Shown here one piece after another: positions 1 through 64,000 of a stretch of 64,000 bases of DNA; within the stretch, counting starts at the first letter, position 1, and each line of letters starts with the position of its first letter. The position numbers were made by a program, and so were the translations under genes. Where the stretch lies: NCBI RefSeq assembly GCF_052425735.1, contig NC_135769.1:30132001-30196000 (forward strand), given 5' to 3'. Under the pieces are notes generated by a model. That model saw only the letters and a list, made by a program, of their open reading frames with translations, searched no databases and was not told the origin of the DNA. The DNA is from Oculina patagonica. Its lineage: Eukaryota.

Positions 1-618
1 GACACTGAAGACGATATAGTCTCGAACTTTAAACAAGTATACGATTTCATGCCAAATCAATGTTTTCGTATGCTACTTTGCGCTCCGAGTAATATGGGAA
101 AGACTAATACTTTAATGCATATGATTTACAATTTATTATATTTCGATAAAATATATTTATATGCAAAAAATTTAGACCAGTCTAAATACCAGAATCTTAT
201 CAATGTGTTCCAACCAATAAGCGATGAAGCTGGTTATAACATTATTGAAGCTAGTAACGACCAAATAATTCCTGTTTCTAAACTAAATGATGATAATCAA
301 AAGCTCGTGATATTTGACGATTATGTTTGTGATAAAAATCAAAAACCATTAATCGATTATTTTATACAAGGGAGACATAAAAACTGTAGCGTGATATATT
401 TGTCTCAAAGCTATTTTAAAACGAAAAAAGACATAAGACTTAACTGTTCGCATTTCTGTATTTACGAATTCCCAAGTGCTAATGAGAGGGCACTGATATG
501 CCGTGAAAACAGTATTCCAAAAGAGCTATACGAGCAAGCAACTAAAGACCCATTCAGCTTTTTATATATTGATAAACCACGTAAATTCATAACAAAAAAT
601 TTCGATGAGAAGATTTAA
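1..618 (+). CDS. A32-like (FtsK/HerA) DNA-packaging ATPase, probably 5'-truncated by window edge
   Basis: Walker A APSNMGKT, Walker B LVIFDD, then QGRH-x3-SVIYLSQ and IRLN motifs of poxvirus A32/Polinton ATPases. Frame is open from base 1 (DTEDDIVSNFKQVYDF) into the Met at 49. Confidence 0.9.
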   Translation, partial: DTEDDIVSNFKQVYDFMPNQCFRMLLCAPSNMGKTNTLMHMIYNLLYFDKIYLYAKNLDQSKYQNLINVFQPISDEAGYNIIEASNDQIIPVSKLNDDNQKLVIFDDYVCDKNQKPLIDYFIQGRHKNCSVIYLSQSYFKTKKDIRLNCSHFCIYEFPSANERALICRENSIPKELYEQATKDPFSFLYIDKPRKFITKNFDEKI

Positions 619-637
619 TCTAACATATTAACAGAAA

Positions 638-2677
638 ATGGGGTACATTAATGACGAAAATGATTTTATGCATACCAAATATTCTCAAAGTGCAAAACCT
701 GCAATTGGTTTTAAACTGACAGCTTCTGGTGATTATGATATGGACAAGAAGAAAATATTCGATCTAAAAACTCAGGATGACGTAGCCTTTGATGCCGATC
801 TAGATACCTACGCCAAGGATTTAGGGAGTGCTGTCAATAAACGGTATGTTAACCAATTTTTAATGAAAAAAAACAGTGACGAAACACATTTTGATTGCGT
901 AGGTTTATCACTTCAAAATACTGAAGATTATTACGATGGGTTATATAATGACCGTTCAATACCGAATGTCAAATACGTGAATTTACAAGACAATAAGTTA
1001 AGATCAGAGCTAAATAACAAACTCACTGACAAAGCCGATCTTAGTACCAATAATGAACAAACGTTTAACAGCATAATAAATGTACCGAATTTCGATCAAG
1101 GCTATAGTAATATGTCTAACGTTATGAATAAAAGGTATATTGACTCAAGAGATGCGCTTAAAGCTGATAAAACATATGCCGATAGTACTTTTTTGACAAA
1201 ACAGACAGGTGGAATTCTAGCCCAATCTCTTCAGAGCAAGGCAGACAAATCGTACGCTGATGATACTTTTTTAACTAAGAAAACAGGAGGTGTCTTAGCT
1301 CAAAAAATCCAATACGTGCTTGATCATACGAGTGAATCACACGTTAGTCCAATTGATCAAAAAAATGTATTCGATAAAATTATGACAGATCAATACAATC
1401 AACTGTCTGAAGAAAATGACATTGAACTTGGTGACACAATTGAGCATCCAAATCCTGTTCATCAAATCAATAAAAAGGTGATAGATGCAAAATTACTTCT
1501 TGATAGTTCGAAAAATTACTACTCAAGCAGATTAGGTATCAACATGTACTCATATGAAATCGATCATTACACGATGATAATTGAAATATTTTATCCAACA
1601 GAAATTGACAAAAATACCATCGATATCGATGCCGTCTCATTATTAGACACCGTAAATAAAACAACTACACGAACTCATGATGATTATTCCAGAACTCTAG
1701 TACAAATTAATAAATATCAGCAACATCCCAACAACTATTTGTATATCGATATCGTCTTAAAAATGAAGTCTGGACACTCATATGTCCAAAAATTGCAAAC
1801 ATACCTCGTTATTTATGGGATTAAGAGCTTTCAAAGTAACGTTGATCCCACTATATACGATCAAATATATTATATAGCTAATGATCAAATTGTTTTCAAT
1901 ACACCAATCAATATGAATACACAGGCTATTTATGGTATTGAAGAAGGTACTACTGATGATCAAGCTGTGAATCTCAAACAGTTAAATAGTTACAATAATG
2001 CTCTCAAAATCTCCCTTGAAAACAAAATTAAATTACTACGACCCAAAAGTTATTATAATGAAGTGTTTGAATACTTTTTTGATTTATTAGATGTATCGAA
2101 TTTTACTATGTCAGATAGCAACGGCAGTGTTGTTTCTGGCTTAGGTAGTAATCTCGTTTTTCAAACTACTAAATTGTTAACAGAATTTGAACCAAAAGGG
2201 GGCTTTATAGGTGTTTTCGTAATTAATTTAAATGAAAATATCACTGAATCAAATGACTACACTATATATATATCATTTAAAAATGACTATAAACTCGGTG
2301 ATAATAAAAGAATTAAAATAGAATTAGGCAACGAGGGTAGCTTTCATTTCCCATGGATAAAAGTAGAGAATAATAAATTAGCACTTGAATATGATTTAGA
2401 TTCATATACAGAGCAAATCAGAGATGTTTATATAACTAAATTTTTAAACCTCTGGTATACTAAAATAGGGAATCAATTTAGAATCGCTGTTTGCAATAAT
2501 GCTATGAGTATTGATCAAACATTTTCTGGGTTTAATATCAATACATCTAGCATTAAAATTTCTTCAGATTACTTTGTACAAAGAATTGGTTTTAGTAACA
2601 CAGCAATGTCAGTGAATAGTCGAGAGTATCACAAAGTCCAATTTTTAGATAAAACAATGGGTATATTCTTCGAATAA
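638..2677 (+). CDS. Putative virion fibre/spike-like protein (679 aa)
   Basis: N-terminal GFKLT-x-GDYD motif, several neck-like motifs (SAVNKRYV, IPNVKYVN, VMNKRYID, DQAVNLKQL), a 26-aa internal repeat and a beta-rich C-terminal domain; adjacent to the packaging ATPase. Confidence 0.6.
   Translation: MGYINDENDFMHTKYSQSAKPAIGFKLTASGDYDMDKKKIFDLKTQDDVAFDADLDTYAKDLGSAVNKRYVNQFLMKKNSDETHFDCVGLSLQNTEDYYDGLYNDRSIPNVKYVNLQDNKLRSELNNKLTDKADLSTNNEQTFNSIINVPNFDQGYSNMSNVMNKRYIDSRDALKADKTYADSTFLTKQTGGILAQSLQSKADKSYADDTFLTKKTGGVLAQKIQYVLDHTSESHVSPIDQKNVFDKIMTDQYNQLSEENDIELGDTIEHPNPVHQINKKVIDAKLLLDSSKNYYSSRLGINMYSYEIDHYTMIIEIFYPTEIDKNTIDIDAVSLLDTVNKTTTRTHDDYSRTLVQINKYQQHPNNYLYIDIVLKMKSGHSYVQKLQTYLVIYGIKSFQSNVDPTIYDQIYYIANDQIVFNTPINMNTQAIYGIEEGTTDDQAVNLKQLNSYNNALKISLENKIKLLRPKSYYNEVFEYFFDLLDVSNFTMSDSNGSVVSGLGSNLVFQTTKLLTEFEPKGGFIGVFVINLNENITESNDYTIYISFKNDYKLGDNKRIKIELGNEGSFHFPWIKVENNKLALEYDLDSYTEQIRDVYITKFLNLWYTKIGNQFRIAVCNNAMSIDQTFSGFNINTSSIKISSDYFVQRIGFSNTAMSVNSREYHKVQFLDKTMGIFFE
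1160..1303 (+). repeat. Coding tandem repeat, 78-nt period, in the fibre-like ORF
   Basis: KADKTYADSTFLTKQTGGILAQ at 1160 and KADKSYADDTFLTKKTGGVLAQ at 1238, with many synonymous differences. Confidence 0.85.
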
Positions 2678-2697
2678 ATTATCTAACTCACTATTAT

Positions 2698-2814
2698 ATG
2701 AAAACTGCAGATTTAATACATGAGATGCTGAAAACTATTGAACGGTTGATTAAAAATATCAGAAAATTATACAACAGATTTAAAAATAGAAAGAAAACAT
2801 TGTCTAATCAATAA
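2698..2814 (+). CDS. 38-aa basic amphipathic peptide (below the ORF-track cutoff)
   Basis: MKTADLIHEMLKTIERLIKNIRKLYNRFKNRKKTLSNQ*. Fills the gap between two viral ORFs and has the same upstream TCTAA motif as its neighbours. Confidence 0.55.
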   Translation: MKTADLIHEMLKTIERLIKNIRKLYNRFKNRKKTLSNQ

Positions 2815-2817
2815 TAT

Positions 2818-3306
2818 ATGACAAAACAACGCAAAAATATATTCGAATGGAACCATATTAGTGACAAGTTAAATCAATCGCAAATTCAAGAATTGAAAGA
2901 ATACTACAAAGTTTATCATAAAAAGTGTTGGTGTTATAAAAAAGCTACAAAAAGCTTTAGAAGGCTGAAATTAATAGGCAATTCGCTGGCTATTTTATTC
3001 GCTTCAGGAGGCATAGTATCGTCCATTTCAACTGGTGGTATCAGCCTGATTGCAATCAGCACGGGAGCTTTATTGATACAAGGCTGGCTTCAGCATCAGA
3101 ATCTCGATTTAAAAATTCAAAATGGAATTTTTGCTTATCAAAGCTATCAGCATTTGCTTAATACAATAAAATTCATGTTAAGAACGGGGGAATATGAACT
3201 ATCCAATATCTTTTTAATGATGAAAACTACTGACGACTACATATGCGATACCGGTCCAATAATCGATCGGTATCTGCTCAAATATGATGATAAATTTACT
3301 GAATAA
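2818..3306 (+). CDS. Two-TM membrane protein, SLATT-like architecture
   Basis: Basic helix YKVYHKKCWCYKK, then a Gly/Ser-rich hydrophobic hairpin (LIGNSLAILFASGGIVSSISTGGISLIAISTGALLIQGW), then a helical C-terminus AYQSYQHLLNTI. ORF is solid; the family call is tentative. Confidence 0.55.
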   Translation: MTKQRKNIFEWNHISDKLNQSQIQELKEYYKVYHKKCWCYKKATKSFRRLKLIGNSLAILFASGGIVSSISTGGISLIAISTGALLIQGWLQHQNLDLKIQNGIFAYQSYQHLLNTIKFMLRTGEYELSNIFLMMKTTDDYICDTGPIIDRYLLKYDDKFTE

Positions 3307-3832
3307 TCCGTGCAATCTCAGCCGATTTTAATGCTAAAATCTCACCCCAATACCGATCATTAAAAGCTCGCGTTTTTTTTGATTCAGTAACACAGATGAA
3401 ATTGTATGGGATACCGAGCATTTTAAACAGCTGTCTTATAATATATTTCGTTGAGATCATCCTCTTTCTTCTTTTATTTATAGATGGAAGAATAGTGTCG
3501 ATCTCATGAAACACTTTGTAAATCTTATCGCGCTGATTATGAGACAATTGAACTCCATTTTTAATACATAAATCGTTTAAAACATTCCTAATATGGTATT
3601 TACGATGATATACCGATTTTCGCCGTATTCTATGCATATTCTCATAAAAATCAAAATACTCGCTAACATATTTATAATTCTGAGTCCCGCAATTTTGGCA
3701 TACTTTCATATATGCATCTTCCAAAATATCAGGTTTATCACAGCAATGATCAACAACTTTATCTCCTGCATATAATAACTCATTGCAAAAAATACAAGAA
3801 CCCTCGCTATGTATCTGTGTATCACAAAACAT
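3296..3832 (-). CDS. VLTF3 (poxvirus A2)-like late transcription factor with TFIIB-type Zn ribbon
   Basis: CCDKPDILED-x4-VCQNCG ribbon; YHRKYHIRNVL, F-x2-I, RKRMISTKYIIRQLFKMLG and SKKT-x4-DRYW-x2-I parallel the VLTF3 blocks YKRxNHF, RKNFLSYxYVLxKxxxLL and KSxxKLxxxDxxWxxI. Likely start is MFCDTQ at 3832 rather than 3868. Confidence 0.78.
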   Translation of the reverse strand: MFCDTQIHSEGSCIFCNELLYAGDKVVDHCCDKPDILEDAYMKVCQNCGTQNYKYVSEYFDFYENMHRIRRKSVYHRKYHIRNVLNDLCIKNGVQLSHNQRDKIYKVFHEIDTILPSINKRRKRMISTKYIIRQLFKMLGIPYNFICVTESKKTRAFNDRYWGEILALKSAEIARIIQ

Positions 3833-3862
3833 CTTATATATAAATATATTTATATAAAGATG
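3830..3862. promoter_or_regulatory. Palindromic AT-rich element with an outward-facing ATG at each end (candidate bidirectional promoter)
   Basis: CATCTT-A-TATATAAATATATTTATATA-AAGATG is a perfect inverted repeat except for one bulged A. Confidence 0.55.
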
Positions 3863-4268
3863 GTTCAAGGCAATAGAATTAAGTTATGAAGACTATCGTC
3901 GAGTTTGTCTATGTTTGCATGCATTGTTATATCGTCTAAAATGCAATTATGGAAACACTCGTAATTGAATACGCAACGCATATAAACTTTACTCAAAAAG
4001 TTTATAATAAAAAAAATTCTTACTCATGACCTTGGAAAGTAATGATGACTCATTTTCATGGGAAATCCCCTATAGTTGCTTGGCAGAGTAAGACATCTTC
4101 ACAAAAATATTTCACAAAATGAATAATGTTTTTACAAAATATTTCACAATTGTGTAGCAAAATGTGAAGTTTTTGATTGGCTAAAAAATCATATGAAGAA
4201 GCATTTTAAATATTAATCATTTCAAAACCGTTGGGGTTCCAGCCCTGATTTGCAGATGTCAACTTAAG

Positions 4269-4333
4269 CCAAAACCAAAAAACGAACCAACTTTTCAACC
4301 AAAACCAAAAAACGAACCAACTTTTCAACCAAA
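4269..4333. repeat. 30-bp perfect direct tandem repeat (x2) in viral intergenic region
   Basis: AAAACCAAAAAACGAACCAACTTTTCAACC at 4271-4300 and 4301-4330. Confidence 0.95.
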
Positions 4334-4448
4334 TGGTTTAATTATGGGCAAGAATTCATGCATTATTAAATATTAATCATGTTACGCATCTGTTTATATC
4401 TAAACGCACTATAACTGGTATAAAGAAATAATATATAGTATTATATTA

Positions 4449-4673
4449 ATGGGAAGGAATCTTAAATACGATAATGATGAAGACAGACGTAACGCTATTA
4501 CTAAATCAAAGACGAAATACATGCTTAATAAGCCTTGGTATTGTGATATTTGTGAATATCACAGTTGCCTTGCAGGAAAATGGAGTCATATGATGACCAA
4601 AAAGCATATTAAAAATGCTGTTATTAAAGCTCTTGAAGATGATGATCGGTTTAATATTATACCTGATGAATAA
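4449..4673 (+). CDS. Small C2H2 (U1/matrin-type) zinc-finger protein
   Basis: WYCDIC-x11-H-x5-H (CDICEYHSCLAGKWSHMMTKKH) preceded by a basic helix. Confidence 0.7.
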   Translation: MGRNLKYDNDEDRRNAITKSKTKYMLNKPWYCDICEYHSCLAGKWSHMMTKKHIKNAVIKALEDDDRFNIIPDE

Positions 4674-4860
4674 CATATAAAGAAAAATTATATAATTATA
4701 TATTGTATAGCACAGTATATATGAATTGCTGTTATCTGTTGCCTTAGGTGACCAAAAATATATTTATTTCTGGTTATCTTTTGAACACACCAAAAATCTA
4801 AAAAATTATTTTTTACTATAGATACTTAAAGAAATGGTAATTCTATATAGTACATAAAAA

Positions 4861-7800
4861 ATGACACAAAAAAATATCTCAACCAATATTAATATGGACG
4901 AATCTGATCTCAACAATCTATCTAAAACCGACCTTATAAAACTCATTTTATCACTAAAAGCCGAACCAAAAGCACACGAAAACCAAAAAGCCCAACCAAA
5001 AGCACACGAGCACCAAAAGGTCGAGCCGAAAGCACACGAGCCCCAGAAGCCGAATCAATGCCCCACCCCCTCGCGTAAAATACCAAAAAAGAAGACATAC
5101 CAATCTCATTCAAATACTCCTAAACCAATAACAAAAACCCATAATACTCTTAAACAACTATCAAAAAGTTACCTGAGGGATGCAAAGGCACTAGGCTATA
5201 CATGGATAGATCTTGTAAAAAACTCAACAAGGCAAAAAGTAATCAATAAAATTCAAACCGATAAGACCTTAAACAGGACACTCAATGAATTTAATTTCGA
5301 TGACAGTATTTTTGATTCAACATCCAATGACCAACCTCTATTCAAAATAACGGAAATCGGAAATACAGCGAATAAAAAATTCAATGCTTATACCAATGAA
5401 TTCAAAATAAATGTACGAAAAAATTTCATAAACAATAAAAATGATGTTTTCAGTGTATTTGAAAAAATGGTTGAAATGACAATAAAGAAAAGGCAGTTAA
5501 AAGGTAATGATAGATTCAGATTGGTAATTTCAAATGATGAATTAGATCATCCTATCTCAACAAAATTGTTAAAAGTTTCTGATTTCAAGTTAAATCAACT
5601 TTTAGATGTAATCAATACGTTGGAGTATAAAGAAATAAATTTAGAAAATTGCAAAATAATTATTCAATCTGTTAAAATACCTTCAGGTAAAGGTCGACTA
5701 TATTTATCAAAACAAACAGTAAATAGGAAACAATGCATTATCACAATAAAAAACACCGACTCAATATGCCTTGCTAGGGCAATAGTAACAGGTTATGCTA
5801 ATTTACACCCTGAGAATTACACTACAACTCAGTTGAAAGATGGATTCAATAAAAGTAGGAAACTACAACAAATTCAAGCCAAAGAGCTACATAACAATGC
5901 TAATGTTTCAATAAACGATTATGGAAATTCTTTAGAAGATGTAAATAGCTTTGCATTACATTTAGATGTAGAAATAAATATAATCGATAGTGAGCAATTC
6001 AATGAGATTATATATACTTCCAATAAGGGAAAAGCTGATAAAATTTATCTATACAAAACACGGAATCATTTTGATGTTATAAAATCAATGACAGCTTTTT
6101 TAAATGTAGCATATTTCTGTCATTCTTGTAAAAAAACTTATACGAAACGTGATAAACATAAATGTCCTCAGAAATGCTTATGTTGTTTTAAATATTTTTC
6201 AGATGGTAAAAAATGTGATGGTAAAGACGTAACCTGCAATCACTGCAATCGTGTTTTCCATGGTAATAGTTGTTTTAAAAACCATACTAGTAACCGATCG
6301 AAAAAAGATGGAAATGATTCAGTATGTAGCAGTGTAGCAAAATGTTTAAAATGCAATCAAATCATACTAAAACCATATATTAAAATACATAAATGCGGTT
6401 TCAAAATGTGTAATAACTGTAATAAATATTGTGAAAGCAAACATGAATGTTTCATGAAAAAGATAAAAGTTATGGGTGGAAATTGCATCAAAAATAGCAA
6501 AAAACCATGCCGATTAAATAAAAACATTCTCAAAAAAGATCATTGCTACTCATGTAAAACGTATAATGAAAAATATTTATTTTTTGATTTCGAATGTACC
6601 CAAAACACTGGAATACACGAAGTCAATTTAGCTATCTGTTATGATTTCGATGGTAATGAATTAATCTTCAATGATATTAATAGTTTTTGTAATAAAATCG
6701 TCAATGAAAAATATAAAGGATATACACTTTTGGCTCATAATAGCAAAGGGTATGACAGTCATTTTATACTAAAATGGTGTATAGATAATGGTTTCAAACC
6801 TTATTGTATTTACAATGGTGCAAAAATTATGATGATGGAAATTTCACAATTAAGAATCAAAATAATCGACAGCTTAAATTTCATTCAACAATCGTTATCA
6901 TCGTTTCCTAAAACGTTTGGTTTAAACGAGTTGAAAAAAGGATATTTTCCACATTATTTCAACAAAGTTTGTAATCAAAAGTATATAGGAGAGATGCCTT
7001 CCAAAAAACATTATGGCTATAATCAAATGAAAACAGAAGATAGACAGAAATTTTTACAATGGTATGACGATCGTGTTAATGAAAATTATGTTTTCGATTT
7101 CAAAAAAGAGATAGTTGAATACTGTCGTTCGGATGTTGATATATTGAGGCGATGCATGCTAAAATTTAGACAAGATTTTATAAATGAAGAAAATATTGAT
7201 CCACTAAAATACATCACAATAGCTGGTGTTTGTATGGCTATTTATAGAGGTAATTATATGCCTAAAAATACCATAGCTGTAGTTGATAACGTTGTTCAAA
7301 CAGAAAACCATAGTGCAGTCAGTATTGCATGGCTTGATTACATTGCTGAGAAAAATAATATTAAAATCCAACATGCCTTAGAAGGTGGCGAAAAAGTTAT
7401 CAATAACAAATTAAAAGTAGATGGATTTTGTGAATCTACAAAAACTGTTTATGAATTTCAAGGTTGTTTCTGGCATGGTTGTCCAGATTGTTACAAGCCT
7501 GATGTAATCAATAATAAGAATCAATGCGATATGGGTACTTTATATAATAAAACAAAAGCTAAAAACAACAAAATAACGAGTGCTGGTTACAATCTTATTG
7601 AGATGTGGGAATGTAAATTAAAAAAGGATAAAAGTTTTCAGAAATATTATAAAAATGATTTGAATAGAGAAGTGGTTGGACCACTAAACCCAAGGGATGG
7701 ATTTTTCGGAGGAAGGACTAATGCTTCCAAGCTCTTATACAATTTCAAAGATGGTGAATATGGTAAATATGTTGATTTCTGCTCCTTGTACCCAACTGTC

Positions 7801-9015
7801 CAGTTCTACAAGAAATATCCCATAGGTCATCCTGAAAAAATTATATCGCCAGAAAAATACGATAAGAAATGGTATGGATTCATAAAATGTAAAATTTTGG
7901 CACCAAGAGAACTATACCATCCTGTTCTGCCTCAAAAAATAAAATGTGAAAATTCTGAAAAGCTAATGTTCCCTCTGTGTATATCATGTGCTAAATCAAA
8001 GCAACAAGAAAGATGCCAACATAATGAAAATGAACGATCATTCATAGGCACATGGACAACCGATGAAGTCAACAAAGCCATTGAAAAAGGGTATAGAATT
8101 ACAAAAATATATGAAGTTTGGCATTTTGAAAACTCATCCGACGATCTATTCAAGGGATATATAAAAAAATTTATGAAACTCAAACTTGAATCAACGAAAT
8201 ATAATTTTAAAAATAACAATGACGAGATGAATTTCAGAAATAAAGTCAAAAAGAATTTAGATATTGATTTAGGTGAATTAAATGAAAATTCAGGTTTACG
8301 AGCCATTGCAAAAATGTGTTTAAACTCACTTTGGGGGAAATTTGGTCAACGAAATAACATGAATCAGTGCAAATACGTAACTGATATAAATGAATTTTAT
8401 CAAGTAGTTCTCGACGATACTATAGGTAATTTAAACATGAATTTCATAACCGATGAGATGGTACAGATGAGTTACACTTATAAGGATCAGTTTGTTGATA
8501 ATTCCTATAATACAAATATCTATGTAGCCTGTTTCACGACTAGCAGTGCACGGTTAATGTTGTATGAAAAACTAGACTATTTAGATAAACAGGTATTATA
8601 TTTTGATACAGATAGTATTGTGTATATCGAATCTCAAAATAGTAAGGTGATAGAAACAGGTGATATGTTAGGTGATTTAACAGATGAATTAGGGGGTGAA
8701 GCTATAAATAATACATTCGTTTCTGGAGGTCCAAAGAATTACAGTTTCACATATGGAAATAATAAACAGAAATGTGTTATTAAAGGTTTCAGGTTAAACC
8801 ATGAAAATTCCCAGATACTGAATCACGCAAATATGATTAAAATTGTAAAGAACGAAATCAAAGAACTCACATTAGTAAATGAAAATAAAATTACCAGACA
8901 GAATAAACAAATTGTAAACAAATATGAAGAAAAGGTATACACCTTTGGATATGACAAGCGCGCAATAAAATACATATCGGAAAGCTGTATAGAAACATAT
9001 CCTTATGGATATTAA
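4861..9015 (+). CDS. Protein-primed family B DNA polymerase (pPolB) with OTU-like domain, Cys-rich region and Vsr-like nuclease insertion
   Basis: Exo motifs FFDFEC, AHNSKGYD, YCRSDV; Pol motifs YVDFCSLYP, KMCLNSLWGKFGQ, YFDTDS, GPKNY. DSICLARAI...HFDVI upstream (OTU-like dyad). VDGF...YEFQGCFWHGC...EMWEC between exo and pol. No stops over 1384 aa. Confidence 0.97.
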   Translation: MTQKNISTNINMDESDLNNLSKTDLIKLILSLKAEPKAHENQKAQPKAHEHQKVEPKAHEPQKPNQCPTPSRKIPKKKTYQSHSNTPKPITKTHNTLKQLSKSYLRDAKALGYTWIDLVKNSTRQKVINKIQTDKTLNRTLNEFNFDDSIFDSTSNDQPLFKITEIGNTANKKFNAYTNEFKINVRKNFINNKNDVFSVFEKMVEMTIKKRQLKGNDRFRLVISNDELDHPISTKLLKVSDFKLNQLLDVINTLEYKEINLENCKIIIQSVKIPSGKGRLYLSKQTVNRKQCIITIKNTDSICLARAIVTGYANLHPENYTTTQLKDGFNKSRKLQQIQAKELHNNANVSINDYGNSLEDVNSFALHLDVEINIIDSEQFNEIIYTSNKGKADKIYLYKTRNHFDVIKSMTAFLNVAYFCHSCKKTYTKRDKHKCPQKCLCCFKYFSDGKKCDGKDVTCNHCNRVFHGNSCFKNHTSNRSKKDGNDSVCSSVAKCLKCNQIILKPYIKIHKCGFKMCNNCNKYCESKHECFMKKIKVMGGNCIKNSKKPCRLNKNILKKDHCYSCKTYNEKYLFFDFECTQNTGIHEVNLAICYDFDGNELIFNDINSFCNKIVNEKYKGYTLLAHNSKGYDSHFILKWCIDNGFKPYCIYNGAKIMMMEISQLRIKIIDSLNFIQQSLSSFPKTFGLNELKKGYFPHYFNKVCNQKYIGEMPSKKHYGYNQMKTEDRQKFLQWYDDRVNENYVFDFKKEIVEYCRSDVDILRRCMLKFRQDFINEENIDPLKYITIAGVCMAIYRGNYMPKNTIAVVDNVVQTENHSAVSIAWLDYIAEKNNIKIQHALEGGEKVINNKLKVDGFCESTKTVYEFQGCFWHGCPDCYKPDVINNKNQCDMGTLYNKTKAKNNKITSAGYNLIEMWECKLKKDKSFQKYYKNDLNREVVGPLNPRDGFFGGRTNASKLLYNFKDGEYGKYVDFCSLYPTVQFYKKYPIGHPEKIISPEKYDKKWYGFIKCKILAPRELYHPVLPQKIKCENSEKLMFPLCISCAKSKQQERCQHNENERSFIGTWTTDEVNKAIEKGYRITKIYEVWHFENSSDDLFKGYIKKFMKLKLESTKYNFKNNNDEMNFRNKVKKNLDIDLGELNENSGLRAIAKMCLNSLWGKFGQRNNMNQCKYVTDINEFYQVVLDDTIGNLNMNFITDEMVQMSYTYKDQFVDNSYNTNIYVACFTTSSARLMLYEKLDYLDKQVLYFDTDSIVYIESQNSKVIETGDMLGDLTDELGGEAINNTFVSGGPKNYSFTYGNNKQKCVIKGFRLNHENSQILNHANMIKIVKNEIKELTLVNENKITRQNKQIVNKYEEKVYTFGYDKRAIKYISESCIETYPYGY
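4960..5050 (+). repeat. Three 30-nt coding repeats at the pPolB N-terminus
   Basis: AEPKAHENQK / AQPKAHEHQK / VEPKAHEPQK. Confidence 0.85.
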
Positions 9016-9276
9016 TTTGACCTAGGGTTTGAGCAGAGCGAGCGATTTGATTTTTAAACGCACTAAGATCCAAGATTTTTAAAAAAGAGTATAAGAAGTT
9101 TTCAGGCTTGGTTTTACAGGCTTGGTTTTCTAGGGTTTGAATTTCAGTTTTTGATTCTAATATTTGATTCCAATATTTGAATCCATTTTTGTCCCATATT
9201 TTGTATCCAGCACTGGAAGTAGTGATGTACTACATCTCTAAGGCAAATTTGCCTCAGAGTGTAGTACATTACTACT
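9016..9276. repeat. Right terminal region (presumed TIR) with short internal repeats and terminal hairpin 9218-9276
   Basis: CTAGGGTTTGA x2, CAGGCTTGGTTTT x2, TTTGA(T/A)TC-type 13-nt unit x3, then AGTAGTGATGTACTACATCTCTAAGGCAAA/TTTGCCTCAGAGTGTAGTACATTACTACT. Partner TIR not in window. Confidence 0.75.
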
Positions 9277-10115
9277 GTCACGAAGGCGAAAACCCAATGA
9301 AAGAATCTTGTCACAATCCTTGGCTCTAAGGAATTTAGCGAGGATTGCTCTCGGCCTTGTGCTTTCACTGGTATTCTTTCCGACACGGTGAACTCTCTGT
9401 ATTTCAACTGTTCCCGCTTCCATGAAACCGAGCTCTCGTTCAAGGAAGCCGCGAATAATTTCTTCGGTGTCTTCTCTTTCATCTTCTTCGGGAATGTTTA
9501 CGAACTTGATAGTCTCGCGACGCGAGTATGCCTCCAAGTATAAATCTTTCGTTTTTAGCTGTTCTTGAAGCGCAGCTAATTCTTCCTGTTTTTTCCTGAG
9601 TTGAAGTAATTGGCTGCTGAATTTGTCCATTTGATCTTTAATTGCTGGTACAGTTGGAGAATTAGTTAGCTTCTCGTCCAACGTGTCAATTCTTTTGTTA
9701 ACGGCTTCGATGTCACATTTTGTCGATACCTCGGCTTCTTCCAGCTTCGTCATTCTCTTTTCAAGGCTAGCGAGGTTAGTCTCTACGTTCTTTACCGACA
9801 CTTCAATGTTATTTAATTTGACGAGTATTACCTCTAATTTGCTGGCAACTTCGTCGGTCATCTCAGGCGCTGTAGCAATTACGTTCTGGTCTTCTTCACC
9901 TTCGGCGATTTGAGATTCGTTCTCGTGGACCGTATTTCTTGGCTTTTTCGGTTCGTTTGCTTCCTCTCCTTCTGACCCTGATGACCGGTTTCTTCGTTTG
10001 GAAATAAAATTCGCAATAACCTCGGCCATAGGCTGTAAACAAGAAGCTAGAAAAGACTAAATTAGCGGGCGGGTTGTAGCACACTCTTTACGCCGCCATG
10101 ATCTCGTCCCAGTCA
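9277..10115 (-). mobile_element. 5' part of a LINE (L1/Tx1-type ORF1, ATG at 10029), interrupted by the Polinton
   Basis: Coiled coil followed by L1 ORF1 RRM motifs LEAYSRRETIKFVNIPE, IQRVHRVG, PRAILAKF. The last 12 aa of the listed ORF are read-through into Polinton DNA. Homology to the paralogous GPCR upstream region (~16130) stops at 10116, defining the 5' junction. Confidence 0.85.
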
Positions 10116-10405
10116 GTTTTCTTGCTATGCTGGCTAGTATATGCTTTGTTTTCACTTTCTTGATCTTCATCTTCCTCTAAGTGGAACAGACTTTCTTAGC
10201 AATCACGTGACTCGCTGTCATGACGTTCGTAATGATGAACTAAAAACATACAAACGAATTCTGGGAACATACAATCGAACCATTCCTTTTGTTTCTTATA
10301 ATTTAAGTTAAAGAACACTGACAAATGATATGAGACTTCAAATTGGAAGTAATCTTTCTCGGAGATGATGCCATGAATAACCTATACTATGTGTCATTTC
10401 AGGCA

Positions 10406-11413
10406 ATGATGTCTTCATTGAATGTGACTGTAGATTCAGGAAGTCTTCCTTATCAGAGATGTCTCATTTCTAACATTCCCGAGAATGTACAGCACACAGT
10501 GCGTGACGTCACCAACTTTATTGTCGTTCCTCTTGACATGCTGGTGGCTTTCTTGTCGCTGATAAGTAATTCCCTCGTTATAACTGCTGTGGTGCGTACA
10601 AGATCTCTTCAACATCCTTCACTGCTACTGCTGTGCAGTCTTTCAATAACTGACTTGCTGTGGGCTTTGTTTTCCATTGTTAGAGACCCCGTTAGATTTT
10701 CGCGTGCAGACCTTTGCCTTGAAGAAAGCGAGGAAGAGCCTTGGTTTGCTTCTTTATGTATGATAACAACCGTCGGTAACCTGGCCATTATAAGTTTAGA
10801 CCGGCGTTTAGCGGTAAGCAAACCATGGTGGTACCGTAACAATGTGAAACGATCACGTGTTTTCAAACAAGCATCTGCCGTTTGGCTTTATAGTTTGGCG
10901 ACATCGGGATTGGTTTACGCAAATGAACATTTCCTTATTCCTGGTATAGTATCGCTGGTTGCCGGCGCTGTATTGTATTTTTTTTGCATCCTTCTCATAA
11001 TTTCGTCTTATATTGGCATATTTATCGCAAATAGAAGGCACAAGCGCACTATGCATCAGCATGGCGGTCAAGTGCTCGCCGCGCTAAAGCGAGAGAAGAA
11101 ATTGGCAAACACGGTAGGTTTGATTCTGATAGTGCTTCTATTCACTTTCTTACCAGCACTTTGTTTCCCGATGGTTCTGTTAATATTGGGATATACCAAT
11201 TCAGAATTCCCTCCTTGGAGGCCATTATATGGTTTCTTTATCACCTTAAATGGGTTAATAAATCCACTGTTAAACTATGGACGGAATACAAACTTTCGTA
11301 GAGCAGTGCGTGACTTAATCCGGTGTCCCCAGTGTGCTGCAAGAGTACTGCCCATCCCTACTGAAAGAAATGAAACAGGCCGAAGAAATCCTTCCGTTGA
11401 GGTAGTTGACTAA
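10406..11413 (+). CDS. Class A GPCR copy A (adenosine/melanocortin-receptor-like, single coding exon)
   Basis: 7 hydrophobic segments; SNSLV, LSITD, DRR, NPLLNY motifs. Start placed at MMSS after a TTTCAG acceptor-like site, matching copy C. Confidence 0.9.
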   Translation: MMSSLNVTVDSGSLPYQRCLISNIPENVQHTVRDVTNFIVVPLDMLVAFLSLISNSLVITAVVRTRSLQHPSLLLLCSLSITDLLWALFSIVRDPVRFSRADLCLEESEEEPWFASLCMITTVGNLAIISLDRRLAVSKPWWYRNNVKRSRVFKQASAVWLYSLATSGLVYANEHFLIPGIVSLVAGAVLYFFCILLIISSYIGIFIANRRHKRTMHQHGGQVLAALKREKKLANTVGLILIVLLFTFLPALCFPMVLLILGYTNSEFPPWRPLYGFFITLNGLINPLLNYGRNTNFRRAVRDLIRCPQCAARVLPIPTERNETGRRNPSVEVVD

Positions 11414-12808
11414 CAGATAATGTGTCTGTCGCTCATAGACTAATAACTGAAGATGTACACATGACGCTGGATTATAATTTCATTTTTCATTTTGTTTATG
11501 TTTATCACCGGCCGACATCGAGATCCTCCATAAGTGGCAGGATAAGTTTTGTTGACGGTGCGAAATTTATGAGCTAGCCACTTGTACTAATTATAAAGAA
11601 GTTGTAGTTAATAAAGCTGAGTAAGTTTAATTTGTCAATTGTCAGAGAGAATTCCACAGAGAACACACCAAAAAAGTCATTGTAGCATCATGTCATTGTA
11701 GAGACTTGGTTAAGGTATTAAAAAAACCCTTAACAGCTTCAGGTTAAGAGTATATTGAAGTATAGAATATTGTTTATCCCAGCCTTATTCTGATGGGTTT
11801 TCAAAACATTTCTCCGCTACCCATTTCCATCTTTAGAGTGTTTAGCCTGCGTTGCAAAACAACTATCGCATATTCTTGGCCCAATAGAATAACACAGCGC
11901 GGACCCAGCCAGAGGACCTCTTGATTCCCGATGCAACACACGAACCTTTCCGAGCCATTACGTCACTTCTCAGGCCGACTGCCACAATGAGGATTAGTCA
12001 AAAGGCCGGAGATGTGAAATGAGAGTAGGAACCTATGTTAGAGAATCCCCGGATGGCTCTTCTATACCTCTCTTGACTTTCTTTGTTGCTAATAGGTTTC
12101 TTTGAGACTGTTGGTTTCAATGGCTCGAGCAGATACGCGAGTGCAAGATGCAATTAACATATAAACGTTCCAGTGGAGATATATTTCGAGATTTCTGTCG
12201 TATTTATGAAAATTCTTTCATCGAAAACAAACTTGCATTGTGTTATATGTAACATAATTTACATCGACTGAGCTTTCGACCAATGGGCTCTGCGAGAATT
12301 CTGTTAGTTATTACAGCGGTGCACTCGAGAGCGTTGAAGTTGCGTGAAAGCAGAGCCTCATAACGAAGAAAATTTGGTAAACCCATCGAGATAAAAAATG
12401 TTGGTTTCCACCCGTACACATGCAGTAAAATGTATAGTTATGAGTTATGAAAATTTAAAAAGCTCTTTTCAAAAGTACCGATTGGATTTGTACCCATGAC
12501 GCGATACTGGGGTAGGCGTATGAACATAATATCAACATCTGATATTTGATATCAATTACTCCATTAAGAAAAAAGCAAAAAAAAAAAAAAAAATATATAA
12601 AGCATGATTTGAATTGAAGATAGAGAGGATATTATTAGTCTAAGAAAAAGAAAAAAAATACCAAATCAGCACTAGTATAAAAGTCATTGTCACATGTCAT
12701 GTTACATCGTACAATGAACGCGACAAATTGTAATCTACGTTTCTGGAAAAATTATATCCGCCATGCTTAAATCCACCCCCAGCAACTCCTGAAAGAGCAA
12801 AAAATTCT

Positions 12809-12879
12809 GGGCTGTCCGGCAGTCGAACCCGGGACCTCTCGCACCCTAAGCGAGAATCATGCCACTAGTCCAACAGGCC
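12809..12879 (-). pseudogene. tRNA-Pro(AGG), degenerate
   Basis: Matches the intact copy at 13517 but has a 1-nt deletion in the 3' acceptor strand, a C->G in the T-stem/B box and a D-stem substitution. Confidence 0.75.
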
Positions 12880-13221
12880 CTTCATGAAACATCTGGTGCC
12901 AATTAATACCTTTTATAACTGGTAACCGTCTATTTCAGAAAGTTCAGTGAATAAACGGTTGACCATCGAGATACCATAGCTCCACCAAGACTTCTGTTTT
13001 TTTTTTCTTTATACTACAAAAGATTTTTTGCACCATTGTATTTTGCCTCTTGTATCTTTGCAACCAAGCAACAGTCATACAATAACCCTTTCAGAAGCTC
13101 GATGCTTGGCATTGAATATTCAAAAAAAGGCACGCTGGTTTTTCCTTGAAAAGAAATCTTAAAAAGTCATTTCAGGTATTGGAATTGTTTCTGTTGAGCA
13201 AAGCAAAATGGAACGCTTCGA

Positions 13222-13262
<41 letters not shown>

Positions 13263-13295
13263 ACTGAACGCGCTAACCGATTGCGCCACGGAGAC
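13222..13295 (-). tRNA. tRNA-Asn(GTT), variant (possible pseudogene)
   Basis: GTCTCCGTGGCGCAATCGGTTAGCGCG TTCAG TTGTTAA CCGAA...; A.C mismatch in the anticodon stem and C32->T relative to the 21042 copy. Confidence 0.75.
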
Positions 13296-13516
13296 TTACT
13301 TGAGGGGAGTCGTGTTTTATTTGTGTGTGAGAAGTATCATTATTTTAATGAGACTTGACTATGAAATTTTACGAGGAACAGTAACGCAGAAAGGGGCAGT
13401 AAGCTCTGGATAGTAAGTGGCCTGACCTTAAGACGACACAGGACAGGTGTTAACTTGCCAGTTAATCAAATGAGTCACAGATTAAGGCCCTCATAAGAAA
13501 GAAAGTTGTTTAGTTT

Positions 13517-13588
13517 GGCCTGTTGGTCTAGTGGCATGATTCTCGCTTAGGGTGCGAGAGGTCCCGGGTTCGACTCCCGGACAGGCCC
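13517..13588 (+). tRNA. tRNA-Pro(AGG)
   Basis: 72 nt; acceptor GGCCTGT/ACAGGCC, anticodon arm CTCGC-TTAGGGT-GCGAG, intact T arm, T-run terminator downstream. Confidence 0.92.
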
Positions 13589-14821
13589 AGATTATTTTTT
13601 GGACCAGGAGTTGCCGTGGGTTGGATTTACACATGGCGGATATTATTTTTCCAGAAACGTGGAATAATGACTTTCTATGGTTGACAAATTTACGGTGTTT
13701 TCAGAAACGCAAATATCGCGTTCACTCTAAAAGGTGACGTGACATGTATCGATGACTTGATAGTAGTGCTGATTTGGTATTTTTTTCTTTTTCTTAGACT
13801 AATAATAACCTCACCATCTTCAAATCAACTCATTTCTAATGAGGCTCTGCTCGCGCGCACCTCCGACGCTTTCGAGACCACCGCTGTAATTATAATAACT
13901 AACAGAATTCTCGCAAGCCTATTGATCAAAAGCTTAGTCGATGTAATTATAAATAATGTAACATATAACACAATGCTAGTTGGTTTTCGATGAAAGAATT
14001 TTGACAAATACGACAAAAAACTCGAAATATATCTTCACAGGAGCGTTTATATGTTGATTGAATCTTGCATTCGCGTATCTGCTCGAGCAGAAAAAGCCAT
14101 TGACCCCCGCAGTCTCAAAGAAACCTATTGGCAATAAAGAATTAAAATAGTCAGGTGTGGTATAGAAGAGCCAGCCGAGGATTCTCATAGATTCCTACTC
14201 TTATTTCACATCTCCGGCCTCTTGACTAATCCTTATTGTGGCAGTCGGTCTTAAGGACGAGGATAGAAGTTACGTGATAGCTCGGAAAGGTTCGTGTGTT
14301 GCATCCGGAATCAAGAGGTCCTCTGGCTGGGTCCGCGCTGTGTTGTTCTATTGGGCCAAAAATAGTCTTGCTATGCTTCGTTTTCAACGCAGGCTATACA
14401 ATTTAAAGATGGAAATGGTTAGCGGGGAAATGTTTGGAAAACCCGTCCGAATAAGGCAATATTTTACACTTCAATAATCTACACTTCAATGTATTCTTAA
14501 CCTGAAGCTGTTAAAGGTTTTTTTTTAATACTCCAACCAAGTCTCTTCATGCTACAATGACTTTTGTGGAGAGTTCTCTGTGGAATTTTCTCCAACAATT
14601 GACAAATTAAACTTACTCAGCTTTATTAACTACAACTTCCTTATAATTAGTACAAGTGGCTAGTTCATAAATTTCGCACCGTCAACAAAACTTATCTTGC
14701 CACTTATGGGAGTTCTCCATGTCGGCCGGTGACAAACATATAAAAAAAAAAATTAAATTATAATCCAGCGTCATGTGTAAATCTTCAGTTATTAGTCTAT
14801 GAGCGACAAACACATTATCTG

Positions 14822-15826
14822 TTAGTCAACTACCTCAGCGGAAGGATTACTTCGGCCTGTTTCATTTCTTTCAGTAGGGAGGGGCAGTACTCTTGCAGCA
14901 CATTGGGGACACCGGATTAAGCCACGCACTGCTCTACGAACGTCTTCATTCCGTCCGTAGTTCAACAGTGGATTTATTAATCCATTTAGGGTTATAAGGA
15001 AACCATACAATGGCCTGAAAGGAGGGAGCTGTGAATTTTTATACCCCAATATTAACAGAACCACCGGAGAAGTAAGTGCTGGTAAGAAAGTGAAAAGAAG
15101 CACTATCAGAATCAAACCAACTGTGTTTGCCAATTTCTTCTCTCGCTTTAGCGCGGCAAGCACTTGACCACCATGCTGATGCATAGTACGCCTGTGGCGT
15201 CTATTTGCGATTAAAATGCCAATATAAGACGCAATTATGAGAAGAACACAAAGAAAATAAAATGGAGCACCAACAACTAGTGCAACTTTTATAGGGACAA
15301 GGGAATGCTCACTTGCGTAAAGCAATGCCGATGTCGCCAAACTATAAAGCCAAACGGCAGATGCTTGCTTGACAACACGTGGTCGTTTCACATTGTTACG
15401 GTACCACCATGGTTTGCTTACCGCTAAACGCCGGTCTAAACTTATAATGGCCAGGTTACCGACGGTTGTTATCATGCATAAAGAAGAAAACCAGGGCTCT
15501 TCCTCGCTTTCTTCAAGGCAAAGATCTGCACGCGAAAATCTAACGATGTCTCTAACAATGGAAAACAAAGCCCACAACAAGTCAGTCATTGAAAGACTGC
15601 ACAGCAGTAGCAACGAAGGATGCTGAAGGGACCTCGTGCGCACTACTGCTGTTAGAACGAGGGAATTACTTATCAGCGACAGGAAGGCCACCAGCATGTC
15701 AAGAGGAACGACAATAAAGTTGGTGACGTCACGCACTGTGTGCTGTACATTCTCAGGAATGTTAGAAATGAGGCATCTCTGATATGGAAGACTTGAAGTT
15801 ATTGTCTCATTTACTGGGGACATCAT
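14822..15826 (-). CDS. Class A GPCR copy B
   Basis: Intact paralog of 10406-11413; start at MMSP. Confidence 0.9.
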   Translation of the reverse strand: MMSPVNETITSSLPYQRCLISNIPENVQHTVRDVTNFIVVPLDMLVAFLSLISNSLVLTAVVRTRSLQHPSLLLLCSLSMTDLLWALFSIVRDIVRFSRADLCLEESEEEPWFSSLCMITTVGNLAIISLDRRLAVSKPWWYRNNVKRPRVVKQASAVWLYSLATSALLYASEHSLVPIKVALVVGAPFYFLCVLLIIASYIGILIANRRHRRTMHQHGGQVLAALKREKKLANTVGLILIVLLFTFLPALTSPVVLLILGYKNSQLPPFRPLYGFLITLNGLINPLLNYGRNEDVRRAVRGLIRCPQCAARVLPLPTERNETGRSNPSAEVVD

Positions 15827-18800
15827 TGCCTGAAATGAAACGTGGTATATGTTATTCATGGCGTCATCCCCGATAAAGATTACTTCCAATTTGAAGTCTC
15901 ATATCATTTGTCAGTATTCTTTAACTTAAATGATAAGAAAGAAAGGGAATGTTTCGATTTTATGTTCCCAGAATTCGTTTGAATGTTTTTAGGTAATCAT
16001 TACGAAACGTAATGACAGCGAGTCACGTGGTTGCTAAGAAAGTCTGTTCCAGTTAGAGGAAGAAGAAGATCAAGAAAGTGAAAACAAAGCATAAAATTAA
16101 GTAGCATACTAGCCAGCATAGCAAGAAAACCGAAGATGATAGGCAACTAAATCATCGTCCCTTGATAAGGAGAAGAAATGCCGCCAGATTGATTATTATC
16201 AGATTTTCTTTGAATATCAATAACTTTTGGCCTTCTTAATTCCAATATATTTTATTTATGTAATCAATATTTGAATTTTTGAAAAAGGATTGCGACAGCC
16301 TTCTTGCGGTTTTCAGTGAAATGCTACCTCTGAAATTCAATCCTCGACTAACAGGTTTACGCTTTCTGCTGCCGTCAATCATCTTAGCGGACCTCTTGGG
16401 AAACATAAGTTCACTACAACCGGGTCAAAAGGTCACGACTGTCAGTTGTGATTGGTAGATTTCGATCCATATTGTTTGTTTCTGTTTGTCATGGTTAATC
16501 GACATTAATGACCTCGTACGAGTGGTCATCCCCCCTTTTTGGCCTTTTAGTCGCCGGGGTTTCTATATCTGGAGCCGTATGATGAGCCTTGAGCGCTCCG
16601 GCATCCGCATCACTTGCGACTTGTGGACTGAAAAGTGCATTCCGGAGCAAATTTAATACATCCGGGATCCTTAAAAAGTTCGGAAACAGAATCTGTACCT
16701 TTGCTGGAACCTTGTTGAACCGTACTGCCCGAAGGTTGTCCGTCGATGGCGGGGATAACAGCCGGATTATCCACATCACTGCCCGGTAGCCGCCATGCTT
16801 TCCACAGAGCGAAATAAAATGGCGAGGAGAGGAGAAGCGCGCGGGGTTTTATGGGACTTGGTCTATGTTAATTTTCAACTATGTTCTGGTTAAGCTTTGA
16901 ACACGCTGTAATTTTGATTGTGCAGAGCGAAATAAAGTTGGTTACACATTGTTATATGAGACGACTGTTCGGAAGTATAATTATGATCAACGGCAGCGAA
17001 AAACGCAATCGCTAGTTGGATTTTGAATTTCAGAGTTCGCATTTCACTGAAAACCGCAATAAATAGAGTTAGTGAAATCATGTTGATGCTTGATGTTTTT
17101 ACGCAAACTTGGCAAATGAATGTTTGGTTTAGGTCAGGTGCTTTTTATATCTGGTAGGAAGGAAAATCTACTGGCTAAAATCGATCAGGTTATTGGCTTG
17201 AACAAGTAGCGAAATACTTGTGTTTGGAAGCAAAGTGTCCTTGTAACCATAGTTACCGCTAATCCTGACTATTATCACTGACAGGGATGCTAACGATCTT
17301 CTACACTCATTCTTTGGCGAGAAAACAAATGAAGTATGATTTTTCAATATCGCTGTCTAAGCTTTCGTTAAACTAACACATTTTTGTAAGTTTGCAATTA
17401 CCTTGTCATGGAAACGTAAGAAAAGACCCTGAGAAAAATCGGATGGATTCTCTAAATGCCGTGGAACGTAAAACAAAATGTTGCCGTACTTACTTCCTGT
17501 CAAGACGGTGTTCTCAGTGATTTCAACGGCCACGATCGTCGATAACGTTAGTTGATTAAGTTGGCGTCCAGAAAAAGTTAAATTTTCAAATTATTCGCCG
17601 GAGGATCGTTGAAGCATAAAAAGATCTGATTTCTGATCAAAGTATGATGGATGGGATGAATTTATAGTCATCTGTATGTCAAAATATATTCAACAACAAC
17701 TGCACATTTCCCACAGTCTTTTGGCTTTTCTCATTGATGGATTGTTTTCCGACATAGTAATAACACTCAGGCTACCGAGCCATTACTGATTAGCAGAAAC
17801 TACAATCACTTCCGCGAGACATTAATTAGTAGTTGCGATTAATTTTGCAATTGGACCAACTTTCTTTAGTTTATTGATCTTGACATAAAGGTTAAAATTA
17901 GTTATCGGTAAGGTAAAAGCTTATTTTAATATTAAGCCTCACATGCACATCCACGTCACTCTGTTGTATGGTGACCTCGCAAAAAATAAATAAAAATGCT
18001 TAGCTTAAAACTGTTTATTTTTTATGACATTTTCACTGTAAGTTTTAGACAATTTAATGTTTTCTTCGTTATATGTTCTTAATTTTATGCAAACAGCCTT
18101 TGTGAATAACATTTGCCAGAACAGATGTTTAAGGGAGAAAACGAAGCAAATAACGAAAACTTTTAATGTTACCAGCTTCGCCAAGCAACGACAATCTCTG
18201 CCAACGCAGAAAAGGATAACTATTTTTCGTTCGTTTTTATTTCCTCTGGAAAACTTCAATATTAAGCATCGTGAGAAGTACAGAATTTCGTTACTTCAAA
18301 TATAACCTTCCGACTCTGTTATAATACTTGTTTACTGTCTAGCCAATCGAAATGAATTAATAAGAAAATTAAATGTATTTCAATTCTGCCTTAACTGGAC
18401 AGCTGTTCGGGCATCATTATATTTTCCAGTTGATACAGTCCATTTATTTAATTTACGAAAATATGATTTGGTGTTTAAAGGCGATAAAGAAAATATACGT
18501 ATCAAACTGACATGTATCATTGCCTACGGAAAAGAGAAAAAAAAAATAGCAAGGAAAATGCAGTTTGTGAAAAAAAGAAAATAACAAAATCGAAGCAAAA
18601 AAATGAACTGTATTTAATATTTAGAAATTTTCTTTCACGTGTATTACAACTGTTTACTATTTTATTTATTTTAAAATTTTAGCTCTGTTTGATATATCTT
18701 CCATAATTGCCCACATTGACTGGGAACGTGTATTGGATAACTCTTTTTCAAATAAACATCTTGATGGAATTAATGATGAATTAAATTTGATGTGAGCTTG

Positions 18801-20650
18801 GTTTCAGTCGTGTTTTTACGCCGTCAGTTGTGCAACTTCATGAAAAAAGCATTTTTTTTTTACTTCTTTTACTTTTTTATATTACCAAAACGTTAATTCT
18901 CTAGTTTGCTCGTGCGATCATTTTTCAACAGTTTGCGCTGGTTTTGTGATTAATCAGAATTAACGAAACACGGCTTTTAGAGCGCGGTTTTTACAAAGGA
19001 TATCACGACTTAAACGAACTCGTATCTCTGCGCATTAGCAGACTGTTTCAGCTGAAAATAATGCCCTGACAGCTGTCGAAAAAGCAGTTCTATAGAACTA
19101 GATATTTTCCTTTATTTTATAGTAGATAATTTCCTTTATTTCATTTCGATCGGCTAGACAGTAAACGAATATTACCACGTCGGTCGGTTATATTTCCAGA
19201 AAGCTTTTCATGTAAATCCCACGATACTCAAATAGGAGTTTTCTGCTGGAAGTTAATAAGCACTAGATGATTAGTTGCTGCTGATTAGGTCCGGTTAAAT
19301 AATAATAAATAAAAATCTTTAGTTCCTTTGCTCTCTCACTTAAAGTATTTTGAGAAAGGATATTTTCAACAGGACGTGTTGGCCTAAAATTAAGAACATC
19401 AACGAAGAAATGTGATTAAGTCACTGAGATTAAAGGTGAAATAAAATTATATAAATAAAATTGCTGAAATCAATGATATGTAACTTATTTGTGAGTGCTA
19501 GGTTTGTATTGTAAACTTGAGGTGTGTGGCTGGTGAATCTTTCAAATTTTAATTATATTGAAAACGGAAATCATTAATTGCTAAGAATGTCTTAAAAAGA
19601 AAGTGAAAAGCCGGGAAGAAGAGAGACACCACGGCGGAAGGGACGACGGCCCCCGAACCGACGGGAGGCCAGGCGCGGGCCGGTCCAGCGCTGTGAACTC
19701 TCTTCATGATCAACTTTTACCGCTAACTAATTTGATTCATTTTGTGCCGAAATTTACGTCAATGGAAGCTACAAAGGTTAAATGCATAAAATAAAATTTG
19801 TTTAACTACGAAATTACAATAAGATCTCGCGGAAGTGATTGTAGTTTTCGTTAATAATGGATCGGTGGCTAGAAATTGTTGAATAAGTCGGTAAGGTAAA
19901 CCTTCAATCGGAAAGACGAAAAGACTGTGAGAAAAGTGCAGTTGTTGTTGAATATATTTAGATTTGTAGATACTGACTCAATAATTCGGCTCACAATAAA
20001 TAACTGACAGATAAGAGATCATACGCTTCTTTCGCGCGCTCATTCTCTGTGACCCCAGCTAAATTTATTCTCTAATACGATACTCAAGCTTTCCACAACT
20101 GTCCCTCAGTATAATCCACGGAAAGCCTTTTTCTGTAGTTTGATCATTATTTAAGGAAATCCAGTCGGGAAAACGTTTTTCAGATCGAAAACAAAGAGGT
20201 GCTTTATTAGTGACAGGAAATCATCGTTAACCCTATTTACATCTCCGATCATAAACTTTATCGATTATTTCCCTTTAAATATGTGCTTTTCTTTTTTTGT
20301 GTGTTTGTTTTTTATATATATATTCATATATAGGAAGTAAACTTTAACTGACTTTAAAGGCATATTTTGTCATTCAAACGGCGTGGGATAACATGAAAAT
20401 CAACGCGTTTTCGCAAGCTCTATTACCCTATTGCTAATTTTTGACATCTTCTGATATTAAAGATAAACGAGTTAAAGTGTGGAGTTACAGATGAAGGGGC
20501 AATGTACGGTTTGTGATAGACAGTCGTTTCTGAAAACATTGTTATGTCAACCTTACCAAATGAAGTCACTATTCTACGTTTCTGAAAAAAAGATAATCGC
20601 CATATGTAAGTCCACCCTACAGCAACTCCTGGAAAGGGCAAAAAAATTCT

Positions 20651-20722
20651 GGGCCTGTCCGGCAGTCGAACCCGGGACCTCTCGCACCCAAAGCGAGAAT
20701 CATGCCACTAGACCAACAGGCC
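20651..20722 (-). tRNA. tRNA-Pro(TGG), T-stem variant
   Basis: Full 72 nt, loop TTTGGGT; GGTTCGACTGCCGG gives a G.G mismatch closing the T loop. Confidence 0.75.
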
Positions 20723-21041
20723 CTTCGTGATACATCGATTGCCAATTAATACCTTTTATAACTGGTACCAGTCTATTTCAGAAAGTTGAATAAACGGTTC
20801 ACCATTGTGATACCATAGCTCCACCAAGACTTCTGATTTTTTCCTTTATACTACAAAAGATTTTTTGCACCATTGTATTTTGCATCTTGTATCTTTGCAT
20901 TTAAGCAACAGTCATACAATATCTCTTTCAAAAGCACGACGGGAGGGATAGAAGTGTTGGACATTGGCATTGAATACTCGAAAAAAGGGCACGCTGGGTT
21001 TTCCTTGAAAATAAATCTTAAAAAAATAATTTCAAATATTA

Positions 21042-21115
<74 letters not shown>
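21042..21115 (-). tRNA. tRNA-Asn(GTT)
   Basis: 74 nt canonical metazoan tRNA-Asn; anticodon arm TTCGG-CTGTTAA-CCGAA. Confidence 0.93.
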
Positions 21116-21241
21116 TCACTTGAAGGGAGTCGGGATAGTAAGTGGTTTGACCTTAAGACGGCACAGGGCAGGTGTTAATCTACCAGCTAATCAGATGAGT
21201 CACAGATTAAGGCCCTCATAAGAAAGAAAGTTGATAAGTTT

Positions 21242-21313
21242 GGCCTGTTGGTCTAGTGGCATGATTCTCGCTTAGGGTGCGAGAGGTCCCGGGTTCGACT
21301 CCCGGACAGGCCC
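21242..21313 (+). tRNA. tRNA-Pro(AGG)
   Basis: Identical to 13517-13588; followed by a T6 terminator. Confidence 0.92.
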
Positions 21314-22733
21314 AGAATTTTTTGCTCTTTCAGGAGTTGCTGTGGGGGTGGATTTAAGCATGGCGGATATAATTTTTCCAGAAACGTAGAATAAACGCAA
21401 TTTGTCGCGTTCATTGTACGATGTGACGTGACATGTGATAATGACTTGATATTAGTGCTGATTTGTTTTTTTTCTTTTTCTTAGTCTAATAATAACCTCT
21501 CCATCTTCAATTCAACTCATGCTTTATATTTTTTTTTACTTTTTCTTAATGGCGTAATTGATATCAAATATCAGATGTTGATAACATGTTCATACGCCTA
21601 CCCCAGTATGGCGTCATGGGTACAAATCCCATCGGTACATTTGAAAAGAACTTTTTAAATTTCATATTTAATAACTATACATTTTACTGCATGTGTACGG
21701 GTGGAAACCAAAATTTTTTATCTCGATGGGTTACCAAATTTTCTTCGTTATGAGGCTCTGCTCGCGCGCACCTTCGACGTACTCGAGGGCACCGCTGTAA
21801 TAACTAACAGAATTCTCGTAAGCCCGTTGGTCGAAAGCTTAGCCGATGTAAATTATGTAACATATAACACAATGCAAGTTTGTTTATGATGAAAGAATTT
21901 TCATAAATACGATAGAAAACTCGAAATATATCTTTACAGCAACGTTTATATGTTAATTGAATCTTGCATTCGCGTATCTGCCCGAGCAGAGGAAGTCATT
22001 GACACCACTCAGTCTCAAAGAAACCTATTAGCAATAAAGACTTACGATAGTCAAGTGACTCAAGTGAGGTATAGAAGAGCCAGCCGGGGATTTACTGACA
22101 TAGATTCCTACTCTCATTTCACATCTCCGGCCTCTCGACTAATCCTTATTATGGCAGTCGGTCTTAAGGACAAGGATAGAAGTTACGTGATAGCTCGGAA
22201 AGGTTCGTGTGTTGCATCAGGAATCAAGAGGTCCTCTGGCTGGGTCCGCGCTGTGTTATTCTATTGGGCCAAAAATAGTCTTGCTATAGTTCGTTTGCAA
22301 CGCAGGCTATACACTCTAAAGATGGAATGGGTAGGAGGGAAATGTTTGGAAAACCCGACAGAATAAGGCTGGGATAAACAATATTCTATACTTCAATATA
22401 CTCTTAACCTGAAGCTGTTAAAGGTTTTTTTTAATACGTTTACCAAGTCTCTTCATGCTACAATGACCTTTGTGGTGTGTTCTCTGTTCTTCTGTGGAAG
22501 TCTCTCTGACAATTGACAAATTAAACTTACTCAGCTTTATTAACAACAACTTCTTTATTATCTTTTGTACAAGTGGCTAGCTCATAAATTTCGCACCGTC
22601 AATACAACTTATCCTGCCACTTATTGGAGATCTGCATGTCGGCCGGTGATAAACATAAAAAAAATGAAATTATAGTCCAGCGTCATGTGTAAATCTTCAG
22701 TTATTAGTCTATAAGCAACAAACACATTATCTG

Positions 22734-23744
22734 TTAGTCGTCAACTACCTCAGCGGAAGGATTACTTGGGCCTGTTTGATTTCTTTCAATAGGGAGGGGC
22801 AGTACTCTTGCAGCACATTGGGGACACCGGATTAAGCCACGCACTGCTCTACGAACGTCTGTATTCCGTCCAAAATTCATTAGTGGATTTAATAATCCAT
22901 TTAAAGTGATAAAGAAAGAATAAAATGGCCTCCAAGGAGGGAATTCTGAACTTGTATATCCCAATGTTAATAGAACCAACGGGACACAAAGTGCTGGTAA
23001 GAAAGTGAATAGAAGCACTATCAGAATCAAACCAACTGTGTTTGCCAATTTCTTCTCTCGCTTTAGCGCGGCGAGCACTTGACCGCCATGCTGATGCATA
23101 GTGCACTTGTGGCTTCGGTTTGCGATAAATATGCCAATATAAGACGAAATTATGAGAAGGATACAAAAAACATAAAATAAACCTCCAGAAACTTGTAAAA
23201 CTATACCAGGGATAAGGGAATGCTCATTTGCGTAAACGAATCCCGATGTCGCCAAACTATAAAGCCAAACAGCAGATGCTTGCTTGACAACACGTGATCG
23301 TTTCACATTGTTACGGTACCACCATGGTTTGCTAACCGCTAGACGCCGGTCTAAACTTATAATGGCCAGGTTACCGATGGTTGCCATCATACATAGAGTA
23401 GCAAACAAGGGCTCTTCTTTGCTTTCTTCAAGGCAAAGGTCTACACGCGAAAATCTAACGGTGTCTCTAACAATGGAAAACAAAGCCCACAGCACGTCAG
23501 TTATTGAAAGACTGCACAATAGTAGCAGTGAAGGATGTTGAAGAGATCTTGTACGTACCACAGCAGTTATAACGAGGGAATTACTTATCAGCGACAAGAA
23601 AGCCACCAGCATGTCAAGAGGAACGACAATAAAGTTGGTGACGTCACGCACTGTGTGCTGTACATTCTCGGGAATGTTAGAAATCAGGCATCTCTGATAA
23701 GGAAAACTTCTGGAATGTATAGTCCCATTCACTGGGGACATCAT
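22734..23744 (-). CDS. Class A GPCR copy C
   Basis: Intact 336-aa paralog of copies A and B. Confidence 0.9.
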   Translation of the reverse strand: MMSPVNGTIHSRSFPYQRCLISNIPENVQHTVRDVTNFIVVPLDMLVAFLSLISNSLVITAVVRTRSLQHPSLLLLCSLSITDVLWALFSIVRDTVRFSRVDLCLEESKEEPLFATLCMMATIGNLAIISLDRRLAVSKPWWYRNNVKRSRVVKQASAVWLYSLATSGFVYANEHSLIPGIVLQVSGGLFYVFCILLIISSYIGIFIANRSHKCTMHQHGGQVLAALKREKKLANTVGLILIVLLFTFLPALCVPLVLLTLGYTSSEFPPWRPFYSFFITLNGLLNPLMNFGRNTDVRRAVRGLIRCPQCAARVLPLPIERNQTGPSNPSAEVVDD

Positions 23745-24092
23745 GGTCTGAAAAGAAACATGATAATTATATGTTATTTAAGGAATCATCTCCAATAAAG
23801 ATCACCTATAATTTGAAGTCCCATATCATTTGCGTTCTTTAACTTAGAAACAAAAAGAATGTTTCGATTTTATGGTACCAGAATGTCTTCTGAATGTACG
23901 TGATGAACAGGGGATAAAGTGGCAATTAAAAAGTCTGTTCCACTAACAGGAGGAAAATCACGACAGTGAAAGCGGAGCATAAAAGTAACATACCCACCAT
24001 GACAAGAAAACCGAAGATGATAGGCAACAAAATCAACGTCCACAGCAGGCGATAACCCCCAGATTGATTATTTTCAGATTTTTTTGAACATA

Positions 24093-24353
24093 CCGTATTT
24101 TCTCGTTTAAACGTCCCCGGCGTTTATTTCAAACTTAGCCCGATAGAGCCGGCGTTTATTTGATTCCAGGAGTTTGTTCAAGCCCTATGTTTCTCAAAAA
24201 TGATTTTTATTCATTATTTTTGACAGCAATATATTTAGACATTATTTTTAAAGCATGTTAAACCTTTAATAATTGTTTAAGGGGTCTATTTTCAAATACA
24301 TCTTGGAGACCCGGCGTTTATTCGGGGCCCAGCGTTTAATCGAGAAAATACGG
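24093..24353. mobile_element. Tc1/mariner-type MITE
   Basis: TIRs CCGTATTTTCTCG...CGAGAAAATACGG, TA on both sides; absent from the paralogous site near 16215. Confidence 0.85.
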
Positions 24354-24688
24354 TAAATTACTTTGGGCATTCTTGTTTCCAATATATTCTTTTTTCGTAT
24401 TTATTTTTTTGAATTTTTGAAAAGGATTACGACAGCCTTAAAGGAGATATGTCACGGTATTTTAAGTCATTTTTCTGATTAGTTACAAATTGAAGGAAAC
24501 CTCAAAATAACATTTTTTAACATAGAAAAACACGGCAAAAGAGTAACAAAAAACCAAAAATAAACAAGGATGGTTTCAAATGAGAAAGATTAAGACGGAT
24601 TATGAATGACAAACTTGAACAAAATTGTCAATTCTTTCAATTTGTGCTGTCCGTGACGTAGCTCTTTTAAATAGAATTAGTTAAATCA

Positions 24689-25105
24689 TAGTGAAAAAAT
24701 TATTCAACATGACACGAGCGTGGGACAAAGAAAAAATCTTAGTCCCCGACGGGAATCGAACCCATGGCCTCCCAGATACCGGTTGGGCGCTCTAACCAAC
24801 TGAGCTACGAGAGACTCGTTGTGAGCTGGGCCATTTACTAGGTTGATATATGACACGCGTCCTGCATACTGCTAGGATCAGCAATGTCGAAATCATCAAA
24901 TGTGTAGTAAATAATGAAGATGGTAAATTTCAAGCTCGGTGATAAATAGTGAAGAAATTATTCAACATGACACGAGCGTGGGACAAAGAAAAAATCTGAG
25001 TCCCCGACGGGAATCGAACCCATGGCCTCCCAGTTACCGGTTGGACGCTCTAACCAACTGAGCTACGAGAGACTCGTTGTGAGCTGGGCCATTTACTAGG
25101 TTGAA
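24689..25105 (-). mobile_element. tRNA-derived SINE-like repeat, ~257-bp unit present ~1.6 times in tandem
   Basis: Each unit has A/B boxes (TAGCTCAGTTGG, GGTTCGATTCC on the minus strand). Family members also at ~43370-43606 and ~45841-46040. Confidence 0.75.
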
Positions 25106-25499
25106 ACCGCTAGTTAAATCATGTTGATGTTTGATGTTTTCACGAACACCTGGCTATGTTTGGTTCAGTTCCGATGGTTGTATCTTGCTGTGGTATATAT
25201 AAAGGAAAATTTACTGGCTGTAGTCGATCAGGTAATCGGCTTGAACGTGTAGCAAAGTACTCGTGTTTTCGAGCAAAGTGAAATAGTTACCATAGTAATC
25301 GCTAGCCCAGACTTGTATCACTGACAGGGATGCTCCAGCCTCATCCTTCAGCGAAAATAAAATTAAGTATGAATTTCCAATATCACTGTCAAAATTTTTA
25401 TTAATTTAGCACATTTATGTTATTTTGCAATTAACTTGTCATAAAAATTAAAAAAAAAAAAAATCAGATGGATCCCTAAAGCTAGGGTCATGGAACTAA

Positions 25500-25995
25500 C
25501 CTTATTCTTACTAATTTTCGCGCGTACTTAATTTCGCGAAAAGTCGGAGGCCGAATTTCGCGAGTATTAATTTTCGCGATTGCAAGAAAAATTACACCAA
25601 AAGTGTATTAAATTTCGCGATTTTGTCATTGTTTTATTGATCAGTCGTCAAAGACTAAGGAACTACTGGGAATATACAAAGGTCGCTCAGTGTAACTACA
25701 ACGAATCTGCAAACAGAAACGTTTGTGACTGCGGTTAAGAGGTTTTGGCTGATTTACAAGCTCACGAAAACAGTTATCAGAGGAAGGGTACAGGCGAAAG
25801 TAAGACGGCAAAATATTTTCAAGTATAGAAAGTTGGAGTTTCAAACATTTAGAATGTTTATTTACTTTTGATATATAATATGGTATTAATTTCGCATGTT
25901 GAAATTTCGCGCAATGTTTTTGTCGCGAGTATTAAATTTCGCGATTATTTTGAAATCGCGAAAATTAGTCCTCGCGAAAATTAGTAAGAATAAGG
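25500..25995. mobile_element. MITE with TTTCGCG subterminal repeats
   Basis: TIRs CCTTATTCTTACTAATTTTCGCG...CGCGAAAATTAGTAAGAATAAGG; absent from the paralogous site near 17465. Confidence 0.85.
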
Positions 25996-28900
25996 AACTT
26001 AACATAAAACAAACTGTTGCCGTACTTACTTCCTATAAGGAAGGAGTCCTGAAATCAACTGCGATCGTCGATAAAGTTTTTCTTCACGAAGGAGTCGTGC
26101 GAGAGCTTGGATATTATATTGTTTAAGTTGGTGTCCAGAAATGAGTAAAATTTTCAAATAACTCGCTGGAAAATAGTTGAAGCTCAAAAGATCTGATCTC
26201 TGATCAATGTATGATAGATAGGCTGAATTTATAGTCATCTGAATGTAAAGATATATTCAACAACAACTGCACTTTTCCCACAGTCTTTTGGCTTTTTTCA
26301 CTGAGGGATTGTTTTCCGACATAGCCATTATACACTGGCTACCGACTCATTACTGACTAGCAGAAACACTACAATCACTTCCGCTTGACATTAATGCCTG
26401 CGTTAATTTAGCCATGGGACCAACTTTCTTTAGTTAGTTGATCTTAAACTGACATTACCATTAAAATTAGTTATCGGTAAGGAAAAAGCTTATTAAAGTA
26501 AAATTTGAGCTTCACAAGGCACATCCCCGTCTACTCATGTTTGTAATGATGACCTATTTCGCAAAAAGTCATTTGTTGAAACTGTTTATTCCTTATAACA
26601 TTTTTACCGTAAATTTTACACAATTTAATGTTTTCTTCGTTTCATGTTTTTAATATTATGCGAACAGGCCTTTGTGAATAACATTTGCCAGAACAGATGT
26701 TTAAGGGAGAAAATGCAGCAAAAAACGAAAACTTTCTATGTTACCAGCTTCGCCAAGCAACGACAATCTTTGCCAACGCAGGAAAGGATAACTATTTTTC
26801 GTTCGTTTTTATTTCCTCTGGAAAACTTCAATATTAAGCATCGTGAGAAGAACAGAATTTCGTTTTTTCAAATATAACCTTCCGACGCTGTTATAATACT
26901 TGTTGACTGTCTAGCCAATCGAAACGAATTATTTAGAAAATTAAATGTATTTCATGCCGGACAGCTGTGTTGGAATCATTATATTTTACAGTTGATACAG
27001 TCAGCTAATTAAATTTACGAAATGATATAAAGTGGTGTTTATAGGCGATTAAAAATTATCGAACTGACATGTATCAGTGCATTCGAACAATTAAGGAAAG
27101 AAATTAGCAAGGAAAATGAAGTTTGCGGAAAAAGGAAAATAACACTGAAAATCAAAGGAAAAAATGAACTGCATTACAAAAATTGCGAAAAAGAAATATT
27201 ATTTTACGTGCATTATTACAAGTGTTAATTATTTTATTTATTTTCAGATTCTAGCAATTTTTGTAATATCTTCTGTAAATGCCCACAAAGACCGGAAAGG
27301 CCTATTGGATAAATTCCTTTGACGGAATTAATTGTGAATTAAATTAGATGTGAACTTGGTTTTGTGTTATTACGACGTCAGTAGTGCAACTTGATAGAAA
27401 AATATCAATTATTTACGTCTTTTACTTTATTTTTGAGATTATCAAAACGTAAATTCTCTAGTTTGCTAGTGCAATCATCTCTCAACAGCTCGCGCTGGTT
27501 TTGTGATTCTACAGAATTAACGAAAAACGACTTTTAGCGCTCGCTTTCTTGTAAAGGATCTCACGATTCAGTTATGAACTAATATCTCTGCGCATTAGCA
27601 GACTGTATCGACTGAATATAATGTCCTGACAGCTGTCAAAAAAAAGTAGTATAGAACTAGATATTTCCCTTTATTTCAAAACAGATACTTTCCTTTAGCA
27701 CATTACCACATCGAACGGTTACATTTTCAGCAAGCATTTCATGTAATTCTCGCGATACTCAAATAGGAGTTTTCTGCTGCAAGTTGATAAACACCAGATG
27801 GTGTTATGTAACGAATGTTGCTGCTGATTAGGTTTGGTTAAATAATAATAATAAATAAAAATCTTTAGTTCCGTTGCTCTCTTACTTAAAGTATTTTGAG
27901 AAAAGACATTTTCAAGGCCTGTTGGGCTAAAATTAAGAACATGCAACGAAGAAATGTGATTAAGTCACTGAAATTAGAGGTGAATATGCTAATAAATAAA
28001 ATTGCTGAAATCAATAATATCTAAACTTATTTGTGATAATTAATAAGTTTGTATTGTAAACTTGAGGTATGCGTGGCTGGTGACTTTTTTCAAATTTTAA
28101 TTATATTGAAAACGGGATTCGTTAATTTCTAGAAATGATCAACTTTTACCGCTAACTAAGTTTATTCATTTCGTGCCGAAATTTACGTCAATGGAAGCTA
28201 CAAACATTAAATTTGTCTGATTGCAAAATTTCATTAGGATCTCGCGGAAGTGATTGTAGTTTCGTTAATAATGGATCGGTGGCCAGAAATTATTGAATTA
28301 GTCGAAAAGCTAAACCTTCAATCGGAAAGACAAAAAGCCTGTGAGAAAAGTGCAGTTGTTGTTGAATATATTTAGTTTTGTGGACCTGAACTCGAATTCA
28401 GCTCACACTGAATTACTGACAGATAAGAGGTTATAAGCTTCTTTTGCTCATCCTCTGGACCCCAGCTAAATTTTATTCTTTTATACGATACCAAAGTTTT
28501 CCACAACTGTCCTCAGTATTATCCACGGAAAGCCGCCTTTTTCTGTAGTTTGATCATTTTAGAGATCGATCCAGCAGTTGGGAAAACTTTTTTCAGATCA
28601 AAAACAAAGAGGTGCATTATTAGTGATCTTGACAGGAAGTCATCATTAATCCTATTCAGTCCAGGGGAGGGAGGGGAGAGGGTTGATTCTGGAAAGGAAA
28701 TACGGAGAAATTAAAAGATATGTTACCAAGAAGATCGCTTAAGACTATGACCTTTGCCAGCTGTTTAATCCATATCATCGTGCAACTTTTATTTTTTTTG
28801 TATTCCGTTTCTTCAACTGTCACTCTCAGCTGCAAAAGTAACTATTACATCTCTGATTAGGAACTTCATTGATTATTTCCTCTTTATATGTGCTCCTGTT

Positions 28901-29666
28901 TTTTTGCGATTATTTTGTTTGATATTTCATCAGCTTATAGGACGTAAACTGATTTTAAAGGCACATTTTGTGATTCAAATGGCGTGGGATAACATGTAAA
29001 TCAACGCGTTTGCGCAAGCTATGTTACGCTATTGCTATTTTTTGACATCTTCTGATATTAAGAACTGAACAGATAAACGAGTTAAAGCGTGGAGCTACAA
29101 ATGTAGTGGAAATGTACGGTCTGTTATAGATAGTCTCAATGCTGACAAATTTTATAACCTGTGCTGGTATTATGCTGAACAAGTTTAAAGAAAATATGGT
29201 GACAATAAAAACGCAATTTTTTCATATTTTAAGGCATACCTTGGCAAACAAATGGTAAAGGACCTTATCAGAGAAAACAAAATAACGAAGCGACAACCTT
29301 GCAGTTTGTTTGCTTTAATTTGCGAAATGGAAACATTTCCAAGTGGTCAGCTAATAAAACTAAGACAACTTAAATTGAAAACCTGTCAAGGCAGCGAGTC
29401 TACCAATCACAGCTGAGATATTTAGAAATCCATTTAGAAGCCTTTGAATAAGTGGGTCAAATTTTAATTACGGTATTTACTTTGTTTAAACAGGACATTG
29501 CGAATAAGTTGGTCGTTACTGCAATGAGGTACAAGGTTACAGGGCGTTGTGGAGCGTCTCCTTTGCTTTAGAAGTACCTCAGATCACTTTATGACAATTT
29601 GTTTTAAAAATTAAACATTTTTTAACGACGGTTAGCAACAAGACTCCTCCTGAGTTGTCAACAGAG

Positions 29667-31361
29667 ATGTCGCTTCACTCGAGCAACCATTCTGGAGTTA
29701 CTCTGCAAGCTGTGTTTGGAATAATCGCATTTCTGTCGTTTTTTGGTAACCTTGTGTTCTGTGTGGTTCTGTTAAGAAAGCGATATCTGCTGAAAAAGCC
29801 TTACAACATCCTTTTGCTTGTGTTGGCAGTTACTGACATGTTGACAGGTACGATTGTACGAACTTGTTTTACCGCAAAAATCCAAAAATAACGACCTTAA
29901 TTCCGAAAGTAGCGCCGGACCTTCCGAATAGTGGAATAAAATTAAATATTAATTTCTTTTAACAAGATTTACCATTTTCTTCTCTTTATATACAGTATAT
30001 ATTGAGAACATTTTTATTTTTCTTACGATGGATTGGACCACGTATAATTCACGTTTTAGCCACCCAAAAGTAGCGAGTTCCTGAAGGCTGATAAATACGA
30101 ATACAAAGTAACGAGGATCGTTAAAACTTTACGGGTTTCTGTGAAGAAATTAACATTAGGGAAGGCCTAGTAATTAAAACAAGTAGTGGGATCTGCGATC
30201 GCCCCATTCAATGCATTGTGTTGGGAATCATGATTCAATTTGTTATAACAATGTTATTTGGTAGCGTAGTCTGTTTGCACAGAGAGAAATCGACTGTATA
30301 AATCTAACATTGAATTCCAACTCCTTGTAAGTAATGCCGCCCATACCTCACCACGACTACGAAAATTTTAATCTTCAGTCTTTGATCTATGATCAATCTT
30401 GCTTTGATAGTGGTACACTAAAATAAAACAAAAAAACTTTAATTGTCAACAGTTTGTGGGGTCGTGTTTATGAAGCACAAACAACACACGGACACTTATT
30501 GTTCCGTTGCTTTGTTCCTTAGGTGCCGTTGTTGTGATTACACCTGGTTTTATCGTACCGGTAAATACATTTCCCAATCCCAGGGGTACAGCTGGTTTAT
30601 TATTCTGTCATCTTATTGACACCAGATTCTTGATCTTTATGATGGGCAAGGCGTCCGTTTTACTTGTGATGTGCCTGACAATCGAGCGATGGTTCTCTTC
30701 TGTCAAGCCTCTGCAGTACAGGATCCGATTCACCAGTAAACGTCTTACTGTTTACATTATTTCCATCTGGATTTCAACGTGTCTTTTCCAATTGTATCGT
30801 CTGTTTCGTAAAATACCAGGAGAAGATGGTTGTCGTTGGGCAAAGAATCCATTTAGTCCGCGCAGTCTCCAGACAATCATTATTTCATACATGTCTGTCA
30901 CCTTCGTTTTACCCAGCGTTAACACTTGGGCCACCTTTCTCCATATTTGGTTGAGCGTAAGAAAATCGCCCGCAATGAATACAGGCAGCGGTAATGAAAC
31001 ACGAAGTAGGCTTCTGCGCATGTGTGTTCTGACCGCGTTGCTCTTGGACCTTTGCTGGTTTCCTGATCAACTGAACTATGTTCTTAGTATATTTGATGTA
31101 ACCTCTCTTGCGAGTCCTATGAGTGACTACTTCTTGGTGTTAGCTTTGTCTAACTCTTGTGTTAATCCGTGGATCTACTGTTTGATGAACAGGGCTTTTC
31201 GTAAAGAATTTCGGAGTTTATTTAACTTTACAATTTTTAATAGGGTTTGCATTCCCTTCAGAAGGTCCGCGTACTGTTTGAAGGACAGGAAGATAATCGA
31301 AGATTATAAAATGGCTTTTGATAACCCTGTTGAATTATCGAAATACAAATTATATATCTAA
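29667..31361 (+). CDS. Class A GPCR, galanin/allatostatin-receptor-like; exons 29667-29847, 30523-31361 (339 aa)
   Basis: GN, LAVTD, ERW, CWFP, NPWIY motifs; phase-1 GT-AG intron joins the two ORFs in frame. Confidence 0.88.
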
Positions 31362-32283
31362 TTGATAATTACTTTGAAACGTTGATTGTAAATTTTGGTT
31401 TATTGCTGTGAACAGTATAATAAACACCATCATTATTTTGTATGAATAGCCTCATTACACTGCGGGTTGGCGGAACCTAATGGTTAGTGATGCATTTTAT
31501 TAAATATTTTTACCCTGATTTAACAATGAAATGTATTTTAATTTTTGTGATCTTTTAAGGTATGTTTTGTGAGCTGTTGTATGCCAGATACTCTCCTTCA
31601 TTGTGTTAGGTTCCATAACACCAACTTCCGATCTAAGAAGTTTATTCTTTTGTCCCAAAGCGTCGCTGTAAATGAAAAAGAGCTAATTAAAAAAAAAAAA
31701 ATAAAATTTGAGAAGGATTAAAAACAGATAATTTTAAACAATAGCGAGAATTATCAAGGCCGAAGTTCTGGAGGTTTATGTTGTCTGCCAAAGACATGCG
31801 AAAGCTGAGGTAGATAACACAAAGCAAAGCACAAATAGGTTTGCTCTCCTGTGGATTTGTGCGGAAACTAAGTCTAATACTGTAATTGTTTATGAAAAGG
31901 GTTGGGATATTACACAAAACAACATGCAATGTAACGAAGTGAGCTTTCAGTGTAAAAAAATGCGATTCCGTTCCTAAATATTTGGAATTAAGAAACAATG
32001 TACCATGTTATTGGAATATGCAGTTCACTGCCCGGTTACAATGGTATGTCGTAATATGCAAAAGTCTGCAAAATATCTAAATAACACTTGCATTTGCGAT
32101 ACGCCATCAACAGAGCATTAGACCCTAATGTGCATGAGCGGATCATATTTTGTAGGCAGTTATTTGTAGATCACGTGGCAGGCTATCTGCCCAATGAAAA
32201 GAAAGGGAAAATGCATCGAATGATAATTTTGTATATCAGACTATGATTTGAAATATGATAATCGTGACATATATCCTTTAATA

Positions 32284-34794
32284 CACCCCTCTGTAACAGA
32301 CCTGGTGACACCTGATTTTCCACCAGGTTTTCAACACAAAATCGACCAGGGCAGTCAAAAATCCACCAGGTTGATTACTTTTTTTCACCAGGGAGGGTGT
32401 TGATATATTAAATCTAACCAATTATTGATGCAAACTCTGTGAGCCAGTATGCAATAAACTTAGCGGGGTTATCATGCACGATTTTTCGCACCGATGTTGT
32501 CTAAGGGCTGTAGATGACACCGTCGTTTTTTTTTCGGCTTGTACGTAAACAACTGAAGTAACATAGAAACGGCAAACGGGCCGTTTTGAGATCCCCGTGA
32601 GTTCTTTGTATCGAACAGTGAATTACCGCCACTAGATCCGCAATGGGTCAAATTTAGCAAATAATTGTCGCAATGAGCCAACGAGTCGCCCTACTATTGA
32701 CATGGTTAGTTTACCCTTGGACTAGACTTGCCTACAAGTCGAGCTCAGCAAGCGCAAAGAGAGAAGAGCACACAGAGCGCAGAAACGAGAAACGAGAAGC
32801 GAACGACTTTTAAAAAGTCTACCCTTGGACTTGAAGCAGTCGCCGGGGTTATATTCCTAAAATCCTCTGAAATTCTCGCATGCACGTTTTTGTCCATCAG
32901 GGCATCAAACAAGGCACGCAATGCATGCAGAGGCGATGACAAACAGAAGAACAAATTCCGCCAATAACCTTATGATATAAGGTGATGGACTGACATCATC
33001 GCCGGAAAATGATTACACTTCCTTTTGATGCATGTTACTTTTCCAGGTCTTAGCAGGATTGCAGGCAGGATTTGAAACGACGGTTCTGAAATATGCAAAC
33101 GACGAAACGACGGATCTGAAAGATGTAATCGTGTGAACGCCGAAGATGTAAGCTACTCGGGAGCTCTTCCGCTCACTTCGCTCGCGTAATCCTTCTCGAG
33201 AGCCTATTCACAGCCTAGCTACTCGAGGTCCTCCCCGGGAAATTTTGAAAAAAATAGACAGGCTGAAATCACATTTCGTGCGTTTTAAAGGGAGTTTCAT
33301 ATGCAAATAGGCACCTAAAGGTAAACTTAAAAAAAACACGATTATTTCTAGACCTTTTTAGTTAAAATCAAAGCGTCTTATTTTTGGAAGGGAAACTGGA
33401 CGCACTTCACCAGGCAATCAACTTTGCACTCGACGAATTACACCTGCCAAAACATACATTAACGACTACAAAATTCCTAAACTGCGCGTCGAAGGACTTT
33501 GAGAAAGTCTAGGTAAGCGGTAATTCAGCCAGATATTCGACAGTTTTTCAAAGAAATTGGGAGATTTTTTCGTGGGATTATAATTATTTTCTAGACTTCC
33601 TAGTTTGAACGTCTATCTAGCCCTGCTAATTTGAATACAAGTTTAATTACTTTTCCAGAAGGTAAATTGCATAAATATTTATTATCAAAAGAGCCTAGCG
33701 TCAAGAGACAGAATCAGCGCCAAGATATATTCGCGCGTGCCCCAAGGTGAGCCTGCTCGCAGGCTAAAGACAGATCCAGAGGCTGCCTAGCACGGGCGCA
33801 CCTAAATTTAAACTGTGTCATCCGTTTACTTTTAAAGTTGAAAAATGTTCAATATGCCGGCCCTTATTCGTTGATCCATTTTTAGAAGGTCAAAGCATAA
33901 AAAAATCTAAATAAGAGAACCGTTTGCTTATATTTTTTACATGTCGAATAAATTATCTCTTTTTTGGAGTTAGCGAGCAACGAAAAATATGTGTTTTAAA
34001 TTAATGACTGCTGTCCCCCAGCCCCGGGCTCCAGCCGTAGGCATCAATAGTTTCATGTAGGTGAAAGCTACACAAAGTTCTATTTAGACAGTACTTACAT
34101 CTTAAGGCAGCTTTATTATTAAAATTTACCGTAATACGCCACTTGAATGATCTTGAATGTACTTGAATTACTGGCGTATATTTTACATCACATTGTGCCG
34201 GCGGGCTGCAAAGTTCAACATGATATTTTATACATTAAGCGCCTTTCAAACTGCTCGAGGCTGCTTAATCGAAGGGAAAAGGCCGCTTAATACTCACCAA
34301 GAATTATGTGGGTCAAGCTGATTATCCTCTGCGTAGTTATTCGATAAAACGCTGTAAAAAGCCGGGTCAAAAATACTTCCACACATTTATCTTGGGCCGC
34401 GCGCGCTGTTCAAATCGCTCTGAATCATTCACAAGCTCGTATATTATACATACAGTAAAGGAAACATATCTGTTTTGTCTCTTCAGTGACGTGCATGACA
34501 GCAGAACAAGCGACGAAAACAATCAGTAAATTACTTTTTGCTATATTTACATCGAGTTATAGTCAATTATTAAATTATCTTTTTGCTGCGCGTCGTTTTT
34601 TTTGTTTATTTAAGCCAGCAAAAAGATTTTGGTTGATTTTTCCTGACTAGGTAACCAAAATTCTTCACCAGGGAGAAAAAAATCGACCAGGGATTTTTCA
34701 GATAATCACCAGGTACCAGGGAGGTCAAATTTCCACCAGGGAGGGCAAAATAACCCACCAGGTCGGGTTCCACCAGGTCTGTTACAGAGGGGTG
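32284..34794. mobile_element. 2.5-kb non-autonomous DNA transposon, hAT-like
   Basis: 24-bp perfect TIR CACCCCTCTGTAACAGACCTGGTG, clustered subterminal (C)ACCAGG motifs at both ends, degenerate 8-bp TSD CTTTAATA/TTTTAATC; no transposase ORF. Confidence 0.8.
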
Positions 34795-36110
34795 TTTTAA
34801 TCCAAGAAATCCCCAAACTCACACTGTAGGAAAAATCTGTAATTATCTGACGAGCGAATCCCACGGTAAAATTCACAGGAAAACCGTCATTCATTAGTCT
34901 AGCAATAAATTTCCTTCACCAGTTAAGCTATAAGCAAACTGCCATCCCTCAAACCCATTCCTTTTTCTTTGTACAAGATTTGTCAAATACTACACAAATG
35001 CCTCGCTTTGAAGTCAATCGCAATTCAATGCTGCCGTCCCTCGCTTCTATTTCTAATTAACCAACGATTTTGTTTGGTCCAAAAAACATATGGAGTCCTG
35101 CTTACAAAAAAAATGCTTATTTTTCTAGTTTTAGATCAGGTGTTATATATTTTATTAGCAAAGCATTGAAAAAAATTAAATATCTAAATGATGGGCCCCT
35201 GTCGCTAGCTTAGAGCTGCGAAGTTTGCTTTAACGTGGTCTTCAGTCTTAGTTTCTTTGCTCTTCGGCGTTACTGCTTTTCTTATAACTTGTCGGAAAGT
35301 GTATTAAAGAATATTCATTGTTACAATATTTGTGTTTTATTCTTTTCGTGAGACAACATCATCTGCATATAATCTTTCAGGATCTATTTAAGTTATTAAA
35401 TCGAGAACTACCTAATATAATTCAGGTTCCTTTTTCATAGCACCGGCGGGGAAAAATGATTGCCTTTGCACGAACAAAAAATACAATACATTGAAATGAT
35501 TCAAACAAACATACAGCATGCTACTTCAAACTTAATTTATAAATGGTAATATTTCAGGTAAATGAAGGGCATTTTTTTATGTTCTATGTAAACATATCAC
35601 GGATTGTGGATTCTGGAATTGTTTCTTTCAAAAAGTTTAAAAAGCGCAAATTTGCAAATAGCCAATCAAGTTTAAAGGCGTGATATTTGCATAAGTGCTA
35701 GACAGCAATTTATTTCACGACTATTCAAGAAAAGTGTAATGTGCAGTATCGGGTCTGGCAGAACAAATATTTACAACGGAACATGAAAAACCCGCTTTGA
35801 TTATGCTGTTCATTTGGAAAATCAAATACAGCTTTGGATGTTTATGAGCAGAATGTCGTGAGAAATCAAATATTTCAGCGGTGGTAAAGTTTCCATGGTG
35901 TACTGTAGGCAGTTAACTAATATTTACAAGATAGGGACAGCACGCCAACGGACTTTTGTTGTTGTTGAAAAGAAGTACGCAAGCCTTTTGAAAGTCTTCC
36001 TCTCAATTTTCTGCATCTTTTGCGAAGGCTTTTCTATCTGTCGATCACTTGGAATCGAAGAACCCGGTCAAAACGGAGAAGCTCCTAAACTGTGTTTCCG
36101 TTCAGCAGCA

Positions 36111-39100
36111 ATGGGAGACAACGGAACAATTCCTCAAGGCAAGTTTTTTTCACTTTATCCTTACCAATTATGTTTTGAAGCTTTCAGAAATGGTACCGGT
36201 ATTCCTTTAAATTTAACGCGACAATTTCGATTCAACAGTTTACTTGTACACCTCCCTTTCTCACGTTCAAATTGTGTTCGGGCAAAATTTTGCCCTGAAG
36301 CGTTGGATTCAGTGAACTAAGAACATTGCCGTTAATAGGGCTCGAAGCACCTGCAAGTGCATGTCTTTGTAGACAGACGTAAAGTTGACAGCTTAAAACA
36401 TTTTTCGAAGAGTTCAACAAACAGTGTCAACCAAAAATTATAAGCAGTGGGTTTTAAGACTAGAACATAAAATTTCCTGCTAACCCTAAAGGCCCATCAG
36501 ATAAGGGTAATTTATATTTTTAGTAAGCTTTTAGCGATGAGATATCTTTTTTACGACTAGTACTAACGTCATGAAATTTAAAATGTTCACAATTTATTGA
36601 CTTAGTTAAGCTTATATCATTTTATGCTTTAGTTCTTACATGACACACAGTTTCAGTGGTCTTATCGTACTAAAATACTGATACCTTTCATTGAAACTTT
36701 TTTCAAATGTTTGTTAACATTTACGTTAGCTGTCACCTAGGCAACAGTTTCTTAATAACCCTTCGTTCTAAGCAATACTTGAAACAATATGTACATGTTT
36801 CATAACAAAGTATATTAGTTTATATTAAAAATTTCAATGTTTTCGAGCCGGCACTAAAGAAAGGGAATCATAACGTCTTTTCCGTAATATTTCATTTTTA
36901 TGCCGTTGATGATTAAGCTTGCGACATTTTATGTCTTCCGCTATTCCGCTACTAAAAGCAGGTGCAGTCACGAAGGAAAATGTAGATTTTGTCTTTAAGA
37001 CTTAAAGGAAACTAATTAAAAAAAAAAAACGAAAAGCAAAACGGACCCGAGTAGATTCAGCAAAACATCGTTTTTGGTTTGTTTCGTTGCATCATGCCCT
37101 GTCTTAATCTTTGCTCTTGTCATTTAGCATATAGCATTTAAAATATGAAACATGAAAACTTTCATCATGTATTACTTTGGTCTTCGTTTGACCTGGTTCT
37201 CTTTGGCAAACTAAAATCTAATTGCCTTTTAAAAAGCTGAGTAATAGTTTCCAGAAAAGTGATATGTTATGCGATTGGTTGATAAACAAAATCAATTAAA
37301 ATATATGCTCTAAATATGCAAACAACTTGTCAGCACATTAAGGGTGCAAACGAAACAACAATTCAGATAATGTGGCTATGCAAATGTTAAAAAAAAGCCA
37401 GGATTCTTTTTTCTTAAGTTTACACGAAACCTGAAGGAAGTCGATCTTATCGCAAGTAAGATCGGAATATAGTAATGGTAGCGTCACTGCTTAAAGAATA
37501 ATAAATGGTGTTTTTATTACGACTCGGATATAGATGGTTACTCTGTCAACTCAGTCAACTCAGTAATTAAAATTTGTTGTGCAAGTGTTTTGATCATCAA
37601 TTTTTAACTTGAAAGTCGTTAGCGTATAACTTCATCTTCACGACGTACTCGGTCCGCTACAATTAAACCTAAAAATCATATAAGACGTAATGACGCCACT
37701 GTACTGGTCCGAAAGATAACATGGATCTCGAAAGAGCTACGTCATCAGTCATCATCGCTTCTTTGAGCGTGGGAAGACTTGGCATTCAGCAAAGAATGTC
37801 TATGTGTTCAGGCTTGATAAGTTGTCTGTTATTCCATATCTGCTTACGAGCTGCGCCCATGCGTAACGTACTAGTTTTATTTGGTGACATTTGGCCGTTG
37901 CTGATCACGTAATGTAATCACAGATTAAGCTATTGTCGAAGGAGTGGGCGAATACTTTCTGATTATTACCACACAATATGAAAATAACACGCGTGCGTAT
38001 ATCTTTCCTAATACTCACGTATCTTCTAACAGAACGACCCGCCATCTTACATGCATCGAGCGGGCTTATGCTATGCACTCGGGTCTTTCTTTCTCGACGG
38101 TAATACAGTTACCGTATTTCAACATATAGCCTAGTTAACTTTTTCATTGAACTCGCAAAGGAAAGAATGGCTAAATAATTCTGATTCTAAATCGCGCAAA
38201 GAAAGATGCAAACGTATAATTGAAGTGATGAAATATCGAAAGTACTTTCCGATATATTAAGTTCTTAAATGATTCTGAAGCTTAAGAGAAAGCACACAAA
38301 CAATCAACTTAATCAAAGTAGCCAGTTCTTTTGTGAATTATTAAACCTAACACGATAAACCTATTATCACTTCACGCAGGAAGCACAACAAATCTGTCGC
38401 CAGAATACATTGGGTTCGCCACGGCGTTCTCCCTCATGATAATGACAGACCTCATCGGCAATACACTTGTGATCTTAGTGATTATAAACAACAAAAACAT
38501 GCGGACAGCCATGAACTACGTGTTGGTGAACTTGGCAATCGCAGACATCACAGTGGCCATTTTCATGGGTATCAAATTCGTTCTTGGTCCCACGTTCATC
38601 CATCCAGACGGAATAAGAGGCCGGTATCTTTGCAAGTTTATCACTGGAGGGACCACTGGGTGGACGGCTGCGGTGGCGTCGATTTATAGCTTGGTGGCCA
38701 TTGCCGTGGAAGCCTATCACGCAGCCTTCCACCCTTTTAAAAGACGCTCCAGAATTATGGCTAAAAACCTTCACAGGACTATAATCCTCATTTGGGGAGT
38801 AGCATTGTTCTGGGGTCTTCCATTATACCTTTCAGTCACATATGAGGATAATATTAAGACATGTGCAGAACAGTGGCCATATCCTATACTGCCCAAGATC
38901 TACAGCTTTGGATGGATCATTGTTGCTGGGGTTGTACCCATTGCTGTGATGAGCGTCTTGTACTTCAAGGTAAGTTAACTATTTGTAACACAGTTGCTAA
39001 CCCTTTCATTAATGAAATAAAAAGAAAAACGTTTCATTTAAAATATACTGAAAAGGAAACAGCATGAAAGCACTGTTCAATAGCTTTAATTTCGGTGGTC

Positions 39101-40165
39101 ACACACTAGGCCTTCATCCAGACTTAAAATGGGTTAGAACCACCTTGTACAACATTATTAACCGCACAACATGAAAACACTGCTCAATATTTTCATATGA
39201 ATATCGTCAAACACAGGGATTTCATGCGCAGACATAACAGTTAGCACCACAGTATGAAGGTACTGCTCAAAAGCTGAATACTCACACACTAGGGTTTTAT
39301 CCAGAAATTCAAAATTCATAATTTAGCACCCCATTAACGTACTACTCAATAGCTTTCATTTGAATGCTCACACACTAGGGTCTGACTGCATGAATATCTT
39401 TCATTTGGATGTTGCACATTAGGGTTTAATCCACAGACTTAAAAATGGATCCACTTTGCACAACATAATAAACAGCACCACATGGAATTACTGTTCAAGA
39501 GCTTTCATTTGAACGGTCACACAGTAGGATTTCACACTCAGACTCTATTTATAGAACCAACGTGTACAGTATAACGAACATTACTAAATGAAAGCTTGCT
39601 TTATAACGTTCATTTGAATGGTCGCACACTAGGTTTCAAGCAAGGCTAAAAAGTTAAACTTCCTCCTACAGGGTTATATTCCACATCTAAAACGGGGGGT
39701 TGACTTTTAAAATGAGTGTAATGGACTTAGGTGTAGCTGTTCGACCGTTAAGCCAAAAGCAGGATAGTTAGAATAGTGAATAGTTAGCAGCCCTCTTAAA
39801 ATGTAATGTTACTGTTTCAGGTGGTACGTCGTCTCTGGTTTAGCAAAATAGCCATCAACAATCACTCTCAAATGGCTTTTCTTCGTTCAAAGAAGCGAAT
39901 TACTACAATGGTGCTATTTGTCAGTGTTATATATGTGATATGCTGGGCTCCTACGTTGATCATCTACTTTTTAGCAAGTGTGCTACCGTCAGAATCAATG
40001 TATTCAGTTCCACACAAGACCACCATAGTTCTGGCTACTTTCAACTCCTCTATTAACCCAGTGGTGTACAGTTTACGAAGCCAGCTGTTCAGACAGAATC
40101 TTTACAAACTGTTCAGGTGCCGCGGCAAGAAATTAAGCGCGACTAAAATCACGCCGTTGCAATGA
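36111..40165 (+). CDS. Class A neuropeptide-receptor-like GPCR; exons 36111-36138 (GC donor), 38380-38969, 39821-40165 (320 aa)
   Basis: GN, NLAIAD, EAY, CAEQW, CWAP, NPVVY. Exons 2-3 joined by GT-AG. Exon 1 inferred from phase, strong Kozak context and an N-glycosylation sequon (less certain). Confidence 0.82.
39050..39650. repeat. Degenerate ~100-bp tandem repeat in GPCR intron
   Basis: Recurrent TACTGCTCAATAGCTTTCATTTGAATGGTCACACACTAGGG-like unit. Confidence 0.75.
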
Positions 40166-40604
40166 CTCTTTCATGGAACTGTAATTAAGTTGGATACAGG
40201 ATTAAGACGGAATCCACTAGGAAGTCGAGTAATATTTACTAATGTTGGACAAAAATCAAGTACCAGAATAATTTAAATCCTATTGCGTTATTCCTACCCT
40301 TAATAAAAGGTAAAGATGTAAGTAGTTATCCGTGATAACACCAACATCAATTTCTTATCAGAGTCTGAGAAAATGATATTCAAAGTTCACAAGCTATGGG
40401 CAAAAGCTCACATCTTTTAAGCGATTCACGGGATTTCAGTGGAACTTCGAAATTTGTTTTCGATGTTTGGTGTTGTTAGAAAAGACTTCTTTCGAAAAGA
40501 TATTTGAAGCAGTAACACAAAAGCTTGCAATCAGGTGTAAATAGTTTCGGTACATAATTGTTTCCAATAACTACTCGAAGTCCTGGCGGATTTCCTCTTA
40601 AGCT

Positions 40605-40860
40605 GTTCGGGTTCAAGTCCGGCAGTCGGAGTTACCGTGTTATGTCCTGCGGTAAAACACTTTATTCTAACAGACCGTGACCAGCTAGGAGTGCAGATGT
40701 AAATGTACCGGCGAACTTTTCGGGTAGCATGACGAATTACTGAGGGGCATGAAGAGGGGGGGGAGGGGGGGGGGGGGGGGGAAATTTCAGGAAGTGGTAG
40801 CAATAACTTAAGTCGCACCATGCCACGGTAACCGAAATAACCTCTGGCGGCTTCCCCGTT
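40605..40860 (+). mobile_element. Decayed tRNA-derived SINE
   Basis: B box GGTTCAAGTCC followed by GTGTTATGTCC..AAAACACTTTA..TCT and TAAATGTACCGGCGAA, typical of metazoan SINE2 central domains. Confidence 0.55.
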
Positions 40861-42110
40861 TACCTAAAGGCCGAATCAATGAATGACAAACTTTATTTAG
40901 TCACGGTAAAACATCAGTGAAAAATAAAAAAACATATCTATTATACTGTTTTACGTGTTTGCCGTGTGGGTGCCTGTTGGGGAGTAAATTTTAGGCTACT
41001 AAGAATGAACTTACTCTTTTGTTTACGCTTATTTGTCGTCTAATTATTACATCTGCAACCATTTTAAACACCAAATTCTTGTACGTATTCTTTATTCAGT
41101 CTCTTCAACTTATGCGATGAATTAAAGTAGCTTAAAGTAAAAGCTAGAATGCACCCTTCATTTCCTACTACATCTATAAAGTATATTCACAAGAAAGAAA
41201 TCAAAATTTTGGGCTAATGCCCATCGTGTACCCTTGATGTGACAAACTACAAAATTCTCTTCCTTCTTCTTTATATCATTAAATGCATCATTATATGTTA
41301 TTTTTGTTAGCTTGTCTTTAAAAATATAATAATGGTACAAATACGTAGCGTTAGTATAATGAAAGTAATGTAATACTTAGTTAAAAATTGAGCCGTAGCC
41401 AGGATAAGATATATTAACATATTAAAAAAGAATGAAACGTTTCCTGGCTAAAACGTTTATAAACGAAATCGGGCTTTCGGCTGTCGCCGGCTACAGCCCT
41501 CGATGGATAAAAATAGAATAAAAATTAATGTAAAGTTTATACAGAATACGTTAGACTAAAATAATAAAAGAAACTTCAATAAAGAAGAAAAACGTGTCAA
41601 TTAAATTAACGTTTTTAAAAAGAATGGAGTACTCATTAGGAAGCGGCTTGGAATTAGTGCCCGCATGCTTAGGAGCAGAGGTGTGCCATGATTTTAATTT
41701 TTTACGAATGTGGAACGAGCTTTTGTCAATCACACGTGAGCTGTCAATGTCAATACAATGTCCAGGCATGTTTCGCAATGTTTGAGCCACTAGCGCAAGT
41801 CTTCACATTTCCCAGATGGTCCTTCTTATTTCCAAACATCGACCAATCACAATCAGCACAGTATTTTTAGTATATCATCTATTTTCAGTCGAATTTTGTT
41901 TAAAATCAAGTAAAACGCAAACTGTTTGTCTACGAATTCCTTCTAACTAGACTAGACAATTTTCAGGCTTATTTTACTCCGTTTAAAAAAGAAATGATAA
42001 TATCGTCTATTACGTCTAGAAGCAAAAAGGACATCGAGTTTCTATGTCACTACATAAAGGTAAAAGTTTTCTTCAGGTCGTATGCCTTTGACGATGATGA
42101 CAAGGAACCA

Positions 42111-45100
42111 TTACACCTTGGAAAATGATTCTGTTGTGTGAGCCGGACGAGTGTTGTCGTTGGCAGACTCAGTCCCTTGCTCGTCGCTCGAAGCTTGAAT
42201 CCTTGTAGAGCGAACGGTGCAGCATATCATTCTTTTGATCTTGTTTCTGAATCGTTGGTTTATGAGAGCATATACAAACGGATTGACTGCAGAATTGAAC
42301 AGGACCATTATGGCTGCAATTGCATAAGTGACATCACTCGGGCTGTTAGCAGTGCTGTAATAGCTTAGGATGAAGATAACTGTGTCTGTCAGCCAGCAGA
42401 TTGAAAAGATGATACTGACAGTTACGACCATCAAAGTGACACGCTTCCTCACCTTTAACACTCCCTAAAATAAAAGGAAGGACTGCTATAACACTTGAGG
42501 CCTGGCTAAACTAGGAAACATTGTTGCGGAAGCAAATGTTTCCTAGTTTAGCCACGCGGTAAACATATGTTGCGCAAACAAATATTGCTTCACGGAAGCA
42601 AAAAATGTTTTTGCCTCAAATCAAAAACTCTTTTGCTTCCTGGACACAAATTTTGCTTCCAAAACATATGTCGCCCAGTTTAGCCACCATGGAAACAATG
42701 TTGACTAGTTTATGCGCATGCGTGACACGTTGTTTTTGGAACATTGTTTCCTAGTTTAGCCACCCAGGCAGCAAAAAATGTTCTATGCTTCCCGCTAATT
42801 TAGCCAGCTTGGAAAAATGACAAGGAACTATATTTCCAGAACAATGTTTCCTAGTGTAGCCGGGCCTTTAGAGAACACTTACTTTCCGGATAAGGACTTT
42901 TCCAAGAAGATGATATGATGTATTGACTATATATACTGAATTGAACACTAAATTCATAGTTACACTCTAACATAAGTGGATTGCCGTCACATTTTCATCA
43001 TAGTTTACTCCTTGTTTTTTTGCTTGCACTAATTTCATTTAGATTATATAAATTAATCCGTTATTATAAATCGTTAAAACATCAGACTAGTGTTCAGAAG
43101 GTCAAGCGTTTGACTCCCGTCGGAAGTACATACCCCCGTCAGAATGTTTTGTTCGTCTCATGCCCATGCTGTAGACAAACTGTATTCAAGTTACTGATAG
43201 CAGGTATTGTGTTTTGTGAGGTCTTTGTTTTGCGATTTTTCGGATGACAGAAGTCCTAAAAGGAAATGATGGTGATCAAAAACATTGGTTTTCAGGGCCA
43301 CTCTCCACGGTACAATCACGGTATGTTAATCTGCAAACCCTTAACAACTATAACAGATACCTGTAATAAATGAGAGATGGTAGATTTGCAGCTCGGTGAG
43401 TAAATAAGAAAATATGAAATGGTTCGCGGGCGCGGAACAAAGAAAAACTATGAGTCCCTGGCGGGAATCAAACCCATGGCCTTCCAGATACCGGTTGTGC
43501 GCTCGAACCAACTGGGCTACGGGAGACTCGTGGTGAGCTGGACCATTTATTAGGTTCATATGTGACACGCGTCTTTCAACTGCAAGCTCAGCAGTGTCGA
43601 AATCATGATAATTTAATGTAATAGATACCTTTTGCTGATGAGAAAGTTCGGTGTCCTCGGTACGTTTGAACCACAAATTGTACACGACCTTGGAGTACAA
43701 TGCAGCCATTAACAGTATGGGAAGAAGTGCAAAGACTAGAAAAACCAGCATACTGTAAGCCTTCCCCATCCATTCTTCGGGCCACGCCAGAATGCAGGAA
43801 GCAATGTTGTTATTGAAATCCAAAACCAGGAACTCTGGGATATTGATAATTAGTGCAAATATCCAAGACGATGGAATGATAACCTGGAACATGGATGAAG
43901 AAATACTTGTAGGTAACTGGTGACGTTTTTATCATGTCTGTTTTCGGGTATTTTTAATATACATGATTTTCTTCAAATGCTACTTTACTTAGGTAAAATT
44001 AATCGAAGCTGTTATAATAAACTAGAAAGGAACATCAATGGCTAGGGGTTTCCACATGTTGCTCGAAATTTCCCAAAAAGTTGCCAGTAATTTTTTCAAA
44101 AAAGTTGCTGAGAAGTTGCTTCAAAAATCCAAAAAGGTTGCTTTTGGTTAATAAAAGTTGTTAGAAAGTTACCCAAAAAATTCCAAAACGCTGCTTTTAA
44201 TCAAGAAAATTTCTTCAAATATATGCTAATTTCCCTGTGAAGGTAAGGTTTTCAAGCAGTCTAAAGCAAATTCACTGCAAAAGAAGTATCTAATTAACAT
44301 TTTAAGGCAAACATTTTTTAATTAACAAGGATCCATGATGTCATTATCACTGACGAGTTTTGTAATGTTCAATGCGGAACGAGCCAGAAGTTGAAACGCA
44401 TTCAGATGTTCCTCGAAAATCTTCGGCAAACTTCGTCAATCTTCGAAAAAGGTTCCTATGGCCTCCGGACAATCTTCGGTCTAGATATTGCTCAAAATGC
44501 AACAAGTTTCTCGAGAGAAAAAAGTTGCTCGAAATATGAAAAGTTGCCAAAAAGTTGCCGAGCAACTTGTGGAAAGCCTTATCATTGGCTGAAGACTCGT
44601 ACATAGTGTCGTAATGTAAGACACACCTTTAGTTTGTTGTTAGTGAGTTTTCCTTTGTTACCATGGGGATAGGTCACTGCAAAGTACCGCTCGACCGAGA
44701 TGGTAACAAGCGTGAACACCGAAGAAGCTGCTCCGGTCCATGCAAAAGCTCCACCTGTCAGCAGTTTGCACAGCATTGTTCCCGTGACACCATCGGGGTG
44801 AGTGAACGTGTGGACGAAAATGTGCATCGGTGCAAAGAACGTCGCTACCACCATATCAGCCACGGCTAAGTTTACGAGAAGGAAGTTGATTGGAATCATG
44901 CAAATTGCGTGTGAATTAAGTCTCAGTTCAAAATTATAATGCCTCTTGAAGATTATTTTGAAGATTATAAATGCATGAGAGAATACGCATGTGTTAAATA
45001 GGGGACCAAATGACTCAATTTTTTGTGAGAGTAAAAATTAATTTATCGATAATAAAAAAACTCCGTTCAGAAACTAAAGGTCGGTATTCCTCCAGAACAG

Positions 45101-45545
45101 TCTAAAGAAGCTTTACCCAGCTATTAAAACACTTAAAAAACATTGGTCCGTCAAAAATTCATTCTGATTGGCTGACTTCTATTTGTTATTACAGACATTT
45201 ATTGACACAAATAAATAATTTAAAGTACTTCCGAGTACAATATTGACATAACTGACTTTGTGTAAATAATTATTTACATGTTCTTACATTACATTAGGTA
45301 TACACTTACATTACATTACCTTTCACTACTGGGGACATTAGGCCTTTTCATCTGTCTTAGTTATGTTATAATAGAATTTGCTGCTCGCGTTTCAGCACTT
45401 AATCGATCCATATTTTAATCTTTACATACCTCATGTCTTGGTTCTTCATTATGATGACACAAACAAGGGAGTTTCCAATGATGTTTGTGAGGATAAGTGA
45501 GGATAGCACCGTCACTATGGCAACCAGAGCTGCTTCGGAAACCAT
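42111..45545 (-). CDS. Class A RYamide/tachykinin/QRFP-receptor-like GPCR; exons 45545-45430, 44897-44627, 43883-43629, 42464-42111 (331 aa); intron-1 acceptor reads AT
   Basis: GNSLV, NLAVAD, ERY, NPFVY; exon sizes 116/271/255/354 nt identical to the paralog at 51048-53101. Confidence 0.82.
42498..42867. mobile_element. PIF/Harbinger-like MITE in intron
   Basis: TIRs AGGCCTGGCTAAACTAGGAAACATTGTT...AACAATGTTTCCTAGTGTAGCCGGGCCT, flanks TTG/TTA, internal copies of the TIR motif. Confidence 0.8.
43370..43606 (-). mobile_element. tRNA-derived SINE-like repeat (24689 family), diverged
   Basis: GAGTCCC..CGGGAATC.AACCCATGGCCT.CCAGATACCGGTT matches the 24689 unit. Confidence 0.7.
44043..44581. mobile_element. 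hAT-type MITE in intron
   Basis: TIRs TAGGGGTTTCCACATGTTGCTCG...CGAGCAACTTGTGGAAAGCCTTA; 8-bp TSD TCAATGGC/TCATTGGC; subterminal AAAGTTGC repeats. Confidence 0.85.
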
Positions 45546-45840
45546 GGCCAAAGGAGTCTGTTACACTCGAAAAACCAAGCTAAAACAAGTATAAAATAAA
45601 TATAAAAATGCCGCAGTGTAACCTAACTGTTATAAATTATATTAATCCTAAAATTTATATGACATAAAATTAAATGAAAATGTTAAATTTAAATTTAAAT
45701 TCAAATTGGAAGCATGATTCAAGTCTTATTCAAAATGCATGTTTACAACGCAGACAAATAGCTTGTGACGGATTTGTTTCGCTTTGCACAACATGAAAAG
45801 ACTTGTAGTAAATAATAAAGATGGTAGATTTAAAAAAAAA

Positions 45841-46040
45841 TCTACCATCTTTAGTATTTACTACAAATTTGATGATTTCGACATTGCTGATCCTAGCTAG
45901 CTCACAGCGAGTCTCACGTAGCTCAGTTGGTTAGAGCGCCCAACCGGTATTCTGGGAGGCCTTGAGTTCGATTCCCGTCGGGGACTCGGATTTTTTTCTT
46001 TGTCCCACGCTCGTGTCATGTAGAATAATATTCTTCACTA
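45841..46040 (+). mobile_element. tRNA-derived SINE-like repeat (24689 family)
   Basis: GTAGCTCAGTTGGTTAGAGCGCCCAACCGGTA...GTTCGATTCCCGTCGGGGACTC...GTCCCACGCTCGTGTCATG. Confidence 0.75.
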
Positions 46041-46914
46041 TGAAAAGACTTGTTTCCATATGATCACTAGCTCTACTGTGCGTCAAGTGTCACATCGTTA
46101 TAAAATAATTGTCTTCCACAAAATCGATCTCGCTCTGTCCAACATTTATATGTAGGTTTTCGGCTTTAAACGAGTCCATGCAAAGTTAGCCTCTTTGACG
46201 GTCTGGGCTCCACCAGTGTGGAGTCGGATTGCGGGAAAATTAGAAAACTAGGAAATAAGTATGGGAAATATATATAACTCAGTTTTTGCCGTGTTGAGTA
46301 GCCTCCATTCCAATGAAATGAAAAATGACGTACTCCAAAAGAAATTTCCTGCCAAACGGCAAGTATGGTACGAAAAAATGGAAAATGATAAAAAACAACG
46401 ACGAAAATCAAGCAAATTCATCGAATAGCAAGCGACATCGCATCGAATTAATCATCCTTCAAGACTAAGAAAACTATCATTGCGTTCAACGCCGCTCAAA
46501 ATGGCGTGAGTTTGCGTTCGCTTATTTTTCATAATTACCCATCCAATTAACCGACTAATGCGAGGAGACTTAACATCAGTGTGAAGTCGAGAGCCTACCC
46601 CTTTTCGCTTGGTGTATGCATGTTAGTGAGTTCCCATAGTGTTTGAATTTATAATAACGAGTTTTCTGGTTCTTCGTTTTTAATTTTAATCACTCAGTTC
46701 CTTTTTTACTCGTGAATGTAATGAAACGAGTATGGTTATGGAAAGTGATATGCAAATTTTCACTCGGTCAGTCTGTCGGTCGATGGGCTGTTAACTTTAA
46801 TTTATGAATAATAATTTATCCATTAAATTATGGGCTGTTAACTTTAATTTATGAATAATAATTTATGCTTTAAATTATAAATTAATTTTCCTTGTTTTTT
46901 TTTGTAACTTTTTG

Positions 46915-48190
46915 TTTCACCCCTCTGAGGTTTGAACCAGCGACTCCTATCATCAACTACCTGGTTTTGAAGACCAAGCGCTTAACCGCTAGACCACTTC
47001 GACTTCCGTGTCATTTGCGCCGAAAAGTAGCATATAGATTTCTTTGTAATGTTCTTATCCGAGTGACCGATACCGTAGGTTCAAAGTTTAATGGCTTGTA
47101 TGTATAAAACCTATTCGAATGGCTCGATTTATAGCTCTTAAAGAATTTCACATGACAAATAGAAGAAATAATCTTAGAGAAAATATGAAAATCTTCGAAG
47201 CACTAGTGATATTCCGTGTTTTCATGAAATTTTTAGATTTTGCAGGCACGAACTGTGGACTGCGACTGTGTTGGGTATTAAAAGGTTGATTTCAGGACAA
47301 TTGTATGAATAAAGTCCAATTTTAGCAGTATCTGAATGTTTTATAGTTCCAAGCGTATTGTACGATAATCAATAGTCATGATACGTAAATAATTTATCGT
47401 CAAAAAGCTCGCCAAACTGACGAATTTTGTTGCCTTTTAATAATATACTGTATAGTACTTGATTTGCATCTCTAATAGATTCATAAAAAAGGAGAAAGGA
47501 AAAAAAAGACGTCGTATAAAATTGTAAAAAAGATCGTCGTAAAAAAAATTTCACCCCTCTGAGGTTTGAACCGGCGACTCTTAACATCAACTATGGATTT
47601 GAAGACCAAACGCTTAACCGCTAGACCACTTCGACTTCCGTGTCATTTGCGCCGAAAAGTAGCATATAGATTTCTTTGTAATGTTCTTATCCGACTGACC
47701 GATACCGGACCCGATACCGTAGGTTCAAAGTTTAATGGCTTGTATGTATAAAACCTATTCGAATGGCTCGATTTATAGCTCTTAAAGAATTTCACATGAC
47801 AAATAGAAGAAATAATCTTAGAGAAAATATGAAAATCTTCGAAGCACTAGTGATATTCCGTGTTTTCATGAAATTTTTAGATTTTGCAGGCACGAACTGT
47901 GGACTGCGACTGTGTTGGGTATTAAAAGGTTGATTTCAGGACAATTGTATGAATAAAGTCCAATTTTAGCAGTCTCTGAATGTTTTATAGTTCCAAGCGT
48001 ATTGTACGATAATCAATAGTCATGATACGTAAATAATTTATCGTCAAAAAGCTCGCCAAACTGACGAATTTTGTTGCCTTTTAATAATATACTGTATAGT
48101 ACTTGATTTGCATCTCTAATAGATTCATAACAAAAGGAGAAGAAAAAAAAGACGTCGTATAAAATTGTAAAATAGATTGTCCTAAAAAAA
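46915..48190. repeat. Near-identical ~635-bp tandem duplication, each unit starting with a minus-strand tRNA-like sequence
   Basis: 46915-47548 repeated at 47549-48190. Confidence 0.92.
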
Positions 48191-50073
48191 AAAGGAATGG
48201 ATTACCCGCGTCCGCTGTAAACACAAGGAACCAACGTGATCATATCTCCCTTCAAACAACTTCTATACTAACATGCCGCTCACAAAAAGACAGAATCATT
48301 TCATAGCTCTACACCAATACATTTAGTATTCTCATTCACGAGTGGGCTAACAAAGCACCTTTGATTGTAAACAAACACTGACTTTTCCGAATTAACATAT
48401 CGAACTCGTTTTCGGTTTCGAATTCTGTTATTTGTTACTGCATTTGCTATATAATTTTTAAAACTGTGCAATAGACTTAATTTGTAATATGTTTATGATT
48501 GCAATTGAACTAAAAAAAATTAAGCCAGAAGAAATAGATTACTAAGCTCTGTATATGGAAACCTTTAGCACCACTGCTGCAACACGGTTCAAGATTCAAA
48601 CTATATTGGTCTTTTTGGGGGATTTTTAAGATAATTCAGTAAATATGCCACGTTTTGTTTTTTTTCTACACCATCTGATTCAAAATTCAAGATATTTTTT
48701 AATGAGCAAGTCGAAACTTACCGGTTTAAAACAGGTTGACGCGAAGTGAGAGAACGAGTCTTCCGGCCTGGGAAATAATCTGATAAACACGGGCTGAAGA
48801 TTTCTGCCTTGAAAAAAGACCACGAATGAAGAAGATTCACATTCGCCTTAGATTTTCAGGAAACAAGGGAACAAACGTTTCTGTTTCTTCGTTTTTGTTT
48901 TACTGTTTGCTTCGACTGCAAGTTTAATTAAAAGCTAAAAGTGTTTTCGTTATTAAATTTGATGAGCAAATATACTTTCCTTAGGTGCTTTAAATGTTTA
49001 ATTAATTTAGCTGCTAGAGTCTGTCAAAAACATGTCTATTCAGTGCCTTGACATTACTTCCTTAGTCTTTCCAATATCCTTATCTGTTCTACCAAGTGAT
49101 GCTTTTAGGGGGGTTATGTTGCCGTACTTTTGCCCAGTCGCAAAGTCTGTCAATCCCTGATGGAACAAATATATTAAAAGGCAACAGGCCACCTGGCCCC
49201 TTCCCAGTTTTGTCAGCGGAAGACACTGCTGGCAACAGCATCGTTAAAATTAGTTCTCCGGTAATATTGTCGATGCACGAAATTACCGGCCTTCAAATTA
49301 AGGGAACTTTAACATTTAGCTTAGTGACGTATACTAACAACTAATAAAACAACAGCTACAAGGTTCCCAGGAAGTTTGAGACGGATAACGGAATTGTCAA
49401 TTTTAACCATTAATCTTAAATAGGTATTGCAAAGTATCGAATTTAAAGCTTATTAAACTTCACAAATATTTTTTGTTAGAGCTTGTTACCTTCCTTAATA
49501 TGAATGCAAACAGTACGAAATTTAAGCAAGCTTTACCTTACGTTTACAATAGAGATTTATAATATGCATTCTCCAGCCATATCGATCATTTTTTCTGTCC
49601 AAAACCGATACCAAAGGAGCAAATGTGAAACGCTTTGGGCTGGCGGGTAACATTTACTGTTTCTGTGAGAGAAAAAAACACGCTAATGAAATTCACAATC
49701 TAATTCTCTCTCTAGTTGACATTAAATAAAAGACGTGTAAACTAAAACCACTTAAGTCGGAAGCCATGATATAAAGTCTGTCATAAAGTCAAATGTGTTG
49801 TACCAACATGGTATCTGAGCATGGAAAGCACGTGTCAAATTTCTTGATCTGTACAGAGCATGCGTTAAAACAAGGTAAGTGTAAAGGCCAGCCACACAGT
49901 TTTTACTGTGAAAGGTTTTACTAGCTAGCTAGCTTTTCCTGATTTTGGCCTTGTCGCTGGCAACAACTGTACCAATTTTCATATATAGAGTCAGAATAGA
50001 GGGACGTCCGTAATCTAGTTCCTTAAGAAAGTTGCAGTTCAAGAATTTAAATTTAGTTCCACAATGCATTGTA

Positions 50074-50245
50074 CAGTCAACTCTCTCTTAACGGACACCT
50101 TGATAAGACGGACACCGCTATAAGACGGACACTTGGTGTTGGTGCCGTCCTTGCCGTTTTCTCAGTCATTTCACTGTAACTTAACTCCCTATAAGACGGA
50201 CAGTTTCAGCAGGTCCCAGAGTGCCGTTTTAGATGGAGTTGACTG
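50074..50245. mobile_element. Tc1/mariner-type MITE
   Basis: TA|CAGTCAACTC...GAGTTGACTG|TA; internal TAAGACGGACA repeats. Confidence 0.85.
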
Positions 50246-51047
50246 TATAATAACCATTTGCTCAAGTACTGCACATGAATGTTTTTTAAAAAGAAAATTG
50301 TTTGTATGTGAAACAATAACATCATGATCAACAGCCAAAGCACATGCTTTATTTCCGTAAAGAATAAATTAGATTACGTAACAAAATATTTGATATGAAA
50401 ATTAGGTAAATTTACCCAGGATGACTAAAAAGCTAATCAAGCTAAACAGCGTGCAAAACCAATAAAAATTCATGCGCACGGCAAAATAATTATGTAAAAA
50501 TATTACAAATAATTATGTAAATCACCTTAGGGAATCTTACGTAGGTCTCGACCATTTTTCTATTTCTTAAGTTAAACTCTATTTTAGTACTTTGTTTTTA
50601 GTCATTTTAATTGTATAATATAATGAGGGCCACTAGTTTCTCAGTTTTTAACTGTAAAGTGTTTTTACCCTCGTTAAATAAAGTTATTATTATTATAATA
50701 ACAGTTTCTTTGTAATATGTGGGTTCGGGCATGTAGATATATTGAAGCTGCAATTATATTAAGAAATAAAATAATTGACATTCTTAGACATGATATTTTT
50801 GATACGTGTATTAAGCGTTACAGCTAATATTTAAGTGATGGATCGTCAAATCATCGTAATCAAAAACAAAAAATATTTATAGAAATGGTCGACGTCAGGA
50901 CCGAATCTTTGCTATAAGCCAACAATTGTGAAACTTAGGAGCCATGCAATATTAAGCTGGTTTTGCTAACTGAGCCTGTGGTATACACATATCTATATAG
51001 CTTATATAAGGGAGAAACACCTCCGTGGTAAAGAAACACAATAGTTC

Positions 51048-53101
51048 TTAGAAAATGATTTCTGCCGTGCGAGTCGGAGTAATGTTGCCAGTGTTGGGGG
51101 ACTCGATTTCTTGCTCTTCGCTTGAAGTGCGAGCTCTGTTTGCAGAACAGAAGGTGCAGCATATCATTCCCTTTAACTTCTCTCTGAATCGCTGGTTTAT
51201 CAGAGCATATACAAAAGGATTGACGGCCGAATTGAACAGGATCATTACTGCAGCAATGGCCCAAGTAATATTACTTGGACTGCTGGTGGTGCTGTGATAG
51301 CTCAGGAGGAAGATTACTGCGTCAGTCAGCCAGCAGATTGAGAAGATGATACTGACGGTAACAGCCACCAAGGTGACACGCTTCCTGATTTTTAGCACCC
51401 CCTGAAAGTAGAGAGCAGAATTTTCAGTTTGGAAGTAATGCAAAAACAAAAAATACAGCTGTGGCTAAATCCGTTTTGTCAAGGAAAAAGTCCCGACTCA
51501 TTTGTGTAAGCCGTAGGACATCGATTCGCTGAAATCCCTTTTGCAATGGGAATTTTCTATTGATATCTACGTTTAAAGATTAAAATAAATATATCTCTTT
51601 GGGTCATCAACAACATTATACCTTTAATGTATAGGCTGTTGCGTATACACGTCTTAACATTTAGTTGCTATTGCACATAAGTTGTTATCCCATCATTCCA
51701 GAGCTTTAAACACTGCTTAACATGAAACAACATTTCATGGATCGACCAAGATCAATAAACACTATTTGAAAACGATCAGAAGTTTTTCAAACTAAAATCT
51801 CCTTTCAGAAACAACGTTACGTCTCATGAGACCTTTTCTCATACCTGTTGTTGAAAGGAAACTCCGTTTTGATCGTTGCGTTTGAACCACAGATTGTACA
51901 CCACACTGGAGTACAATGCAAGCATTAACGGTATGGGAAGGCCTCCAAACACTAGAAACCACACCACGCTGAAGGCCTTGCCCATCCATTCCTCAGAAAA
52001 GTCCATAATGCAGATTCCAAGCGTCTGGTTATAATCTGAACTCACAAAGCCCGGCATTTCCATGATCAATGCAAAGATCCAAGACACAGGAATTATCACC
52101 TGAAATAAATAAATAATAAATAGTATTTTATGTACAGAATTAATGAAAAAATAAGTTGTGGAATCTCCCTGCGTTAATGGAGAATTTTAACGCACACATT
52201 TAATATCTTCTACTTCTTGATTTCGTATGAAGGTTGCTTTTCGAGTATTATGTCAGTTAAAGCACGACTAAAAAGGTTTGTGGCGATTCCTCTCTATTTT
52301 TATTATATCATTTCGGCTATGGAATTGGATCAAGGGAATTCCACATTAAAGATTAATAATGATGGTTCTTACCTTCAATTTGGCATTGGTGAGTTTTCCT
52401 TTGTTAACAAGAGGATAATTCACCGCGTAGTAACGTTCAACGGCGATAGCAACTAAGGTGAAAGCCGAGCAAGCACCTCCAACCCACGCAAAGCTTCCAC
52501 CAGTTACTAAACTGCATAACACTCTGCCAATGACGCCGTCTGGGTGGTTGAACGTGTGGATTAAAACGTGAAAGGGGATAAAAAATGTTGCCACCAACAT
52601 GTCTGCCACAGCTAAGTTTACCAGAAGATAGTTGAATGGACTCCTGTTTGATATAAATTATTATTAATCCCAACATTTGATAATTCCCAATTATTTCAAC
52701 TCAAATTCCTTAAAAAATGTTTAGTAGCACATTTTTTTCATTGTTGGTCACACGGCAAACGTTGCCTGATTTTTGGAACAAAACTGAAATTTTACAACGG
52801 AACGTATAACAACCAACATAGTAGACCCTTTGAGGCAAGTAACGCTACGAGAACTAATGGAATTACTTTAGCGCCGGCTGTGTTGGGTCAGTGGATCTTG
52901 GACATACTTTGCCTATGGTTGGATGTATATATGTAGTCGTTAAAGCTGAACCTCTTAAATCATCTTTTTTCCAGGATCGACATACCTCATGTCTTGATTT
53001 CTTGTGATGACCACACAAACAAGGGAGTTCCCGATGATGTCGACGATGGCAAATATAGAAAGCACTGCCACTATGGCAACTTGACCTGATTCAGAATCCA
53101 T
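51048..53101 (-). CDS. Class A RYamide/tachykinin/QRFP-receptor-like GPCR; exons 53101-52986, 52643-52373, 52099-51845, 51401-51048 (331 aa)
   Basis: All introns GT-AG and in frame; GNSLV, NLAVAD, ERY, NPFVY. Confidence 0.9.
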
Positions 53102-53145
53102 GACCTATGGCATCTACTCTGCACTAACAAGCAAATCTGATATCT

Positions 53146-53177
53146 TAAACAAAAACAAACAAACAAACAAACAAACA
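53146..53177. repeat. (AAAC)n microsatellite
   Basis: Direct reading. Confidence 0.9.
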
Positions 53178-53345
53178 AGTAGCGTAGCTTAGCAGTTAAA
53201 GTGTTGAGAGCACAATTGCAAATCATGGTGTGCCACGCAGCACTGACTTTAGAATTAACTTTAAGCTAGTTGAAGGTGCTGAATTTCCTTTCGAGCGTCT
53301 TATCCGGTGGTGGTTCCCGCTTTCCAGGGCTAATATCAGTGCTGC

Positions 53346-54112
53346 GTGGCACAAAATATGCAATCGCAACTGTACTCAAAGGAGTACACAAATCATTCCA
53401 TTCGAGCTACAGCCGTAACAATCCTCGACAAATCTGGGTTCGGAGCCCGCCACATAATGTCCCTCAGTGATCATAGAAGTGAAAGTTATATCAGAAGTTA
53501 TAGCAAAACGGACGAGTCAACAAAAAAGAGGATGTCGGAAACGTTGACCGCCGCTGCTGTAAGTGATGTTTCGGCTGTAAGGTCAGAAAGCCTGAAGGTG
53601 GTTGAGCGACATGTGCCGGTGTCTCCAATTCTCAGTCTTTCGCAAGAAGAGCACATCATGAGAGATGTCCACGTGTCATCCCACTCGCCATTGAAGAAAC
53701 AGTACACTTTTGACAAATGCAATGTTATCTTCAATTTAACTTTTTCTGACCAAACGTTATCTTTAATTGAGTTTTCTGATAGTAATCAGTTGTACATTTC
53801 TGTTCGCAGTGTTAGAAAATGTGTTCCGTGTGTCAGTGCGTTCATTTAAGGCACTCACTGGAACATTTCTATTTATGGACATTGTTCAGTGGAAAATATT
53901 AAATAAACTGCGTTCGTGTGACAGTGCGTTTGTCATTTTTTTGACAATGTATAATAAAACAGTTATTAGATTCGGTTTTTGTGATATCCAGAATAATCAA
54001 GAACTCGGTAAGTGTTATCAGCCTCAGCCTTCGGCTTCGGCTGATAACACTTACCTCGACCTTGATTATTATATCTGGATATCACAAATAACCTCATCCA
54101 ATAACTGTTTAA
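53346..54112 (+). mobile_element. Crypton-like tyrosine-recombinase element remnant (C-terminal YR fragment plus palindromic end)
   Basis: YTNHSIRAT...HIMSLSDHRSESYIRSY carries the HxxR, H and catalytic Y of DUF3504/Crypton recombinases. An imperfect ~160-bp palindrome follows at ~53950-54112. Confidence 0.7.
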
Positions 54113-54144
54113 TATCTTAATTACCCACGACCGGCTCCTGTCTA

Positions 54145-54215
54145 GCCTTGTAGCTCAGTTGGTAGAGAAACAGTGATCTAATATGCAGGTCGTGGGTTCG
54201 AATCCCACCGAGGTC
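54145..54215 (+). mobile_element. tRNA-like SINE head
   Basis: A box TAGCTCAGTTGG, B box GGTTCGAATCC; anticodon arm does not pair. Confidence 0.6.
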
Positions 54216-56848
54216 CAGATATGTCCAGGATTGAACGCTAATGAGATGCACGTTCCTCATGACAGACATCACAAAGTGTCCTTATTAATAAAAATTCACC
54301 AAAACACACCAAATTTTGTCAAATATGAAGTAATATGGAAATGTCAAATAACACAGTCAAACATGAAGTACTCATTAAACAATACCTGCGTTCAATCCTG
54401 GACATAAGTGCCGAGGTCAAATATTTTTTTAGTAAACTCGCAACTTCCCATCACCGGTGCTTTCCCTGTGTCGAAAACTATAGATCGTGGCGCTTATGTT
54501 CACATTTTTTTTCGGCGCGATTTTTTTTTCGTTCATGCTTCCTGAACGCTTAATCACAACCAAACTAAAAGTGAATTTCATCCACGTACAACTGTCCACA
54601 TGCCCACTTTCCCACATGCTCACATGTCTACATGTCTTCATTTACACACGTACACGTATTACAGGTCGAAAAATGCACATGTGCACGGGTGCAAATGCTA
54701 AATGAACACATGTCCACATTTCCACACGTGTCCAAATTTACTCATGTCCACATGTACGTATACATTTTGGCCACTGCACTACATTCGTTCTGAATAATTA
54801 CTGACCCACAAAATCCTATTGTTCTCTCTCTGCAATATATCGAATATTGCAACCATGAATTAAAACATCAGTATGGAAGCGACTGAAATCGTCGATGTGA
54901 TCAAAGTCTCTTCGAGATACCGAATTTTTTGCATGAAGTATGAGTCGAAAGTTTATCCTGTGCATTGTTCTTCGAACTTATCATTACAGTTGCTTTGTAG
55001 TTTAGTTTAACAATTTCCTATCTTCGCGGAGGAAATGCAGCCATATAGTTTTGTCAAAAATGGCTCGTTCGCGCTGGGTATTTATACACATATTCCTCAA
55101 CATTACACAAATAAACAGTGCAAATTTCACCGAGATCTGACAATTCTATACATTAAAATTGCAAGGACCTTTCGAGGCAGTCAATTACGGCAGCGAAATT
55201 AGCAAAATATGCGTTCGACGCTTTGTTTTTGCAACGCAATATTTGAATTGTTATAGGTAGACCGCTGTTCAATTTGTTCAAGGCCGTATCGTTACGATTG
55301 CTCCACGAAAAAGCATGCAAAGATAGGGATATTTCCGACTACTGTAGGAGAACGGCGTAAACAAATCGATACACTCGTGCTGCGTTTTATCTGGGCTCTG
55401 CGAGGGTCGGATATCAATACAGCTTCTTCGTGGGCTTAAGAAAGATTAAACAAAAGCCATATATACAGTGAATGCTTTCAAATTATATTTGAAGATGAAA
55501 TACGAAAGAATTTGGCTGTCTTTGACTGAAATTCCACTCGAACTGCGTATATACGATCGCATGTTGTAAAGCCGATTCATGCAACATTGCTGTCAACGCG
55601 AAGTCACATCGACTCGGATTGCAAAGCGCTAATCATTAACATTGGAAAATGGCGCTTGTAGCAACCAAATTTGGCCTAATTTTTAACCTTTTAAGCTAAA
55701 AGAAGCCTCCAACGTTAACTCTTGCATTTGTTTTAACTTCAATAATATCTTTGAAAAGAGCGAGTTTTTTTGGTATGGTTTATTTTTGACGTTTGTAATA
55801 TTTAAACGATGTAAGTGCTAGTGATTATTTATTCGTGTTTTAGCGTTAGTTACGCAATCCATTGTTATTGCGACGCTTTTTATAGATCGCCTTTCAGACA
55901 CACGTGCATTGAGATAAGAAAGCTGACATGTCACTTTTAAAATTGTTATATAACGTTTGTAAATGTGACAAGTCACGTTTTTTCTACGAGATCGCAAGTG
56001 ATCACCCACAGCGGAAAGTAATCCCTTGAGAAATTAAAATATTCCCTTGAGAAATTAAAACAGTCCCTTGAGAGTTAACAAGAATGTGGTTCGAGATTGC
56101 CCAACTTAACCGCTATTCTCCTTCCTTTTGCTTGTAAACAAGTAAAAAAGTCGAAAAAATAGGGTTTTAGGAGGGTCAATAATTATAGCGGCCTCATGCC
56201 CAGCTGCCTGCAATATATCCAATAATGCTGTGAGCTTCAGTAATTATCTATTAACTAACGTCATTGCTAGAGCCCGTATAGCCTGCGAGCAGACTAACTC
56301 TTGAGCGTCGAAGCTGCTTGAATGGGTCGTTCAAGCCGCTTCGCCGCTTGTGCGTGTGATCCAAAGGTGAGCCTGCTCGCAGGCTTTAGCCCGTATTCAA
56401 AATCAATGCATCTGCCAAAGGGTCTGCCAAAATTAAAGATATAACGCAGAGAAAACGATGGCATCTGCTGAGGATGAATAACCATAATAGATAACTGCTA
56501 AAACACACGGCATTATCAGATGAAATAACAGCATTGTAATCTACGCATTGATATCGATTGATCTCTTTTGCTGGTTTCGAATTCTGATTATATCTTTACA
56601 ACTGTCGACGTAATTAAATTTGAAATGTAATTGGTTTTAAGCCAAAGCACTAAAAGCAATTTCTTTAACTGTTCATATAAAGGTCTAAATATTTAAGCTT
56701 CTAGAAACATTGCGTCGAACATTGTAGCTTTGTTGAGGAAAAACAAAATAATGTTAATAATTAACGAGCGAAAAGACCAAACTCACTTACCACTTTTTAC
56801 GATTCAATCAAAATATTTAAGATTCAATCAAGTGTTATCAAATAAAGT

Positions 56849-56920
56849 TCTTACTTACTTGCTCGCTCGCTCGCTCGCTCGCTCACCAACTCACTTACTT
56901 ACTCACTCACTCACTCACGC
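56849..56920. repeat. Compound tetranucleotide microsatellite (CTTA/CTCG/CTCA)
   Basis: Direct reading. Confidence 0.85.
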
Positions 56921-57602
56921 TGTCAAATAAAAGGTTATTTCTCACATTTCAAATTAAAAATTGAAGCGTGAGATATCCCTTTTAAACAAGTCTAAACTTA
57001 CATGTCTGAAAAGAGTTGACACGGGTACAACACAAGACTTGTGGCTTGATGAACAGTTGTCTGCTTGAAACGGGTTAAATTTCTACCTTTCTGCCTTTTT
57101 TCTGCGAAGACGACGAAAAGCTTACATTCGCCTCAAATTTTCAGGGAACAAACTTTCGTGCTTCAACTTTTTCGTTTTACCGTCTGCTTCGAAAGCTAGT
57201 TTAATTAAAAGCTAAAAATGCTCCGTCCTTAAATTTGGTATGTAATTATAATGCTAATGTAATGATTCTGTTAGTTTCCGGCAAAAACATGTCCATTTCC
57301 TTGACGCTACTAACAAGTCTTTCCAATATCCTTATCTACTCCACTCACTGATGCTTTTAATGCAGTTATATTGCATGTTTGTAGTTTGTAAGGCCTTTGT
57401 CGGTCAGGAGAACAAAAATACATTAAAAAGAGAACCTGCCAGCTGGCAATTTTTCCATCTTAGGCATTCGGCCGCCGACTAAGTCACTTATTTGCGATGC
57501 ACAAAATTAGTCGGAAAAACATTTATATACAGCTTAGTGACGTATATTTACGCCATATAGGGAAAAAAATAACAAACCGAAAGAGTTAAACAAGGATAGT
57601 TA

Positions 57603-57741
57603 AGCCTGGTTCTCATATGATCGTCCCGATCGTCTCTGTCGCTTCTGTCGTTTGCAAAGTCTGAGGCGATTGGAGCAAGCACACTTTCTGAAGCGACAGA
57701 AGTGACAGAGACGATCGGAGCGATCATATGAGAACCAGCCT
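57603..57741. mobile_element. Harbinger-like hairpin MITE
   Basis: TTA|AGCCTGGTTCTCATATGATCG...CGATCATATGAGAACCAGCCT|TTA; long arms, 3-bp TTA TSD. Confidence 0.85.
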
Positions 57742-58609
57742 TTAAGATCGGGGAAGTTTTAGGCGGATCACGGAATCAAAAATGTCAATCATTTTAAAAT
57801 CATGACCTGCTCACATGTTAGCTAATTTGAGAGTTACGTGTTGCGACTGAAAGGTCTAATAAATCTAGAGCTCCTTTATGAACATTTGTTTGTTAGAACC
57901 TTGTTACCTGCCTTACTATACGAATATAAACAGCACGAATATACAAACGCCATTCCTTCACGTATGGCGCTTAAAGAGACTATGTCACGGGGATTTCGCT
58001 GATTTTTGGTCTAAACTGTTCTGAAGTAAGTGGTAGGAATCTTAACTTGTGAAAAACTTTGTCTTTGAACATTCAACTGAAGATATAACCTTTATTTGGG
58101 CATAGAAATCAAACTACGGCCATAAGTATCGATTTTTTTGAAGGCGCGCAGAAACAACTTGAAAACGTTGGCTAACGTTTTCAAATTGCAATCCATTTCC
58201 ATCCGAGCTATCCGCAGCCAAACGCGCTGCTAAACAGTTTTGTGTTCTAAAATAGCAATTGTTAACAACTATGGACCATCATTTTTTAAAAGTTCCTACG
58301 ACACAAATATAAATTCTAGCTGTTCAAAATGATGTTTTTTCCCTCTGTATCGTTTATTTGTTCTGTCCAAGACCAGTATAAAAGGAGAAATATTTGAAAA
58401 TTCGTGTTTGGTTGTTGTATGGCAGCTGTTTCACCAGAAAACAAAACAAAGTAAAATACAAAAAAAAAAAATAATAAAAATAAAGAAATTAAAGGAAAAC
58501 AGAACAGAACAGAACATAAAATAATATTCAAATTTACATTCCACCTGCCGTATGTCATCAAATAAAATGACATGTAAACTAAAACCAATTAAATCGGAAG
58601 CCGCGTTAT

Positions 58610-61600
58610 TAAGGTTGTTACAAAGTTTAATGTTGTACCTACATGTAAGTAATTTGAGCATGGAGACGACGACGACGTACTAATTTCTCATCCGTACTGG
58701 TTAAAACAAGGTAAGTGTAAATCCTAGTCATAATATAAAGTTTTAACCCGCGTAGAAGAAAATTCAACTTTTCCTGGTTTCAGGTTCATCACTGTCAACG
58801 CCTCGATGCACCAATTCGATACAACCACTTCTTAAAGAACGTCATGGTCCCAGAACTGAAATACAGTTTTAGAATGTATCGAATCAGTCGCTGACTCAGG
58901 AGTTGTGCACTTAAATATTTTAAAATTAACGTAATAAAGAATGTCTTTTGCATTTGGATCAAGGCGCAGAACGGCTAGCAACTTGACACCTTCTGGAAAA
59001 AAAGTCATGTTTTTGTGTAAGTTGGGTTCGGGCATGTACAGTGGAATTCCAAGTTCTTTAATTTTCAAGGAAAACCAAAATTGGTTCAATCGGAAACTTG
59101 AGAGCTCGAAGTTGGCGTCGTATCACCACCAAGTAGGCAAAATTTCATTTATAGAAATGCTATCACTTCTATTTTTTGTCGATATATATCTTTCTTCAAA
59201 TCATGCCAGTTATTATGTTTTCTGAACTACGATATTAATGGGTGGACAGCTCTTGCCTCTTTTCAGCCTGAAGACTTTTTTCTAAAATGTCAGAATATTT
59301 TTTTGGTGCTTTGGTAATAGTGTATAAAGGATGTGAGTAAAATAAAACCTGTTTTATGGATTAAGGCCTTACAGTAGAGAAAAAAAATAGTGCATTGCTA
59401 AAACAAATCGAGTGAGAGGTGTTTCTAAAAAAAAAATCTTTTCCAGATTTAGCCAAATTTCTTGAAAAGATTATTAGACACATGATAAGATGAGTATTAT
59501 TCCGGCGGTACTACAAAGTTTAATTGAAAACTTGAATATCTGTAATGTCTCTGGCTTGCCAAATGAGTAAGAGTTAGGCTACTTAGAAGAAAAACATTTG
59601 AAAAAAGTGATGTTGCGTTGCAGAATATTCCTTCAAACAGGAGCTCATACTTTAAATTCACTAAAGTCGGATATTATTTTATTTTTCAATAGTGTTTCCG
59701 TTGAGATGGTTGGCATCGACCCACGTTGAAGTTTTATTTTGACACCAGCTTATGAAACTGCCAAAGTAATAATATTATTTTTGATTAACTGGTTTCTTCT
59801 TATTTACACGTAGTTGCGCGAATATTTATTAAGAAAGAAATAACAATTGTCGGAAAAGAAGATTTTGGTGAACAAAACTCACAAAATTTCACAATTAAAG
59901 TCTTTTGTGAGACTTATCAATGTCGGCCAGTTCATTAGTCATTGTTTGTTTTTCCAAATTGGAAAAAACTCAATGCGTCGGCTAGCAAACAAAACAAGTC
60001 ATTAAGTCTTAGCAGTGCCGGATTATTTCGACACCGATGTCAAGTTAGCGCGATATTAGAACTTCAAAAGAAGATGAATCAAAAGTTCGCTCTCGATTCT
60101 GTTTGCCACACACTTTTTTAAAAATTGTAGTCCTGGTGAATCGGTGGCACACCAATACACCTTTTTTCTAAGTTGACCAATTTTTTCGTTTCGTTCTTGT
60201 CACCTGTATGTTTGACATAGGTTGATATTTTACTACTGAATAAATTTCCATACTTATTATTTTCACAAATCATACATTTGCACATTTCCGTATAATGCTT
60301 CCTTTTAAACTTACGCGGCTGTTCTTCAAAAAAAAAATGGAATAGGTTAGGGGGATCGGAGGGGAAGACGAAGATTTTGTTTGGTAGTACGCTGGGCAAC
60401 ACTTAATTGGAACATGGGTTTTATTGCTTTATTATTTTTCAGGCTAGGAATGGCTAGGAAAGACGCTTTCTACACAATTGTTTATTTTTTATTATTTTAT
60501 TTATTAATCGAGCATTTTGTTTTTATGATTTGTGCAGTTTGCCAATTTCGCTTTACTACTGTAAATGGGGAAACTCATTAAGTATCCCGCCATTGTTGTT
60601 TCAAAGCAGTGTATTCCCCATGGTTTATTGAGGCCTACTATGTCTCTCATGACAGCGATCCCATGTCACGATCTAGGTATTTATGAACAAAAAATGCTCT
60701 CAAACCGATGGAACTTAAAAACAAGATTACTAAGGTAGAAAAACACCAAAGTAAATAACAAATTAACCAAAAAAGATTATGCCCAGATTGGAATTTAGAA
60801 CTAAAACCGTAAATATTTAACAAATAAAGTAGCCTAAGCCATGTTTTATACTGTCATAAAACACAACGGGCATTTAAGAAAAAGAGGGAAATATATATAT
60901 ACTAAAAATATAATATTATAGTTATCAACGCTTTCGGTGGTATTTTTCTCTTTTTTTCTGGTTCCCGGTTGGGGGGTGTATGCAAAAAAAAAGGGTGAGT
61001 TTTCAAAATACGCCCGGGGGGGGGGAACGATTTTGATTGAATGCTATATAAAATATAATATAGTAAGGTATATATGTAAAGAGCGCACTTTTAGGCGTAA
61101 CAAAAACATTAACCTATCGGTAATGAATTTTTAAAAGCATTCTATTGACTGAAATCAGAAGCATCCACCAAAATTTATACGTAAAAGCAACAGAACTGAT
61201 AAAAAACGCATAACGATGTGATAGGTGGATTAACACGTCGCGATTCGTGTTGTAGTCGTGGCGTAAGCGTGTCGCAACGTAGGCAAAATCATGCCGTCAA
61301 ATTTGCCCTTAGATACCCCCAATTCAATACAAAAGTTAAAAGGTTCATTCCCAGGTATTTTTTGAAGCTTTAGATAAAGTCTTTAGTTATTTTCTGGGAT
61401 ACTCAAAAAACAAAATTTAATCCACCGTTCCAGGATAAGAACTCGCATGAGTTAGAAAGAAATGCAGTGGGTTTTAAATTAATATAGTGCGAATGATATG
61501 CGAAGTTCCTAATTATTTAAGCATTAAGCAATTAACACTTTAAAACATTATTGAAAGAAAGTCATTAAGGTTATTAAGCGATATCAAGGTTGTTACAAAG

Positions 61601-63870
61601 TTGAATGTTGTACCTACATGTAAGTAATTTGAGCATGAAGACGACGACGACGTACTAATTTCTTATCCGTACTAGGGAGGCGCGGTGGTCTAATGGTTAG
61701 CGCGCCGGACTCCGGGGCGGCGGCGCCCCGGCCGGGGTTTGGGAAATTTCCCCCCCCAGAGCGGGAAACCGGGGGTGCTAGTTAAAACAAGGTAAGTGCA
61801 ACTCCTAGTCATAATATAAAGTTTTAACCGTGGAAAAAATAAAACAACTTTTCCTGGTTTCAGGTTCATCACTGTCAACGCCTCGATGCACCAATTCGAT
61901 ACAACCACTTCTTAAAGAACGTCATGGTCCCAGAATTGAAATACAGTTTTAAAATGTATTGAATCAGTCGTTGACTCAGAAGCTGTGCACATAAATATTT
62001 GAAAGTTAACGTAATAAAGAATGTCTTTCTTGCATTCGGATCAAGGCGCAAAACGGCTAGCAACTTGACACCTTCAGGAAAATAAGTCATGTTTTTGTGC
62101 AAGTCAGGTTTGGGCATAAAGTGGAATTCCAATTTCTTTAACCTTCAAGGAAAACAAAAATTGGTTCAATCGGAAATTGAGAGCTCGAAGTTGGCGTCGT
62201 ATCGCCACCAAGTAGGCAAAACTTAATATATAGAAATGCTATCACTTCCATTTTTTTGTAGATATAAATCTTTCTTCAAATCATGCCAGTTATGTTTACT
62301 CAACTACGATAATGGGTGGACGGCTATTGCCTCTTTTCAGCCTGAAGACTGTTCTTTTAAAATGTCATAATTTTTTTTGTGCTTTGTTGGTAGTTGTATA
62401 AAGTATGTCAGTTAAAAAAACTGATTTATTGATTAAGGTCTTACAGTTGGGAAAAAAATAATGCGTTGCAAAAACAAATCGAGTGGGAAGTGTTTCTAGA
62501 AAAAAACGAAAACTTTCCCAGATATTCTTGAATAGATTATTACACACATGATAAGATGAGTCTTTTTCCGGTTGTACTACAAAAGTTTAATTGAAAACTA
62601 GAATCTTTGCAATGTCACTGGCTTGCCAAATGAGTAAGGGAAACGCTACTAAAAGAATAACATTTGAACAAAGTGATGTTGCGTTGCAGAATATTCCTTC
62701 AAACACGAGCTCATACTTTAAATTCACTAAAGTCGTATATTATTTTTTTTATTTCGCAATATTGTTTCCGTTGAGTTGGTTGGCATCGACCCACGTTGAA
62801 GTTTTAGCTTTGATACCAGATATGAAACTGCCAGAAGGGTAATATTTTTATTTTTGACGAGTGACCCCTGGATTTGCTAAAATTTTGCGATTTACACGTA
62901 GTTGTTGAACGACCATTCACTACCCCTAAAGAAGGAAATAACAATTGTCGCAAAAGAAGGTTTTGGTGAACAAAACTCAGGAAATTGGACATTTTAAGTC
63001 TTTGTGGGATTTATTAATGTCGGTCAGTTCATTAGTCGTTGTTTGTTTTTTCCAAATTGGAAAAAACTCAGTGTGTCGGCTAGCAAACAAAACAAGTCAT
63101 TAAGTATTAGCAGTGCCGGATTATTTCGACACCGATGTCTAGTTAGCGCTGTGTTAGAATTTTAAAAGAAGATGAATCAAAAGTTCGCTCTCCATTCTGT
63201 TTGCCACACACTCTTTTAAAATTGTAGTCCTGGTAAATCAGTGGCACATCAATATACCTGTTTTTAAGTTGACCATTTTTTGGTTGTCGTTCTTGTCACC
63301 TGTCTGTTTGACATTGGTTGATATTGTTATTACTAAATAAATTTCCATATTATTATTTTCACACATCCGTACATTTTCACAAGTCTGTACCTTTTAAAGC
63401 CACGCGGTTGTTCGTCGGAAAAAAAAATATAGTATAGGTTATAGGGGGAGAGGGAGACGAAGATTAGATTTGTAGGTGGTAGGGTGAAAGTTCACTTAAT
63501 TGGAATATGAGTTTTATTTACTTTATTCTTTTTTTCGTGCTACATTTAATTTAAGTTAATTCGGCGAAGGAAAGACGCCCGAAAGGCGCTAACCGTTACC
63601 CTAAACCCTAACTTAATCACGAATAAAGACTATCTTCCTTAAAACACGAGTCACGTTTATTGTTTGACCATTTCACGAATGATGCATTTAATCATTACTA
63701 AAGAAAATGAGCTTTGAGCTGATTAGTTAATTTTTCTGGAATTTACCTATCAATAGCCTAGTGGCAAGGCTTGGTCTCTCAGGCGAGCTGACAGCTCGCG
63801 ACATTTTGGTTTTATGATTCGCGCCGTTTGTCAATTTCGCTTTACTTCTCTGAATGGGAAAACTCATTAC
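58610..63870. repeat. Direct non-coding duplication (about 58610-60580 and 61586-63870)
   Basis: Colinear from AAGGTTGTTACAAAG...GACGACGACGACGTAC to AATTTCGCTTTAC..TG.AATGGG.AAACTCATTA in both copies. Confidence 0.88.
61675..61780 (+). mobile_element. SINE head insertion present only in the second duplicate
   Basis: GGGAGGCGCGGTGGTCTAATGGTTAGCGCG (A box) then GC-rich low-complexity sequence; empty site at ~58698. Confidence 0.6.
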
Positions 63871-64000
63871 TGTCGATTGACACCTGTGAACGACGCGCGA
63901 AACTGCATGATGTCACGTAGCGGGTGACGAGAGAGTGACGACGGGAACAACATCGGGAAATGGGGAAGAAGAAAGAACCCGAGAAACGATGCGATCGGTC

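Follow-up and report, generated by a model that had tools for sequence, protein, structure and literature searches.

What do the TCTAA motifs that stand just upstream of consecutive start codons in a provirus of Oculina patagonica signal, and which transcription machinery would read them? The motif lies at 619-623 (ATG at 638), 2682-2686 (ATG at 2698) and 2803-2807 (ATG at 2818) of the window, by which we mean the whole stretch of 64,000 nucleotides that was analyzed, and a TCTA lies at 4842-4845 (ATG at 4861). An initial annotation had located these sites, all of them correctly, and had taken them for the late promoter of Cafeteria roenbergensis virus (CroV) and its virophage mavirus, set before each gene and plausibly the target of a VLTF3-like factor that the same DNA encodes.

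The element and its relatives

Window positions 1-9276 hold the right half of a Polinton/adintovirus-like provirus of about 17 kb. The provirus is bounded by 178-bp terminal inverted repeats (the right one at 9099..9276) and a 6-bp target-site duplication (9277..9282), and its insertion point is a LINE-type ORF of the 529-Mb O. patagonica genome. Polintons have AGT-repeat ends and 6-bp target-site duplications. The part of the element in the window encodes a protein-primed DNA polymerase B (pPolB; 4861..9015, plus strand; DNA_pol_B_2, E 2e-42), an A32-like packaging ATPase (1..618, plus strand; Pox_A32, E 5e-11) whose start codon is 18 nt left of the window, and the VLTF3-like protein. The adjoining stretch encodes an rve integrase (E 9e-14) with a chromodomain, a PLA2-like gene, a protease (Peptidase_C5, E 0.009, under the cut-off) and putative capsid genes. 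The element thus combines the features by which Polintons and Mavericks are recognized: pPolB with an rve integrase, terminal inverted repeats and a target-site duplication with a length of 15-20 kb, and an ATPase with an adenovirus-like protease, the protease by a match below the cut-off. The putative MCP (427 aa) and mCP (255 aa) were named by size, position and conservation (735 homologues) and match no family.

In its pPolB, rve integrase with chromodomain, ATPase, protease, PLA2-like gene and terminal inverted repeats, and in its many copies, the element is like the stony-coral polintoviruses and adintoviruses, a subgroup of which has VLTF3, as the accessible text of two papers describes them (PMC11131425, PMC8502044). 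The promoter classes and the divergent VLTF3-like gene described below were not seen in that text, from which the word "promoter" is absent.

The host genome holds many relatives. The capsid gene of the window's element has about 95 close matches there, a family with 48% capsid identity has at least about 54, a lineage with 44-46% identity has at least 101, and a lineage with 31% identity was reached through VLTF3; capsid candidates of all families number about 365. A search of the same genome for further capsid lineages returned only the already known 44-46% family, and a search of IMG/VR for capsid relatives returned none. The metagenome loci used for comparison are the best 80 of 187, and most are short. 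In a quick capsid tree, midpoint-drawn from 77 rows that each have 300 or more aligned residues and carrying no claim of direction, the 48% family is sister to the family of the window's element.

A bipartite signal upstream of the structural genes

Over the whole window TCTAA is not enriched (149 matches vs 193.9 in shuffles), so only its position counts. All three sites fall jointly at -11..-20 in 0/20000 dinucleotide shuffles. The positional consistency extends across the whole element: of its 17 gene starts (INT, which has no ATG of its own, was omitted), nine have TCTA at -11..-20, a range picked from the CroV spacing, compared with 1.41 +/- 1.11 in dinucleotide shuffles, 0/2000 of which reach 9. 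At other ATGs the frequency is 21/664. Chance does not account for the three TCTAA sites, which are genuine. The nine starts are those of PLA2, MCP, the 81-aa gene, mCP, the 355-aa gene, the 679-aa ORF, the 38-aa ORF, the SLATT-like gene and pPolB. A tenth gene has TCTA at -29, and the protease, VLTF3, both zinc-finger genes and the 129-aa gene are without it; at the same place, TGTAA stands before DUF5679 and TATAA, an A-spelling, before the ATPase (at -19). At orthologous positions in related elements, A is often found in place of the C of TCTAA.

Three late-promoter-like signals, all on the plus strand, follow the ATPase gene in the window. The first (619..637, TCTAA core at -19) lies directly 3' of the ATPase stop and precedes a 679-aa ORF (638..2677, plus strand), a putative fibre-like virion protein to judge from its position, with a weak YadA_stalk match only. 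The second (2682..2697, core at -16, TATA before the ATG) precedes a 38-aa ORF (2698..2814, plus strand) that is retained in related elements at 53-100% identity. The third (2803..2817, core at -15) precedes the gene of a two-TM SLATT-like protein (2818..3306, plus strand; SLATT_1, E 0.0024, below the cut-off), which is convergent with the VLTF3 gene. The TCTAA at 2803 falls within the coding sequence of the 38-aa ORF, at its 3' end. By inspection, without statistics, the 3' ends of the genes have no regular AATAAA, T-run or hairpin.

Comparison of the relatives indicates that TCTA is one spelling of a predicted bipartite signal, in which 3-8 nt separate AT[C/G/A]TAA from a TATA that precedes the ATG. 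For the middle base, C, G and A were counted 17, 2 and 6 times in the family of the window's element, 6, 4 and 11 times in a second family and 3, 4 and 6 times in a third, and the TATA right before the ATG is the more constant half. Gene starts were assigned by homology, and genes without a clear homologous start were removed before counting. Core and TATA occur together in 24/27 distinct upstream regions of structural genes in the window element's family, in 20/21 and 12/13 in two other VLTF3-bearing lineages of the host genome, and in 54/61 and 11/12 in two metagenome clades, where base shuffles give an expectation of 0.6-3.3 in those five groups; these counts are not independent events, and the two other VLTF3-bearing lineages partly share a right arm. 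Because the pattern was derived from these data, only other lineages test it. When one element is taken per lineage, core and TATA precede 7/7 capsid-module genes of the window's element and 5/5 and 4/4 in the lineages with 44-46% and 31% capsid identity. The enrichment before capsid-module genes thus extends beyond the window to the other part of the element and to its relatives. Six metagenome loci give 5/5, 5/5, 4/4, 4/4, 3/4 and 3/3.

Other groups have a different arrangement. The 48% family has core and TATA in 3/72 distinct upstream regions, a T-run with TATA in 62/72 and the TATA part in 52/72. Three further metagenome groups are without the core (6/47, 1/27 and 1/42) and keep TATA in 22/47, 25/27 and 34/42, respectively; L059, L085 and L052 are among the metagenome clades without the core.

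The CroV late promoter TCTA is common to mavirus, type-4 EMALEs and ChlorV, according to the accessible text of several papers (PMC8547959, PMC5294985, PMC13196603, PMC6723459). As in CroV and mavirus, an AT-flanked TCTA lies shortly before structural-gene ATGs (9/17 starts) in a small integrating virus with pPolB and an rve integrase. In contrast, the middle base here is C, G or A, both within and between lineages, and the TCTA tetramer is not conserved as such. The signal described here also has a downstream TATA part, and the element has an animal host, its own VLTF3 and no known helper. Furthermore, TCTA stands before about half of the genes here, whereas mavirus is reported, in the text available, to have it before all of its genes.

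The mimivirus late promoter, [AT]8 T[AC]T N4 [AT]5 [AG]TA[TG]A, is used by Sputnik, Guarani and Zamilon (accessible portions of PMC6510173, PMC11464507 and PMC11998528). The signal has the same bipartite layout and spacing, and 7/17 starts match this consensus, as given in the first two of these sources, with at most one mismatch (0.68 expected; 1 is exact). It differs in permitting G in the middle and in the fixed AA after the core. The fit is not diagnostic because the consensus is AT-rich and also fits 12/27 starts in a core-less clade. The signal is as close to the mimivirus late consensus as to that of CroV. In African swine fever virus (ASFV), the late promoter consists of a TA(+1)TA initiator and a close upstream motif, and pacmanvirus has TATATA (PMC7163114, PMC11788076, in the text available). 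The likeness lies in a TATA at the gene start, the very short leaders that this implies and an upstream element 4-12 nt away. However, ASFV and pacmanvirus bring their own RNA polymerase, TBP and TFIIB, and the starts considered here are predicted from sequence alone.

The proposal that the signal is specifically the TCTA of CroV and mavirus is not supported, given the variable middle base, the more constant TATA and the fit to the mimivirus consensus. What survives of the initial annotation is a real per-gene signal with the look of a nucleocytovirus late promoter, enriched before capsid-module genes. In this animal polintovirus, the feature represents a variant form of the nucleocytovirus/virophage late promoter and does not copy the CroV tetramer. 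We consider it a putative promoter; the promoter reading, taken alone, is highly probable.

A second signal class and the VLTF3-like factor

pPolB and the zinc-finger genes belong to a second class, in which (T/A)TAAAG lies at -28..-40. It is found before 6/6 pPolB variants, 4/8 zinc-finger starts and 2/55 structural starts (1.6 expected), and in 0/3 scored VLTF3 starts. In the window, a TATAAAG signal at -30 (4419..4448, plus strand) precedes a 74-aa Cys/His ORF (4449..4673, plus strand), which is zinc-finger-like by its residues and has no Pfam match, and ACTTAAAG at -37 (4824..4860, plus strand) precedes pPolB. The latter stretch takes in the TCTA at 4842. Although the position of this TCTA had been given correctly, its place among the late signals is not supported: it is retained in 4/6 pPolB variants, compared with 6/6 for (T/A)TAAAG, and we therefore put pPolB in the second class. 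It probably falls outside any late class and is probably a mere edge of the TATA part, since TAT and not A comes next and 2/6 pPolB variants are without it.

In a scan of IMG/VR, among the matches listed, CTTAAAGA..TATA(A/T)ATG opens an ORF of at least 60 aa in 47/82 matches that are preceded by a purine, which is also the state in these elements, vs 5/37 others. Some of the genes behind this pattern are of nucleocytovirus type (Pox_A22, Capsid_N). The late pattern opens an ORF slightly above background (35/120 vs 40/207, again among the matches listed). Our literature search found no source for TTAAAG as a viral promoter.

The VLTF3 gene (3296..3832, minus strand; Pox_VLTF3, E 9e-8, 32.4 bits vs a cut-off of 25) has TATA before its ATG and is without the TCTAA core. 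An extended CCAAT box (4174..4182, minus strand) lies 348 nt upstream of it, and a candidate site, TGACTCA at 4046..4052, is presumably AP-1-like. The extended CCAAT is found upstream of VLTF3 in 8/9 related regions (chance 0.02-0.04 each), which are related by descent and represent two different contexts. In the metagenome locus L090, no CCAAT stands upstream of VLTF3; a late-type core precedes the gene there.

The predicted model of VLTF3 has a mean pLDDT of 69, with the C-terminal 100 residues confident. A fold search with it returned ORC6 (Z 7.5, rmsd 3.2, 89 aligned), cyclins, TFIIB (Z 6.2) and BRF (Z 6.3), where Z below 8 for helical domains counts as weak to moderate evidence. The VLTF3 profile found nothing below E 0.1 among the sequences of solved structures, and Foldseek searches of the pdb and viral libraries gave no match under E 0.001, a search of the viral library with the divergent gene described below included. 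There is moderate evidence that VLTF3 folds as a single TFIIB-like cyclin domain; with its Cys-rich N-terminus added, the protein may resemble a shortened TFIIB.

VLTF3 is present in all three core-bearing lineages of the host genome and in the long metagenome loci L045 and L090, the two that reach that region. L067 and L104 have the core, and no VLTF3 was found in them; their likeness to L045 ends at or before its expected place. The correlation suggests that VLTF3 may read the motif, as had been proposed.

No Pox_VLTF3 match was found in the 48% family. At the place of VLTF3, these elements have a gene of about 200 aa that is likewise convergent with the SLATT-like gene. A fold search with its model gives the same list as VLTF3, with ORC6 at the top (Z 6.6, rmsd 3.2, 86 aligned) and TFIIB second (Z 5.5). 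Of 37 homologues of the gene (its alignment has 42 members), one scores above the cut-off for the A2L zinc ribbon (E 1.8e-6), and among the top 40 rows ranked by its profile 39 are forward VLTF3 homologues, with scores no higher than 8 bits. Direct profile comparison with VLTF3 gave no significant link (hhalign probability 0.1-0.3%), the ESM Atlas gave no usable match, and an A2L_zn_ribbon search of the host genome gave no match, which is not evidence of absence. The gene is likely a divergent VLTF3-like factor. The notion that the 48% family is without a VLTF3-type factor was dropped after synteny, the fold list and the A2L zinc-ribbon homologue had been considered. Within one host, a change of factor type thus goes with a change of late core type, in a single lineage contrast.

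Which machinery would read the signal

We favor, with a probability of about 0.45, a late promoter at which host RNA polymerase II would work together with the TFIIB-like VLTF3 that the element encodes. From the position and enrichment of the signals, their two classes and their co-occurrence with VLTF3, we infer the following steps. In the nucleus, host activators and TBP would start the replication genes from the TATA-box-like (T/A)TAAAG at about -30, and VLTF3 itself would be started by host factors from its CCAAT-containing region. VLTF3 would then let the polymerase initiate at the TATA adjoining each late ATG. The core would sit only about 8-13 nt above this TATA, too near for a canonical TBP-TFIIB complex, so that a non-canonical factor would be needed. 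Each late gene would yield its own nearly leaderless mRNA, despite intergenic gaps of about 20 nt. We favor such a nuclear cascade because the TTAAAG/TATAAAG at -30 is canonically spaced from an initiator and because VLTF3 has a CCAAT box in its upstream region.

A TATA 2-14 nt before the ATG is not a canonical Pol II TATA box and fits an initiator as in the late genes of ASFV, which, according to the accessible text, start within a TATA initiator, have leaders with a median of 9 nt and have an upstream motif too near for a canonical complex (PMC7163114). Mriyaviruses are described in the text available as retaining VLTF3 without an RNA polymerase (PMC11253617). Several findings weigh against the mechanism. 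No VLTF2 or TBP is recognized in the element, and giant-virus contigs open genes with the same grammar, which fits a helper equally. The factor and the core co-vary in a single contrast, in which the divergent gene has no significant sequence link to VLTF3; the CCAAT regions share descent, with L090 as an exception; and the scored VLTF3 starts are without (T/A)TAAAG.

It is possible, though in our view less probable, that the elements are virophage-like and that their promoters serve an RNA polymerase which a co-infecting giant virus brings along, as CroV does for mavirus and mimivirus for Sputnik. The differing cores would then track differing helpers, and VLTF3 would only tune the helper's machinery. 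The match to the mimivirus consensus speaks for this, as do 17 GVMAG-labelled loci (seeds excluded, and selected because they contained one of the patterns): 63/93 starts have a TATA within 14 nt (32.7 shuffled), core with TATA precedes 17 of the same 93 (7.6), a T-run with TATA 18 (8.9) and (A/T)TAAAG 7 (2.7), although TCTA itself is not enriched (3/93 vs 4.4). One core-plus-TATA match opens a virophage capsid gene. Types of EMALE with differing motifs are thought to match differing giant viruses (PMC8547959), and entomopoxvirus preparations contain Polinton-like viruses (PMC11296320), as stated in the accessible parts of these sources. However, the late factor is encoded by the element itself and has host-type boxes upstream. 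No helper was identified. A Capsid_NCLDV search of the host genome gave no match, nor did it give any in controls, so that this negative is no sign of absence. In addition, coral polintovirus capsid genes are reported, in the text available, to be expressed in both control and heat-stressed colonies, without known giant-virus infection (PMC11131425). Dependence on a helper remains a close contender because of the same grammar in giant-virus contigs and the mimivirus-consensus fit. In its strongest form, which we regard as tentative, the several hundred intact proviruses would be provirophages whose capsid genes await the machinery of giant viruses of this host, each family being keyed to its own helper through its core and TFIIB-like factor.

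We think it improbable that host factors alone, TBP or another AT-rich binder, read the promoter, with VLTF3 a passenger or otherwise employed. The TATA part is common to all families, the 48% family included, and A-spelled cores are themselves TATAA. In the geometry of Pol II, however, TBP on a TATA box as near as 2-14 nt to the ATG would place the start inside the gene, and the family-wide core switch would be left unexplained. Still harder to sustain is a translation signal on a polycistronic mRNA, by stop-restart coupling with the TAA tied to the upstream stop. It would suit the short intergenic gaps and the upstream stop codon that forms the core's TAA before mCP and DUF5679, but the 355-aa gene and the ATPase carry the signal although no gene precedes them on the same strand, core and stop are distinct in most genes, and the protease, the likeliest coupled gene, has no signal. 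The last alternatives, that CTAA[C/T] is a splice branch point whose 3' acceptor precedes the ATG and that the sites arose by chance, have been largely refuted: 619-637 does read like a branch point plus CAG, but YAG falls within the last 14 nt in only 6/50 upstream regions, cores are also G- and A-spelled, none of 11 listed joints in four runs (contigs whose RNA status is a guess) has GT..AG ends or lies on these sites, and the shuffles exclude chance.

Our literature search, with subscription journals and supplements outside its scope, found no paper on promoter motifs in animal Polintons or on a TFIIB-like VLTF3. A two-class promoter code, together with a family-specific late core and a matching TFIIB-like factor that the element encodes, makes it testable whether animal Polintons switch themselves on as autonomous viruses or depend, as parasites, on larger ones. 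If the signal is read by host polymerase II with the element's own factor, VLTF3 would be a one-protein switch that retargets that polymerase. If a helper reads it, the signal would be a sequence barcode for finding the giant viruses of reef animals. If the proviruses are provirophages, they would be an inherited anti-giant-virus system in an animal, a kind of system so far shown only in protists.

Insertion site and non-coding repeats

The element interrupts the first open reading frame of a LINE-type retrotransposon (window positions 9277-10029 and positions 1-2232 of L011, the stretch adjoining the window on the left). The reverse transcriptase of this retrotransposon is located in L011/L012. 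A single-exon host GPCR gene (window 10373-11413, + strand) adjoins the insertion. Within the element, the non-coding interval between the VLTF3 and zinc-finger genes contains two tandem copies of a 30-bp unit (window 4271-4330) that is present as a single copy in another locus, L027.

Upstream regions and gene content in related elements

Elements of the own-genome family whose capsid is 48% identical to that of the window element contain a divergent gene of about 200 aa (L112:970-1596 and L115:997-1635, both + strand). This gene is likely VLTF3-related, and it lacks the zinc-ribbon cysteines present in homologues. The region upstream of pPolB in this family (L111 and L114) contains ATTTGCAT and TGAGTCA, which we take to be octamer-like and AP-1-like sites, respectively, and the TTAAAG signal is absent there. 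In the metagenome locus L090, the late-type core precedes VLTF3 itself, and a palindrome built around TTACGCGTAA occurs four times in the VLTF3 upstream region. A further distinct upstream style, A-rich with AATAAA repeats 5' of the ATG, is found in one clade (L049-L054, L068-L074 and related metagenome loci).

L129-L146 are mosaic elements, in which three different capsid modules are each joined to a similar right arm (fibre-like, 38-aa, SLATT, VLTF3 and pPolB genes). One of these mosaics differs in its type of polymerase and also carries HNH genes.

The junction of the PLA2-like gene and the integrase

Left of the window, the PLA2-like gene meets the integrase in the region of L011:4378. PMC8502044 uses the word "frameshift" a single time, in a different sense. 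Because the L011 integrase frame has neither an ATG nor a promoter signal of its own, the two genes overlap at 12 of 13 junctions (L011 and 12 other loci), with the integrase frame in -1 register to the last part of the PLA2-like gene, and several junctions contain an A-AAA-AAC slippery-type heptamer, the integrase is likely produced as a PLA2-integrase fusion by programmed -1 frameshifting.
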